Assembly (NCBI RefSeq): GCF_009914755.1 | Contig: NC_060925.1 | DNA from: the human T2T-CHM13v2.0 reference genome, Homo sapiens | Reading direction: 5' to 3' (one strand) | DNA length: 64,000 nt | Shown: positions 1 through 64,000 of the stretch, piece by piece | Layout: each line of letters opens with the position of its first letter | How positions within the stretch are numbered: position 1 is the first letter of the stretch | Position numbers and translations under genes: made by a program | The notes under the pieces: generated by a model | What the model saw: the letters and a program-made list of their open reading frames with translations, nothing else | What the model was told of the DNA's origin: nothing | Databases searched by the model: none

Positions 1-174
1 GGTAGCTGGCTTCTCATTTCCACCTCATCACCTTGGACCTTGAGAAGCAGAGGGCCATGAATGTCTCTTTTTTGTGGCTTCCAGGCACCTCTCCATCACT
101 GTGGTGGGGCAGCTCAGTGTTCACAGGGGGCGCTCCTCTCCCATTCACCTATTTTGCTTTTCTTCCATAGGTGT

Positions 175-542
175 TGTATTAGTCCATTTTCAACCTGCTG
201 ATAAAGACACACTGGATACTGGGCAATTTGCAAAAGAAAAAAAAAAAAAAGAGGTTTAATGGACTCACAGTTCCATGTGGCTGGGGAGGCCTCACAATCA
301 TGGTGGAAGGTGAAAGGCATGTTTTACATGGTGGCAAACAAAAGTGAGAGCCAAGCAAAAGAGGCTTCCCTTTATAAAGCCATCAGATCTCATGAGACTT
401 ATCCACTACCATCAGAACAGTGTGGGGGAAACCACCTTCAAGATTCAATTATCTCACACTGGGTCCCTCCCATAACATGAAGGAATTATGGGAGCTACAA
501 TTGAAGATGAGATTTCGGTGGGGACACAGCCAAACTATATCA
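175..542 (-). mobile_element. Solo THE1 LTR (THE1C-like, ERVL-MaLR)
   Basis: TGTATTAGTCCATTTT...GGGGACACAGCCAAACTATATCA is the reverse complement of a THE1 LTR; perfect 5-bp TSD GGTGT at 170-174 and 543-547. Confidence 0.92.
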
Positions 543-817
543 GGTGTGAAGGGTGAGGGTCTAAGAAGACACAATTTGGAGAGTCCAAGGAGCCCCACTC
601 TCATTCCTACAGTGGAACATGCAAAATCCTCTTCCAGCTGTGATGTAATGCTGTCTCTACCTCCCCATGTCTTCTGTTACAATGTGAGTTTCCTGGAGGC
701 ACCTAGGTAATGTTATACTCACAGGGGATATCCAATAAAGAAACAAATCCTACCTCAGGGACAAGTAGGAGGTGGAGAGTCTCCCCAAACACTTCACCTT
801 GAGAAACAGAATGCTCC

Positions 818-1017
818 CAGGGTGGCTAAGACCAGCTCACATTAGCTGGTGAGAACCCCTGACAAGCATCTCTTTCCAACTCTGTGTTGAGTGATGTTAT
901 GCCAGTAGCTTGGAATTAGCCATTGTGGGAGTATTCACACAAGGTAATCAAGTAAACACTACAAATAAGTCCCTATCCCCCCCAGAGAGCTGGTTACAAA
1001 ACACTTATTACCACACT
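818..1017. mobile_element. MER63-like hAT DNA transposon remnant
   Basis: GTAGCTTGGAATTAGCCATTGTGGGAGTATTCACAC and terminal CCACACTG resemble the MER63 consensus as recalled. Confidence 0.5.
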
Positions 1018-1829
1018 GCTGTAGACTTGTCTCCACTTCCTTGTTATCCCTGAGTGCTTTTCCTTGGAAGCAACCAATAGTACACTGATGCTGGAAAAGG
1101 CCACTGCTAACTTGAAGTGCATGGCAGAGATTGGACTTAGGTATCTACAAGGACTTTTCCAACTGGAGAGTGTTTATAGGTGAGAAGATGTGAAAGCTGG
1201 GGCTCTTTACCTTCCCTGACAATTCTGGTGCTCATCTCCAAGGCTTTCAGGGATCTCATAATCAGGGTGAGGGTAGGCAGGAGTGTGAGTTCCCAGTCAT
1301 AGTCGAATTGAATGGCAAGACTGTGCAGACATTCCACAGCATACTTTAAAATGTCTAGAGAATGTGTTTAAGCATTGTAATATTTTACAATTTTTCGAGT
1401 GTGCCTGAAGGGAAGCCACAGATCACAAGTTATCCATCTTCGCACCCCATTACCTGGCTTAAAAATCAAAAATGTGGTAAATGAGTCTTGGGTGGATCTG
1501 TCAACAAGGCATAATAAAGATTGATGCTTTGTAGAGGTTTCATCTCAGAATGCAAATGTTGTCCTATGAATCCAAAGTATGATTATAGTGGGTAAAAAAA
1601 GAAAGAAAGAAAAAAAATCAATGCACAGTGCTAGATCGTCCAGGTAGCACCGGTCTCTGTGTCAGAAATCAAGAGGTTAGTCTATGGGGGTCTCTGAGAT
1701 CCCCAGCAGGGCCAGTCCATGGGGCCTTTTGAGCCCCAAAACTGCTAGGGTAACGTGGTCTCTCAAATATTTCTGCTTCCTATTGACATGGGTTCTACTA
1801 TAGTCACACTTTGCAATAAGCTGTAATTC

Positions 1830-1990
1830 ATCTATTTTATTCAACAAATACTTATTGATCACCTACTCTTTGCCTACATCTTGTGCTGGCTGTTTCTATA
1901 GCAATGATCTTACTTAAAACATTAAACACCTCCATGAAGTGGGTTCCATTACACCCTTCTCAAGTCTATGAGACAGAGGCTTTGAGATCA
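1830..1990 (-). mobile_element. MIR/L2 tail fragment
   Basis: ATTCAACAAATACTTATTGATCACCTACT...GAGACAGAGGCT, antisense MIR/L2 core motifs. Confidence 0.5.
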
Positions 1991-2859
1991 GAAGGTGCTG
2001 ATGACCTCCTTTCTCTCCCCACAACACTCTTGCTTCACACATCAGCTTCCAGCACACTTTTCCTTTTATACCCCCAAATACCTAGTTTCTTCCTGCCTCA
2101 GGACTTTGGGATGTGCTGTCCTTTCCTTGGAAGTCTTCTCTCCTTGGGATAACTGGCTCTGAGCAAAGCATTCACCTACTTCAGGTGACTCCATCCCATA
2201 TTTGACATTCCCCATTGTACTTACTTCTTGAACCCGCCCTCCATAGCATGAACCCTCCCTGACTCTCCCCTGCAAAGGGGAGCTAACGAGACCACCTGTG
2301 ACCCCGACAATTTCCACCATTCTCTCTATTTTATTTGTGTGCATTTTATCCTTATTACAGTGTTGTCACCGTACCATGAGTCTTTAACTGTTAGGGCAAC
2401 TGGGAGTAGTTTCTGTCTCAGGATTACGAGGTCCTTGAGGCTGTTTAAATAAATTTATGATCTGTTTGATTTGCCTCACTTACATGTTACCATGGGTTTA
2501 CCCTCCTTAACTGTTTATTCCTCTATAAGATCATGGGGGCCTGAGTCTATTCCCCTAAATCAAGTGACTACATACATTCTATTTCTACTAACAAACCCTA
2601 ATAATTTACCTTCCCATCTAGGAAAATAGATTTTTCCTCTGATTAATATTGCCAGCTCAACAATGGGAAGATTTTCTCTTGGGGTCCCTAAGTTCTGTGA
2701 TACTGTCCTCCCCTCCCCCTGGAAAACCGGCTGCTTCACTGAAGTTGTTGAGGCCCTAATGTCCAGTTTTCTTAGATGATGACCTCAGAATTGATGGGTA
2801 AAGAGTGAAAAATGGGAGTTGTCCTACATTTCAAGAATAGAAAGACACACAACCATAAA

Positions 2860-3222
2860 AAAAGACAGTTTATAAACAACAGAGGTTTATTTGGCTCATG
2901 GTTCTGAAGGCTGTGAAGTCCAAGATTGAGGGGCTTCATCTGCTGAGGGCCTTCTTGCTGTGTCATTATATGGCAGAAGGCATCACATAATTAGAGAGCA
3001 TGTGCAAGAGAGAGGAAGAGGGGGATTCATTCACTTTTCTAACAAATCCAAACCATTTCTGTGATAACAAACTCACTTCTGTGATCGTGACCTTAATCCA
3101 TTCATGGGTCATAGAGCCCTGATGACCTAATCATCCCTTAAAAGTCCCACCTCTCAATACTGCTGCATTGAGGATTAAGCTTCCAACACATGAACTTTGG
3201 GGGACATGTTCAAATCCTAGCA
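2860..3222 (-). mobile_element. MST (MSTC/MSTD-like) MaLR LTR
   Basis: TTTATTTGGCTCATGGTTCTG...GTCCAAGATTGAGGGGC...CCAACACATGAACTTTGGGGGACATGTTCAAATCCTAGCA. Confidence 0.8.
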
Positions 3223-3239
3223 AGAGAAAACAGAAATGG

Positions 3240-3810
3240 AGGAAACTTGAATAGAGAGTTCACAGAAGATTGACAAATGGCACATAGGGACATGTAGAGG
3301 CACAATGTCATTAGTCATAAAAGATTCAAATTAAAGCCACAATGAAGTATTAAAACCATAAGGACACATACAAAATTAGCTTTTAAAACCCAGAAATACT
3401 AAATGTTGGCAAGAAACTGGATCACCCAGAACTCAGCTATGTTGGCTGCTGAGAAGGTAAAATGGTACAAGCACTTGGGAAAACTCTTAGGGTCTCCTAA
3501 AACTAATATACACCTACCCTATGATTCAGCAGTTCCCCTTCTGGTATGTATCTAAGGGAAATGAAAATATGTGTTTAAAAATTGCAACCTGTATATAAAT
3601 GTTCACAGTAGCCTAATTCATAAGATTCTCAAACCGGAAAAAATCCAAATGCCCACCTACAAGAGAATGGACAAGTTACAAGTTTATGCAAAAGAATACT
3701 ACTCAACACTGACAGGAATGAACTACTCATACATGCAACCTAGATGATTCTCACAGGTATTAAGCTGAGCAAAATGAAGATACCAGAGAATACATGCTCT
3801 GTGCTTCCCT
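3240..3810 (+). mobile_element. Old L1M fragment (ORF2 end/3' UTR)
   Basis: Degenerate L1 motifs CACCTACCCTATGATTCAGCAGTTCCCCTTCTGG, ATGTTCACAGTAGC, CCAAATGCCCA, GAATGAACTACT. Confidence 0.7.
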
Positions 3811-3989
3811 GGCAGGGCTAATCAGGGTTTCTAGCTACTACTTTCTCTTAAGAATAATGTGTAAAATGCAGAAGACGCCATTGATTTGTAGAGAGCACAT
3901 TATTTTAGTGCACTTTCTGTAGCCTAAACTATTGGCCCAATTCTTTACCTCTCTGCCTCTTGTGCCTTTTGGCTTTGCCATTTCTTCTA

Positions 3990-4069
3990 TTAGGTTGGTG
4001 CAAAAGTAATTGTGGGTTTTAGCATTTAAAGTAATACCAAAAACCACAACTACTTTTGCACCAACCTAA
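3990..4069. mobile_element. MADE1 mariner-derived MITE
   Basis: 80-bp element with terminal inverted repeats TTAGGTTGGTGCAAAAGTA...TACTTTTGCACCAACCTAA, flanked by TA dinucleotides (3988-89, 4070-71). Confidence 0.93.
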
Positions 4070-4084
4070 TAGTAAAAGCAGAGG

Positions 4085-4433
4085 ATAATATTCCTTGTCT
4101 TTGGGTTTGTCATGTGACTCTCTTTGGCCATGGGAACATAGGCAAAAATGACTTGTGCCCCTTCTGAGCCCCGGCCTTGAGAGGTCTTCATGCTTGCATT
4201 TGCCACTGCAGTGAGAAGAGCTTTCCGTAGATAACTGCTGCCCCCACAGTCTGTGCCCCAGGATGAACACACACAAGGTGGACTGGATCCCAGTACAGCT
4301 AAGAGTCAAGGCCAAGGAAATGACCCCAGAGCTCAGCCTAGCTGACTTAGAAATGTGAGAGGAACCAGTGCTCATTGTTGTATACCTTTGGATTTTGTGA
4401 GTGCTTGTTACTCAGTAATAGCTGACTAATACA
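4085..4433 (+). mobile_element. MLT1 (J/H-like) LTR
   Basis: CATGTGACTCTCTTTGGCCA...TGCTTGTTACTCAGTAATAGCTGACTAATACA MaLR 3' terminus. Confidence 0.65.
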
Positions 4434-4964
4434 GTCTCCCTTCCATTCTACTACTCTTGAGTCTTCACCCCTAAGTCATTACCTAAGTAATATTCTTTCT
4501 TCCACTCTTTCCCAGTTATTATTAACATCATCATGTCCCAAATGGATCTGGTCACATCCCATACCATGAGACCACCTGAGTAACTGCACAACTTATATTC
4601 CTTACCCAATTAGAACCAGCCCAGGTGCTCCAACCTGACACTCAGAACTCCACCACAGCACTCCAACAGTTGACTTGTCATCCCTGTGTCCCAACCACAT
4701 GGGATGATTCCCTGTCTCCTGTACTCACTCACACACCCTTCTGCACTCTTCTCACCCTGATGTCTTTCCCTACAGTGACGGCCAGTGCTCATCCACATAT
4801 CTCACACATACCTTTTCTGCTGTGCACAGTTCAAGTGCCTCCTGTACCATACAAGTTTCTCTGATTTATCTCTGCTGAGCGATTTCTCTGGACACAATGA
4901 CAGTATGACAAGATCATGGCAGCTACTCATTACAGAGCACCTACTACATATTAATACAATTTAC

Positions 4965-5291
4965 GGCTGCCGGGCACGGTGGCTCACGCCTGTAATCTGA
5001 GCACTTTGGGAGGCTGAGGTGGGTGGATCACGAGGTCAGGAGATCGAGACCATCCTGGCTAACACAGTGAAACCCTGTCTCTACTAAAAAATACAAAAAA
5101 TACAAAAATTGGTGGGTGCCTCTAGTCCCAGCTACTTGGGAGGCTGAGACAGGAGAATGGCGTGAACCCAGGAGTCAGAGCTTGCAGTGAGCGGAGATCG
5201 TGCCATTACACTCCAGCCTGGGCAACAGAGTGAGACTCCATCTGAAAAAAATACATAAATAAAATAAAAATAAATTTAAATTTAAAAAAAG
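4965..5291 (+). mobile_element. AluY-like SINE
   Basis: GAGATCGAGACCATCCTGGCTAACAC and GAATGGCGTGAACCC diagnostic motifs; A-rich tail; TSD TAATACAATTTAC at 4952-4964 and 5292-5304. Confidence 0.95.
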
Positions 5292-5412
5292 TAATACAAT
5301 TTACCAGCCATCTAGATAAAATTTTAATTTACTTCTCACGGGAGGGGAAAGTGCATTTCAAAAGCATTTACCTGAATACGCATCAAAAGGTTACCACCCA
5401 CTCCCCACCTCC

Positions 5413-5855
5413 CCATCAATGAATGAATGGATAAAGGAATTGTGGAATATCAGTTCTGGGTTGAACTACAACAATACAATGGAATGTTATTTAGCCTTAA
5501 AAATAAAAAGAAATTCTGGCACATGCTATGATATGGATGAATCTCAGGGACATTTTGGCATGTGAAATGAGTCAATCACAAAAGAACAAACACCATATGA
5601 TTCTGCTCATATGAAGGACCTAGAGTCATCAAATTCATACAGACAGTAAGATGCTGAGTGCCCTTAGGGAGAGAGAGAATGGGAGTTAGTGTTTATTGGA
5701 TACAATGTTTCAGTTTAGGGAGACAAAAAATTTCTGGGAATGGATAGTGGTGATGGTTGCACAGCAATGTGAATGCACCCAATGCCATGAAATGGTCAAC
5801 TTAAAAATGGTCAATATGGTACATTATATGTTATATACATTTTACCACAATAAAA
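5413..5855 (+). mobile_element. L1MB-like 3' end
   Basis: CCATCAATGAATGAATGGATAAA...GATAGTGGTGATGGTTGCACAGCAATGTGAATG...TTTTACCACAATAAAA. Confidence 0.85.
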
Positions 5856-5873
5856 GTAGGCATTTATTTTTCA

Positions 5874-6183
<310 letters not shown>

Positions 6184-7824
6184 TCACAGTCAGGCACTCA
6201 GGCATAGACCCAAACCTACCCAACTCTAAAGCCCTTGACTTTTTATGTTGTCCGTGTCTCCTGTTAGAATTCCTGTCACCCCTACTCAAGTGTAGCATCA
6301 GTGAGGTTAGGTGTACTTCTGATCCATCTTTGATGCTCCAAGTACCTTAGAGAAAATATGTGGGAAAAAGGAAAGGAGGAAGAAGGGAGGAAAGAAAGAC
6401 TCCTTGTGTGATGGGCACAAAAGGGGGCATTCAAGGGCTTACTGTGGAGGTGGTGGCAGTGAGTGGGGTACACAGTGCTGTGAAGCTGGATTTGGGAAAC
6501 AAGAGGAGCCATCTGGAATAGTGAGATTAAGAAGCAGAATCCAAAGGATTTTGTTTTGTTTCGCTTGTAAACAGTTCTGGGTTAAACTAAAACACCTGGC
6601 TGCTATGTCTCACTTCCCAGTCATGACCAGCAGCACTCTGCATACCCGCTTCCTCCTCCAGCAGCTAGCAAAAGCCGGAGCCTGTGATTTATAAGGACGT
6701 GGTGTTTAGTGAGGCTGGAGGTGCAGAAAGCTGCACTTGAACTATTCACAGAGAGAGGGAAAGCCCAGCAGTGGGGGGTAGAGATGGCAACCAGAGTTTT
6801 GGCCATCAATGTTAGTTAAATTTAATAGTGGGGTCTTATTGACTATAAGAGTCTTAATTATCAGGAAGAATGACCCTGTCTGTTAACAGCAGAAAAATGA
6901 CCAAAACTGAAACCACATAAACTTAAATTGTTTGCTTGTCCTTTTATAAGTAAGATTAATTGGCTAAATGGGGCCTATAGGTTAGAGAGGATAAGTGGTA
7001 GACTTTTTCCGACAATTGCCTTCTTCACGCTGCCAGGCTATGCTCTGGAGGTTTGATGGGAGAACATTCATCAAACAGTGTTATTGTTATTATGTTTTTA
7101 CGTGTCTCTTCTCCGAATTTCTCCCACCTCAGTACTTTTTCTGCAGGAGGTAGCAGGTCTGCAGGCTGTCAGAATTGAATGTGCTGAGGAGGTGGGTGCT
7201 AGCGAAGTCTCTCTAGGAAGACAGCACAGGCGTGCGCAGACACACACACACACACACACACTCCCACCCACATCGGCCACAATGACAGATGCTTGGGTGG
7301 ACGTAACATCGCTAAGCCACCTTGCTTTGAATGTCTCAGTAAGTGAGGAAGAAGGCAAACTCATTTCACTGGCTGATTTCTTTTTAAAAGAAAGGCTGTT
7401 TTCCGCTGTTAATGACCTACCACTTAATTGCCTTTGTTCTTGAATGAGCTTTGTTGGTAGATGGATTTCCTGTTCCCAACTCCATTCCTTTTCCTGGTTT
7501 CAAACATATCTCCACCTATGCCCAGATTAGGGACATGGATGTGGAGTCTGTGTCTGCAAGCAGGCCCCCCGCCCAGAGCCTTGGCTCACAATAATCCTGC
7601 ACATCTGGGACCACAGGCCATTCCTCCACCTCAGGAAGAACCTGCCAATGGCCACCATGCTGAGCAAGCGGCAGATAAAAAAACAGACAAACCGGAGAGC
7701 ACGGCACTCAGAACGGAACAGGGGACTTTGCAGTCCCCAGGAGCTGGGGAGAAGCTGTCTCAGCGCTGCTGGCCAGTGACAGATTCATGTTTTCTGTTTC
7801 TGCTCTGCCCCACAGAACACCAGG

Positions 7825-8521
7825 TGTTAGGGCTGAATCGCACACCTTCCACTCCCCAACCAAATTCACATATTCAAGTCCTACCTCCGGTACCTAAAAA
7901 TGTGGCTGTGTTTGAAGACAGTGCCTTTAAAGAGGTGGTTAAGTTAGAACGAGGCTGTTAGCGTGGGCCCTAATCCAATAGGACTGGTATCCTTATAAAA
8001 AGAGGAGTCTTAAGGCCAGGCACAGTGGCTTACACCTGTAATCCCAGCACTTTGAGAGGCCGAGGTGGGTGGATCATGAGGTCAGGAGTTCAAGAACAGC
8101 CTGGCCAAGATGGTGAAACCCAGACTCTACTAAAAATACAAAACTTAGCCAGGAGTGGCGGCGGGTGTCTGCAATCCCAGCTACTTGGGAGGCTGAGGCA
8201 GAGAATTGCTTGAACCGGGGAGGCAAATGTTGCAGTGAGCAGAAATCATGCCACTGTACTCCAGCCTAGGTGACAGAGCAAGACTCCATCTCAAAAAAAA
8301 AAAAAAAAAAGAGGAGTCTTAGATGTAGACATGAGATAGGAAGATGTGAAGACCCAGGGAGAAAATCTACCAGCCCAAGAGAGATGCCTCAGAGAGAACC
8401 ACCCCTGCAGACACCTTGATCTCAGACTTCCACCCTCCAGAGCTGGGAGACAATGTGTTTCTGCTGTTTAAATGACCCAGTCTGCAGTATTTTGTTACGG
8501 GAGCCTAAGCTGACTAATATA
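7825..8521 (+). mobile_element. MLT1A/B-like LTR interrupted by an Alu
   Basis: TGTTAGGGCTGAAT...GGGCCCTAATCCAATAGGACTGGTATCCTTATAAAA [Alu] ...CTAAGCTGACTAATATA. Confidence 0.8.
8014..8310 (+). mobile_element. AluS (Sg-like)
   Basis: Full Alu, poly-A, TSD GAGGAGTCTTA on both sides. Confidence 0.95.
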
Positions 8522-9519
8522 TCACATGTCTTCTGGTCTCTGCAGGTTTTGTAAACCATAGGTTCTGGGTCCAGGAATGGGGAGGACGCTGGTGGCTCCC
8601 ACCTGGATTTCATGCCGCAAGGGCTTTCTGCTCTGGCCTTAACTCACATGGCATTTTTAAGGCATGGCAAATGTTCTTGCCTTTAAATGGCAGCATTATA
8701 TTTCAAAGGAAAATGTAATAAAGCATGCTTTTGCAGCCTCATGGAAACGTGTGCTATGCAAACATGGACGATCCTCATCTGAAAGTAATTCTCTCCCAAC
8801 TCCTCAGGCCACCAAGGGAATGAAATCAAAAGATGGGCAGCGGTTCCTAGCTCATCATTTGTCAAAGCGAGACGAAGCTCAAAGCTTCAGACTTTTGTGT
8901 CCTGCGCTAAATTTAGCTAATCGCACCTCTGCGTTCTGTTCGCCATCCAGGACCCCTGCCATCCCCGGGAAGGACTATCGGCAGTGACAGCAATAATGAC
9001 ACTTTGTGCTTTCGGTTCCTCGCCTTGGATGGCTTTCAAAGGCCTCTGCCACCCTGACGTTCCCCATGTCTGTGACACCCAGCCAAGCAGGCACAGGAGG
9101 AGGACTCTGTGCTGGCTTCACAGAAGCAGGAGGGAGAGGCGGGAAGAGGCACACTTGTCCACACACTAAACACACAGTGAGGACACAGGCTGTGCTCAGC
9201 ACTGTCTTCCCTCCAGGCCACGCCATGGCCACAGGGCGAGCTGCCACCTTCATGGAGAAATGGTCTCTGTGTCCATCCACTTCCTCGGTCTCTGGTGACT
9301 CAGGACATTGCCTAAGTGTAGGCTTCTGTCCCATCACCAAAAGTCATGCAGGAGCAGAATGCAGGGGATGCCCAGGATCTCCAGTGATTCTGCCCTGTGG
9401 ACATCTTCTGGGAGCACGTGCTTGGCTGGAACAGTTGACTGCAGAGACACAGAGGAAATGGAGCTGCCCTAAAACCCCAAATGGCTGTTTCTTGGCTGAG
9501 TGAAGTGAAGCAAAGTGAC

Positions 9520-9883
9520 TGCTATGGCTTGGCTCTGTGTCCCCACCCAAGTCTCATCTTGAATTGTAATCCCCAGGTGTTAAGGGAGGGACCTGGTGGA
9601 GGTGATTGGACCATGGGGACAGTTTCTCCCATGCTGTTCTCATAATAGTGAGTGCATTCTCACAAGAGCTGATTGTTTTATAAATGGCAGTTTCCTCTGG
9701 GCTTCTCTCTCCTGCCATCTTGTGAAAACTGTCCTTGCTTCCTCTTTGCTTTCCACCATGACTGTAAGTTTCCTGAGGCCTCCCCAGCCATCCGGAACTG
9801 TGAGTCAATTACACCTCTTTTGCTTTATAAATTACCGAGTCTCAGGTAGTCTCTTTATAGCAGTGTGGGAACAGACTAATACA
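9520..9883 (+). mobile_element. Solo MSTA/THE1D-like LTR
   Basis: TGCTATGGCTTGGCTCTGTGTCCCCACCCAAG...AACAGACTAATACA; TSD GTGAC/GTAAC. Confidence 0.9.
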
Positions 9884-11171
9884 GTAACTCAAAGTAGTTA
9901 CATTAGTTTTGGATGGGAGAGGGACAGGGGTCCCTTCTCTCCTGATTTTCCTTCCATGACAGTAACATCCAGGCCACTCTCCCCACCTCACTCTCTTCTC
10001 CCCTAGAGAGGTATGCAATACCCGAGCTATGCGTTGCGAAGGAGAAGCTGGGACAAGAGGGCAGACCCTTCTTCTCCCCCTCTTCTTCCTCTTGAGAGCA
10101 CGCACTTTGCTCTGATCTGCTCCCTTGTGTCACAGATTTCCTGGGTCTGCACAGCCCCGGTTGCTCCATGAGGCTGAGCACGTGAAGCTGCTCCCTGCAG
10201 GTGGAAGTGACATTCTACAACATCAACTCTGTCTTGATCTCAACATCATTTTTTAATCCATTACTTTTTTTTATCATTTCTCAAATGGTTTATAACACAG
10301 GCAGAGGAGAAATATGATATTTGATGTCCCCCTCCCACCTTGCCCCCTGTGTGTCTCAACATCTATTAGGCAGAGTTAAATGTGGATCTGAGTTATGGTT
10401 CCAGATATGTTTAACTATTTGTGTGTTTGCAATAATTCTGCAAAGAAAGATTTTTACGGCATTGAAATATAAACCAAAGAGTGGAACTCTCCAGGGGGTT
10501 GTGGGGGTTGTGAGTTGAGGTCTCTGGGCTGCAGTTTGTCCCAGGCCCACACTGTAGGAACACACACAGAGAATGCCCTGTAAGGGGAGTGGTGCCATTT
10601 GCTCTCTGCTTGTGGGGTCTTGGGAAGAGGGGGAATACCTGAAAGGGCCTATGTTTCAATTCATCCATTGAGAGCTGTCTCTCCAGGGACCCTACCAGCT
10701 CCCAGCTCATGGAAAAGCTGAGGTGAGCTGGTCCTGGAGCCCAGGTGGTTAGCATGGCCTAGGGACTTCCAGCCCATCCTGCAGGTGTGCATTACAGAGG
10801 GGCAATTCTATCTGTCCACCCCCTCACTCCTTCTCTTGGCCTTCTGTGGGCCCATGAATGGTTCTGGGCATGTAAGGATGAATGAGGCCCTGTTTCCATC
10901 CTCAAGACACTCAGGGACTCCTGCAGGAGAGAAAATGCACATAAAACCAGTATGGTCGTTATTCTATAGCTGCCCAGAAGTTCTCAAAACACAGAACAGT
11001 TCCCAACCTGGCCTCTTCTGCTGTTCCTCCAGCACTCCCACTCTGGCCACACTGGTGTCCTCCACCCTACTCGGAAGAGGTCACATGTCCCGCCCCACAG
11101 ATGGCCACCAGGCAGCTCCCTCCCCTTTGTCCGGTCTTTCACTGGATGCTCTCTTCTCAAAGACCAGTCAT

Positions 11172-11525
11172 TGCATTAGTTGGCTTGGGTTGCTAGAATA
11201 AAGCACCACAGACTAAGTGCCTTCAACAGCTGGAATTGATTATCTCGTGGTTCTTCAGGCTGGAAGTCCAAGACCAAGGTGTAGGCAGAGTCAGTTTCTT
11301 CTGAGCCCTCCCTTCTTAGCTTGTAGATGCTTTCCTCTCCCTGCATCCTCCCATGATCATTCCTGTGTGTGTGTCTGTGTCCTCATTTCACCAGTTGGAT
11401 TGGATTAGAATCCACACTAATGACCCCAATTGACTCTCAGAAGACTCTATTTCCAAATACAGTCACATTTGGGGTTTGGAGCTTCAGCATTTGAATTCAA
11501 GGGGGACACAATTCAGTGGAGAGCA
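11172..11525 (-). mobile_element. MLT1 LTR
   Basis: CACCACAGACTAAGTGCCTT...GGCTGGAAGTCCAAGACCAAGGTG...GGGGACACAATTCAG. Confidence 0.8.
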
Positions 11526-11639
11526 ACCACTCAGGAACAGATAAGGCAGCCCCGGCCCCAGCATCCCAGCCACTCACCCTCCTCACTCTGCCTCCCAGGT
11601 ATCACCCCCTACCCGCACCCCCATGTAAGACCCTCTCGT

Positions 11640-11792
11640 TTGTGTGGACTGTTCACTGTCTCTCTCCCCATACTGGTTTGTAAGCTCCAAGAGGGCAGAG
11701 GTTTCCAGCAGTTTTGTTTCAAGATTCCCTGAGACCATCAACAGGGCCTGGCAGATGGCTGGTGCTTAAGGAATGGGAGTAAAATGCATGGA
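11640..11792 (+). mobile_element. L2 3' end fragment
   Basis: TGTAAGCTCCAAGAGGGCAGAGG...AACAGGGCCTGGCAGATGGCTGGTGCTTAAG resembles the L2 3' terminus. Confidence 0.55.
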
Positions 11793-12785
11793 TCCTGCAT
11801 GGACAGGGAGAGGCAGGGCTGGCCCGGTGGTAGCTCAGAAGACGGGTCTCAGGCTCCTAGTCCTCAGGTGCCCAGGAGACACTGGCAGGAAGGATTGTGA
11901 GCCTCCAGGCTGAGCCAATGGCCTGGCTGTGGGGCATGGGTGGCTTATGAGCTGGGGAATGGGGAAGGGGCTGGAGATGAGGCAGGGTCCTAGGAAGCTT
12001 GGGAGACAATCCCTCCTCCAACCACAAAAGCTACAGCTGCTCCCTCTCATGGAATTTCTTTTCAGTCTGAAATGAAGACCCCTTAGAAAGGATAAAGACA
12101 GGAGCAGGGGTGCAGAGGAGACACTTATGTGACAGACAGGCCTCACTTTGGAAGGTCCAAGGGCCATCCCCTGATCGCCCAAAGGCTGCAGATGCCAAAT
12201 GTCATGGTCAGGCTTGGTCACTGAGCTCTGGTCTGACTCTCCTCCTGTAGAAGGTGGCATGTTACCAAGGAATGAACCCCTTCCTTCACAGCAGCCACAA
12301 CAGCAATCTCGCTCTGCAAGCTTGCACTTTGCGAACACCAGTTCTTAATGCCTCTGCAGGCCTGGGGGCTGTTTGCTCCCAGGCTCCCCCTACCCCCGTC
12401 TCACATAGACTGGGCCCACGTTCCCGGCAGATGCACTATTACTTGTGCAGCTCTTAGTTCCATACCATTCCTCCTGTATCCCTCAGCATCCAGGGGAACT
12501 TTCTTGGTCAATGCTGCCTGCCTCTGACAGTTATTTCCCAAAGAGTGGGAGCTGAGGCATTGTGGAAATCTGGGTGAATTCCCTTCACTACCAAGTCCTG
12601 CTCATGCCATCAACTTTGGGTTTCCCTGCAGTGGTATCTTAACAGACACCATTGTCCCTTTGCAGAGAACAGCCAACCCGGATTTCACATCCTGAATTAA
12701 CTGTGGTGTAATGAAAAGAAACAGAACAGGAGTCCAAAGGCCTGAGAGTAATCCTGCCACATAGTACAATACTTGCTAACTATGT

Positions 12786-15080
12786 TGTATTAGTCCATTT
12801 CCACGCTGCTGATAAAGACAGTCTTGCTGATACTGGGAAGATAAAGAAGTTTAATGGACTTACAGTTCTACATGGCTGGGGAGGCCTCACAGTCACAGTG
12901 GAAGGCAAGGAGGAGCATGTCACATCTTACATGGATAGCAGCAGGCAAAGAGAGAGAGCTTGTGCAGGGAAACTCCCATTTTTAAAACCATCAGATCTTG
13001 TGAGACTAATTCACTATCATGAGAACAGCACAGGAAAGACCCACCACCATAATTCAATCACCTTCCACTGGGTTCTTCCCATGACGTGTGGTAATTGTGG
13101 GAGTTATAATTCAAGATTAGATTTGGGTAAGGACACAGCCAAAATGTATCATTCCACCCCTGCCCCTCCAAAATCTCATGTCCTCACATGTCAAAACCAA
13201 TCATGCCTTCTGAACAGTCCCCCAAAGTCTTAACTCATTTCAGCATTAACTCAAAAGTCCACAGTCCAATGTCTCCTCTCAGACAAGGCAAGTCCCTTCC
13301 ACCTATGAGCCTGTAAAATCAAAAGCAAGTTAGTTACTTCCTAGATAGAATGGGGGTACAGGCATTGGGTAAATACAGCCATTACAAATGGGAGAAATTG
13401 GCCAAAACAAAGAAGCTACAGGCTCCCATGCAAGTACGAAATCCAGCGGGGCAGTCAAATCTTAAAGCTCCAAAATAATCCCCTTTGACTCCATGTCTCC
13501 CATCTGGGTCACACTAATGCAAGAGGTGGTTTCCCACAGCCTTGGGTAGCTCCACCTCTGTTGCTCTGCGGAGTACAACCTCCCTCCCGGCTGCTTTCAC
13601 AGGCTGGTGTTGAGTGTCTGTGGCTTTTCCAGGCACACAGTGCAAGCTGTCAATGGATCTACCATTCTGGGGTCTGGAAGATGGTGGCCTTCTTCCCACA
13701 GCTCCACTAGGGAGTGCCCCAGTAGGGACTCTGTGTGGGGGCTCCAACCCCACAGTTCCCTCTGCCCTAGCAGAGGTTCTCCAAGAGAGCCTTGCTCCTG
13801 TAGCAAACATCTGCCTGGAAATCCAGGCATTTCCATACATCCTCTGAAATCTAGGCAGAGGTCTCTGAACCTCAATTCTTGACTTCTGTGCACATACAGG
13901 CTCAACATCACATAGAAGCTGCCAAGGCTTTGGGCTTGCACCCTCTGAAGTCATGGCCCAAGCTGTACCTTGGCCCTTTTTAGTCATGGCTGAAGCAGCT
14001 GGGATGCAGGACACTAAGTCCCTAAACTGCACACAGCAGAGGGACGCTGGGCCTGGCCCACAAAATATTTTTTCCTCCTAGCCCTCTGGGTCTGTGATGG
14101 AAGGGGCTGCCACAATGGTCTCTGACATGCCCTGGAGACATTTTCCTCATTGTCTTGGTGATTAACATTCTGCTCCTTGTTACGTATGCAAATTTCTGCA
14201 GCTGGCTTGAATTTATCCTCTGAAAATGTGAATTTCTTTTCTATTGCACTAGGAGGCTGCAACTTTTCAAACTTTTATGCTCTGTTTCCCTTTTAAAACT
14301 GAATGCCTTTAACAGCACCCAAGTCACCTTTTGAATGCTCTTCTGCTTAGAAATTTCTTCCACCAGATACCCTAAGTCATCTCCCTCAAGTTCAAAGTTC
14401 CCCAAATTGCTAGCGCAGGGGCAAAATGGCACCAATATCTTTGCTAAAACATAACAAGAGACACCATTGTTCCAGTTCCCAACAAGTTCCTTATCTCCAC
14501 CTGAGACCACCTCAGCCTGGATTTCATTGTCCACATCATTATCAGCATTTTGGTCAAAGCCATTCAACAAATCTTTAGGGAGTTCCAAACTTTCCCACAT
14601 TTTCCTGTCATCTTCTGAGCCCTCCAAATTGTTCCAACCTTTGCCTGTTACCCAGTTCCAAAGTCATTTCCACATTTTTGGGTATCTTTTCAGCAATGCC
14701 CCACTCTACTGGTATCAATTTGCTGTATTAGTCCATGTTCATGCTGCTCGTAAAGACATACTTGAGACTGGAAATAAAAAGAGATTTAATGGAGTTATAG
14801 TTCCACATGGCTGGAGAGGCCTCACAATCATGGCAGAAGGTAAGAAGAAGCGAGTCACATCTTACATGAATGGTGCAGGCAAAGAGAGCTTGTGCAGGGA
14901 AACTCCTGTTTTTAAAACCATCAGATCTTGTGAAACTCACTCAATATCATGAGAACAGTGCAGGAAAGACCCGCCCCCATAATTCAATCACCTCCCAAGT
15001 GTTCCTCCCATGACATGTGAGAATTGTGGGAGTTAAAATTCAAGATGAGATTTGATTGGGGACACAGCCAAATCATATGA
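12786..15080 (-). mobile_element. Full-length THE1B-like MaLR provirus (LTR 12786-13151, internal 13152-14723, LTR 14724-15080), inserted in a MIR
   Basis: Two ~360-bp direct-repeat LTRs around a ~1.57-kb THE1-int; TSD TATGT/TAAGT; MIR halves at ~12700-12785 and ~15081-15225. Confidence 0.95.
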
Positions 15081-15945
15081 TAAGTAATCTTGCACAATTT
15101 AAGTCCTTTTGAATTTCAGTTTTCTTATCTTTAAAATGGGGATGCACTCCTACTGGCGGATTAGCTGTGATGTTTAAAAGGGGGAACATGTGAACAGTGC
15201 TGGCACTTGAGAGACACTCAATAAAACCAAGCATTCCTTCATTTGTTCATAACATCTGAGGCTGAGTCAATACCCCCATCAAGGAACCAAGCCACAGGAG
15301 GTAATGTAGAAGTCAGGGTGGCCCTGGCCTAGGTTAGGGTGGCAAATTGGGTGGGCCACTGTGGTTTCTAGAGAATGGTGACAGGAAATTAGTCAAGGAT
15401 GGCACCTCATTGCCTCAGACTACAAATAATTGCTTCTAACATTCTCCAAACTTAGAATCACTTCAAGGGGTGAGAGTGGGCCACATTTGGAACAAATTGT
15501 TAACAATAGGTGATTCATTAAACACACACACACACATAATTAAAACCTATTTAACACACATTTTATGAATGACTCTATAGCCATTAAAATAATTTTGAAT
15601 GGGAATTTTCTTTCTTCTTCATTTCTCTTAAAATTTCCTAGATGATATAGGGTTTTCTATTTTTCTTTTTGGTCTCCACTAGTTTTGGTCTCTACTTACT
15701 CTTCTACTTCTTTTTATTTTGTGTTTAGTGGTTACTTATTTTAAATTTTAACATGTTTATTAGTAAGCCTAACAATATCAAACAACAATATCAAGCAATT
15801 TCTACCTCACTGGAAGTTAGAAGATGCAATTCAAGCTTTCCCCATTCCCAGTCTCATCTTTTTGTTGACTAGTATTTCAGTATCACTTTGTTTTTAAATA
15901 CCCCAGTATTTAAAAAATATATATATATTTAGACATCATTTTTTA

Positions 15946-16126
15946 ACAAAATGTATTTATTTATTTTACTTTAAGTTCTGTGATGCACGTGCAGAATGTG
16001 CAGGTTTGTTACATAGGTATACGTGCGTCATGATGGTTTGCTGCACCTATCAACCCGTCATCTAGGTTTTAAGCCCCGCATGCATTAGGTATTTGTCCTA
16101 ATGCTCTCCTGTCAGTGGGTGGGGGG
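15946..16126 (-). mobile_element. Short L1PA (L1PA7/8-like) 3' end with a tiny 5' inversion
   Basis: Antisense L1PA 3' UTR TTTAAGTTCTG...CCTAATGCTCTCC; TSD GACATCATT(T/G)TTTA at 15932-15945 and 16127-16140. Confidence 0.85.
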
Positions 16127-16139
16127 GACATCATTGTTT

Positions 16140-17000
16140 ATTTAGAGTCACTGATGTGTTCACAACTTTATTTACATAGGTTTTCTTGGTTCCTATATCT
16201 TTCTTTGGGGTTTAATTTCCTACTTGTTGAAATGTATCCTTTAATATTTCTTTCAAAGAGGATTACTGAACAGTCAATAGTAAACTCAGTCTGCATCTAA
16301 AATTATCTGAAGGTAGTTTAATTGAACATAGCATTTCAATTAAGAAAGGTTGTTTCTTCATTATTTACAATTATTCTCTTGAATTCTGTCATTTTATACT
16401 AGTGAGATGACTACTTTCTGTCTTATGATTTTTCTCTTCTATTTTCTTAATCGCTTTCTTTGAGTAGAGTTTAAGATTTCCCCTTCGTGCAGTTCTGAGG
16501 GTTTTAGGATTTTCTTTCATGCTATGAGGTTCAAGCGTTTTACTATAAAGTGCCCATATGTGCATTTGTTTTATTGATTTTATGTGGGATTTTTTGAGTT
16601 TCTTCAGTCTGAGTACTCTCTTCACTTTGGAAAAATTGGCAGCCATTTTTTTTCCTCACAAGCTTCCTCTCCATAGTTTGTGTCTCTCCTTCTGGAATGC
16701 CTTTTAGATATACGTGGAAGCATTCATTCTCCCTCCTTGTCTCCTGGCAGTTTTGTGACTGTCTCTCCAGGCTGCTTCTTGGCCATCTCCTCTCATCTTC
16801 CTACTCACTAAATCTGTCGACTGAGTCCTTTCTACGAGTATCAGTTTCTGCAAGTACCATTTAGCCTGTGACAAACCTGCCAGCTAATATTTTTTGTACA
16901 CTCTCTTGGGTCCTCTGCTCCTTCTGTGGTCCCTGGAAATTTTAAATTAATTATTTTAAAATCTCCCTCACCCCTCTCTTGACCTCTGGCTCCTGCAGAG
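16140..17000 (-). mobile_element. Ancient L1M fragment
   Basis: T-rich, degenerate antisense L1 motifs (CCTTTAATATTTCTT, GGAAAAATTGGCAGCCATT, CTCTCCTTCTGGAATGCC). Confidence 0.45.
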
Positions 17001-17803
17001 CTACTCTTACTGTCATTGTACCTGCTGGGTTTGGCTTCCCTGTTCCTTTCCAAGAAGGATGTTTCTATGGTTTCTCCTGCATCCATCCCTGCTGTTTTCA
17101 TCACTAGCAGAAGCCTGGTTTTGATTGGGTGGCAATCAACTCAGGTAAAAATGGTCCTTCCCAGACCCCTGTGCAGCTAGCACTGGCTAGGTGACCTCCA
17201 TCCAGCCCATGGTGAGTGAGGTTTTGTCCCTGCACAGGGCCTTTTTCATCCTCCCATGCAGAGGTCACCATGCCCACCGTGGCTGCCCGCCTGGGTCTTT
17301 GGTTATATGAGGCAAAACAACAACAACAACAAACAAACAAGCGAAAAAACTAAAAACCAAAAGACAAAAAACCTTGCTTGCACAATTCCAGACAGAAAGT
17401 TCTATTAATTTCTTAGCCTGGGGTGCCTGCCCCAGAGCCAAGTGTAACTGTGCTGTCATATCCCACATGACCGTGTTCAGGGTTCTCATGTCTCACCGGA
17501 GAAACTATTCCCATCCACAGTTTATACTCCTGACCATATAGGCTGCAGGCTTTCTGTGGGTAGCCCCTCTCACACCCACAACACAAGGGCTCCACAGCTC
17601 TTCTGGGGATGTTGAACCCTTTGTCCTTAGGTCCAGGGCCCACGACTGAGTGAGGCATCAGCTCCCTCCTCTCCTTGCTTCCTTTGAGCACCTTCTTCCT
17701 TTCTGACCTGTGGATTTTCCTTTTGTCTTTTTGACCCTTACTGATATTCAGCCATTTCTTCCTTTTATTTAAACTGTGAGTAAACAGCTTTCCACATCAC
17801 ATC

Positions 17804-18172
17804 TGTATTAGCCTACTCTCATGCTGCTATAAAGAACTGCCTGAGACTGGGTAATTATTAAGGAAAGAGGTTTAATTGATTCGTGGTTCCGCAGGACTGG
17901 GGAGGCCTCAGGAAACTTACAATCATGGCAGAAGGGGAAGCAAATACATCTTCACATGGCAGCAGGAAGGAGAAGTGCTGAGCAAAAGGGGGAAAAGCCC
18001 CATACAGAATCATCAGATCTCATGAGAACTCACTCACTATCATGAGAACAACATAAGGGTGACTGCCCCCTGTGATTCTATTACTTCCCATCAGCTCTCT
18101 CCTATGACATGTGGGGATTATGAACTACAATTTAAGATGAGATTTGGATGGGGACACAGCCAAAGCATATCA
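17804..18172 (-). mobile_element. Solo THE1D-like LTR
   Basis: TGTATTAGCC...GGGACACAGCCAAAGCATATCA; TSD ACATC/GCATC. Confidence 0.92.
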
Positions 18173-18616
18173 GCATCCATTAGCTACATTGGCCAGAAGT
18201 CTCAACAACAAGGATCTTTTATCCTCTAATAATAGCTGGAAATCGCTTCTCCCATAGAATACACAAGTGTACGGAACACACATGTTGTGCATCTGTATCA
18301 CCATGGGCACTCACAGAGGCATCTCCAGGTTAAGAATCCATGTTTCAAAATGAATATTTGTTAGCATGGATGGATATTTATTTTATATTACATTTTGTAA
18401 AGGTGGATACAAATTTTATGTGGTTATGATAGTATTTGGGAGATATACATGTGCATGTACGTTTGCCAATGTGTGCATGATCTTTACATGTACAAGTATG
18501 TGTATATGGATATTCCCAAATGCTATCATAACCACAGATAACTTTTATCTCTATCATAACCACATATAATTTTTATATTAATTTTTATGGCTTCTCCCAA
18601 ATGTTAATAATTATTT

Positions 18617-18927
<311 letters not shown>

Positions 18928-18947
18928 TTATCAGGGTTTTATGATTA

Positions 18948-19306
18948 TGTCTGTTCGGGCTGCTATAACAAAATACCATAAACTGGGTGGCTTATAAACC
19001 ACATAAATATATCTTTCTCAGTGCAGAAGACTGGAGAGTCTAAGATCAAGGTGCCAGGAGATCTGATGTCTGCTGAGGGCCTACTTCCTGGTTCATGGAC
19101 TGCATCTTCTCTCTCTGTGCTCACATGGTGGAAGGGATGAGGGAGGTCTCTCAGGTCTCTTTTACAAGGATGCTAATCCCATTCATGAAGACTCCACCCC
19201 TATGACCTAATCGCTCCTCAAAAGCCCCACCTCCAATCTCATCACCTCCAGGTTTAGAACGTCAATATATGCATTTTGGGGGTAACACAAACTTGCAGAC
19301 CATACC
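18948..19306 (-). mobile_element. MLT1A-like LTR
   Basis: GGGCTGCTATAACAAAATACCATAAACTGGGTGGCTTATAAAC...ACAAACTTGCAGACCATA. Confidence 0.85.
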
Positions 19307-20884
19307 TATGTGTGGCTTAGTTCTTTCCATTTATATGAATGCATTAGCTAAAAGTTTATTATAACATTTATTTGTTTTGAAATACAATAGAGAGAACTGG
19401 ACTTCCTATACCTTTGTAAGCTGAAACAAAACTCCCTTCCCAAATCAACACAAGCTAATTTGCTGAACTTGAGGGGATGTACTCTCAGAAAAGATCATAA
19501 ATCCGTTCTAACAATCCCACCATCCCAGAGCAGGTTGCTGGTCCTCTCCATTTGGAAGCTGCAATTTGAATCCACTTACAAATCCCACAAGTAAGCCAGG
19601 TGCCATCTCCCTCAAGGGGACCTGTCACTTCCCTCCCTGAAATTGGCCTGGATGGCTTGGACGACTTCCGTAAAACCAACGTGACGATCTACCATCATGG
19701 AAAACCTTCAGAGAGGGTGGTATGCTCTCTGGAGAAAATCCCGAAGACCAAGTTTCTCTTTGGGCCACAGCATGCGTCTTTCTTCTGAGTCCCTGGAGAG
19801 GAGTGTTTTGTGGGATTTTTTTTCTGGTGCGCTCTCAGGGATGTGCATTCCATGGGGCTGCCACATCCTAGAGGTAGATGTTCTCTAACACGGGTACTAG
19901 TGCAGGGCTTGGCTCCTATCTCTGAGATGGAAGCTTGCAGGGTCTTGCGTGGGGAGCCGGTCCAGGCACCAGTCACTGTTTTATCCAGGCTCCTTCTTGC
20001 CCACTAGCTCACACAAGCTTCCAAACTCATCGTCTTGCATTAATACTCTGAGCCTCCAAGTCACCCCACATGCCCCAGATGGTGATTACTAGCCCAGCAC
20101 CAGCCAATTTAGATTCAGTACGCTGACCCAGTGCCACAGAGTGTCCTATTATGACAGTGATCAGACTTTAAATGGTCTGTTTGGCCATTGAGAAGGGTCC
20201 TCAAAGGACTAATTCGGCTTTTGTTAATGAGGGCTTTTTAAAATTTCCTGGCACTGCTTTTCTTGATGTATGACGGATTTATGATTCATGGAGGATTTTA
20301 AAATTAATGTTGGCCTGGTGGAAGATAAATCTGACACAGGATTTATTGGCATAGTAAAGAATTAGAGGTTCCCTCCCCACGAGTATGAAAACATCAGCCA
20401 GAATGCGTTCACCAGACACCCTGCACCATGTTTCAGAGAATCCTCAGGTAGCGGGCCTAGCAGGGAAGAAATAAAGTCTGCAGCCTGCAGGACGAAGTCA
20501 GCAGAGGAAGCCAACTGACCCGTGGTCCCGGAAAAGGAGGGGGAGCAGGGAGCCTCCAGGAGAAGCTGGTTAAGTCTGCCCCTGTTGCAGCAACCTCCAA
20601 TTCTGTTGGCCTTTATTGGACCCATAAATAATGTGTATAGCTCGAATGGCTGGTGCCACGGTGGGGAGTGCCCATGCAAATTCAGAACGGGAATAAACTT
20701 GATGGATGCCCTGGGTGTCTCCTGCTGGCAATAGGAAATCGTGCGGGAATCGGCCGGGCCATTTCCTCGGTGCACTCTATTCTGTCCTGGTGGGTTCCAT
20801 ATATTTCAGTCAAAATTTCTGTCGCTGAACACTGAGATTCAAAGTTAGGTGGCCATCTGGCCTTCCCAATTTAAACACAAACAC

Positions 20885-21460
<576 letters not shown>

Positions 21461-22014
21461 TGCGTCCATGAAGTGACTGTTAGGAGTAAGACCCCCTGGC
21501 ATTCCCTGATTTGGCGTCCAAGGGGTGAGACCCGGCTCTAAGTGTCTTCCGACCCTCTCTTGTGCACCGTGTGTATGGATTTTGTTCTTTAAAATTCTGT
21601 ATGAGATCCTCAGGCAAGTACTCATTGCCTCGATTCCCCAAATCCACAGGAGTAAATGTCACCAAGACTCTGAACCCCAAAGACGAAAAAACCTGTGCAG
21701 CTCCATGAGGGCCACTGGCTGCCAACACAGAGACCGTCTCTCTTTGTCCTGGCAGCTGCCTTGGGTGACCACATTGGTTCTCCAGGGTCTTGGTGTCGGT
21801 GGTTTGAGGACTTTGCTGTTGCTTTTCAGCAACACAGCTCAGACAATAGGGAAACACGATGACCCACGATGCTTACCAAATGGCAGAGAGGCACTCTTCT
21901 CTGCAGAATGCAAATCTCCACGTGGAATGGCCGCAGCCCCTGAGATAAGCAAAGGCCCTCGGCTGGTTTTATGTCCACAGCTATGTCTTCCTTCATTCTT
22001 GCAGTCTGTTCTAT

Positions 22015-22688
22015 TTCCACCCCAGCTGGGTGCACTGCCATGCAATTCTGATGCCAACCACCCAGGGTTAGTGTCAGACTCCCCAGGTCAAGCACTCGGT
22101 CCTCCACAGACTGCCCCAGTTACATGCCAGCTCCGAGTGGAGTCTCCAGGCTACCAGCATCCCTGACCGACTGACATAAATTCAGAGACTTCTGAGACCC
22201 TTCCCCAGGTTTGAAAATCTACTAAAAAGACTCACAGAATCCAGGAAAGCTCTGTACTGCAGTTTTACTATAAAGGATACACAGAGGGTCAGCAAAATGA
22301 AGAGTCATAGGTGAGGTCTGGGAGGGAGCTCTGAGTTTCCGGACCCTCTCTCTGTGGAATCCTGGTGTGTCACCCACCTAGTACAGAAATGTGGAGGCAG
22401 GAAGCTCCACGAAGCCTCAGTGTCCAGAGGCTCAACTGGGATTTCTCTGTGTAGGCATGATTAATCTTGGGACAAGGGATTGAATTCAATCTCAACCCTT
22501 CCCCACCGCAGGTCACATGCGTGATCTTTCTGGTGACCAGCCCCCTCCTGGAGCTATCTAGGAGCCCGCCATGATTCACCTCATTAGCATAACAAAGATA
22601 CTCCTATCATTAGGATATTCTAAGGGTTTTTGAAGCTCTGGGTCAGGAACCAGATACAAAGACCAGATATCTTTCAAATTATCCATGG
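22015..22688 (-). mobile_element. MER21-family LTR
   Basis: CAATTCTGATGCCAACCACCCAGGGTTAGTGTCAGAC...CTCATTAGCATAACAAAGATACTCCTATCA...CAAAGACCAGATAT, typical of antisense MER21. Confidence 0.75.
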
Positions 22689-23546
22689 AGTCTTTGCTCA
22701 GATGGTTAGCTGTCCCCAGCACTGTGTCAGTATGTCATGAATACTGTGTCCCCAACACAGTATTCAGATGGCCTTATAGATGCCAACTGTTGTCCCCATG
22801 CAGGTCGAGCTGTGGATCACACCTGCCTGGCAGGCTCTGTCCTGTGGGTGAGAGGCTGGAGGGCCCCGGTGGATTTCAGCCCCCATCATCTTGAGGATTC
22901 TCATCAAAGAACCCTGAGCATGCAAAGGATCAAAGATCTGGGGTTAGAACAAGTAAAGACAAGGCCATCGCTGTTACTATCACTTTGTCCTCACTTTTCT
23001 CTAGCGAGTAGGTCAAGGAGGTCACTCTTATTGAACATATTTTGCATTTTTAAGCCACAGCTGAAGGAGCACAGAGGGTAGGTCAGAGATATTATTAACT
23101 ATTCAGGACTGATGGAGGCCCGAGACGGGGGGTGTCACTTTCCTGCATAATTACGTGAGCTGTAAAACGTGAAAGGCCTTTTGGCCCTCATGCCCTTTCT
23201 GTTCTGTTTTCTTCCTTGTTGACTTTTTGTCTCACTGGGCTTAAATAAACTCTCCTTCCAGGGGACGAAAGGGCATTTACTGGAGGCGAGCTCCCTCTTG
23301 TATTAACCAGGCAGGGAGAAAATGTGAACAGATGAAAGGAGATCTGAGACACTTGCATACGTTAAGCTAGGCTGGACCCATAACATCCCTTCCCACCGTT
23401 CGTCTCTGCTGAAGCCTTCTGCGTGTTGCAGGGTCCTGGCAGATGTGGTCCCTGAGCTCAAGGTTGGCCACAGGGGCTGTTGTGTTGGCTGGCATTCAAG
23501 CAGGGCCCAGGGAGGCAGGCACCAGGGCGCTGTGGGCTTGCTTTGC

Positions 23547-23930
23547 TGCGTTCATTTGGCTCAGGCCACTATCTGCCATCACCATAGACTGCGGGCTTCA
23601 ACAACAGACGTTCATTTCTCACAGTTCTAGAGGCTGGGAAGTCCAAGATCAAGGGGCTGAGTGATTCAGTCCCAGGAGAGGGCCCTCCTCTTGGCTTGCA
23701 GATGACCAGCTACCATCTCACTCTGTCTTCACATGGCCTTTCCTTGGTGTGTGGGCAGGGACCAGGGGAGGGGAGGTGTCTCTCCTTAGAAGGACACTAA
23801 TCCCATTAAATCAAGGCTCCATCTTTATGAACACATTTAACCATAGTCACTTTATTACTTCAAATACAGCCACATGTGGGGTCAGGGCTTCAACATATGA
23901 GTCTTGAGGGGACACACTGAGTCCATAGTA
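23547..23930 (-). mobile_element. MLT1A-like LTR
   Basis: ATTTCTCACAGTTCTAGAGGCTGGGAAGTCCAAGATCAAGG...GGGCTTCAACATATGA...GTCCATAGTA. Confidence 0.85.
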
Positions 23931-24192
23931 CCCGGGTTTCATGGATAGGGTATTATAAAATGATTTAGAAATTCTTTTTGACTTCCCACTACTCTTCCTT
24001 TCATCCCCTTTCTTCTCTGCCCTTCTGACACATGTATAACGTTTAGACTTTAAAGGAAAACTTGAAGGTTTCAGGGATGGCCATTATTAAGTGTGTTGAC
24101 AGGCAAGCAGTGGAGTTCACAGCCAGAGTCAAGCCCTGGAGAGCTGCTGTCTCTGGTAGTTCTTTTCCTTGTTTCCCTAATAGGAACATTAG

Positions 24193-24825
<633 letters not shown>

Positions 24826-25609
24826 TAAAAAGTACACGAGAATCTTCTAAGGGTTTTTAAGCACCCAGAACATAACAGGGAAATTGGTCTGATAGAGCAC
24901 CGTGGTTGATTCAGGCAATAACACATATAATATTGCATTCTGGAAACGTTGGCACCTCCGCCGGCAGTCTCATCCACAGGCACAACTTTAAATAAGACAC
25001 TTTGTTATTAAATAAAACCTCCTTGCAGACAGGGACCATAAGGGCTTGCCAGGTCAGTCATTTAGGTTTGAAATCTCCTTTAATATGAATTTCCAGAGGA
25101 TATTACAAAAGGCCCTACGTGGGCAATAAAACACATTGTAGGAAGCTGCTAAATATGCATTTCTGCAATGGGCCTCTTTTAACGTCCGTAAATACATATG
25201 CATGAGGCACAGATAACACTCGCCTGTGCTTCGCTCTGGGAAGCATCTTCTGGGAGACACAGCAATAAGCCTTCTCCATTCACCTTGGAGCCAGCAGCCC
25301 AACCAAGGCCAGCCTGGAGATGTTAGAGGGAGCGAGATGCTCTCGTCTCACAGGTGGGAACGGCAGGCAGACCCTCTGGCATTGTGGAAGGAATCCAGAA
25401 CCTTCCCCACCCTGGGCCCCCAGCCAGGGGACACTGGTCTCTCTGGGTCGGCCCATCCCCTGGTGACCGGGTTAGTTTTTATTTCTGTCTTCTGCCTGCG
25501 TGGGCCCCAGAGACAGACCCACCTGCCCCATTTACTGTGGGCACCCCTGCTCAGGACACTGCATTCAGCACATCAGAGAGTCACTCCTGCTTTTAAGGGG
25601 TGACAATGG

Positions 25610-26055
25610 TGCGGGAGCTTCCTGGAGCTGCTGTGAGAAAGGACCACAGGCTGAGTGGCTTAAAACAACAGGAAGTTACTCTGTCACAGTCTGGAGGGTA
25701 GAGGTATGAGTGCAAGGTGTGGGCAGGGCTGGTTCCCTCCAGAGGCTGTGATCCATTCCGGGCCTCCCTGCAGCTCCTCCTGCCTGCTGACAGTCCGGCT
25801 TTCCTTGGCTTGTAGATGCGTCACCCCAGTCTCTGCCTCTGTCCTCATGTGCTCTCTTCCCTGTGGGTCTGTGTTTTCTCTTTTTATAAGGACATTAGTC
25901 ATATTGGATTGGGACCCACCCTGCTCCCATAGGATCTCATTTTAACCAGTTACATCTGCAATGACCCTACTTCCAAAAGGTCACATTTTGAGGTACTGGG
26001 GGTTAAGACTACAATGTATCTTTTTTTTGGGGGGGTCTCAATTTAGTCCGTAACA
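25610..26055 (-). mobile_element. MLT1C-like LTR
   Basis: GTGGCTTAAAACAACAGGAAG...ACATCTGCAATGACCCTACTTCCAAAAGGTCACATT...GTCCGTAACA. Confidence 0.85.
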
Positions 26056-26769
26056 AAAGGCTTTCATTCTTAGTAGCTGTGGACATTGTAGCTGTGTTTT
26101 CAGGATCACGAAATCATTGTTTCATTTATTAATACTCAAGTTGTGCACAGCCATCAAGCACCTCCCAGGCATTGTGTAAGCTCTGGGGACCCAATGGGGG
26201 AGTGAGCCCAGAGCTGCCCCTGCTGGAGGACACTCAGGTCAAAGGTGAGGAAGGAGGGAGAGGGCACCTGGTGGGCAGGACCTGGTGAGCAGGCCACAGG
26301 AAGGAAATTCATCTTTGTCCTGAGAGAAAAGGCAACGTTGCCAGATCCATCAGGTCATAAGTGCAATCAGACTTGGGTTTAAATAGAGCGGCAGATGGAG
26401 AGGGCTGCTGAGAGGGCCGGCACTGATGTGGGCACCTGGGTAAGCAGGCTGCTGCCTGGGCTGGGGAGAAGAGAACCAAGGAGGCAAGAGAGACTCAGCC
26501 GGGGGCAGACCCAAAGCCGGGAGCAGGGAGTGGTGCCCAAAGACCTTGGTGGGACTGAGATGGGATGACGTTCCCGGTGACCCAGGGAGCATTGGATGCT
26601 CACAAATGCTCAGCGCCGCCTAAGAACACAGGACACAGCTGGTCACTCCTGCTATTGGCAGAGGAGAGGAAGGACAGGGGCTACACACCCAAAACAAACA
26701 AACAAACAACAAGAGGCATGGTGGCTTTCATGAAGTTCTGCCACTGCTTAGAAGTCTCCAGCAATATAA

Positions 26770-27450
26770 TCAAAAAGCAGTATCTAGTTTTCACTTGTTT
26801 AATTGGCCAAAAAAACAAAAAGGGAAAATAATATTCAGTGCTGTAAGGCTGGGATGAAGTATCACTGCTGCGTGCTTTGCTGGTGGAAGTGCAAATTAGT
26901 GAAACCTTTGGAGAAGACAATTGAGCAAAACGCTTTCCTGTCTGGCAAACTGCTGCTGACAATTTATCCTAAAGCAAAAATCATACCTGTGCAAAATCTT
27001 ACACAGATGAAATGTCAGGGGAACATTCTTCAGAATAAAGCGACTCTTAGTCACTTATATTTTCAGCAGAAGACGAGAAGTTTAAAAACCTAGGGACTGT
27101 CCACACTGTGGGATATTAGGCAGTCATTTAAATTGTGGTTTAAAAACTAACCAATGGGAAAATGGCTGCAATCTAAAATGAAAAATTCTAGATGTAAATT
27201 TATATTTTAGTGTGTCTCTGCCATAGGGGAAGATGTATATGACATGCTATTAAGTGAAAAATGCTGACTACGAAATTATTGATGGTATAAATGGAAGGAT
27301 GGGTGTTTGTATTTGTGTGTGAATATATGTGAGTTATGCATGGCTGTATATATTAGAAAATTGAGTGAAACAAAATACACCAAATGGCTAACAGTGGTTA
27401 TTTCTGTGTGATGGGGTTTAAGGTTATATTAAAACATTTGCTTGTATGTT
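26770..27450 (+). mobile_element. Old L1ME-like 3' fragments
   Basis: TGCTGGTGGAAGTGCAAATTAGTGAAACCTTTGGAGAAGACAATT; CACCAAATGGCTAACAGTGGTTATTTCTG. Confidence 0.55.
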
Positions 27451-27835
27451 TTTATATTAAAGAAACACATTTGCAGCCTGTGTTCATTGTAGAAAACTGG
27501 GGCAACTTGGAAAAACATGTATTATTTTAAAACATTCTAATGGAACATAGATCTTTGAGTGTCTTCTTTCTTAAACCACTTTGCTGAGTCCTAGTTCTTC
27601 ATTTTTCCCCTGGGAGACAGCCTCACCACTTTTATTTCAGGAGCGAGTTCTCCCCCAGGCTGGAGGGCTGGGTGCTGGACGTGCTCTGACCCCCGAGGCT
27701 CTCGCAGGACACTCAGAGATGGCTCTTGATCCAATGGTGTCTTGCTTCTGCACACTGGAGTCACTGTGGGCACCTGCCCAGGTGAGCAGATGTGAACAAT
27801 CCAAAAATTGGAAGAGTGAGAACAAGAAAGAGGTG

Positions 27836-27971
27836 ATGTGTGTGTGTGTTTTTACATATGTGAGTGTGTTTGTGTATTTGTGTATGTGTGTGCATGTGTG
27901 AGTGTATGTCTGTTTGCATATATGTGTGAGTGTATGTGTGTGCATGCATGTATCAGTGTTTATTTGTGTGT

Positions 27972-28002
<31 letters not shown>
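27836..28002. repeat. Imperfect (TG)n microsatellite with a pure GT core at ~27974-28002
   Basis: Direct reading. Confidence 0.9.
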
Positions 28003-28918
28003 GACCAGGCACAGATCCCAGGCTGATTCATCTGGACATAAGGAGGGCAACTTCTGTCTTCAGGGACCATCAATCTGGCCATTTTCACTGGCACTTAATC
28101 TCCCTTAGAGCAAGGCAAATATTTTAGCATTCTTTTAAATATATATTTTTAAAGGTCTGGCTTTAAAGCCTAGAAGCTCAGGAAACCTGAGCTCAGGGTG
28201 AAATTCTCTTTGCAAGTAGGTTTGGGCCAGTGCAAATGACATGAATTATACTCACCATTACCTCAAGATGCACTGCTCCCAGTTGGCATAAAATTGCCCA
28301 TTTCCTGCTTTGATATAAGGGGCCTTATTCTCGACGCTCCATTGATGTCAGGAGCTACTATTTCGTGCCCGACACATTGGTCATTCTAATCACCCTAGCC
28401 TCCGTATCTGGGCCAAGCCCCACTCCTCGTTGGCCATATTTCTGACTCCATCTGCAGTTTTTACCACTTGAGTTCTTTGGACGGGCTCATATTATCCTGA
28501 AAGGTCCCTCTAGGGCATGTCAAGGGAATGGAGGAAAGCTTATAAGCAGACAGAATAAATAACAGTGCCATTAAGGGCCGTGGGAGACATAATTGGGAGA
28601 GGAACAATGGCGGTTCAGGACACCTCTCTGTGTGCACGTGTGTGTGATGTGTGTGCCTGTGTATGCATGCGCATGTGTGCACCTCCCACTGACGCCCAAG
28701 CTCACACAGAGCTGGCTCCCCGCCAGCTGCCCCATTTCCAGTGGCTTGTTTTACAGGAGAATTCAGTTCACATGTATTCCCACCTGGTGGTGGAGGAATG
28801 AACTCTGTCATCCCCTCCTGCCCATTCCACAGCTGGTTCTGCTTTAACAGCTGGTTTTGCAAACTCAAATTTTTTCCAATGTGGTTGATAGATTAGGGAA
28901 AATGTAAGCGTGATGCAA

Positions 28919-29121
28919 TTCTAAATTTTGAGTTTGTTTATGTGTGATTATGTCTGAAGAAATTTTTTAAAGATGCAGAAAATGTGAGTGTATGTAGGTG
29001 AATGCAAAAACCTGCACCCAGCCGATCAGAGCCACTTAGGAATCCACGAAACCTTCCCCACTTACATCTCTCACACCCCTCCTGACTACCTCAGTGCCTG
29101 GTGTAGGTTATGAGCCATGCT
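28919..29121 (+). repeat. Copy 1 of a ~200-bp local direct duplication
   Basis: Aligns to 33427-33628 with about 27 differences in 203 nt (manual count). Confidence 0.9.
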
Positions 29122-29663
29122 GGTGACATCTGGGGTTAGAACTCTCCATCTGCCCTGATCACCCTCCTTCCACCCCTCATGATGACTCCTGAGTTCCAGC
29201 CCTTTGGACGCTGGCATCCACAAGCCAATTCCAGGGTTTTCCCACAGTACAGTGCCATATTTACTGTGTTGTCTGCATTCCATAGCCATTTACTATGGAG
29301 AACAGGGGGCTGCCATACTGATTATGTTCTTCTCTTTCATAATATGTGTTACTATCCAGGTTTTTGAGTGCCCTCACAAGCCCTGTGGTTTTATTGTGCA
29401 GCTTTGCACAGGGAAATGACTTCTAGGAAGGTATGTGTTGTCTTATAGCAGATCTGACTCTGTGCTTTTATAATTCTTTGATACAGGAGCAGTTAACAGG
29501 CAAAATCAGAAATCATTGTGGTCATTTTAAACAACTCCCCTCAAAAAAAAATTTTAAGCCCATGAAGATATGCAGATGATAATCCAGAAAGACTGGGAAG
29601 AGAATGAGTAGGATCTCTCTGGAGGATGGAGAGAAATGGTTTGTGACAGAGTTTTGGGTTGCT

Positions 29664-32442
29664 CGTGGTGGGCTGAGTAATGTCCCCCAGAACATATCAA
29701 CATACGACTTCTCAGTATGTGTGAGTGTTATCTTAGAGGGCAAAAGGAATTTTGTAGGTGTGATTAAGGATCCTGGGATGATGAGGTTATCCTAGATTAT
29801 CTGGGTTGGCTAGAAATATGATCAGAGGGCACTTACAGGAAGAAAGCAGAGGCAGATTTGGCTACTGAAGGGGGTAATCTAAGGACTGAAGCCAGATGTT
29901 GTACTGGCTTTGCAGATGGAAGAAGAGGCTGTGTTTAGCTCATTTTCATGCTGCTGATAAAGACATACCCAAGACTGGGCAATTTACAAAAGAAAGAGGT
30001 TTATTGGACTTACAGTTTCACAAGGCTGGGGGGGCCTCACAATCATCACAGAAGGCAAGGAGGAGCAAGTCACATCTTATGTAGATGGTGGCAGGCAAAG
30101 AGAGAGCTTGTGCAGGGAAACTCCTGTTTTCAAAACCATCAGATCTCATGAGACTCATTCACTATCATGAGAACAGTGCAGGACAGACCCACCCCCATAA
30201 TTCCATCACCTCCCACCAGGTTCCTCCCATGACATGTGGGAATTGTGGCAGTTACAATTCAAGATGAGATTTGGGTGGGGACACAGCCAAACCATAACAT
30301 TCCAACCCTGGCCCCTCCAAAATCTCATGTCCTCACATTTCAAAACCAATCATGAAGTCTTAACTCATCTCAGCATTAACCCAAAAGCCTACAGTCCAAC
30401 ATCTCATCTGAGAAAAGGCAAGTCCCTTCTGCCTATGTGCCTGTAAAACAAAAAATAAGCAAGTTAGTCACTTCCTAGATAGAATGGGGGTACAGGCATT
30501 GGGTAAATACAGCCATTACAAATGGGAGAAATTGGCCAAAACAAAAGAGCTACAGGCCCCATGCAAGTCCAAAATCCAGCCACACAGTCAAATCTTAAAG
30601 CTCTACAATGATCTCCTCTGACTCCATATCTCACAACCAGGTCACACTGAGGCAAGGGGTGGGTTCCCATGGTCTTGGACAGCTCTGCCCCTGTGGCCTT
30701 GTAGGGTACAGCCTCCTTCCCGGCTGCTTTCATGGGCTGGCATTGAGTGTCTGTGGCTTTTCCAGGCACACGACGCAAGCCATCAGTGGATCTACCATTC
30801 TGGAGTCTGGAGGACAGTGGCCCTCTTCTCACAGCTCCACTGGGTGGTGCCCCAGTAGGGACTCTGTGCGGGGCCTCTGACCTCACATTTCCCTCCCACA
30901 CTGCCCTAGCAGAGGTTCTCCATGAGGGCCCTGACTCTGCAGCAAACTTTTACCTGGGCATCCAGGTATTTTCATACGTCTTCTGAAATCTAAGTGGAGG
31001 TTCCCAAACCCCGATTCTTCTGTGCACTCACAGGCTCAACACCACATGGAAGCCTCCAAAGCTTGGGTCTTGCACCCTCTGAAGCCACAGCCTGAGCTCT
31101 ACATTGACCTGCTTCAGCCATGGCTGGAGCAGCTGGGACGCAGGGCACCAAGTCCCTAGGCTGCACACAGCACGGGGACCTTGGGCTGAGCCCACAAAAC
31201 CACTTTTTCCTCCTAAGCCTCTGGGTCTGTGATGAGAGGGGCTTCCATGAAGACCTCTGACATGCCCTGGAGATATTTTCTCCATTGTCTTGGGGATTCA
31301 CATTTGGCTTCTTGTTACTTATGCAAATTCCTGCAGCTGGGTTGAATTTATCCTTAGAAAATGGGATTTTCTTTTGTTTCACATTGTCAGGCTGCAAATT
31401 TCCAAACTTTTGTGCTCTATTTTCCTTTTAAAACTGAATGCTTCTAACAGCACCCAAGTCATATCTTGAATGCTTTGCTGCTTAGAAATTTCTTCCACCT
31501 GATACCCTAAATCATCTCTCTCTCAAGTTCAAAGTTCCACAAATCTCTGGGGTAGGGGCAAAATGCCACCAGTTTCTTTGTTAAAACATAACAAGAGTCA
31601 CCTTTGCTCCCAAGAAGTTCCTCACCTGTATCTGAGACCACCTCAGCCTTGACCTTATTGTTCATATCACTATCAGCATTTTGGTCAAAGCCATTCAACA
31701 AGTCTCTAGGAAGTTCCAAAGTTTCTCACATTTTCCTGTCTTCTTCCGAGGTCTCCAAACTGTTCCAACCTCTGCCTGTTACTGCGTTCCAAAGTCACTT
31801 CCACATTTTCAGGTATCTTTTCAGCAATACCCCACTCTACTGGTACCAATTTACTGTATAGTCTGTCCTAACGCTGTTGATAAAGACATACTCAAGACTG
31901 GGCAACTTACAAAAGAGAGTGGTTTACTGGGCTTATAGTTCCACATGGTTGGGGAGGCCTCAAAATCATGGTGGAAGGCAAGAAGGAGCAAGTCACATCT
32001 TACATGGATGGCAGCAGCAAAGAGAGTTTGTGCAGGGAAACTCCCATTTTTAAAACCATCAGATCTCATAAGACTCATTCACTGTCATTGAGAACAGTGC
32101 AGGAAAGACCTATCTCCATAATTCAATCACCTCCCGCTGGGTTCCTCCCATGACACATGGGAATGGTGGGAGCTACAATTCAAGATGAGACTTGGGTGGG
32201 GACACAGCCAAACCATATCAGGCCATTAGCCCAGGAATGCAGCACTGCAATCTGGAAAAGGCAGGGAAGTGAATTTTTCCCTGGAAGTTCCAGAGGGACC
32301 ATGGCTCCATTGACATCTTATTTTTGATCTGGTGAGACGGATTTTGGACTTAAGACCTCCAGAAGTGTAAGAGGATTAGTGTGTGTTGTTTGCAGCCAAC
32401 CAAATTGGAGTTCTCTGTTACAGAAGCCACAGGAAACCAATG
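29664..32442 (+). mobile_element. MLT1D/E-like LTR split by a THE1B insertion (29664-29931 and 32221-32442)
   Basis: GTGGTGGGCTGAGTAATGTCCCCCAG...GATGGAAGAAGAGGC [THE1] GGCCATTAGCCCAGGAATGCAG...GCCACAGGAAACCAAT. Confidence 0.8.
29932..32220 (-). mobile_element. Full-length THE1B-like MaLR provirus (LTR 29932-30299, internal 30300-31854, LTR 31855-32220)
   Basis: Two LTRs around THE1-int; flanks GGCTG/GGCCA fit an ancestral GGCCG TSD with CpG decay on opposite strands. Confidence 0.95.
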
Positions 32443-33426
32443 GGCTTGTTCTGCTCCAGGACAATGGTGGACGGGCAGGGGCTGGAGGTGGCAGCAGCTG
32501 CAGCCAGATCCATTTGCTTGGTTTATGTGTGATCTAGGGGCTTGAACAGATGATGGCAGAATGGCATTGGCTGGAGATATAACTGCTCTGTGACCATCCA
32601 ATCCCTTTTAGTTGCTTGAAGAAAAAAATGCCAAGGTAGGTGGCATACCCAGCACAGAGACCCAGTATAGGCAGGCAATATATTTGGCTTTTTCCTTTTT
32701 CTGAGAAGTGACCAATTTCCTTTCTTCTCAGCTCTCCTAATCCTGGCTCCCACCTGCCCCTCACCCACTGCCTCATCCCTCAGATCAATGGGATGAAAGC
32801 CTTTCAGGAACTAACCCCACCCAGGGTGGTGTGCTCCCTCTTCTCTCAGCATCCAGGCAGCTCCTCATAACCCCCAGCCCCTTCCCCAGCTTGCTCTAAT
32901 TGTCCACTCAGGCGTGCCCCCTGCTTCTCTGTAACCCTATTATTGCAACACGGGAAAGCATTTTAGGAATGCAGTTTGCAGGAGAGGCATTATTAAGATG
33001 AAGCATTTTGGTATTGGGCTGCATTTTCTAGCATCCATCTTCCAAAAGTCATTAGTCAACTGTGTGGGTCTCGGGGGAGGATGGGCTGCACCAGCTCTGG
33101 TTTCCATGAGCAACAGCATCATTTCTGCCACCTGGGTGAATTCTTGGGGCCTGCGTCTCTGGTGCATTTCCATTGTATCTAATTTGGAGGAGGGCAGACA
33201 TGGAGGGTGGTTCTTGTGCCCCTGAGCTCTGCCCCAGAAAGTTTGGGATGTTTGTCTACTTGCTTTCCGCCTGGCTTTAGAGGTGTGGGTGGAGGTCACA
33301 CAGGTGTCCCAGGTGGGGAAAAAGGTCTAGCCAGGCAGACAGCAGGGGACAGTGGCCTGGGGACTCCATGCTTTCACCATTACCTTATTGCACTGGGCAT
33401 TGGGTTCCAGAAAGATCACATTGCCT

Positions 33427-33628
33427 TTCTGAGTTTTGAGTTTGTTTATGCGTGATTCTTTCTGGAGAAATTTTTTTAAATGCAGAAAATGTGAGTGAAT
33501 GTAGGTGAATGCAGAAACCTGCATCCAGCTGGTCAAAACCACTTAGGAATAAGCTAAACCATCCACACTCACATATCTCAAACCCCTCCTGACTACCTCA
33601 GTGTCTGGTGTAGGTTATGATTCATGCT
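33427..33628 (+). repeat. Copy 2 of a ~200-bp local direct duplication
   Basis: Aligns to 28919-29121. Confidence 0.9.
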
Positions 33629-33994
33629 ATTAATTTATTAATTGCAACAATAAATTAATTAAATAATTAACCCTTCACCCAGCAGATGCCAGGCACTATC
33701 TGCAGAGGTCACACAAAGTCTCTGTGCACCAGTTCTCCCAGGCTAGAGGGGAGGGGGCCACACACAGAGAAAAATCACCAGAAGATTCTTCCTCATTACT
33801 AAGCATGTTGCCCAGTATCCAGGCCCTCATGAAGACTCTCATATACCTGGGACTCTCATGATGTCTTTATTTTGAATCACAAAGTGCTAAGACATGATCT
33901 CAGTCAATGCTGGTCTTGGGTGCTCCCAGAGGGTGTTCAATGGAATCAGTTGACACAAAAAAGAAAGAGGCAGAGGAATATAACCTATTATCAT

Positions 33995-34609
33995 TGTGGG
34001 CGGCAAGCTACTCTAGTGCTGCTTTTAAAAGTTTTTCTTTTAAATTCCTCAAAAATTTCAAAAAATCAGTAAAACACTACAGCACCAACTCTCCTTTTAT
34101 CTGTTCCACATTAAAAGCCCTAACAAAAAATAAACATTTAATGCCCTATAACTAAAAAATTTTAACAAAGTCAGTCTTATCTAAATCCCAATATTTACAA
34201 TTCAAAACTTAATAAGTTAATACTATCCAAAAACACATTCATCTTAATCAAAACTCTAATCCTCCAGTTAACGTTACAGTTAACCAGTTACTAAAAATAA
34301 GCCAATAAGCTACAATTCAAAACCAAACTATACTAAATAATAAAGTTATTAAACAACTACAAAAATATTACCTAAATAATTAAAATTAAATTCAAAATAA
34401 TAACAATATATACCCATCTTTTACAGCCATCAAACAAAAACAACATAAACTCTATTCAAACTTTATTACCCATCTCCAAAACACAACAGAAAAAAACTAT
34501 CCTTAATAGCCACAGCCAACAACTTATTATAAAATGTATAACTTATAAACAAACAAATCCAAACTGTCAAACAGCTACTCGCCCCGTTAAAAACAAAATT
34601 CCACCCACA
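33995..34609 (+). mobile_element. Highly deleted HERV-K-class (HML-6/LTR3-like) mini-provirus
   Basis: Begins TGTGGGCGGCAAGC, ends CCACCCACA (imperfect terminal inverted repeat, TG...CA); perfect TSD ATCAT at 33990-33994 and 34610-34614; interior is gag. Confidence 0.8.
34021..34606 (+). pseudogene. gag: G-to-A hypermutated betaretroviral gag capsid fragment
   Basis: Translation AFKSFSFKFLKNFKKSVKHYSTNSPF...MPYN*KILTKSVLSKSQYLQFKT**VN...NPPVNVTVNQLL...YPSFTAIKQKQHKLYSNFITHLQ..(+1 shift near 34490)..TYKQTNPNCQTATRPVKNKIP is colinear with HERV-K Gag CA (YGPNSPY..PYDWEILAKS.LS.SQFLQFKTWW..NPPVNI..DQLLG..PSF..VRQG..EPY.DFVARLQ..AYENANPECQ.AI.P.KGK.P). Confidence 0.92.
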
Positions 34610-34671
34610 ATCATGAGTGTTATCTGTAATTATTCCTGGTATATAGCCTCACAGTTTCAAGTGTCACATGC

Positions 34672-35040
34672 TGTATTATTCTGTTTTTATGCTGCTATAA
34701 AGGACTGCATGAGACTGGGTAATTTATAAAAGAAAGAGGTTTAGTCAACTCACAGTTCTGTATGGCTGGGAAGGCCTCAGGAAACTTACAATCACTGTGG
34801 AGGGGGAAGCAAACATATCCTTCTCCGCATGATGTCAGGAAGAAGAAGTGCCAAGCAAAAGGGGAAAAAGCCCCCATAAAACCATCAGATCTCAGGCGAA
34901 CTCACTATCATGAGAACAGCAGCATGAGGGTAACTGCCCCATGATTAGATTACCTCCCACTGAGTCCCTCCCACAACAAGTGGGGATTATGGGAACTACA
35001 ATTCAAGATGAGATTTGAGGGACACAGCCAAACCACATCA
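34672..35040 (-). mobile_element. Solo THE1D-like LTR
   Basis: TGTATTATTCTG...GACACAGCCAAACCACATCA; perfect TSD CATGC (34667-71, 35041-45). Confidence 0.92.
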
Positions 35041-36290
35041 CATGCTATCACGAAAATCTCGTAAAGGTAGCTTTAAAAAGCAGCAGTGAGCAGAAATTAT
35101 AATATTCCCTTATAGGAGGATGAAGAAAACAGCCATCTTCATGTTATCCAAATAGAACTTGTGTCTTCATGCAAGATTTCTAATAATAGAATCAAAGGGG
35201 AATTGCAACAGCTCCATGACTCGACTAGCCAGAGAGGAAGCAGTTTGATTCCCAAGGAAAGTCTTCACCCTGAGATGCCTTCTGTAGCACCTGGATAAGC
35301 CTGCTTCATGAACTCTAAACTACGAATAAGGATTCCAGCTAATGCATTAATTCTACATATGCATCTCTAACTAAATGACTTAATAATATTAGCAGGCCCT
35401 TCATTATTTCATTCTTATCCAGAAGAAGTAACCATTCATGGCAACCACAAGGCTTTACGGCATGCTCTTACTGGGACATGACTGTGTGAGGCCTGGTCAC
35501 ACACATGGGCATGGATGAAGAATACTTTGAGTAAAGTGCTGAGATGTGAGTCAGCTCAGGACCAACTGAGGCCAGAGCCTTGAACAAGCATCAGGGAGGG
35601 TTTCTGGAAGGATTAATGACTGAGCTGAGTTGAAAACAAGTCCACAAAGACTCTGGGGTCGCTGGTTTTGGGAAACTGTGCCTGCCACACTGAGGAGCTT
35701 GGAATGTTTTCCAAGGATGAGGAGGTGATTGATGGAACTAGAAATGGTTCTTCCACAGTCCAGAATTATTTTAAATTATCCTCTTTGCTGTGCCGACAAA
35801 AATCACACCATCACAGAAACCTTTGGATTAGCATCCCCTCACCAGAAGGGCATCCAGGCTCCCATCAAACACACCATTACAAGACTTTGGGAATTAAAGA
35901 GGTCAATTTCTTCTCTGAGATGAGAAGCTTGGATTTGGAAGAGAGTGGGATGGAGCTTGGGTGAAATAATAGGGTCAAGGTGGGAGGAGGATAGGAGTAA
36001 CTTCTGGGAATGGGTACTTTAAGGAAGTGTTGAGGTGGGCAAATGCTCCTGGCAGGGGGTTGCTTGGAGGTGGGAGAAGAAGGAAAATGAGCAACTGTCC
36101 ATGCAAGGGGATGGTCATATGCAGTGAAGCAGAGCTCAGCAGACTTGGGTCGTCAGTTTCTCCACGTTCCAAAGAAAGGACATCCCTCAAGAAGCTCTTG
36201 AAGATAATTTCTGAGCCCTTAGGATATTTTGCCTGGCAAGAGTGTCTTTGTTTAACTCAGCCTTGGGCCAATCAGATAGCCTATGCTAAT

Positions 36291-36756
36291 TGTAAGTCAG
36301 GGATCTCTCAAGAAACAGAACCAGTAAGATAGATACATACATGTACAAAAGAAAGCTCATTATGGCTCAAGGGATTATGAAGGCTAAGAAGTCCCACTAT
36401 CTGCTGTTTATAAGCTGGAGACCCAGGAAAGTCAGCAATACATTTTAGTCTGAGTCCAAAGGCCTGAGAAACAGGGCAGCTGATGGTGGAAATCCCAGAC
36501 CAAGGACAAGAAAAGATAAGATGAGATGTCCCAGCTCAAGTACTCAGGACAAAAAGGGAGGCCAGATAAATTCCTCCTTCCTCCTTTGGGGTTAGATAAT
36601 GACCACCCATGTTGGGGAGGGCCGTTTGCTTTATCGAATCCAACAATTCAAATGCCCATCTCTTTCAGAAATACTGTTGCAGACACACCCAGCAATGATG
36701 TTCTATCTGGGCACCTCATGGTCCAGTCCAGTTGACACATAGAGTTCATCATCACA
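36291..36756 (-). mobile_element. MLT2B-like LTR (ERVL)
   Basis: TGTAAGTCAGGGATCTCTCAAGAAACAGAACCAGTAAGA...GTTGACACATAGAGTTCATCATCACA; TSD CTAAT/CTAAA. Confidence 0.85.
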
Positions 36757-37117
36757 CTAAAAATGTGATTCATGATGGTGCCTTGGGCCACATGGTATCA
36801 GCTTGACCCGGGGGAGCTGGAGACTGAGTAACTAAGGTCAGGCAAGTGGGTGCTGCATGCCTACGTGACCAGCCCCCAAGTAAAACCCTGCATGCCAAGA
36901 CTCAGGTGAGCTGCCCTGATTGGCCACACTTCCTATTTGCTGTCACACATCATTACTGGGAGAATTAAGCACTATCTTGCGACTCCACTATGAGAGAACA
37001 ATTAGGAGCCCATGGCTGGTTTCCTCTAGACCCTGCCTTATGCACATTTTCTCTTTACTGACTTGAACCTGTACTCTTTCACTGTAATAAACCATAACCA
37101 TTAGGATCATGGCTTCA

Positions 37118-37441
37118 TTTTAGGTTCAGGGGTACATGTGCAGGTTTTTTATTTAGGTAAACTTGTGTCATGGGGCTTTGTTGTACAGATTATTTTATCA
37201 TCCAGGTACTAAGCCTAGTACCCAATGGTTATTTTTCCTGATCCTTTCTCTCCCCCGACCCTCAAGCAGGCCCCAGTGTCTGTTGTTCCCCTCTATGTGC
37301 CCATGTGCTCTCATCAATTAGCTGCCACTTACAAATGAGAACATGCAGTATTTGGTTTTCTGTTCCTGCATTAGTTTGCTAAGGATAATGGCCTCCAGCT
37401 CCATCCACGTTCCTGCAAAGAACATGATCTCATCCATTTTT
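37118..37441 (-). mobile_element. L1PA13-16-like 3' end
   Basis: TTCAGGGGTACATGTGCAGG...GAGAACATGCAGTATTTGGTTTTCTGTTCCTGCATTAGTTTGCTAAGGATAATGGCCTCCAGCTCCATCC. Confidence 0.88.
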
Positions 37442-38753
37442 AGTATAATGACTTTTTAAAATTCTGTGAGTCCTTCCAGTGAATCACTGAACCCAAAGGT
37501 GGTCTTGGGGACCCTCAGCCTAAAGGAGAATACTGCAGAAGTATTTCTCTTCTGGTTACCCCATGCATAACTAGACACGTGAGCCACTATTCTGAGAGGC
37601 AGACTGGCCTTTGGTGGAAACCTAGCTTTCTAGTTGAGGGAAGAAGGGCATAGCTTAAAGAATGGCTGCAGAAGCAGAGGAAAGCCCAGTGCAACCAGGG
37701 GCTCTGTCCACCAAGACCCTTTTCTGCCCCCAGCTGCCCTGTGCTGCCACCTCTGTTCCCAGACAAGCCCCTGCTTTCCCACCTGGCTCAGTGCTTTGTG
37801 ATCACCATTCTTGGAAGTCTTCTTCTGTCTCTTCTTTGTCCCAGAGAATTTCTGCTCATCCTTTAAGATACAGCCCTAATATTTCACTGTCTCTCTGACC
37901 CACAAACCCACAGAAAGATAGGTTGCATTTAGCTCTATGACAGCATATTCTGTTGCTATCATGGGTCTTAAAGAGTGGGCTCAGGTGTCTTGCTCATCCT
38001 TGTGACACCACTGTCTAGACTACTCTACTACTGTAGAGACTTTAATTCCTGTGTGGTCGGCAAAACGATCCCAGAATTCTTCAAACAATTTACTTATCTT
38101 TTCAAGAACATATAATGAACGACCTTGGTTTTTATGTTTTGATTATCAAGAACTAATGTATGAACATAACAGAGGAAACATTAAGTAGCAAGTTAAGAGC
38201 TTGGATTCAAAAAACTCAAGATTTAACTAGGTCTGTAAATTGCCAAATGACTGTGTTGGTCTTTTTTCCCCACACTGGCTGTTAGCTTCTGTAGGAGATT
38301 TGGGTTAAGTCAGGGGTGAGAGTTCTATGACACATGAGCCACTATTCCTATCCTGTGTCCATGACAGACATGGCTAATCAATCATGATACTCATTCTCAC
38401 ATCTTTCTAAGCAGGTGGAACACATTTGGTGTGTGTGGAAATGAAACCTGCTGAGTAGCCTAGGGTTAGATGATCCCTAAGGTTTTCACATCCTATTTTT
38501 TTTGATCCAGATTGCTTTTTTTTTTTTTTTTTTAATCTGAGTCCAGCAATGTTGTCACAGATGGAAGGGAAGTGGGTAGCATGGGTTCTGTTGAAGTCAA
38601 TTCATGGCCATTCAGCCAAGAATTCTGCCAGAAATTCCTCATGGTTATGTCAAGTGGTCAAAAGTTGAGCTATATTCTATGTAGTCATTACTGGGCAGAT
38701 TGTCAGGCAATGAATTAAGTCATCTCTATTGAAGGAATTCCATAGAAAGGGCC

Positions 38754-39133
38754 TGTGGTGGGCTCATTTGAGTCTCCCAAAATCCATATGTTGAAGTCTT
38801 AACCCCCAGGATCTCAGAATATGACTGTGTTTGGAGATAGGGTCTGTGAAGAAGGAATTAAGGTTAAATGAGTTCATATGGTCAGGCCCTAATCCAATCT
38901 GACTGATTTCCTCATAAGAGGAGATTAGAACACAGACCCATGCAGAGGGATGATAATGTGAGGACACGGGGAGGAGACGGCATCTGTAAGCCAATGAGAG
39001 GCCTCAGTGAGAACCAGTGTGCCCACACCTGGATCTCTGACTTTCAGTCTCCATAACCATGAGAACATACGTTTCTTTTGTTTAAGCCCCTGTCTGTGTT
39101 GCTTTGGTTTGGCAGCCCCAGGAAAGAAATGCA
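38754..39133 (+). mobile_element. MLT1A/B-like LTR
   Basis: TGTGGTGGGCTCATT...CCCTAATCCAATCTGACTG...GGCAGCCCCAGGAAAGAAATGCA; TSD GGGCC/GGGCT. Confidence 0.85.
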
Positions 39134-41354
39134 GGGCTCTTCCAAAGGAGACACAAAAAGGAAGGAGGAGGGCTCTGCTTCTTCATCCTGTACCTGCTAC
39201 CCTGCTGATTGTTGTCTATGTTGGCAAAGTAAAGGCCAAGTTGTCAAACACCAAAGAGTCTTCAGAATGTTTTAGCGATCTGGAAGGACAAGGACATTTC
39301 TTTATGGCTCCCAGTCCATGGTTTCTGTCAACCATTGAGCTTTATCTCCATTGCCTCCACCTCTGTTCGCTGAACCTGCTACTACCTTCCAGAACTTTCT
39401 GCCTCCAGAACTTCTCTCCTTGTGTCTCTCACTGGAGAGAAATAAATTTGACCAAGTCATTCGCATTTGATTTTTGATGAATTTTTCTCTCACTGCTCTC
39501 AGTAAAATTTGATTTTAAAAAGAAGAGCTAAAAAAAAAAAAAGAAAAGAGGAAGGTGGTCCCAAAGGGAAACACCCCATAACTGTGGTGCTTCAGTCCCC
39601 CAAAAGAGCAGAGGGGCAAAGAACTGGTGTAGCACCTTTCAACCTCTATCCAGGAAAGTTCCATCTTCCACCCAAGGGTCAGACCATGCTTCCATCCATT
39701 TGGTCCTGGTGGCCAAAGGCTGGGATGGAAATCTTGGCTTTTTTTTTTCTGTCCATCCAGAATGTGTGGGTGGCAAAAGTAATAACCTCAAACATCCATC
39801 CTATGAAAAGTAAAGGGCTACTACACCTTTAAACAAAGGATCCTTACCTGGATGGAGATCTGATGCACTTTCCATCTCAGTGGAGATGGGTTCCCCTCAC
39901 TGGGTCTCTGAAGAATCTCAGAGCCTCCCAGCTTCACTCTTCTTGCCTTTGCTACACGCCCTGTGGTTCAGGGCTTCCTCCCACAGCAGCCAGGAAAGGG
40001 AGTTCTTGGGCTTAGGTTCTGAGAAGGTGACAAACGGATCTGAGGACACAACTCCAGGGATTCCTACAGTTTCTTTGGGAGGGTCAAGATTTTATTCTGC
40101 ATAACTGGGGAGCCATGCCTCAAGCCTGCTCCTACCATTTATTCACCACCACCTTAGCAGGTGATGTGCCTGCTGGCCCACTTGCTTTTCAGCTAGGAAG
40201 GGGTGGTGACATCAGCTCTTGGCTGGGCTTTGGGCGGCAGGGACAATCTGGCACTGGCCAACATCACTGCATAATCATATTGCTATTGATTATGATTGCA
40301 CAATCATAATGATATTGATTATGATTAGCATCATACCGGCTCTCACAACAGCAGAGGTCAGGCTTGCAGGTGTGTGCACGTGAGTGTTCATGCGTGTGTG
40401 CATTCAGGCGAGCAAGCACCTAAGGCAGCACCTTTGTGACTTACCTCACTGCTGCGGCTCTGGCCCCAGAGCTCCAGCATCCTCCACAGAGCTGCTTTCC
40501 TTTTTTTAGCCTCTGCTTGCAAAGAGGGATAGAACAGTGAATTGGAACCAGCGCACAAACCAGGAGAAGGAGGCTCTCACTGCTAGCACAAAGCAGTGAC
40601 TTACCCCACCTTAGAGGCACATTTGTGGCTGGTATACACTCAGCCTCCTCATGCCTGTGTCTGGAAATCACGCACACAGCTCCTGGAGCCTCCCAGAACC
40701 AGGGGAGCCATCCTCAGGGAAATTCAGGGAAGCATTTTGTCTTAAGGAGAAATAACCAAGCCACTTTGCAAGGTTCGTCATTGTAGACAGAGCAAGCAAG
40801 CTTCTCAACACCTTTGTTTCCATTCGGCTGGAAAGTCACTGTTGGTTCAGCTCTAAGCTTTGGTGTGTCTGTGTTTCTTTCCCAGAAAAGGAAAGTCACC
40901 ACAAGATGCAATTTAACTTGTAATTTGATTTGCTGTAGAGTAGCTTAAGCAATGATTGTATTTGATGTGGAGTTGAAATGCATAAAGAGATAAATGGCTT
41001 AATTTGAATCAATATTAATTTTCTGCAATTTACTTTTAACTTTACTTCTCAGCAGATGAAATTACGCTGCTCAGGAGTCATTTGAAAACTTTTTTCCTGT
41101 TCAGAAAACTGAGCTAAACCAGCATGACTGTTTCAACACAATGAGACAAAAGCTGTGCATGTGTGAGAGGTCAGATGAGAAGCAACTTCAACTAGGCTTG
41201 GCACAGTCACTCCAGGTCAGCTCCAGGAGCCCCTCCACCTCATCCCCCTGCAATGTTACCGAAACCATTCACAGAAGAAAGTGGGGCTGGGAAATTGGGG
41301 CAAAAAGAGGAGTCAGGCACGCTGTTGGCACACGTGATGGAAATGGGCTCGGTT

Positions 41355-41715
41355 TTAGCTTCCCAGCTCCCGCATGGCAAGTCCCACAGACTTGGGACCT
41401 TCAACAATAGAAATTTATTTTCTCACAGCTCTGGAGGCCGGCAGCCTCAGGTCCTCCTGAGACCTCTCTCTTTGACTCACAGATGCCATCTTCTCCCTGT
41501 GTCCTCACGTGGTCGTCCATCTGTATGTGTCTGTGTCCTAATCGCCTCTTCTCAGGAGGACATCAGTCAGATCAAATTAGGGCCCACCTTGATGACCTCA
41601 TTTTCACTTCATTACCTCTTTAATGACTCCATATCTCCAGATAAAGTCACATTCTGAGCGCTAGGGGGCTAGAATGTAAACATGAATGTTGCAGGGACAC
41701 AATTCTGCCCAAACA
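41355..41715 (-). mobile_element. MLT1B-like LTR
   Basis: AACAATAGAAATTTATTTTCTCACAGCTCTGGAGGC...AAAGTCACATTCTGAG...GGGACACAATTC. Confidence 0.8.
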
Positions 41716-42219
41716 GACCTCTTTCCAGGACAGAGGAGACTGGCTCGGGGCTCAACATCATTCCTGTTTACAAAAACTTTACCTGAACAGGGTGTGGAAC
41801 TGGGCACAGATCCTAGATCTGACCTCTGAACATGCCATCCCCATGTGCTGACTCCATCCAGCAGAAGGTACGGGAGCACGTGGCAGTGGTGACCTCCTGA
41901 GGGTTGGCAGCTGCAGAGGTGCTGGGTTCTCCACATGCTTTTTGGATTCAGCTTTCACAAGACCTCGGTGAGGTGGACACGGTGATGATGTGCAAACTTC
42001 ACAGTTGAGGACAAGTGATTTTTCAGGAAGTCACCTGCCTTGTGGCCCTGCCTGCTGCTTTAGAATAAGTGTTTTCCATCTCCAAGTTCTTCCCATTGAC
42101 TGAAGGCGTCTTCCACGGTAAAGCAGTGAGACGTCAAATCCGGTCTGCAGAAGGAATGTTTTCCCTGTGCCCCTGCCTTCAAACAAAGAGCTACTGGACA
42201 AATAATTCTTTGATTGGAA

Positions 42220-42533
<314 letters not shown>

Positions 42534-42549
42534 TAATAAAAAATAATAG

Positions 42550-43075
42550 TGTTTGAGTCAAGGTTCTCCAGAGAAACAGGATCAATAGGATATATACCTA
42601 TATTTATATATGAGAAGATTTGTTATGGGAACAGTAAATGACTTACATGATTATGGAAGCCAAGAAGTCCCACAAACTGCTGCCTGCAAGCTGGAGACCC
42701 AGGAGAGCTGGGGATGTCATTCAGTCTGACTTTGAAGGGCTGAGGACCAGGTGGCTGATGTATAGGTTCAGGTCTGAGTCCCAAAGCCAGACAACCAGGC
42801 GCATGGATGTCCAAGGACAGGAGAAGACGGACGTCCACCTTCAGAAGAGATGGGATAAATCCTCCCTTCCTCTGCTTTTTTGTCCTATCAGGGACCTCAC
42901 GGGATGGAGTGATGCCCTCCCATGTGGGTGAAGGCAGACCTTCCTTCCTCAGTCCACGGATTCAAAGGCTAATCTCTTTCAGAAACCCTCACAGGCACAC
43001 CCAGGAATCACGCTTCCCCAGCCACCTGGGCATCCCTCAGCACCACCAAGTTGACACATAAAGTGACCTATCACA
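42550..43075 (-). mobile_element. MLT2B-like LTR
   Basis: GTCAAGGTTCTCCAGAGAAACAGGATCAATAGGATATAT...AAGTTGACACATAAAGTGACCTATCACA. Confidence 0.88.
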
Positions 43076-45549
43076 GGGTGAGTCTCTTTGTCCCGGTTGA
43101 GACACCTCATTCATTGTGTTGGATTTTATCTGTTAACTTCAAGTGTTCTGTGTAGCACAAAAACACAGTATTCAAATTATCAAACTGAAAGGAAAAGCTT
43201 GTGTAGCCAGAAGCTCAAATTGCTGCAGGGGTCCCAGGGGAGAAGGAATGGTTTTGTGGAAGCCACGGCCGGATGCATTTCCTCTGGGGCTTCACTGTGA
43301 AGGCCCACATAGCAGGAGATGGGGAGACACTCTGAAAAGGCAGGGATCTTGGAAATACGGGGTTCTCTGTGCCTGAGGAGCCACTCCGTGTCCAGGAAAT
43401 GTGTGGAATATCAGTGGCCAGAGAGTTGTTTACTGCCCCAATTTTCAACCCAGTGGGGAGAAGACAGGTGACCTTTTAAAATGTAAATGAAATTGTGTTT
43501 TTCCAGCAGCTTTTGCTCATCACAAAGCTAGTTCCTGGCCATGACTCATGAGGACTGGATGCGGCCTGGACTCCACCACCTTGCCTGTCTCGGGTTCCCA
43601 CAGTGATGTCACCAGCACCTGGAACAGCGCCTGGTACGGGACAGGCCCTGTCATAGCTGGGGACTGACTGACTGGGCACACAGAAGGAGCCACACAGGCA
43701 TGGATGCCCCAGGTACAGGGATGCTGATGGAGAGGTGGGTGAGTGAGAGAATACTCACCAGCCAGGCCTAGGAGAGGCATTATTTTCCCTCCAGGAAATA
43801 TATTCTGATTTTCATTACATAGGTGAGTGGGAAAATATGATTTTTAAATACAGATGCTCAGTTTATAGCCAACGTTATTGGAATATATCTGTTCAGTAAA
43901 TTAATTTGCATCACATTGCATTTTAGTGGCTGGATATGATTTCTGAGAATACTTAGAATTTCATGGGCAGTCTTGTATCTGCTTATATATATATATATAT
44001 ATTTTTGATATGGGAAGGTAGTTCTAATCAAATCCTGCCATTGCACAGATAAAAACATTTTTTAATTGGACTTCATGAACCATCATGAAAAGCTTGGAAT
44101 GGGACTTGACTGGAGATTCGGGGGGAGTTTGAGGTCAGTTGGTGTCTCACCCAGGTTGATTCGTTCAATTCTAATTGGCACCAGGAGAATTACAACCCTC
44201 AAAGAGTGTGATCAGAGGAGATAAACCATTTTACCCTAATACTTTATGCTGAAAGTTGATGGTGCAACATTTAAGCTTCCCGAAGCCTAACAACTCATTT
44301 GCAATACATTCTAGAAGGAGAAAATAATGACTCCGGGATGTCATCTCATTCCAGCCTCACATTATTTTCTTACTCTTCCCAAACTGTGGTTGTTTGGAAA
44401 CGTGCCCACGGGAAGCGGTGATAGGCAGGCATCTCCCGGAGACTGGAGGAATCCAGCACCCTGGCTTCTAATTCTGAACTAACTTTTCTCCAACAAAGGA
44501 TTAGTCTCCTGGGGGCCTGGGTAAATTGCTGCCCCATACCCGTTTGTGGGCATATTCCTTCCTTTAATTGCCATGTCCAAGACAGGTGGGGAACTTAAAG
44601 AATTTACTGTCGTTTGGAGCCAAATGATGCGGACGCTTCACAGCCAGAGTCCTCTTCATTGGCAGGCGACTCACAGATAATAGGCTTTCTAAATTATGCC
44701 AGGCAATTGGTATTTTCACACTTTTCCCATTGTAATTTCAAAATTAAATTAGGCCGGATATATACAGGAATGTGGTGGATGGCATTCAACGTGGACTCCA
44801 GCCAGCCTTCCTCTCAGTCCACATAGAAGGAAGAGAAAACTAATTAACTATCCTCAGGCCCAAGATTGGGTCTGTGTGTGTGGATCCACCCAGTGCCTCC
44901 CAGCTTTGAACCTTCCCCGTGTTTCTCAAGGGCAGGATCAACACCTGCAGGTCTGAGAGTGAATCCATTCTCTCCTGGGAGGGATTATTTGCAAGGAGAG
45001 AAAGGATAGATTAATCTAGCACAAGTAGACAGCCATGTCGACTCAACTGAGTTCCTGCCGTGTCCCTACTACAGCCCCAGCCTTGGGAGTGAGCCTGGGA
45101 GTCATTGACAGCTGCACTAGGCTTTGATCTTGCTCTGTTAGCTAAGACTGCATTAGAAAACTCATCTTTACCATTAGACAGTGTTTCCCCAAAGTCCCCA
45201 AGCTTTGCCTCCCTGAGTGAGCCCCACCCACCTCATGTCTCAGGGTGCTATGCACCCAGTAGGGCCTTTGTGCAGCCACATCACTCCACAAACAGCCTTG
45301 AGGCTCTTACTCTGCTCAAAGGTGTGTTAAGCTCGGGAGCGCAAGCATTTCCTATGGGAAAGTTAGTCCACAGGGAGCCTGCAGCTAGCAAGGAGAATGC
45401 AGACAGCCTTTGTGTTTAGCCTTAGGAAATTTCTTAAGAGTTAACATTAAGAAACTCTTAAGAGTCAAAGAGTTAACATTCCCTTTTTTCAACTGAAATT
45501 CACAAAACATACAATTCACCATTTTAACCATTTAAAAGTGCCCAATTCA

Positions 45550-46182
<633 letters not shown>

Positions 46183-49100
46183 TCAGTGGTCTGTAGCACA
46201 TTCGCAACCAGATTGTGCCACCATCATCACAATCAAATTCCAGAACATTTCCATCACCCCGAAAAGAAAACCCTAAATCCTTTATCAATGACTTTCCCTA
46301 ACCCTTTTCCCCAGGCCCTGGCAATCACTAGTCTTCTTATCTCTATAGATTTGCCTATTCCGGGCCTTGGTACAAAGGGAATCATACGAGATCTCAGCAT
46401 CACCTCTGCAAGGTTCCTCCCTGTGGCAGCGTGCATCCCTGCTTCACTCCTTCTCTGGCTGGGCCACCTTCCATTATGTGTCTGGACCATGTCATCGTGT
46501 GTATCTGTGAATCCACAGATGGACATCCGCAGTATTTCCACTTCTTGGCTCTTGTGAATAGTACTGCTGTGAACATTTGTATCAAGTTTTTTTTGTGGAG
46601 ATACATGTTCATGCCTCTAGGGTCTGCACCTTGGGAGTGGAACTGCAGATTCCTATGGCCATTCTATGCTGGACCTTTTGAAGAACTGCAAACTGTTTTC
46701 AAAGCAGCTGCACCATTTTACTTTCCCATCAGCAGTGGAGGAGGATTCCAGTTGCTCCACATCTTTACCAACACTGATTATTTTCTGACTTTTAAAAAAT
46801 TATGATTACAGCCATGCGGGTGAGAGAGTGATCCTTTCTAAGTGGGGGATGCCCTTCGCTGCTCTGCAATCCCCTCACACTTGGTCTGTGGTGCCTCCCT
46901 GACTCTCCGGGCTTGGCATGGAGAAGGGCCAGAGGAAGAAATGGGTCAAGGCAGTGTGGGAGCCACTCTTTGGCTGACAACAGCTTTGCTCTGGGGGAGC
47001 AGCAGGGCAGCGAGCTCACAGCTTCTCAGGGACAGGTCACTCTGTCCTTGTGTGCCCTCACCACCCGCTGTACAGCAGAACACAGGCAGGCACCATGACC
47101 CCTTGTTCAATGTGTCCCAAGGATGCATAATGAAGGAGGAGGTGGGTGGGCTGATGCTTTTGGGGGACTGAAGTTCAAAGTCCCTGGTGATGTGGGGATG
47201 ATGGATGGTGTTCTAAGAAGAAGCAGGTCTCCTGTCTCCAGGCTGCATGTGGAATAGACCCTCAGCAAAGTCTTGCAGAGGTGGAGGCAGAGGTAGCTGT
47301 TGCCACTCTTCAAGTAGAAATGAGGCTGACAAGGAAGGAAAGTGGAAGGGTCCATTTCTCAAATCCTGATGCCTGATGAAATGGAAGGAAAAACACCTGC
47401 CAGCCAGGAAGACAGTCCCAAGGCCACAACAGCAGCCCCCGGCACAGTCATGCAGTGCCACGGAAGGGAAGATACTAATTTCAAACTAACTCTTCACCTC
47501 TATCATTTAATCTTCTGACACTGCCTAGAGGCCTGCAGGAGGAGTTACTCCCATTTTATAGGGAGGCAGCTGGAACTGGAGTGGTGGAGAGACTTGCCTA
47601 GGTGTGGAGCCTCCCTCAGCAGATCTGGGCATGGAGCTCAGACGGGAGGATACTGGCACACACAGCTGTGTCCAGAGTCACTCAGCAGGCCAGAACTGGG
47701 CCCCGGGAGGTAGAGAGGAGGGCAGAACCTTCCTCCCAGTTTGGAGTTATGAGCTTCACATTGCTGACTTGGAGGAGCAGCTGAGATTCTTGCAGACACT
47801 GCTGAAGCCAGGGAAGGGCCTGGTCCCTGACTGCTAATCGTGTTAAGCAGTGGGCGACTGGGAAAGTGTGCTGCTGGAGAGAACAGAGGGGCCATTCTGC
47901 CTTCCTGCTACTGCCAGCTAGCGGGGAACAGTGCCTGCACACACACCATGCTGCATGCCTGCCCTCCAAACCAGGACATGCCCAGCTGGGTTCTTTCCAG
48001 AGGCTAATTCCAATTGCCCTGTGGACAGAGGTGAAGCTGAACTGGTGCTGCATTGGGTGCAGTCTGGATTTGCTATTGCTGCTCTTGCAATAGAACTGTT
48101 TGTTATAGTTGCACTTGGCTGGCACTGGACAGCAGCTCGAAGCCATTCGGGCCCCCGTTCTGTTCATTTTTAGTGCCTGTCTAGCATCTCAGTATGCAGC
48201 ACGTAATAGGCAACTTACAGGTGTGTGCGTCATTGACATCACTGAACTGATTCGAAGGATGCCTCTGGTGTTACCAAGGCGTCTAACACTCAGAAATCAA
48301 TGCAGCAGGGAAGGAATGGACCCTGCTTTCAGATAACCAGGCTGGTGGTCAGCAGCGTCTTGACTTCTAGTCTGTAGTCTCTGAATAGCATACCTGTTTC
48401 CAGGACTCTCACTACACACTTATTTTTTCTTTTAACTATGATGTCAGTGCTGTAACACGGTCCCATTGCTGCTTCGCTTCTCCAGCAATGGGCTGTCGAA
48501 CAGCTACTCTGTTATGTATTAAACACAGCTCTTATATTAAAAAAAAAATGGCTAAGGGCTTTGAACATTGATTTCTACCCTCAGGCTAGAGGTGTTTCTG
48601 TTGGGAAATGGGAGTAGAATAAGGGATACTTTATCTGTTTTGCATTTGCCTTAAAAAATAAAACTTGCACCCAATACTTGACAGCCCATTCATTACACCC
48701 GCCACGCCCTTTACTAGGTTGATGCACAACGTGGAGAAAGGCTCTGCGCTCTGCCCTGCATTCCCCCTCTCTGGAAAGGCTGTGGGGAGGACGGTGCTTG
48801 GAATCCTAATGGTGCTGGCACAGCTGCCTGGGGGAAACACAGCTGTACAATGGGCAGGCCCCCTGGAAAAGCTCCAGCTGCAGGACCTTGAGCAAGGTGC
48901 CTAATTCCTTCCCAGGCTTCTGTGGGTCACATACAACATGGGGATTTTGCTTGTCCCAGCCCTAGAGGCTGCTGTGCAGATGCCATGAGGCCATGTTCAC
49001 AAAAGCACCCTGCACAGAGCCACCCATGTTTCTAGCTGTTCTCAATATTATTATTTCTAACCTTTGTTTCCAGGCACTCAGGCAGACCTAAGAGGCCAAT

Positions 49101-49870
49101 GCAATCAAGGTTTTGAGCTACTCCAGAGGTATGGGGCAGAAGAGGCGGGAGCTGGCCATGCCTAGAGAAAGATTGTAGACTCATTAAAACGAGCTGGTAT
49201 GAAGCTCATGGAATGTCCCCTGGTCCCTGGCCCAGTTAAGCAGACATGCTGTTTATTAAGGGAGTGGTGATTATGTGGATTCTACTGTATTAATAACAAT
49301 AAATCTGAGTAATGTCTTGTGTGTAGCCTCCTTCCAAAGCCCAATGCTATCGCAAAGTTGATGCATTAATTATGCACAGCCCCGTGCACAGGAATCAGAG
49401 TTCCTCGCCAGCAAATTTCTTCCAGCTCAGCTAGGAAGTGGTGCACTCTTTGGACACATCTAGCAGTGTGGTCAGCTAAGGACAGAAAGGGAACAAGGAA
49501 TTCTCTTTCTGATGATATTTAAAGGTAAGCTTGGATCAACTCATTATGGAAATGAACAGCAGAGGGAAGGAAGGAGGGAGGGAGGGAGGGAGAGCACAGG
49601 AGAACTTACTCCTTTCAAAAGCATTGGCTGCCTTTTCACTTCCCTTCCAACCACATTTCCATCAAACCCAAAAGGTACAGCAATTGAGTCTTGTTTTGAA
49701 TCAAACTGTGCATGCTTTATGGGAGACGCTGATTTGCTCATTTATTAGATTTACATAAAGAACATTTCTTTCAAAAAAAGCAGAGCTGTTGCCTGTTAAA
49801 AACATACACACACTAAAAAAATGCCAGCAAGTTTAGCTGTTACAAATAAGGAAGGCTAGGCCGCATCCTG

Positions 49871-50004
49871 TTGTTTTTTTTGTTTTTTGATTTTTGAGAT
49901 GGAGTTTCGCTCTTGTTGGCCAGGCTGGAGTGCAATGGCGTGATGCGATCTCAGCTCACCGCAACCTCTGCCTCCAGGGTGAGGCAGAGCCACCATGCCT
50001 GGCC
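49871..50004 (-). mobile_element. Internally deleted Alu (Sp-like)
   Basis: Tail plus ~95 bp of right arm joined to the Alu 5' terminal GAGCCACCATGCCTGGCC; TSD-like GCATCCTGTT/GCATCTTATT. Confidence 0.85.
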
Positions 50005-50454
50005 TGCATCTTATTCTTGTAAGAGAAAAGCTCCCTAGGAAAAGGGTTCAGCCCAGAGACTGGAGGCCTGTCCAGTGTGGAGAATTCAGCAAACCGTCCT
50101 GGAAGGTGCCACTTCCACCAGGGCACTTTCTCATGGCTAAACGAGCAAACAGGGAATCCCAGAATACAGCTTAGCAGCTCACATCAGTCCCTGAAACGGA
50201 CTGTTCCGGAAACGGTGACCGCAGAAAAGAGAGAGAAGTCAAAAAAAAGCAAAGGCTAGTTTTAGGACTATCAGAGAACTTGGGGCCGGCAGATCAGCAG
50301 TGTGCAGCATCTTGGCTGGGGATGTGTGGGTGCAGGCTCAGGTCTTCATGATTATTTTCCTTTCCTCCCTCTTTTCCTCCTCCCCTTCCTTCTTTCCCTC
50401 TCTCCCTCTTTTCCTCCCTCCCTTTTAATATAATAATTAACATTTTGTCGTTTT

Positions 50455-50560
50455 ATTGCTGAGGAGGTTAAGTGACTGTTCAAAGCCACACTAGTAGTAG
50501 TGAAATAGGATTTGAATCCAGACCACCCTGACTCCCAAATCTGAGTCCTTAGCCACCCCG
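50455..50560 (-). mobile_element. MIR fragment
   Basis: GAGGTTAAGTGACTGTTCAAAGCCACACTAGTAG...GGATTTGAATCCAG...CTGACTCC. Confidence 0.65.
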
Positions 50561-51200
50561 TATCAGAACCTGATGTATCCCTAATTTCTGCTGGCATCCT
50601 TGGGGAGCTGTCCTGTTCAAATGAGGATGCCATCCGTATCTGCTGGGGACCTTCTACCCACTCGCCAGTCCCGCAGGTCACCCCTTCTCAGTCCTCCTCC
50701 AGAGGAAGCTGGCTTCACTGCCACTTCAACTAGGCACATTCTGGCAAAAGAGGCACTTTAGCCCTGAGTTACACTGGAATTCAGGGTAGGAAGTATGGGC
50801 TGGATTCAGAGCCTCCAGGGAGTGGGACAAGGCAGCCTTCAGCGGGCAGTGTGTGTGCAGTGGGCTTGCAAACACAAGGTCTCTGAGCAGCAGTGAAAGG
50901 CACCAGCACCCCAATGTCCCAGGACAGATTCCTGGGTGTCCTCCTGAGCCTTCCCCTTTCCTTACCTCTCCAATCACTAACCCTAGTTTCACCCTCCTGA
51001 ACAGCTCTTATCCTCTCTCCCTGACTGGAATTGCCACCTCAGGCCCGATCACCACCCTCTCTCTGACCCTGTGATGTCAATGCCACGCCCTCCCTCCTCC
51101 ACTTGCTCCAATCCAGGCCACTCTGCAGAGAACCTCCCAGCCACTGCCAAACTGCAGCCACAACCTGCGTTTCATGTCCCATCCCGTAGAACAGAGTCCG

Positions 51201-53538
51201 CATGACATCAGTGTCCTCCCCTGGACATCAGTGTACTTTCATGGATGTCAGTGTCCTCATCTGGATGTCAGCGTCCTCCCTGGAGGTCAGTGTCCTCCCA
51301 TGGATGTTAATGTTCTCCATATGATGTCAGTGTCCTCCATATGATGTCAGTGTCCTCCATATGACATCAATATCCTCCATATGATATCAATATTCTCCAT
51401 ATGACGTCAGTGTCCTCCATATGACATCAATATCCTCCATATGATGTCAATATCTTCCGTATGATGTCAATATCCTCTGTATGATGTCAATATCCTCCAT
51501 ATGATGTCAATATCCTCTGTATGATGTCAGTGTCCTCCATATGATGTCAATCGCCTCCATATGATGTCAATATCCTCCGTATGATGTCAGTGTCCTCCGT
51601 ATGATGTCAATGTCCTCCGTATGACGTCAGTGTCCTCCATATGACATCAATATCCTCCATATGACATCAATATCCTCCATATGATGTCAGTGTGCTCCAT
51701 ATGACATCAATATCCTCCATATGATGTCAATATCCTGCGTATGATGTCAATATCCTCTGTATGATGTCAATATCCTCCATATGATGTCAATATCCTCTGT
51801 ATGATGTCAGTGTCCTCCATATGATGTCAATCGCCTCCATATGATGCCAATATCCTCCGTATGATGTCAATGCCCTCCGTATGATGTCAATGTCCTCCGT
51901 ATGATGTCAGTGTCCTCCAGATGATGTCAATATCCTCCATATGATGTCTATGTCCTCGTATGATGTCAGTGTCCTCCGTATGATGTTAATGTCCTCCGTA
52001 TGATGTCGGTGTCCTCCGTATGATGTCAGTGTCCTCCGTATGATGTCAATGTCCTCCGTATGATGTCAGTGTCCTCCATGTGATGTCAATGTCCTCGTAT
52101 GATATCAGTGTCCTCCATATGATATCAGTGTCCTCCGTATGATATCAGTGTCCTCCGTATGATGTCAATATCTTCCGTATGATGTCAATATCTTCCGTAT
52201 GATGTCAATATCCTCCATATGATTTCAGTGTCCTCCATATGATGTCAATGTCCTCCGTATGATGCCAATGTCCTCCGTAAGATGTCAATATCCTCTATAT
52301 GATGTCAATGCCCTCGTATGACGTCAGTGTCCTCCGTATGACGTCAATATCCTCCGTATGATGTCGATGTCCTCCGTATGACGTTGGTGTCCTCCGTATG
52401 ATGTCGGTGTCCTCTGTATGATGTCAGTGTCCTCCGTATGATGTCGATGTCCTCTGCATGATGTCAATGTCCTCATATGATGTCAGTGTCCTCCGTATGA
52501 TATCAGTGTCCTCCGTATGATGTCAATATCCTCCATATGATGTCAATATTCTCCATCGGATGTCAATATCCTCCGTAGGATGTCAATATCCTCCATATGA
52601 TTTTGGTGTCCTCCATATGACATCAATAGCCTCCAAATGATGTCAGTATCCTCCGTATGATGTCGGTGTCCTCCATATGATGTCAATGTCCTCCATATGA
52701 TGTTAGTGTCCTCTGTATGATGTCAGTGTCCTCCGTATGATGTCAGTGTCCTCTGTATCATGTCAATGTCCTCATATGATGTCAGTGTCCTCCGTATGAT
52801 ATCAGTGTCCTCCGTATGATGTCAATATCCTCCATAGGATGTCAATATTATCCATAGGATGTCAATATACTCCGTATGATGTCAATATCCTCCATATGAT
52901 TTCAGTGTCCTCCATATGACATCAATAGCCTCCAAATGATGTCAGTATCCTCCGTATGATGTCAGTGTCCTCCATATGATGTCAATGTCCTCCATATGAT
53001 GTCGGTGTCCTCCATATGATGTCGGTGTCCTCCGTATGATGTCAGTGTCCTCTGTATGATGTCAGTGTCCTCCGTATAATGTCAATATCCTCCATATGAT
53101 GTCAATATCCTCCATATGATGTCAATATCCTCTGTATGATGTCAGTGTCCTCCGTATGATGTCAATATCCTCCATATGATGTCAACATCATCCATATGAT
53201 TTCAGTGTCCTCCGTATGATGTCAATGTCCTCCATAAGATATCAATATCCTCTGTATTGATATTGATATTGATATTTGGAGGATATCAATATCCTCCAAA
53301 TGATGTCAGTGTCCTCCATATGATGTCAATGTCCTCCATATGATGTCAATATCCTCCGTATGATGTCAATATCCTCCATATGATGTCAGTGTCCTCTGTA
53401 TGACATCAATATCCTCCATACGATGCCCCTGTCCTTCATATGATGTCAGTGTCCTTTTGTGAGCACCAGTGTCCTTTGTATGACATCAGTAGTCTCCCAT
53501 GAATGTCACTGTCTTCCCATAGATGTCAGTGTCCTCTC
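51201..53538. repeat. 20-bp minisatellite (VNTR), roughly 115 units, consensus ATGATGTCARTRTCCTCCRT
   Basis: Direct reading; occasional 19-bp units; degenerate units at both ends. Confidence 0.97.
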
Positions 53539-56475
53539 CAAAAGACAAGCAGAAGCTGTTCATGGAATGATGTGGGGGAACCTTCCAGAAAGAGGCAACA
53601 TCATGTGCTAAGGTCCCAGGTCAGAGGATGCTGCACTTGTCAAGATCACAGGATGGTCAGTGGAAGTGAGACCTGGAAAGCCAGTGTGGCCAGAAGTAGG
53701 AAATGAGGTTGAGCAAGGAGGAAAGACCTCATGGTTGCCAGCAAGGAGGGTGGACACCGTGCCCAGATGGGGTAGGAATGGGTGCTAACTGTGGTTGAAG
53801 GTGAAGAGGAGAAAGGCAGCTGGGAGGGGATGATGAAGACACCAGGATAAAAGTTTGCTGCAGACCCCAAAGAAAGAAATCTCTGGAAAGGCAATTAGGA
53901 ATTGCACGACTTCTCGGTAAACTGGTGATGATCCCTCCTTTACAAAGCAATCACTGATAAAATTAAGGTCTAAAGGAAAGAAAGGGCAAGAGAGAGATGG
54001 AATACAAATTGGGTTTTAGGAGGAGAAACTTTGCAATTCTGGTGTGTGAGAGGCCCAGTGCAGCCTGGGATTTGGCTAGGAAGTGGCTGTAGATCACATT
54101 AGTAGAATATTTATGACTCTGTCCTGTCTCTCTCCCATCCCATACTAAATTCCTCACATTTATCTCTACCTCATGCTCCGAGACGGACTTTCATTACCTC
54201 CGTGCAGGTAATGTGTAGCAACCCAGCACTTTAATATTAGCTAATCTGCAGTGCAGGTAACAAGCCAGCCGGCTACCTGGCATCTCTCTGCCGATGTTTG
54301 ACATGGAGAGAATTGCTTAGATATGACCAGGCTGTCCCCAGCCTTAAGTACCCAAAGCCAGGAGAAAGGGGGCCAGTGGGGAAACAGGTAGACGCTGCCC
54401 AAGCAGAGGATGCTGTTTTCTGCCCAGCGGGTACTGTGCCCTGGGAGACACATTACATGTCCACATAGCAGAAATCCCCACACTTGACCCTCAGAGTTCA
54501 CTCCCGGTCCTCGCGTTTCTTTTAAGTAGACTTGAGAGAGCCATGCCCCACCTCACTCTGCACAGAGGCCTTGCAGTCCTCCCTTCTGTACAATTTCTTT
54601 CTTGGGGAGGACTGGAGGGGCCCCAGGGTCTGATTGAAAAGATTCTCATATCACTCTCGATATCACTCTCCTACTGGTGCCTAGAATTCCACCATCAGCC
54701 CTCTGGCTTTCAGACAGGTGTTCTCTCTCAACCATAAGAACTCCTTGAAGGGGTTATCTGTGAAGACCCCAGTGCTTTCGGGTGAGTGATTTTATCCACT
54801 CAGAAGAGGGCAGCAGGAGAAGACGGCCTTGGAAAGTGGCACCTGAAAGTCGTCTTTATCAAATTGACCATTCTTCCAAGGGCAAATCCATGGATAATCA
54901 TAAGAAGTTAGATCCCAAACAGACTTGCATGGGCTCTCACTGTCAGCACCATTGCATGGTCCCCAGCCCCCACAGTGCCCGGTCCATGTAGACCACACAG
55001 GGTTAGGATATACCCCTTTCACAGGTGATGGAACTAGAAAGTGATGCAGCCTGGATTCAGGCTTGGGTGGGTCTGGCTCCAAAGCTCATGTCATCGTCAA
55101 CTCCAGCATGAGCATTTCCCTGGGGAGTCCATCATGGCTCCCAACAGCAACAGGTGCATGCAGCTTGATTCCAAGGACTCATGCCCCTGTCTTCTGGTCT
55201 TCAGGGTAGCTCTGCTACCTCCAAGACATGCTCCACAGCCCCTGCTCTGAGTGATTTCTGCACCCCGCAGCCCGCCCCACCCCTGGCCTTATCCTTCATC
55301 AGCATCCCTTGAGCACCATATTTATTGACCAGGCAGGTATAATACATGCACCTGTTTATGCTCAGTCATGGGACAGTACTAGGGACATAATCTGAAGGAG
55401 ACATGGACCACACCATTGAGGAGTCCATGGTACGATCCCGGCAGTGCTCTGTGTTGGGCTCCCAACCTGCTGCCTTACAAAAGAGGAGAAGACTCCAGGA
55501 AACGGGGGCAGAATAAATATGGAAGCAACCACAAAACCTGCTAACGTGCAGCCTCACCCCTGCAAGGTAGACTGATGACTTACATCTGAAGCATTGAGCG
55601 GCCACCTTCACTTACTGCATGTCTCTTATGTCCCGGCTACCAAGCAAGACACCTTCCAAATACCCATTGACTTCTTCCAACAATCCTTGACATAGGAATG
55701 ATTTGCCCCAATTGCCGTAAGAGTGGTCAGAGCATCCCAGTGATTAAATGACTTGCCCAAGATCCCTGAGCGTGAGCCTGAGCCAGAGGTAACCTTTTCA
55801 CCCGGCTCCAAAGTAACTCACCCGAGTTCAGTCAGCTTAAATGTGGATGAGCAAAGACCTCTCTGGATGTTTGAACTTTGCCTCCTGCTGCCTTTCTACC
55901 CTGCACCACAGGCGACTGCCCCCTGGACACTCACACAGTAGCCCCTCCCCAAGAGGTCACCAAGCTCAATCTGCCCCAAGCACCCAGACCTGTCTCTGCC
56001 CTGGAACCCCTTCCCCATCTCATGGTGGCCCAATTGCTTCATGTGTTGTGTTCTTACTCCTCCTGCACAGGAAACGAAGACTCAGCTGAGCTTTAATTTG
56101 TGACTGGACCTGTTTCAGCAACATGTTGCCAAGTCAGATGTTTAATTTACTTCATTTATCCTAAATTCCATGTCTCTATCTCAGAGCCTAAAAGTCTTCA
56201 GCTTGGACAATTGACATATCCAAATGAACTGTTTGGACAGAGCCTTCCATCTGACCAAGTGGCCAAAACACTCGGCAAATGGAAAATGCAAACATACGGC
56301 AGATGGAGAAGGGGAGATGTGCAGCCACAGCACAGACCTATGACAAGCGGAGCACTTGCAGGAGCACAGGAAGCTTACTGCCTTTGTTCCTAGTGGAGGG
56401 CTTTTTGGACAGAGTAAAAACTGTCTCTGAGGATTTGGGTTCAAGTTAACTCCAGAACAAGATAGTAATCCTCAT

Positions 56476-56918
56476 TGTAAGAGTTAAAGAAAGACGAAAG
56501 AAACACGAAAAGTGGCTTTAACAGTTAAAGACAGGTATATGTTGGAGAATAAACCTAAGAGGGGCTTCTGGCCAATTTCAGTTAGGAACATTTTCTCTTA
56601 CAGACTAAGGATATTTAAGGGTTTAGGAATGAGGGACTTTATTGTAGGTTCAGAATGTTTTTATGTAAGGGAAAGTTAATTGTGGGGTTGGAATGTCTCT
56701 GGTCAGAGGGGAGGCTATTTTGGGGTTGGCATGTTTCTGTTTGGAGGGGGTTTATTTTAGGGTTGGAATGTTTCTGATTATGCTGACATTAGCCATTAGG
56801 CTGATGTTTTGGGTCTGGACTTAGGCAGGTTTTTTTTGTTTTTTTTTTTTTTTTGAATCATCAAGGAAAATTTAAAATGGTGGTGTTTGTCCAAAACGGC
56901 GATGCTCCTGCTCTGTCA
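56476..56918 (-). mobile_element. Solo ERV1 LTR (LTR19A-like)
   Basis: TGTAAGAGTTAAAGAAAG...GCGATGCTCCTGCTCTGTCA (reverse complement starts TGACAGAGCAGGAGCATCGCC); perfect TSD CTCAT (56471-75, 56919-23). Confidence 0.85.
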
Positions 56919-57453
56919 CTCATGAATGTTAAATCGTAGTATTTGTTTTTATGTAGACATTATAATTATTGTTGTTGTTATTAAGCACAACAGCATTAGT
57001 AGTATCCATAGCAAAAAAAAAAAAAAAAAAAGACCCTGAGCTTTTGGTTGAAGGAAATACTGATTCCACCAAAATCTAAGTGGGAAATCTTGCATGCTGT
57101 AGAATCAGACCCACATGTGCACCAGCAGGGTCTCCCGCTGGCTGCTGATTTCTGTGGGTCCCTGAGAAACTGAGGGAGGAGCAGTAATGAATGGGTCTGA
57201 AGAATGACTTCAGAATATAGATGTTGTGTTTCAGGGGAGGGTGCTTCCTTCAGAGCCTCATGCATGTTATCAGAGCTCTGTTCAGAATGCAGAGTCATCT
57301 CTTAGCCAGGGTGACTTCACCAAGACCAGGTGAAGTTTGTCTACAGGCTGGTGGAAGGAACCCCAAGAAAAACAGATCTCAGAGAGTGCTAGGCAGATGG
57401 CTTTTGGGGACTATTAAGTCAGAGTCCTTCAGAAAAACAAAATCAACAAGGTG

Positions 57454-57472
57454 GATAGATAGATAGATAGAT

Positions 57473-57518
<46 letters not shown>

Positions 57519-57525
57519 GATAGAT
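57454..57525. repeat. Compound GATA STR: (GATA)4 GAT (GATA)11 GA GATA GAT
   Basis: Direct reading. Confidence 0.95.
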
Positions 57526-57938
57526 CTGATATGTATATAAAATAAGTGTCTCTCAGAGAGCTACCTGCCATCTCTTATCTACCAATCTATCTATCTATTC
57601 CCTCTCCAGGCACAAGAGACACAAATGTGACCAATCTCCATTTTACGTTCTGTGTCACTTGGCTCAGTGTAGGAAGACAGCCAGCATACTTGACTGGCAA
57701 TTCTACAACCAGCAACAATTTTCTCTTGTCCAGCAGCTGAATGCAATCCCCATCACACTCAAGGAATCTATTAAGATGGTTCCTTCCCACCTACTGTGTT
57801 TTTCAACAGCATGATTTATTAATCTAGATGATAAAGAATGCAGGGCTATTTCAATTCAGCCATCATCACCTTCAAGAGCAAAGTCTCAGCCTTACCCTCA
57901 GACATTCCTGGTAGATCACCGCGTGGGAAATCTTTGGG

Positions 57939-58261
57939 TTTCTGTTTTGTTTTGCTTTTTGCTTTTGCTTTCTTTTTAGAGATGGTCTTGCTCTGTCACC
58001 GAGGCTGGGGATCAGTGGCGAGAGTATAGCTCACTGCAGCTTGGAACTCCTGGGCTCAAGCGATCTTCCCACCTCAGCCTCCTGAGTAGCTAGGACTGTG
58101 GGTGCATGCCACCATGCCGAGCTAATTTTCATGCTTTTTGTGGTAGACACTAGGTCTCACTGTGTTGCCCAGGCTGGTCTTGAATTCCTGGCCTCAAGCT
58201 AGCTTCCCACATTGGCCTCCCAAAGTGCTGGGATTATAGGCATAAGCCACTACACCTGGCC
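57939..58261 (-). mobile_element. AluJ-like SINE
   Basis: ATAGCTCACTGCAGCTTGGAACTCCTGGGCTCAAGCGATCTTCCCACC diagnostic of AluJ; TSD-like AATCTTTG. Confidence 0.92.
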
Positions 58262-59870
58262 TGAATCTTTGTGCTTTAAGAAACTTAGGTTTTGGTGGTA
58301 CATCAATTGTTCTTGATATTCAGCAACTGTTAATTTATAAATTATCAGACAAAAAAAAAGTCTTTGTTCTTAGCATCTTAAGTACCGGCATGGTCAAAGT
58401 TGTAGCTAATTAGGAATTTGAGGGAAATTTTTTGGATTTCTTGGCTGGCACCAAAGAGGTCTCTGTGGCTCAGAGCTTCGCTTGGTTTACAAGTTGTACT
58501 TCTGTGTACTTGGTGTTAAATAGCAATTGATGTGGCTCATTCAGTGGAAGAATTATCTTGTTGCAGCTTACTGCTCACTCTTTAACCTGCCAATCATTTT
58601 TCTTGGAGACAGCTCTGTTTTTTAATTACCACAAGTGTCCCATGAAAGGATGGATTTCTTGCTTTAGTGTGAGCCCCTGGCAAGGCGTATCCACTGGCTC
58701 AGTGAGATCACCAATCATTGTTGCCAAGCATGGACTTGTGCGTGTTTCTGGAGGCTGGTCAGCCTGGCAGCCTCTGAGAACTCTCAGTGCAGAGCCGGAT
58801 CTCGGCTCAAGGAAGTCCCTCCCAGAGCCATGAAGGGAGGCATGACAGATGGTAGAAAACCACAGAGGCCCCGTTCCCCTCAAGGCCGGCTCACAGATGG
58901 GTTCTGACAGATGAACCCCCAGCATGGGAATATCACAAGGCCGGTGCACACTAATGCACGTGGACTTCAGCGAAATCTCTGTCACCCTCTTCCCCTCTTG
59001 CATGTAGGTTTGTGGAGCTAGAGAGTGCTTAAAGATATTTAAAATGGTGGTCAGGTAACAAAAGTGAATTCTGAACCAACATCGTTTCCATCCTGGCTTC
59101 TCCCTCTCAACATACATTTAAGGTCACTTTTGATCAAACAAAACTCATTAAGATGTGGTCTCTGCCCTTCCTGGGTCCTATGCACACTCACTTTGATCTC
59201 CGGGAACCATTTACAGTGGTAATTTTGAACTACATGAAGTTTGAAAAAATGCTAAATGTTTAAGAATAGATTAAACAAGATACAGATAGATAAAAACATG
59301 CCTCCCTCCTACCCTCCTCTGCCAATTCCCACCTTCATGGCATGCTAAGCAAACAATGTCCAGTTCTGGTAAAGTCACTGAGGTTGCTGGACTTGGATGA
59401 TGATATGTATTGAACTCGAGTCTCGTCTCCAGGTTCCGGCCTTGTGTTTCCTTCACCCAGCCGGGCTGCTTCTCAAAGGTAAGCCAGAGACAAGGGAATG
59501 TCAGAGATCTGACACTTATAAACTGCAGGCTTGGGCCAGGCCTCCTTGCTTTGTTCTGTGAAATAGACTGTCAAGTTGAAGATGGTTATCACCGGCCACC
59601 ACAGGGACCCGGGCATCAATTCTTGCAAAGGCAGCCCACTGGGAAATAGTTCCAGCTTATTCTTTATGCATGATGGGGCTGGAAGGGTCATATTAGACAT
59701 CATAGGCATAGGTCTGTGACAAACAACTTTTCCAAGATCTATGGGAAATGGAGCCATGGAAGTTAATTTTGAACAACGAAGAACCACAAGGTCAAAATTT
59801 TGGGCCGTGGAGGAACTGAACAAGCAAGGACTCTGAAGTCAGAGTCCTAAGAATGTCAGCAGCAGGTAAG

Positions 59871-60512
59871 TGCATGTGTGAGCCTATGTGTGTGCATGGG
59901 AGTGAGGGCTTGTGTGCATGCATGTATGTGTGCATGCTGCTGGTGTGCACACACATTTATTTATGCTTGTGCTATGTGTATGTGTACATGTACCTGTGTG
60001 TGTGTAGAGGTATGTGTGCATGTGTATGTGCATGCATGTGTATGTGCATACATATTTGTGCATGTGTGTGCTATGTGTGTGCACATGTACTTGTGTGTGT
60101 AGAGGTGTGTGCACATACATATTTGTACATGTGTGTGCTGTGTGTGTGCACATGTACTTGTGTGTAGAGGCATATGCGCGTGTGTGTGCATACATATTTG
60201 TATGTGTGTGGTATGTGTGTGCACATGTACTTGTGTGTAGAGGTGTGTGTGCATGTGTGTGCATACATATTTGTACGTGTGTGCACATGTACTTGTGTGT
60301 AGAGGCATGTGTGCATGTGTGTGCGTATACATATTTGTATGTGTGTGCTATGTGTGTGCACATGTACTTGTGTGTGTGTAGAGGCATGTGTGCATGTGTG
60401 TGCATACGTATTTGTACATGTGTGTGCTGTGTGTGTGCACATGTACTTGTGTGTGTGTGTAGAGGTGTGTGTGCATGCATGTGTGTGCTATGTGTATGTG
60501 CATGTGCACATG
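59871..60512. repeat. TG-rich compound repeat with a 60-95-bp higher-order unit
   Basis: Recurring GCACATGTACTTGTGTGT-AGAGG and CATACATATTTGTA blocks; AGAGG anchors at about 60006, 60101, 60166, 60239, 60301, 60380, 60461. Confidence 0.92.
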
Positions 60513-63500
60513 GTAGAGTGCCTGGGTGTAACTTCTCAGAGCTAAGGGTGAGTGTCTGCAGTGATTTCAGTTATGCGTTGCAGATGGAGAATGTGTGTGG
60601 CACACTTTGGGGTACATCCTTTGCTAATATGGAAACCGCTCTCCCAGGGGACAAGTAAGCTAGGATCAGTCTCCCTGAACTCATCTGCCATTGGGAGGGT
60701 GGGGTGTGATGGCTCTTAACTTTGAAACAAGTCATACTTTGAAGCTCATGACTCCTACCATCATGTAGGTGGCTCTGAGGCTCTTGGGTAGATCTTCTGC
60801 TCAGTTCGGAACAGAAGACTGATCCTAGACTCAGTCTTCATTTCCAATTTCAACAGGGGAAACCCGGGGAGTGTAATCTCACGGTAGCTTTTATGAAGCA
60901 CTCAAATCTTGCAGGAGCTTCTTGGCCCTTTTTGTGCCTAGAAAATGGCTCCAACAATATGGGCTAAGTTAGATTAGCCCATGATTAGCTCCATGGAATC
61001 ATTAGCTGCATGAAATGGAATCAAAGGAGAGGCTAGGTCAGAATGGAGCAAAGGTGTGGACCTCAGCCACACAGCCAGCCGAGGAAGTTTTTATCACTTC
61101 TAGATTGGTAACCTTGTCATCAGTTGAAAGAAAATCGGTGTTTTTCCCTCTTGTGAGACAAGAAAAACATGTTGATTTCAGTGAGAAATTAATTTAGCCA
61201 AGTGATGAGAACTCGGCCAGCCAGGGTAAGATCAGATTTTTATTATGTACCCTGGTTCAATTTCAGAAAAGCAAATTCAAGTCCTCAAGAAAAGGTCTGT
61301 AACTTTCTCACTTTCTCGCCAGATTGGACCCCTGGTTCCTTCCGTGTGTGCGGTATGATTGACACCTTCACTGCTGGCTGCTGTAGTTTCGACCGGCTTT
61401 TAAATTATGTGATCACTAACCAGAATCATGACCGCTATGTTTTGCTTTTCTCTTGTAGCTTTTCATTATTCCCCAGATGGCCAAATGGATTAAGTTCTAA
61501 AAGGTTTTAAAAAGGAAAGAAGAAGAGTTTGTTTTCTGGCCAAGACCAACAGCAAATAATTTTGGCCTCAAAGCTATTCTCAGAGTGAGTTATTATGGAT
61601 CAAAAAGAAACTTATAAAAGAAACTGCTTTTCCACTATTACTATAAAGTTAACTACTGGGAATGCAATTGTACTTATATATGGAGATGCAGGGCTTTTTT
61701 TTTGTTTTAGAAATTGCCCATAACTCTCTTGCGTGCAGTCTGGTTGAAATTGGATTGTGTGAGTCTATTTGCCCACAAGCAAGGCAAGGCCCAAGGATAG
61801 TGTGGGGACACCCCAGCGACAAGGACCAATGGCAGGATTCCTAAATCACAGCCACGGCAGTTGTCTGAATCCACTAAAAGTATTTGCTTAACTGTTGCCC
61901 TCGGAGCTGTAATTAAAGAGAAAAATATAATAAGCAAACTATAATACACACAATGCTACATCTGCTCTGCTGTTTAACCGATGCGTTACCAGAATCACCT
62001 CCTTAATTAAAGACATAAATCCATCATGTGATCTGCATAAACGCTGCCGTTTACAGGACTGTGAATTTTCCTCCTCTGAGAGCCATAGTCTGGGTGGGAT
62101 GGAAATGATGAATTGGGACAACACAATGCAGTTGTGACAAAGAAGAGATAAGTAAGAAGAAGTGTGGATTTTGGTAGCTGTTGGGCAACGAACAAGCGGC
62201 CTCTTTTTCTTGACATAATCTCCTTCCTTTCATTTCAAAATCTCTTTATCAGAGTGTGAATTCCTGGGACATCGTGTGGGATGTCAGCGTCCCCATCATA
62301 AAATGCTGGGGGAACCTGAGTTCTGCTCCCCGATCACTGAACATCCCACAGGCGATGCTTGAAGGAGCTGCTGGAGACAGGTGACTTCCAATCCCACCAC
62401 TGAATTTAGAGAGAGGAGAACAGGAGGATGCTAGAAAGCAAGGGGTGGCTTAGAAGGAATTGCTCCAAAAGGAGAAAGATCTGGACTGTTCTTGGCGGCA
62501 GCAGCTAATCATGAAAAGCCTCAGGGCATGCCACTCTGCTTCTTAGATCATTGCCCAAGGATTGAGACTGTCCCTCTTGATGTCTCTTTTCTTCAATGCA
62601 TAATCCCTTTTCTTCACATCACTGTCTATGTCTTAGAAGTTCTTATTTCCATTGAATGTTTCCAATCCTGTTAGAGGTTATCCCTTTGAGGCCCCTGAAC
62701 GTGGCCCTAAAAACTGGCTCTTTATTTCAGAGACCCACTGGACACTGGGCCATGGCAAATGGGACTTTTACTTTCATTTGGGAGGAAAGTGAATGGGATG
62801 GACTAAGGGGCAACAAGAGGACAGGGCTGAGGACAGGCATCTGAGGGGAGCATTTTGGCTGGTTCTGGCAGCAGGAGCCTCAGGGGTTGGGTGCCAGTTT
62901 GGACCAAGGGACCAGACCAAAGCTTCCCTCCCTGCCGACAGAGGCTGCCACTTGCGCAGACTGACAGCCACATTCCCCATTCTGAGAGACTCAGATACCA
63001 CCTAGAAAAAGTCTTTAAGACACCAGGCCTCGCCTTGAGTCCTTCTTTTTCCAATGCAAGAGAAAGGTGGGATGATGTGCCTCCTTTGTGAGATGCTGTG
63101 CAACATCTCTGCCCAACACCCAACCCCAGACCTCTTGGTAAAAGGGGCCATACCCCAGTGGGTCTCTGAGATGTGCGTTACTGGGCTGGACATAGCTCAG
63201 AATTTAAGCAGAAAGCCTACAACCTCCCCCTTCCCCTCCAATTATCACTTGGCATGCAACCCTGTGACCACTCTCAAGCTGGGCCCTCTTCCTCATGGTT
63301 TCTTGAGTCCCCATCAGATGTGGCCTAGGAAGGAACCTCTTTCATGAGGAGGCAAAGTGGAACCTCCTTCCAGCTTCCCATTTCCATGGGAAGAGACACT
63401 AATTACTCTAGCCCCCTTGAGCTCCCTTTCCCTCCCCATAAGACTCCTGGCTGAGCTTGGCAACAGGGAAGGGCCCTGTAAATATAGCTTAGTTCTGTCC

Positions 63501-63661
63501 TCACCTTGTTCTTTCTGTGACCCTGCTCTTCCATGCCTGGAATGACCCAGGAAGAGGTGGGTGAGTTTCACCTGGTGGCAGAGAATTAGGAAGCTTATTT
63601 TTGCCACACACCTAAACCACACTCTCCAATATCTGCTTTTTCAGTTTAAAAAGTTTCATTT

Positions 63662-64000
63662 TCTTTCCTTAGAGTATATACCCAGTCATGAGATTACTGG
63701 GTCAAATGGTATTCCTGGTTCTAAATCTTTGAGGAATTGCCACACTGTTTTCCACAATGGTTGAGTTAATTTACATTCTCACCAACGGTACATGCATGTG
63801 TATGTTCATTGAACCATTATTCACAATAGCAAAGACACAGAATCAACCCAAATGCCCATCAATGATAGACTGGGTAAGAAAATGTGGTAAGTATACACCA
63901 TGAAATACTATGTAGCCATAAAAAGAAATGAGATCATGTCCTTCACAGGGACATGGATGAAGTGGGAAGCCATTATCCTCGGCAAACTAATGCAGGAACA
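63662..64000 (+). mobile_element. L1PA/PB element with 5' inversion (antisense 63662-63788, sense from ~63789, runs off the window)
   Basis: Antisense GTATATACCCAGTCATGAGATTACTGGGTCAAATGG... followed by sense ATGTTCATTG...CACAATAGCAAAGAC...CCCAAATGCCCATCAATGATAGACTGG. Confidence 0.9.

What the first reader, a model, noticed from the sequence alone, without database searches (positions are those of the whole stretch)
33990..34614. 615-bp integrated mini-provirus: LTR tips wrapped around a gag capsid fragment
Seen: the element starts TGTGGGCGGCAAGC at 33995, ends CCACCCACA at 34609, and is flanked by a perfect ATCAT duplication. Between the ends lies only ~590 bp of gag. No PBS, pro, pol, env, PPT, complete LTR or poly-A tail is visible. 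Knowledge (recalled): the first ~27 nt resemble the 5' end of LTR3 of HERV-K(HML-6), TGTGGGCGGCAAGCCACCCAGGTGCCG; TG...CA ends with a short TSD are the retroviral integrase signature. Inference: this is neither a solo LTR nor an L1-made processed copy. It may be an aberrant reverse-transcription or repair product in which two template jumps (U3 tip to gag, gag to U5 tip) kept just the att sites, and it was still integrated. The right junction (gag AAAATTCCACC merging into CCACCCACA) looks like microhomology. Annotation tools would probably see only a diverged gag or low-complexity DNA and miss the architecture.
Basis: partly seen in the sequence, partly recalled or inferred. Interest (0 to 1): 0.9.

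Follow-up and report, generated by a model that had tools for sequence, protein, structure and literature searches.

The report
Hypermutated mosaic retroviral cDNA scrap, integrated
A 615-base scrap of an ancient HERV-K-type virus, stitched from four pieces of the viral genome and almost stripped of its G bases by a host antiviral enzyme, was still pasted into chromosome 1 by the viral integrase, so it is a fossil of a derailed infection rather than a working element.

Summary
Window 33995-34609 (615 bp) starts TG, ends CA, and is flanked by ATCAT/ATCAT.

- **Capsid core.** The interior is betaretroviral gag capsid (Pfam Gag_p24 3e-23; HERV-K capsid structures 2e-34).
- **Left tip.** The first 14 nt are the exact 5' terminus of a ~1 kb LTR family. 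That 14-mer has 184 genomic hits against 0 for a reversed control. The same LTR flanks the proviruses that carry the closest gag copies.

1. The element is near-saturated with APOBEC3-type G-to-A changes: 88-98 G>A against 2-6 A>G per comparison. The LTR tip is untouched.
2. Element nt 15-36 are not gag. They come from the integrase core of pol, which lies about 3.5 kb downstream of the gag piece in the provirus. The mosaic is therefore out of proviral order, and simple deletions cannot make it.
3. The family is probably HML-4/LTR13, not HML-6/LTR3. Only CACA lies beyond gag at the right end, while the native U5 end is TACA.

Best reading (core about 0.8): reverse transcription derailed under APOBEC3 pressure and made at least three microhomology-guided template switches. 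Integrase then inserted the product. I cannot tell whether it went in as a short cDNA (0.45) or is the solo remnant of a provirus with aberrant terminal repeats (0.35). Primate orthologues would decide.

The parts
33990..33994 (+). Left copy of the 5-bp target-site duplication (ATCAT)
   Evidence: It lies directly before the TG that is nt 1 of the LTR family.
33995..34008 (+). U3 tip: the first 14 nt of the ~1 kb LTR family, with none of its 7 G edited
   Evidence: 184 genomic hits against 0 for the control. 26 of 29 other loci are LTR starts. The same tip follows the PPT in the proviruses on C16, C19 and C8. If the tip had been edited like the gag part, the chance that all 7 G survive is 6.6e-6.
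34009..34030 (+). Short piece of the pol integrase-core region (element nt 15-36), out of proviral order
   Evidence: It matches C16, C19 and C8 at proviral coordinates 6759, 6779 and 8190 with 1-2 substitutions. 200 shuffles gave 0 hits. The C16 stretch is Pfam rve at 1.3e-18.
34028..34034 (+). Microhomology zone AAAGTTT, shared by the integrase piece and the gag piece
   Evidence: Side-by-side view of the integrase-gene and gag sources.
34028..34605 (+). Gag capsid fragment (CA N-terminal domain plus the start of the C-terminal domain), ultra-edited G-to-A, with 10 stops in the main reading frame
   Evidence: Pfam Gag_p24. PDB HERV-K capsid. BLAST to C16 provirus 2706-3280. 88-98 G>A against 2-6 A>G versus each of 7 copies. 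Stops listed.
34490..34490 (+). Approximate place of a 1-nt insertion (element nt 496) that shifts the gag frame
   Evidence: Gap found against C12, C19 and C1, which keep an open frame over this stretch. The frame change is also seen.
34606..34609 (+). Right tip CACA, the only bases beyond gag. Together with gag's CCACC it reads as the reverse complement of a U3-tip variant.
   Evidence: Gag homology ends at nt 611 in the copies compared. The native U5 end is CCCTACA. The U3 variant TGTGGGTGG occurs in both C19 LTRs and the C8 5' LTR.
34610..34614 (+). Right copy of the 5-bp target-site duplication (ATCAT)
   Evidence: No further viral piece is found in the flank.

Best explanation
This is the integrated product of a derailed reverse transcription of an HML-4-like (HERV-K13-type) betaretrovirus.

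Its plus strand reads: U3 nt 1-14, then about 24 nt of the integrase gene, then about 575 nt of gag capsid, then CACA. At least three template switches at short microhomologies joined the pieces:
- U3 to integrase gene at GC, or GCTAC if the parent carried the T variant at LTR nt 15;
- integrase gene to gag at AAAGTTT;
- gag to right tip at CC.

The minus-strand DNA of the gag part stayed single-stranded long enough for APOBEC3 deaminases to change nearly every G in GG and GA context and over half of the others. The U3 tip escaped.

Because the molecule kept a TG...CA pair of ends, the viral integrase inserted it and made a 5-bp duplication.

I favour, narrowly, that it went in as a short cDNA. 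In that version the two tips are abortive initiation products of the plus-strand (PPT) primer and the minus-strand (tRNA) primer, which left their templates near the initiation pause sites and were joined through gag and pol.

Shown: the mosaic, the junctions, the editing, the ends and the duplication. Inferred: the order of switches, which strand switched, and that integrase acted on a short molecule.

The core claim (mosaic made by the reverse transcriptase, insertion by integrase) has about 0.8. This specific version has 0.45.
For: 1. Exact LTR 5' terminus abutting the duplication.
2. The closest gag copies sit in proviruses bounded by that same LTR.
3. The order is non-collinear. The integrase-gene piece lies at proviral position ~6759 and the gag piece at 2706-3280, yet in the element the integrase piece comes first.
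4. There is microhomology at all three junctions.
5. Editing is strand-specific and context-specific. Of parental G, 30-33 of 32-35 in GG context are changed, 30-32 of 32-34 in GA, 14-19 of 26-29 in GC and 13-17 of 23-28 in GT. A>G changes number only 2-6.
6. 0 of the 7 tip G are edited; joint survival would be 6.6e-6 if the tip had been treated like gag.
7. Weak-context editing is lower in element nt 23-120 (8 of 34, summed over 6 non-independent copies) than further right (0.47-0.89). This fits a minus strand whose 3' end lay at the left.
8. A 5-bp duplication occurs in this family: 3 of 14 exact duplications and the C19 provirus.
9. No second copy of the junctions exists among the 11 other gag matches.
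10. Literature passages I read:
- Double template switches with microsimilarity make chimeric cDNAs in LTR elements (PMC5131818).
- Non-homologous switching is at least 1000-fold rarer than homologous switching (PMC3187697).
- APOBEC3G hampers elongation and strand transfers and gives aberrant DNA ends (PMC3391693).
- HIV-1 RT pauses at +12 after the PPT primer and at +3/+5 after the tRNA primer (PMC3185700). These are close to the tip lengths seen here.
Against: - The right tip is minimal and imperfect. CACA matches the native TACA at 3 of 4, and none of the 24 family copies ends in CACA.
- Integrases are said to need 15-20 bp at each end (PMC5131818, passage). Here there are 14 bp at the left and at most 9 at the right.
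- A short-cDNA route needs a plus-strand primer product made on a second template, and trimming of a single-stranded tail. No sequence here shows either.
- The pause-site data come from HIV-1, not from a betaretrovirus.
- Nothing in the human sequence separates this version from the solo-remnant version.
- The weak-context gradient rests on 5-7 sites per copy.
- My literature searches found no documented natural case of such a short integrant, so the prior is uncertain.
Confidence: 0.45

Rival explanations
1. Solo remnant. The same mosaic arose as an aberrant strong-stop DNA. The tRNA-primed minus strand left U5 after a few nucleotides, copied gag, then a bit of the integrase gene, and then landed at U3 nt 14. 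Synthesis then ran on normally, so the 615-bp unit was duplicated at both ends of a full-length, hypermutated provirus. Later recombination between the two units left one copy between the duplications, as happens to most HERV insertions.
For: - After the jumps it needs only standard steps.
- It leaves exactly the observed TG...CA unit with one duplication pair.
- Most copies of this LTR family are solitary: 14 of the 24 inspected carry exact duplications right at their own ends. Only about 12 proviruses of HML4 are listed (PMC4724089) and 11 gag loci were found.
- The editing boundary at the last jump is expected if the gag DNA waited single-stranded before that jump.
- From recall, not from any call: non-homologous strong-stop transfer giving abnormal LTRs has been produced experimentally with vectors.
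Against: - The last jump could have landed anywhere in about 900 nt of U3-R, and the first could have left anywhere in U5-R. Both being at the very tips (14 nt and 4-6 nt) is unlikely, at roughly the 1e-3 level by my estimate. That figure is softened by the fact that the element was noticed because it is extreme.
- It needs a T-to-C change to turn TACA into CACA.
- No trace of the internal part remains in the window.
Confidence: 0.35
2. Post-integration rearrangement. A normal but hypermutated provirus was later reduced by two deletions, one of them with a templated insertion (polymerase-theta end joining or replication template switching).
For: - Microhomology at the junctions is also the mark of such repair.
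- Short templated inserts copied from nearby DNA are known in that pathway (recall).
- LTR tips are the least edited part of hypermutated genomes (recall), so an unedited tip is compatible.
Against: - Two independent events would each have to stop within 14 nt and 4 nt of the proviral ends without touching the flanks or the duplication.
- The inserted integrase-gene piece comes from about 3.5 kb away and is out of order.
- Selection by integrase explains the kept ends for free. Deletion does not.
Confidence: 0.08
3. Capture without integrase. A fragment of viral cDNA was ligated into a chromosome break, or copied in by L1 machinery, and the ATCAT repeat is a repair by-product or chance.
For: The right end has only 4 nt of possible LTR origin. 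A 5-bp repeat has a chance of about 1 in 1000 at a fixed place, and more if the right boundary is allowed to float by a few bases.
Against: - The left end is exactly nt 1 of the integrated LTR form, without the two extra bases of unintegrated DNA. The proviruses read PPT...GA|TG.
- The right end is CA.
- The duplication length fits the family.
- There is no poly-A tail and no L1-type target, and the duplication is shorter than L1's usual one.
Confidence: 0.04

Closest known systems
Ultra-edited endogenous retroviruses (Knisbacher & Levanon 2016, PMC4866542; section 8 read)
   Same: G-to-A changes form the majority of mismatches to unedited relatives, and GG/GA contexts are the most nearly saturated. 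The element meets their criterion of at least 25 G>A that are the majority of mismatches; it has 88-98.
   Different: The density is about 16 G>A per 100 bp, against about 9 per 100 bp for the most edited element they quote (392 in 4,304 bp). The edited DNA here is a mosaic scrap with an unedited LTR tip, not an ordinary LTR or provirus. Their supplementary lists were not seen, so I cannot say whether this locus is among their 44 human elements.
Solo LTR of HERV-K (HML-4/LTR13-type family)
   Same: TG...CA ends, a 5-6 bp duplication, and the same first 14 nt.
   Different: It lacks about 985 of the roughly 1000 nt of U3-R-U5. Gag and pol sequence fill the interior instead.
Chimeric retrocopies made by LTR-retroelement template switching (Tan et al. 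2016, PMC5131818; passages read)
   Same: Several switches at short microsimilarities inside the particle, followed by integration with a short duplication.
   Different: Those chimeras keep both LTRs and carry host mRNA. Here all pieces are viral, the LTRs are reduced to tips, and the piece order is scrambled.
Defective, hypermutated or internally deleted proviruses of exogenous retroviruses such as HIV-1 (recalled; no paper read on this point)
   Same: APOBEC3 editing and deletions made by the reverse transcriptase arise in one infection cycle, and the products still integrate.
   Different: Those proviruses keep complete LTRs. A 615-bp integrant with 14-nt and 4-nt tips is, as far as my searches went, not described.

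Membership tests
Integrase-made retroviral insertion | TG...CA termini | tested here: met
   The element starts TG at 33995 and ends CA at 34609.
Integrase-made retroviral insertion | Target-site duplication of the length typical for the virus group | tested here: met
   ATCAT/ATCAT is 5 bp. In the family, 11 of 24 copies have an exact 6-bp duplication, 3 have 5 bp and 10 have none exact. The C19 provirus has 5 bp.
Integrase-made retroviral insertion | Both ends carry the cognate LTR termini | tested here: inconclusive
   Left: 14 of 14 nt. Right: only 4 nt lie beyond gag. They match the U5 end at 3 of 4. Read together with gag's CCACC, they match the reverse complement of a U3-tip variant at 9 of 9.
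   This test is indirect, because no Dfam or Repbase copy was at hand. The family is about 930-1090 bp long and has about 160 or more copies: 184 hits, of which 26 of the 29 shown are family. That is more DNA than the 130,701 bp annotated as LTR3/3A/3B (PMC5142424).
HERV-K(HML-4) / HERVK13-int with LTR13 | The gag's closest relatives are proviruses bounded by this LTR, and they map to known HML-4 loci | tested here: met
   The C16, C19 and C8 proviruses carry the LTR at both ends. The C16 locus (2.68-2.69 Mb) lies inside the 16p13.3 interval that holds ERVK13-1, 2,576,112-2,794,743 in hg18 (PMC6418362). That comparison crosses assemblies, so it is approximate. HML4 is listed with 7+5 proviruses (PMC4724089), and 11 gag loci were found here. 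Total LTR13/13A DNA of 545,702 bp fits.
Solo LTR | Complete U3-R-U5 | tested here: not met
   An LTR-to-LTR provirus matches the window only in gag. Only 14 nt of U3 are present.
Provirus (full or truncated) | PBS, PPT and collinear gag-pro-pol-env remnants | tested here: not met
   No PBS or PPT is present. There are 575 nt of gag and about 24 nt of pol, in the wrong order.
APOBEC3 ultra-edited ERV | At least 25 G>A that are the majority of mismatches to an unedited relative, with a GG/GA preference | tested here: met
   88-98 G>A among roughly 134-180 mismatches per pair. GG and GA sites are 88-100% edited. The remaining G are followed by T (16), C (15), A (1) or G (3), and all 3 G-before-G cases lie in the tip.
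L1-mediated processed insertion | Poly-A tail, TTTT/AA target, longer duplication | tested here: not met
   No A-tail sits at either end, the target is ...TTATCAT, and the duplication is 5 bp.

The most novel reading that the evidence does not exclude
The element is a frozen snapshot of restricted reverse transcription. The two tips are the abortive initiation products of the PPT-primed plus strand and the tRNA-primed minus strand, or of two PPT-primed strands, since the right end is a perfect inverted copy of a U3-tip variant. They were joined through gag and pol by serial template switching while APOBEC3 saturated the exposed minus strand. The resulting sub-kilobase cDNA, with only 14 bp and at most 9 bp of end sequence, was still integrated in the germ line in a concerted way. 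That would be natural in-vivo evidence for how little end sequence a betaretroviral integrase needs, and evidence that 'killed' infections can still write DNA into the genome.
Probability: 0.4. Interest if true: 0.75.

Novelty: new variant of a known kind. Interest (0 to 1): 0.6.

Why it matters
Each ingredient is known: APOBEC3 hypermutation, template switching at microhomology, and integrase duplications. I found no described case that combines them into a 615-bp, out-of-order mosaic with only the extreme LTR tips.

If it was inserted as a short molecule, three things follow:
- A heavily restricted and derailed reverse-transcription complex can still finish with a germ-line integration.
- It sets a natural lower bound on the end sequence that integrase tolerates.
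- It suggests a class of tiny retroviral integrants that repeat annotation would file as diverged internal fragments or low-complexity DNA.

The sharp boundary between the unedited tip and the saturated interior also records which DNA was single-stranded, and for how long. The element itself has no sign of function: it has 10 stops in the main reading frame, a frameshift, and no promoter parts.

Tried and rejected
- **Left junction as diverged gag.** I first read element nt 15-36 as a poorly conserved stretch of gag. I dropped this when a degenerate search placed those bases in the integrase gene.
- **Paralogous empty site.** The left flank is single-copy (1 match, itself). The high-copy repeat on the right starts only about 50-75 nt after the duplication (2712 candidates, 40 scored). 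No paralogue can therefore show the uninterrupted target.
- **Other chimeric elements with the same tip.** Of the 184 hits, 11 deviate from the LTR at nt 15 or 16. They are the window itself, 6 ordinary LTR variants and 4 unrelated sequences. I inspected only 26 of the remaining 173, so later junctions could be missed.
- **A fourth viral piece in the flanks.** A sliding degenerate search of 33950-34012 and 34590-34660 against 7 proviral loci gave only gag, the U3 tip and purine-rich noise.
- **Locus tables for HML-4.** The files of PMC4724089 that should hold the locus tables are .xls and unreadable here. The family name therefore rests on indirect evidence.
- **Prior description.** Searches found none. 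The library lacks most subscription-journal papers, including the older vector studies that I only recall.
- **L1 or break capture, and plain deletion of a provirus.** I considered these and ranked them low, for the reasons given under rival explanations.

Full report
**1. What is there**

Window 33995-34609 is a 615-nt insert. It begins TGTGGGCGGCAAGC, ends CCACCCACA, and lies between two copies of ATCAT at 33990-33994 and 34610-34614.

Its base make-up is abnormal. It has A 275, T 168, C 137 and G 35, while the window as a whole has 22.6% G. GC skew falls to between -0.4 and -0.9 exactly inside the insert and returns to normal at both borders.

**2. The interior is retroviral capsid**

I read the insert through with X at the stops. 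The main frame matches Pfam Gag_p24 at E 3.1e-23, residues 11-134 on profile positions 3-126 of 128. A second frame near the 3' end gives a weak Gag_p24_C match (E 0.04, 14.1 bits, below the 25.9-bit cut-off).

Against solved structures, 8 sequences match at E up to 1. The best are HERV-K capsid chains (32yy_A at 2.1e-34, 6ssj_A at 2.5e-34). The tryptophans of the capsid align with stops in the insert.

There are 10 stops in the main reading frame. One 1-nt insertion sits near element nt 496, relative to three copies that keep an open frame there.

**3. Relatives in the same genome**

The assembly holds 11 other matches, at 69-82% identity. The full-length ones cover element nt 23 or 34 to 610/611, and the rest are shorter pieces inside that span. 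None covers nt 1-22 or 612-615.

I fetched 14.5 kb around seven of them. The C16, C19 and C8 loci are proviruses of about 10.3-11.7 kb with a ~1 kb LTR at each end. C1, C12 and C9 have at least the 5' LTR.

Each LTR starts TGTGGG(C or T)GGCAAGCC right after a polypurine tract. Each ends ...GGTCCCTACA, followed by two bases and a lysine-tRNA-like primer-binding site.

**4. The left tip is a real LTR terminus**

The 14-mer occurs 184 times in the genome (89 forward, 95 reverse), and its reversed control occurs 0 times. Of the 29 other loci cut out, 26 belong to one family whose similarity begins exactly at the TG. The other 3 are unrelated.

Of those 26, 24 are 927-1087 bp long and 2 keep only about 100 bp. 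Nineteen of the 24 end CCCTACA, and none ends CACA. Eleven have an exact 6-bp duplication, 3 an exact 5-bp one, and 10 none exact.

It shares 17 nt with a variant seen in three LTR copies, L058, L061 and L063.

**5. Which family**

The evidence is indirect but consistent, and it points to HML-4 (HERVK13-int/LTR13) rather than HML-6/LTR3.
- About 160 or more copies of ~1 kb exceed the 130,701 bp annotated as LTR3/3A/3B. They fit the 545,702 bp of LTR13/13A (PMC5142424, methods passage).
- The C16 provirus lies inside the 16p13.3 interval that contains ERVK13-1 (PMC6418362, passage). That comparison is hg18 against T2T, so it is approximate.
- HML4 is listed as HERVK13I/LTR13 with 7+5 proviruses (PMC4724089, table passage), against 11 gag loci here.
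- I had no Dfam copy, and the paper's .xls supplementary files, which should hold the locus tables, could not be read.

**6. Hypermutation**

I compared the insert pairwise with each of seven copies and built no consensus. The gag part shows 88-98 G>A against 2-6 A>G, 10-22 C>T, 14-22 T>C and 11-36 transversions.

Identity is 69-77%. It rises to 85-93% if G>A differences are ignored.

| Parental G followed by | Changed to A |
|---|---|
| G | 30-33 of 32-35 |
| A | 30-32 of 32-34 |
| C | 14-19 of 26-29 |
| T | 13-17 of 23-28 |

This is the minus-strand deamination signature of APOBEC3 enzymes. It meets the published 'ultra-edited' criterion (PMC4866542, section 8), and its density is higher than that of the record example quoted there.

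The LTR tip is different. None of its 7 G is changed, including three in GG context. If the tip had been treated like gag, the joint chance of that is 6.6e-6.

Weak-context editing is also lower in element nt 23-120 (1 of 5 to 3 of 7 per copy) than further right. The numbers are small.

**7. A hidden third piece**

Between the tip and gag, the alignment to gag is poor. A search that allowed A in the insert to be A or G in the source placed element nt 15-36 in pol. It matched at proviral coordinates 6759 (C16), 6779 (C19) and 8190 (C8), with 1-2 substitutions. In 200 shuffles there were 0 hits.

The C16 stretch translates without stops to an integrase-core sequence (Pfam rve 1.3e-18).

The insert is thus: U3 1-14, then the integrase gene (about 24 nt), then gag (C16 provirus 2706-3280), then CACA. 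In the provirus the integrase-gene piece lies about 3.5 kb downstream of the gag piece. In the insert it lies upstream. The order is scrambled.

**8. Junctions**

- U3 to integrase gene: GC is shared, or GCTAC if the parent had the T variant at LTR nt 15. One base, nt 18, fits neither source.
- Integrase gene to gag: AAAGTTT is shared, and one A of the run is missing.
- Gag to right tip: gag ends ...AAAATTCCACC in the copies viewed, and CACA follows.

The native U5 end would give TACA. The last 9 nt of the insert equal the reverse complement of the U3-tip variant TGTGGGTGG seen in C19 and C8. The right end may therefore be an inverted U3 tip rather than a U5 tip. One base cannot settle this.

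No further viral piece lies in the flanks.

**9. Mechanism**

A scrambled mosaic with microhomology at every joint, one-strand deamination and exact integrase-type ends is best explained in three steps. The reverse transcriptase switched templates at least three times inside the particle. APOBEC3 acted on the exposed minus strand. Integrase then acted on whatever molecule carried two usable ends.

Passages I read support the individual steps:
- Microsimilarity-guided double switches occur in LTR elements (PMC5131818).
- Non-homologous switching is rare (PMC3187697), which would mean long waits as single-stranded DNA.
- APOBEC3G interferes with elongation and strand transfer and produces aberrant ends, and a zone near a DNA 3' end escapes deamination (PMC3391693).
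- HIV-1 RT pauses at +12 after the PPT primer and at +3/+5 after the tRNA primer (PMC3185700).

Counting the two bases that integrase removes, the tips correspond to about +14 to +16 and +6 to +8. That is near those pauses. This is an analogy from HIV-1, not a measurement for this virus.

**10. Two end-states fit equally well in sequence**

(a) The 615-bp molecule was itself integrated. (b) The mosaic formed as an abnormal strong-stop DNA, was duplicated at both ends of a full-length provirus by otherwise normal synthesis, and later collapsed to a solo unit by recombination.

Version (a) explains why both tips are minimal, and, in the inverted-U3 variant, it predicts CACA exactly. Version (b) needs fewer unusual steps after the jumps and matches the usual fate of this family. 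I give 0.45 and 0.35.

Later deletion of a normal provirus (0.08) must explain two break points within 14 and 4 nt of the ends, plus an out-of-order insert. Capture without integrase (0.04) must explain processed TG/CA ends and the duplication.

**11. Limits**

- No primate orthologues or pangenome were available.
- The left flank is single-copy and the right-hand repeat starts too far away, so no paralogous empty site exists.
- Only part of the 184 tip matches were inspected.
- The family name is indirect.
- Older experimental papers on abnormal strand transfer are cited from recall only.
- Supplements of PMC4866542 were not seen, so this locus may already sit in a published list of edited elements.

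**12. Verdict**

It needs important corrections: the family name, a 4-nt right tip, a third junction, extreme editing, and a viable solo-remnant alternative. It is a new variant of known processes, without function, and of moderate to high interest to retrovirologists as a natural record of restricted reverse transcription.

Noticed in passing
L045/L046 (G000:C1:237.33 Mb) and L049/L050 (G000:C12:56.46 Mb): Two related proviruses each have a normal 5' LTR and then a second, inverted full-length LTR about 0.4-0.5 kb downstream of the capsid piece. The same rearranged structure at two loci suggests either a duplicated locus or a transmitted rearranged variant.
   Followed up: no
G000:C17:44,177,022-44,192,973 (L005, L009, L010, L012): Four separate matches to the same capsid stretch lie within 16 kb on chromosome 17. 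In L005 an Alu-like sequence abuts the gag match directly at element nt 35.
   Followed up: no
L025 and L026 (G000:C2:110.53 and 110.82 Mb): Two LTR copies have near-identical flanks and duplications, so they are probably part of one segmental duplication rather than two insertions.
   Followed up: no
L043-L056 proviruses: The 5'/3' LTR divergence is 2.3% (C16) and 2.6% (C19) but 8.0% (C8). Either the insertion ages differ a lot or LTR-LTR gene conversion has acted in the first two.
   Followed up: partly
window 34661-34809 and onward: A high-copy interspersed repeat begins about 50-75 nt downstream of the insert (2712 first-look candidates, 85-90% identity). I did not identify its family.
   Followed up: no
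L016/L064, L027/L059, L032/L060, L062: Four genomic places carry the exact 14-mer with no LTR behind it. That is roughly what chance allows. I did not check whether any of them is another tip-only chimera.
   Followed up: partly

What the first reader, a model, noticed from the sequence alone, without database searches (positions are those of the whole stretch)
34021..34609. Near-saturating APOBEC3-type G-to-A hypermutation of the gag fragment
Seen (manual count): 26 G in 589 nt (~4%). Of these 25 are in GC or GT context, one is in GA (34489) and none is in GG. Every conserved Trp position reads TAA (34153, 34210, 34213, 34306, 34381). The major homology region (34429-34476) reads IKQKQHKLYSNFITHL versus the canonical VRQGxxEPYxDFxxRL; most changes are D>N, E>K, G>K/N/S, R>H/K, A>T and V>I, all explicable by G>A. 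Knowledge: APOBEC3G edits GG>AG and APOBEC3F/D/H/B edit GA>AA as read on the plus strand. Inference: both contexts are exhausted and some GC/GT sites appear hit too, implying extreme or multi-enzyme deamination. The G-rich LTR tip (TGTGGGCGGC) is spared, as expected for the region that becomes double-stranded first. Uracil-rich cDNA damage could also explain the large deletions, linking restriction to the mini-element structure.
Basis: partly seen in the sequence, partly recalled or inferred. Interest (0 to 1): 0.85.

Follow-up and report, generated by a model that had tools for sequence, protein, structure and literature searches.

The report
Heavily G-to-A edited retroviral gag fossil
A 615-base remnant of an ancient human endogenous retrovirus in which about four of every five G bases were turned into A, the scar of an antiviral DNA-editing enzyme; it is an unusually extreme example of a known kind of fossil.

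Summary
Window 34021-34609 holds 26 G in 589 nt (14 GT, 11 GC, 1 GA, 0 GG), the lowest G count in the window.

It is a gag capsid fragment (Pfam Gag_p24, E=2.8e-23). Eight related genomic copies carry 117-121 G over the same stretch. Copy-to-window G>A is 88-98, against A>G 2-6 and C>T 10-22. The copies are symmetric among themselves.

Nearly all GG (29-33 of 32-35) and GA (30-33 of 32-34) sites are edited, and about 57% of GC/GT sites. With purines collapsed the fragment is an ordinary family member.

The adjacent 25-nt LTR 5' tip is real and keeps 9 of 10 G. The element is flanked by ATCAT on both sides.

This is APOBEC3-type minus-strand cDNA hypermutation. The family is HERVK13/HML-4 with LTR13, not HML-6.

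Multi-enzyme editing and a link between uracil damage and the deletions remain untested.

It is a new, extreme member of a known kind. Interest is moderate.

The parts
33990..33994 (.). Left copy of the ATCAT direct repeat (putative target-site duplication)
   Evidence: Read directly. ATCAT occurs 76 times in the 64,000 bases, 0.0012 per base.
33995..34019 (+). 5' tip of an LTR13-type LTR, 25 nt; the last 3-8 nt overlap the junction with gag. Not hypermutated.
   Evidence: The 25-mer has 5 other genomic matches at 3 mismatches or fewer, against 0 for the reversed control. Each is the first 25 nt of a roughly 1-kb LTR that also flanks the related proviruses. 9 of 10 G are kept (8 of 9 against L019), against 23 of 118 in gag, p=1.2e-5.
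34017..34605 (+). gag capsid (CA/p24) fragment of a HERVK13/HML-4-type provirus with near-saturating G>A
   Evidence: 69-77% identical to 8 copies over the full fragment, and 92.4% to the chr9 copy once purines are collapsed. G>A is 88-98 of 135-182 differences.
34027..34398 (+). Match to the Pfam Gag_p24 N-terminal domain (residues 3-126 of the translation from 34021, stops read as X)
   Evidence: PF00607 E=2.8e-23, 82.7 bits. There are 9 stops in the best single frame against 0-4 in the copies (call 40f).
34429..34476 (+). Major homology region of CA, degraded
   Evidence: Translation. The chr9 copy matches Gag_p24_C (PF19317, E=4.8e-16) across this region.
34490..34490 (+). One extra base in an A run, absent from all 8 copies; it shifts the gag frame by +1 for the rest of the fragment
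   Evidence: Alignment column 476. The frame change is visible.
34606..34609 (+). CACA: possible last bases of the LTR (3' end ...CA). The evidence is weak.
   Evidence: Homology to gag stops at 34605 in all copies. The family's LTRs end in ...ACCCTACA. With the preceding CC the window reads CCCACA, the inverted complement of the 5' TGTGGG.
34610..34614 (.). Right copy of the ATCAT direct repeat
   Evidence: It lies directly after the terminal CA.

Best explanation
The stretch is the internal part of a 615-bp dead remnant (33995-34609) of a HERV-K13 (HML-4, LTR13) betaretrovirus-like provirus. It consists of 25 nt of the LTR 5' end, 589 nt of gag capsid coding sequence and at most a few bases of the LTR 3' end, flanked by a 5-bp direct repeat.

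During reverse transcription, a packaged or cytoplasmic single-strand-DNA cytidine deaminase of the APOBEC3 type converted C to U on the minus-strand cDNA. This fixed plus-strand G>A at about 97% of GG and GA sites and about 57% of GC/GT sites (roughly half after allowing for ordinary decay). The LTR tip, which lies next to the plus-strand primer site and becomes double-stranded first, escaped.

Shown: the direction of the changes, their strand bias, their context bias, their limits, and the identity of the pieces.

Inferred:
- the enzyme class;
- that editing came before integration;
- that such a degree of editing in gag, normally a low-editing region, means a very high deaminase dose or a long-lived single strand;
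- that the sharp step at the LTR/gag junction means the deletion joined the two pieces after editing.

The element has no present function.
For: 1. Direction and strand bias. Copy-to-window G>A is 88-98, against A>G 2-6, C>T 10-22 and T>C 11-22 in 8 of 8 pairwise comparisons. In the 28 copy-to-copy comparisons G>A is 3-22 and A>G 1-23, so those are symmetric.
2. Well-supported G columns. 89 window-A columns have G in at least 6 of the 8 copies, against 22 window-G columns of that kind.
3. Context. Edited/kept/other: GG 29-33 / 0-1 / 0-3; GA 30-33 / 1-3 / 0-2; GC 14-19 / 5-11 / 0-2; GT 10-17 / 9-12 / 0-3. GR against GY gives p=3.4e-5 to 1.4e-8. In the Hypermut-style contrast GRD is 43-49 of 45-55 and the control contexts 44-54 of 64-76, p=2.5e-5 to 0.01.
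4. Published criteria for edited and ultra-edited elements (at least 10 clustered G>A; at least 25 G>A forming the majority of mismatches; PMC4866542, sections read) are met. G>A makes up 52-70% of all differences, and the longest uninterrupted G>A runs are 9-16.
5. Nothing else is odd. With purines collapsed, identity to the chr9 copy rises from 76.9% to 92.4%, and the terminal branch is 0.039 against 0.047-0.053 for three other copies.
6. Limits. The flanking host DNA and the LTR tip have normal G content. Low editing just 3' of the PPT and in the LTR is published for HIV-1, as is editing that rises with time spent single-stranded; most GG/GA targets were more than 75% substituted after 26 h in vitro (PMC1635257, section 6).
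7. Product/substrate ratio (AA+AG)/(GA+GG) is 162 here against 1.41-1.55 in the copies.
Against: - About a third of the G>A changes (27-33 of 88-98) lie at GC/GT. APOBEC3G seldom touches these contexts in single-cycle infections (PMC3310730, passage).
- Because of saturation, the context contrast is weaker than in typical hypermutants, and the enzyme or enzymes cannot be named.
- The true parent copy is unknown. Non-G differences to the nearest copies are 8.1-9.9%, so perhaps 10% of the G>A is ordinary decay.
- No orthologous or empty site could be examined, since both flanks are unique. Editing before integration is therefore inferred and not shown.
- The flanking repeat is 5 bp, whereas solo LTRs of this family show 6-bp duplications.
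- The 3' LTR end is represented by only about 4 bases.
Confidence: 0.9

Rival explanations
1. Reverse-transcriptase misincorporation under a skewed dNTP pool (low dCTP) produced G>A during minus-strand synthesis, with no deaminase involved.
For: About half of the GC/GT sites are changed, a broader context than A3G or A3F usually show. The mechanism itself is recalled from the older hypermutation literature and comes from no call.
Against: The GR-over-GY preference is strong. The U3 tip would be copied from RNA under the same nucleotide pool, yet it keeps 9 of 10 G. That fits a model based on time spent single-stranded and does not fit a pool model.
Confidence: 0.04
2. The changes arose after integration by a strand-asymmetric process on chromosomal DNA, such as deamination of resected single-stranded DNA at a break (kataegis-like) or transcription-coupled damage.
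For: No ortholog or empty site was available to fix the timing.
Against: The edited tract starts and stops within a few bases of the ends of the retroviral internal fragment. The LTR tip and both host flanks are spared. About 80% of all G being changed is far denser than mutation clusters of that kind, as recalled. The tract is on the coding (plus) strand, as expected for cDNA editing.
Confidence: 0.03
3. It is a native property of the family or an assembly artefact.
For: None was found.
Against: All 8 copies have 117-121 G over the same stretch. Apart from G>A the fragment is an ordinary member of the family. C, T and the flanks are normal.
Confidence: 0.01

Closest known systems
Edited and 'ultra-edited' endogenous retroviruses (Knisbacher & Levanon 2016, PMC4866542; Ito et al. 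2020, PMC6955324)
   Same: Clustered, strand-biased G>A relative to unedited copies in the same genome, with GG/GA preference in primates (passages and section 8 read). The present element meets their stated thresholds.
   Different: The density is higher than in the record case quoted in their text: 88-98 G>A in 582-588 aligned bases, about 15-17 per 100, against 392 in 4,304, about 9 per 100. The element is very short. GC/GT sites are about half edited. Their supplementary lists could not be read, so this locus may already be listed there.
APOBEC3 traces in HERV-K(HML-2) proviruses (Esnault et al. 2008, PMC2531183, search listing and start of abstract only; Lee, Malim & Bieniasz 2008, recalled and not seen)
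   Same: A human betaretrovirus-like ERV bearing plus-strand G>A acquired before endogenisation.
   Different: A different HML group (HML-4, not HML-2). It is a fragment and not a full provirus. As recalled, the HML-2 cases are edited at a minority of GG sites, whereas here GG and GA are exhausted.
G>A hypermutated HIV-1 proviral DNA with editing gradients (Suspene et al. 2006, PMC1635257)
   Same: Editing falls in CC/TC contexts of the minus strand, is lowest just 3' of the PPT and PBS, leaves the LTR lightly edited, and scales with time spent single-stranded (section 6 read).
   Different: In that paper highly edited genomes are rare (4 of 30) and GC/AC minus-strand contexts are disfavoured. 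Here a region near the 5' end of the genome is almost saturated.
HERV-K13 / HML-4 proviruses with LTR13 (Vargiu et al. 2016, PMC4724089; preprint 10.1101/2025.11.08.687349)
   Same: The gag fragment's only genomic relatives are this small group, 11 other matches. The tip matches the first 25 nt of their roughly 1-kb LTR.
   Different: It lacks almost all of both LTRs, the PBS (a Lys-type PBS follows the LTR in the chr9 copy; the tRNA assignment is recalled), pro, pol and env.

Membership tests
APOBEC3-edited (ultra-edited) LTR retroelement | At least 25 G>A changes that form the majority of mismatches to an unedited copy from the same genome | tested here: met
   88-98 G>A, which is 52-70% of 135-182 differences, against each of 8 copies.
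APOBEC3-edited (ultra-edited) LTR retroelement | Clusters of at least 5 consecutive G>A mismatches, at least 10 clustered in total | tested here: met
   4-9 runs of 5 or more per comparison, holding 36-56 G>A; the longest run is 9-16.
APOBEC3-edited (ultra-edited) LTR retroelement | Strand bias: G>A far above C>T on the coding strand, and unidirectional (G>A far above A>G) | tested here: met
   G>A 88-98, C>T 10-22, A>G 2-6.
APOBEC3-edited (ultra-edited) LTR retroelement | Primate APOBEC3 context (GG and/or GA preferred over GC/GT) | tested here: met
   GR 60-65 edited against 1-3 kept; GY 27-33 edited against 16-22 kept; p=3.4e-5 to 1.4e-8.
APOBEC3-edited (ultra-edited) LTR retroelement | Editing occurred on cDNA before integration | not testable with these tools
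   This needs orthologous and empty sites in other primates. Both flanks are unique in this genome, and no primate genomes are held.
HERV-K13 / HML-4 (HERVK13-int with LTR13) | The internal sequence is closest to HERVK13 proviruses | tested here: met
   The whole-genome search gave 11 other matches. They include four on chr17 at 44.177-44.193 Mb, about 11 kb beyond the U2 array. That is the place where the preprint describes three ERVK13 proviruses with LTR13. One more is at the end of chr8, where the same preprint names a copy. The naming rests on that text and on no repeat library.
HERV-K13 / HML-4 (HERVK13-int with LTR13) | LTR of the LTR13 type | tested here: inconclusive
   Only 25 nt are present. 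They match 22 of 25 positions at the starts of roughly 1-kb LTRs that flank the related proviruses. No LTR13 reference sequence was available.
   All matches belong to the small group with roughly 1-kb LTRs. The count of 12 fits HML-4 (7+5 chains) and not HML-6 (17+48 chains) in PMC4724089. No HML-6 sequence was compared directly.
Integrase-made retroviral insertion | TG...CA termini and a target-site duplication of the family's length | tested here: inconclusive
   TGTGGG...CCCACA termini and a perfect ATCAT on both sides. That is 5 bp, whereas three of five solo LTRs show perfect 6-bp duplications. No empty site was available.

The most novel reading that the evidence does not exclude
The element may be a germline fossil of a cDNA that was both edited to near saturation and internally collapsed before integration. 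That would be physical evidence linking deaminase attack to breakage and rejoining of retroviral cDNA that kept only its integrase-bound ends.

Its unusual secondary pattern may record a deaminase, or a mix of deaminases, with a specificity unlike present-day human A3G and A3F. About half of GC/GT sites are edited. GYA is 9-12 edited against 1-2 kept, while other GY sites are about half edited. T is favoured at -1. One candidate is an A3D-like GC activity in an ancestral catarrhine.
Probability: 0.15. Interest if true: 0.6.

Novelty: new member of a known kind. Interest (0 to 1): 0.4.

Why it matters
The fragment shows how far deaminase restriction can go on a retrovirus that still reached the germ line. 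About 80% of well-supported G positions are changed in a genome region that is normally among the least edited.

Because GG and GA are exhausted, the remaining GC/GT sites expose the secondary preferences of the ancient enzyme or enzymes. Lightly edited fossils cannot show these.

The sharp boundary between the unedited LTR tip and the edited gag gives a rare handle on the order of two events, editing and deletion.

In practice, elements like this are only about 77% identical to their family and strongly A-rich, so they may escape repeat annotation. The purine-collapsed comparison used here recovers them at 92% identity.

The phenomenon itself is well known and genome-wide catalogues exist, so the gain is an extreme case and not a new principle.

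Tried and rejected
- Paralogous empty site. The left flank (33700-33994) has no other genomic match. The first 55-62 nt of the right flank are also unique before a high-copy repeat starts. The duplication therefore could not be checked this way.
- Further proviral pieces in the window. Plain blastn, and purine-collapsed blastn on both strands, against the chr9 provirus region found only 34017-34605; the other hits were low-complexity noise.
- Template switching during minus-strand synthesis as the origin of the LTR/gag junction. I judged this less likely, because gag would then lie about 25 nt from the plus-strand primer and should be little edited under the distance model of PMC1635257.
- An alternative junction through the shared AGCTAC. 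LTR positions 12-17 also occur about 20 nt upstream in gag. This reading needs more non-G>A changes than the 25-nt LTR reading, so I set it aside.
- Naming the family from chromosome bands in the literature returned only HML-2 papers.
- The supplements of PMC4866542 were listed but not readable or searchable; only 307 characters were searched.
- A search for HERVK13 together with APOBEC found 5 papers, none about editing of this family to judge by titles and abstracts.

Full report
**Observation.** Window 34021-34609 contains A 271, T 161, C 131 and G 26. The 26 G are followed by T (14), C (11) or A (1, at 34489), and never by G. No other 589-nt stretch of the window has fewer than 67 G (mean 133, sd 22). 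C (131) and T (161) are normal here, and A (271) exceeds the maximum elsewhere of 239. GC skew drops to -0.62 to -0.72 only across this stretch.

**What the sequence is.** Read with X at the stops, the stretch matches Pfam Gag_p24 (E=2.8e-23, residues 3-126). The homologous stretch of a chr9 copy matches Gag_p24 (2e-36) and Gag_p24_C (4.8e-16). A DNA search of the whole genome returned 12 places: the window itself and 11 others at 69-82% identity. Eight of those span the full fragment. The copies continue to be homologous to each other on both sides, whereas homology to the window stops at 34017 and 34605 in every one. The window therefore holds a fragment of CA only.

**Substitution spectrum.** I built no consensus. 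The window fragment was compared pairwise with each of the 8 natural copies in one MAFFT alignment of 592 columns with single-base gaps only.
- Copy-to-window changes: G>A 88-98, A>G 2-6, C>T 10-22, T>C 11-22, and each transversion class 0-9.
- In the 28 copy-to-copy comparisons G>A (3-22) and A>G (1-23) are balanced.
- The copies carry 117-121 G over this stretch, so the family is not natively G-poor.
- Among columns where at least 6 of 8 copies have G, 89 read A in the window and 22 read G.
- G>A makes up 52-70% of all differences, with uninterrupted G>A runs of up to 9-16.

**Context.** Contexts were read in the reference copy.

| Context | Edited to A | Kept as G |
|---|---|---|
| GG | 29-33 | 0-1 |
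| GA | 30-33 | 1-3 |
| GC | 14-19 | 5-11 |
| GT | 10-17 | 9-12 |

- GR against GY gives p=3.4e-5 to 1.4e-8 in 8 of 8 comparisons.
- A Hypermut-style contrast gives GRD 43-49 of 45-55 against control contexts 44-54 of 64-76, p=2.5e-5 to 0.01.
- The same table with the chr9 copy as query shows 2-7 G>A per context and no bias.
- Background transitions can be gauged from C>T, about 10-15 of about 125-131 C against the seven nearer copies. Roughly a tenth of the G>A may therefore be ordinary decay, which leaves about half of the GC/GT sites edited. This last figure is an inference.
- Within GY sites, those followed by A at +2 are 9-12 edited against 1-2 kept, while the other GY sites are about half edited. 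This gives p=0.007-0.05 in 7 of 8 comparisons and 0.3 in the eighth.
- T at -1 is favoured: 10-15 of 13-19 edited, against 4-8 of 10-15 for A at -1.

**Everything else is ordinary.**
- With G written as A in all sequences, identity to the chr9 copy rises from 76.9% to 92.4%.
- In a tree on that collapsed alignment the window copy sits inside the family. Its terminal branch is 0.039, against 0.047-0.053 for three other old copies.
- Divergence outside reference-G columns is 8.1-9.9% to seven copies. Divergence between copies is 2.2-14.3% when L011 is left out.
- One extra base at 34490 shifts the frame.
- There are 9 stops in the best single frame, against 0-4 in the copies (call 40f).

**The surrounding mini-element.**
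- *The 5' tip.* The 25 bases at 33995-34019 have five other genomic matches at 3 mismatches or fewer, and none for the reversed control. Each is the first 25 nt of a repeat of about 960-1,000 bp. That repeat also lies upstream of gag in the chr9 and chr1q copies, in the orientation and at the distance (about 1.6 kb) expected of a 5' LTR.
- *Family habits.* These LTRs end in ...ACCCTACA. Three of the five solo copies have perfect 6-bp duplications.
- *The window's ends.* The element reads ATCAT | TGTGGGCGGC ... CCACCCACA | ATCAT. ATCAT occurs at 0.0012 per base in the window, so a copy directly after a terminal CA, 4 nt beyond the end of gag homology, is unlikely to be chance.
- *Weaknesses.* The repeat is 5 bp and not 6, and the 3' LTR end is represented by only about 4 bases.
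- *Junctions.* Both junctions show 3-nt overlaps: TGC at the 5' junction and ACC/CC at the 3' junction.
- *Sparing of the tip.* The tip keeps 9 of 10 G, including 3 of 4 in GG context. The gag part keeps 23 of 118 (p=1.2e-5, call 40c).

**Family.**
- The chr17 matches (44,177,022-44,192,973) lie about 11 kb past the last unit of a 6.15-kb U2 snRNA array.
- A preprint (10.1101/2025.11.08.687349, passages read) describes exactly there, in this assembly, three ERVK13 proviruses with LTR13-family LTRs. It also names similar copies at ERVK13-1 and in the 3' UTR of C8orf33 at 8q24.3. The hits here include one at the end of chr8 and one on chr16.
- PMC4724089 (passages read) equates HML4 with HERVK13I/LTR13 (7 canonical and 5 non-canonical chains, about 10 copies) and HML6 with LTR3 (17+48 chains).
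- The family is therefore HERV-K13/HML-4 and not HML-6. This naming rests on positions and text, not on a repeat library.

**Mechanism.**
- Plus-strand G>A with GG/GA preference and no matching C>T is the published footprint of APOBEC3 editing of minus-strand cDNA in human ERVs (PMC4866542; PMC6955324).
[quoted passage not shown] Most GG/GA targets exceeded 75% substitution only after 26 h in vitro (PMC1635257, section 6).
- Sparing of the U3 tip fits this picture.
- CA lies only about 1.6 kb from the 5' LTR, in the low part of such a gradient. Near-saturation there implies a very high deaminase dose or a long-stalled single strand (inference).
- The step from 10% to about 80% editing across the LTR/gag junction implies that the two pieces were not neighbours when editing took place. 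The deletion therefore followed editing (inference).
- Whether the deletions happened in the cDNA or in the chromosome cannot be decided. Retention of just the two termini is more easily explained if the ends were selected by integration (inference, about even odds).
- A review states that A3G gives GG>AG, that A3B/DE/F/H give GA>AA, that A3DE also gives GC>AC, and that the enzyme behind GT>AT is unclear (PMC3549941, passage). GC and GT are seldom hit by A3G (PMC3310730, passage).
- The heavy GY editing is therefore atypical. At saturation I cannot separate one enzyme acting for a long time from several enzymes.

**Rivals.**
- A dNTP-pool bias would not spare the U3 tip.
- A chromosomal single-strand event would not stop at the ends of the retroviral insert.
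- A native bias or an artefact is excluded by the copies and by the collapsed comparison.

**Novelty.**
- Edited ERVs are catalogued genome-wide. 44 human ultra-edited elements are reported, and I could not read the lists.
- A search for HERVK13 with APOBEC gave 5 papers, none on editing of this family to judge by titles and abstracts.
- The density here, about 15-17 G>A per 100 bases, exceeds the record example quoted in that paper's text, about 9 per 100.
- I rate it a new and extreme member of a known kind.

**Left out.** The open question it addressed is answered in part by the unaltered comparisons: two of the natural copies have no stop and two have one stop over this stretch (call 40f), and the window fragment still matches Gag_p24 as it stands.

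Noticed in passing
L021 4498-5513 and 8219-9234 (chr1q copy of the family): Two LTR copies that are 96.9% identical over 1,016 bp lie in inverted orientation on either side of the gag region. This provirus is rearranged and is not a standard LTR-gag-pol-env-LTR structure.
   Followed up: no
L003 722-905 (chr9 copy, upstream part of gag): A 72-nt offset direct repeat, 88% identical over 112 nt, lies in the region between the LTR and CA. Similar repeats show up in other copies.
   Followed up: no
window 34665-34900: A high-copy interspersed repeat starts 55-62 nt to the right of the element: 4,776 first-look candidates, with the 40 scored matches mostly at 83-87% identity. The insertion site itself lies in unique DNA.
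   Followed up: partly
window 34024-34026: The first in-frame TGG of the fragment (present in 6 of 8 copies) reads TTT, which is two adjacent G>T changes and not G>A. It lies right next to the LTR/gag junction.
   Followed up: partly
window 34017-34605, GC/GT sites: There is a secondary editing preference. G-Y-A sites are almost all edited (9-12 against 1-2 kept) and T at -1 is favoured, while G-Y-C and G-Y-T sites are about 40-50% edited. The numbers are small.
   Followed up: partly
L007 (chr16:2,687,463-2,688,037 of the assembly): The preprint read places ERVK13-1 at 16q11.2. The only chr16 copy found here lies at 2.69 Mb on the short arm. As I recall it, ERVK13-1 is at 16p13.3. I did not check this.
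   Followed up: no
window 34021-34609: This stretch does not appear in the hub's list of the longest masked repeat stretches. The longest listed is 510 bp, so a masked stretch of 589 bp would have been listed. The edited fragment may be unmasked in NCBI's file.
   Followed up: no
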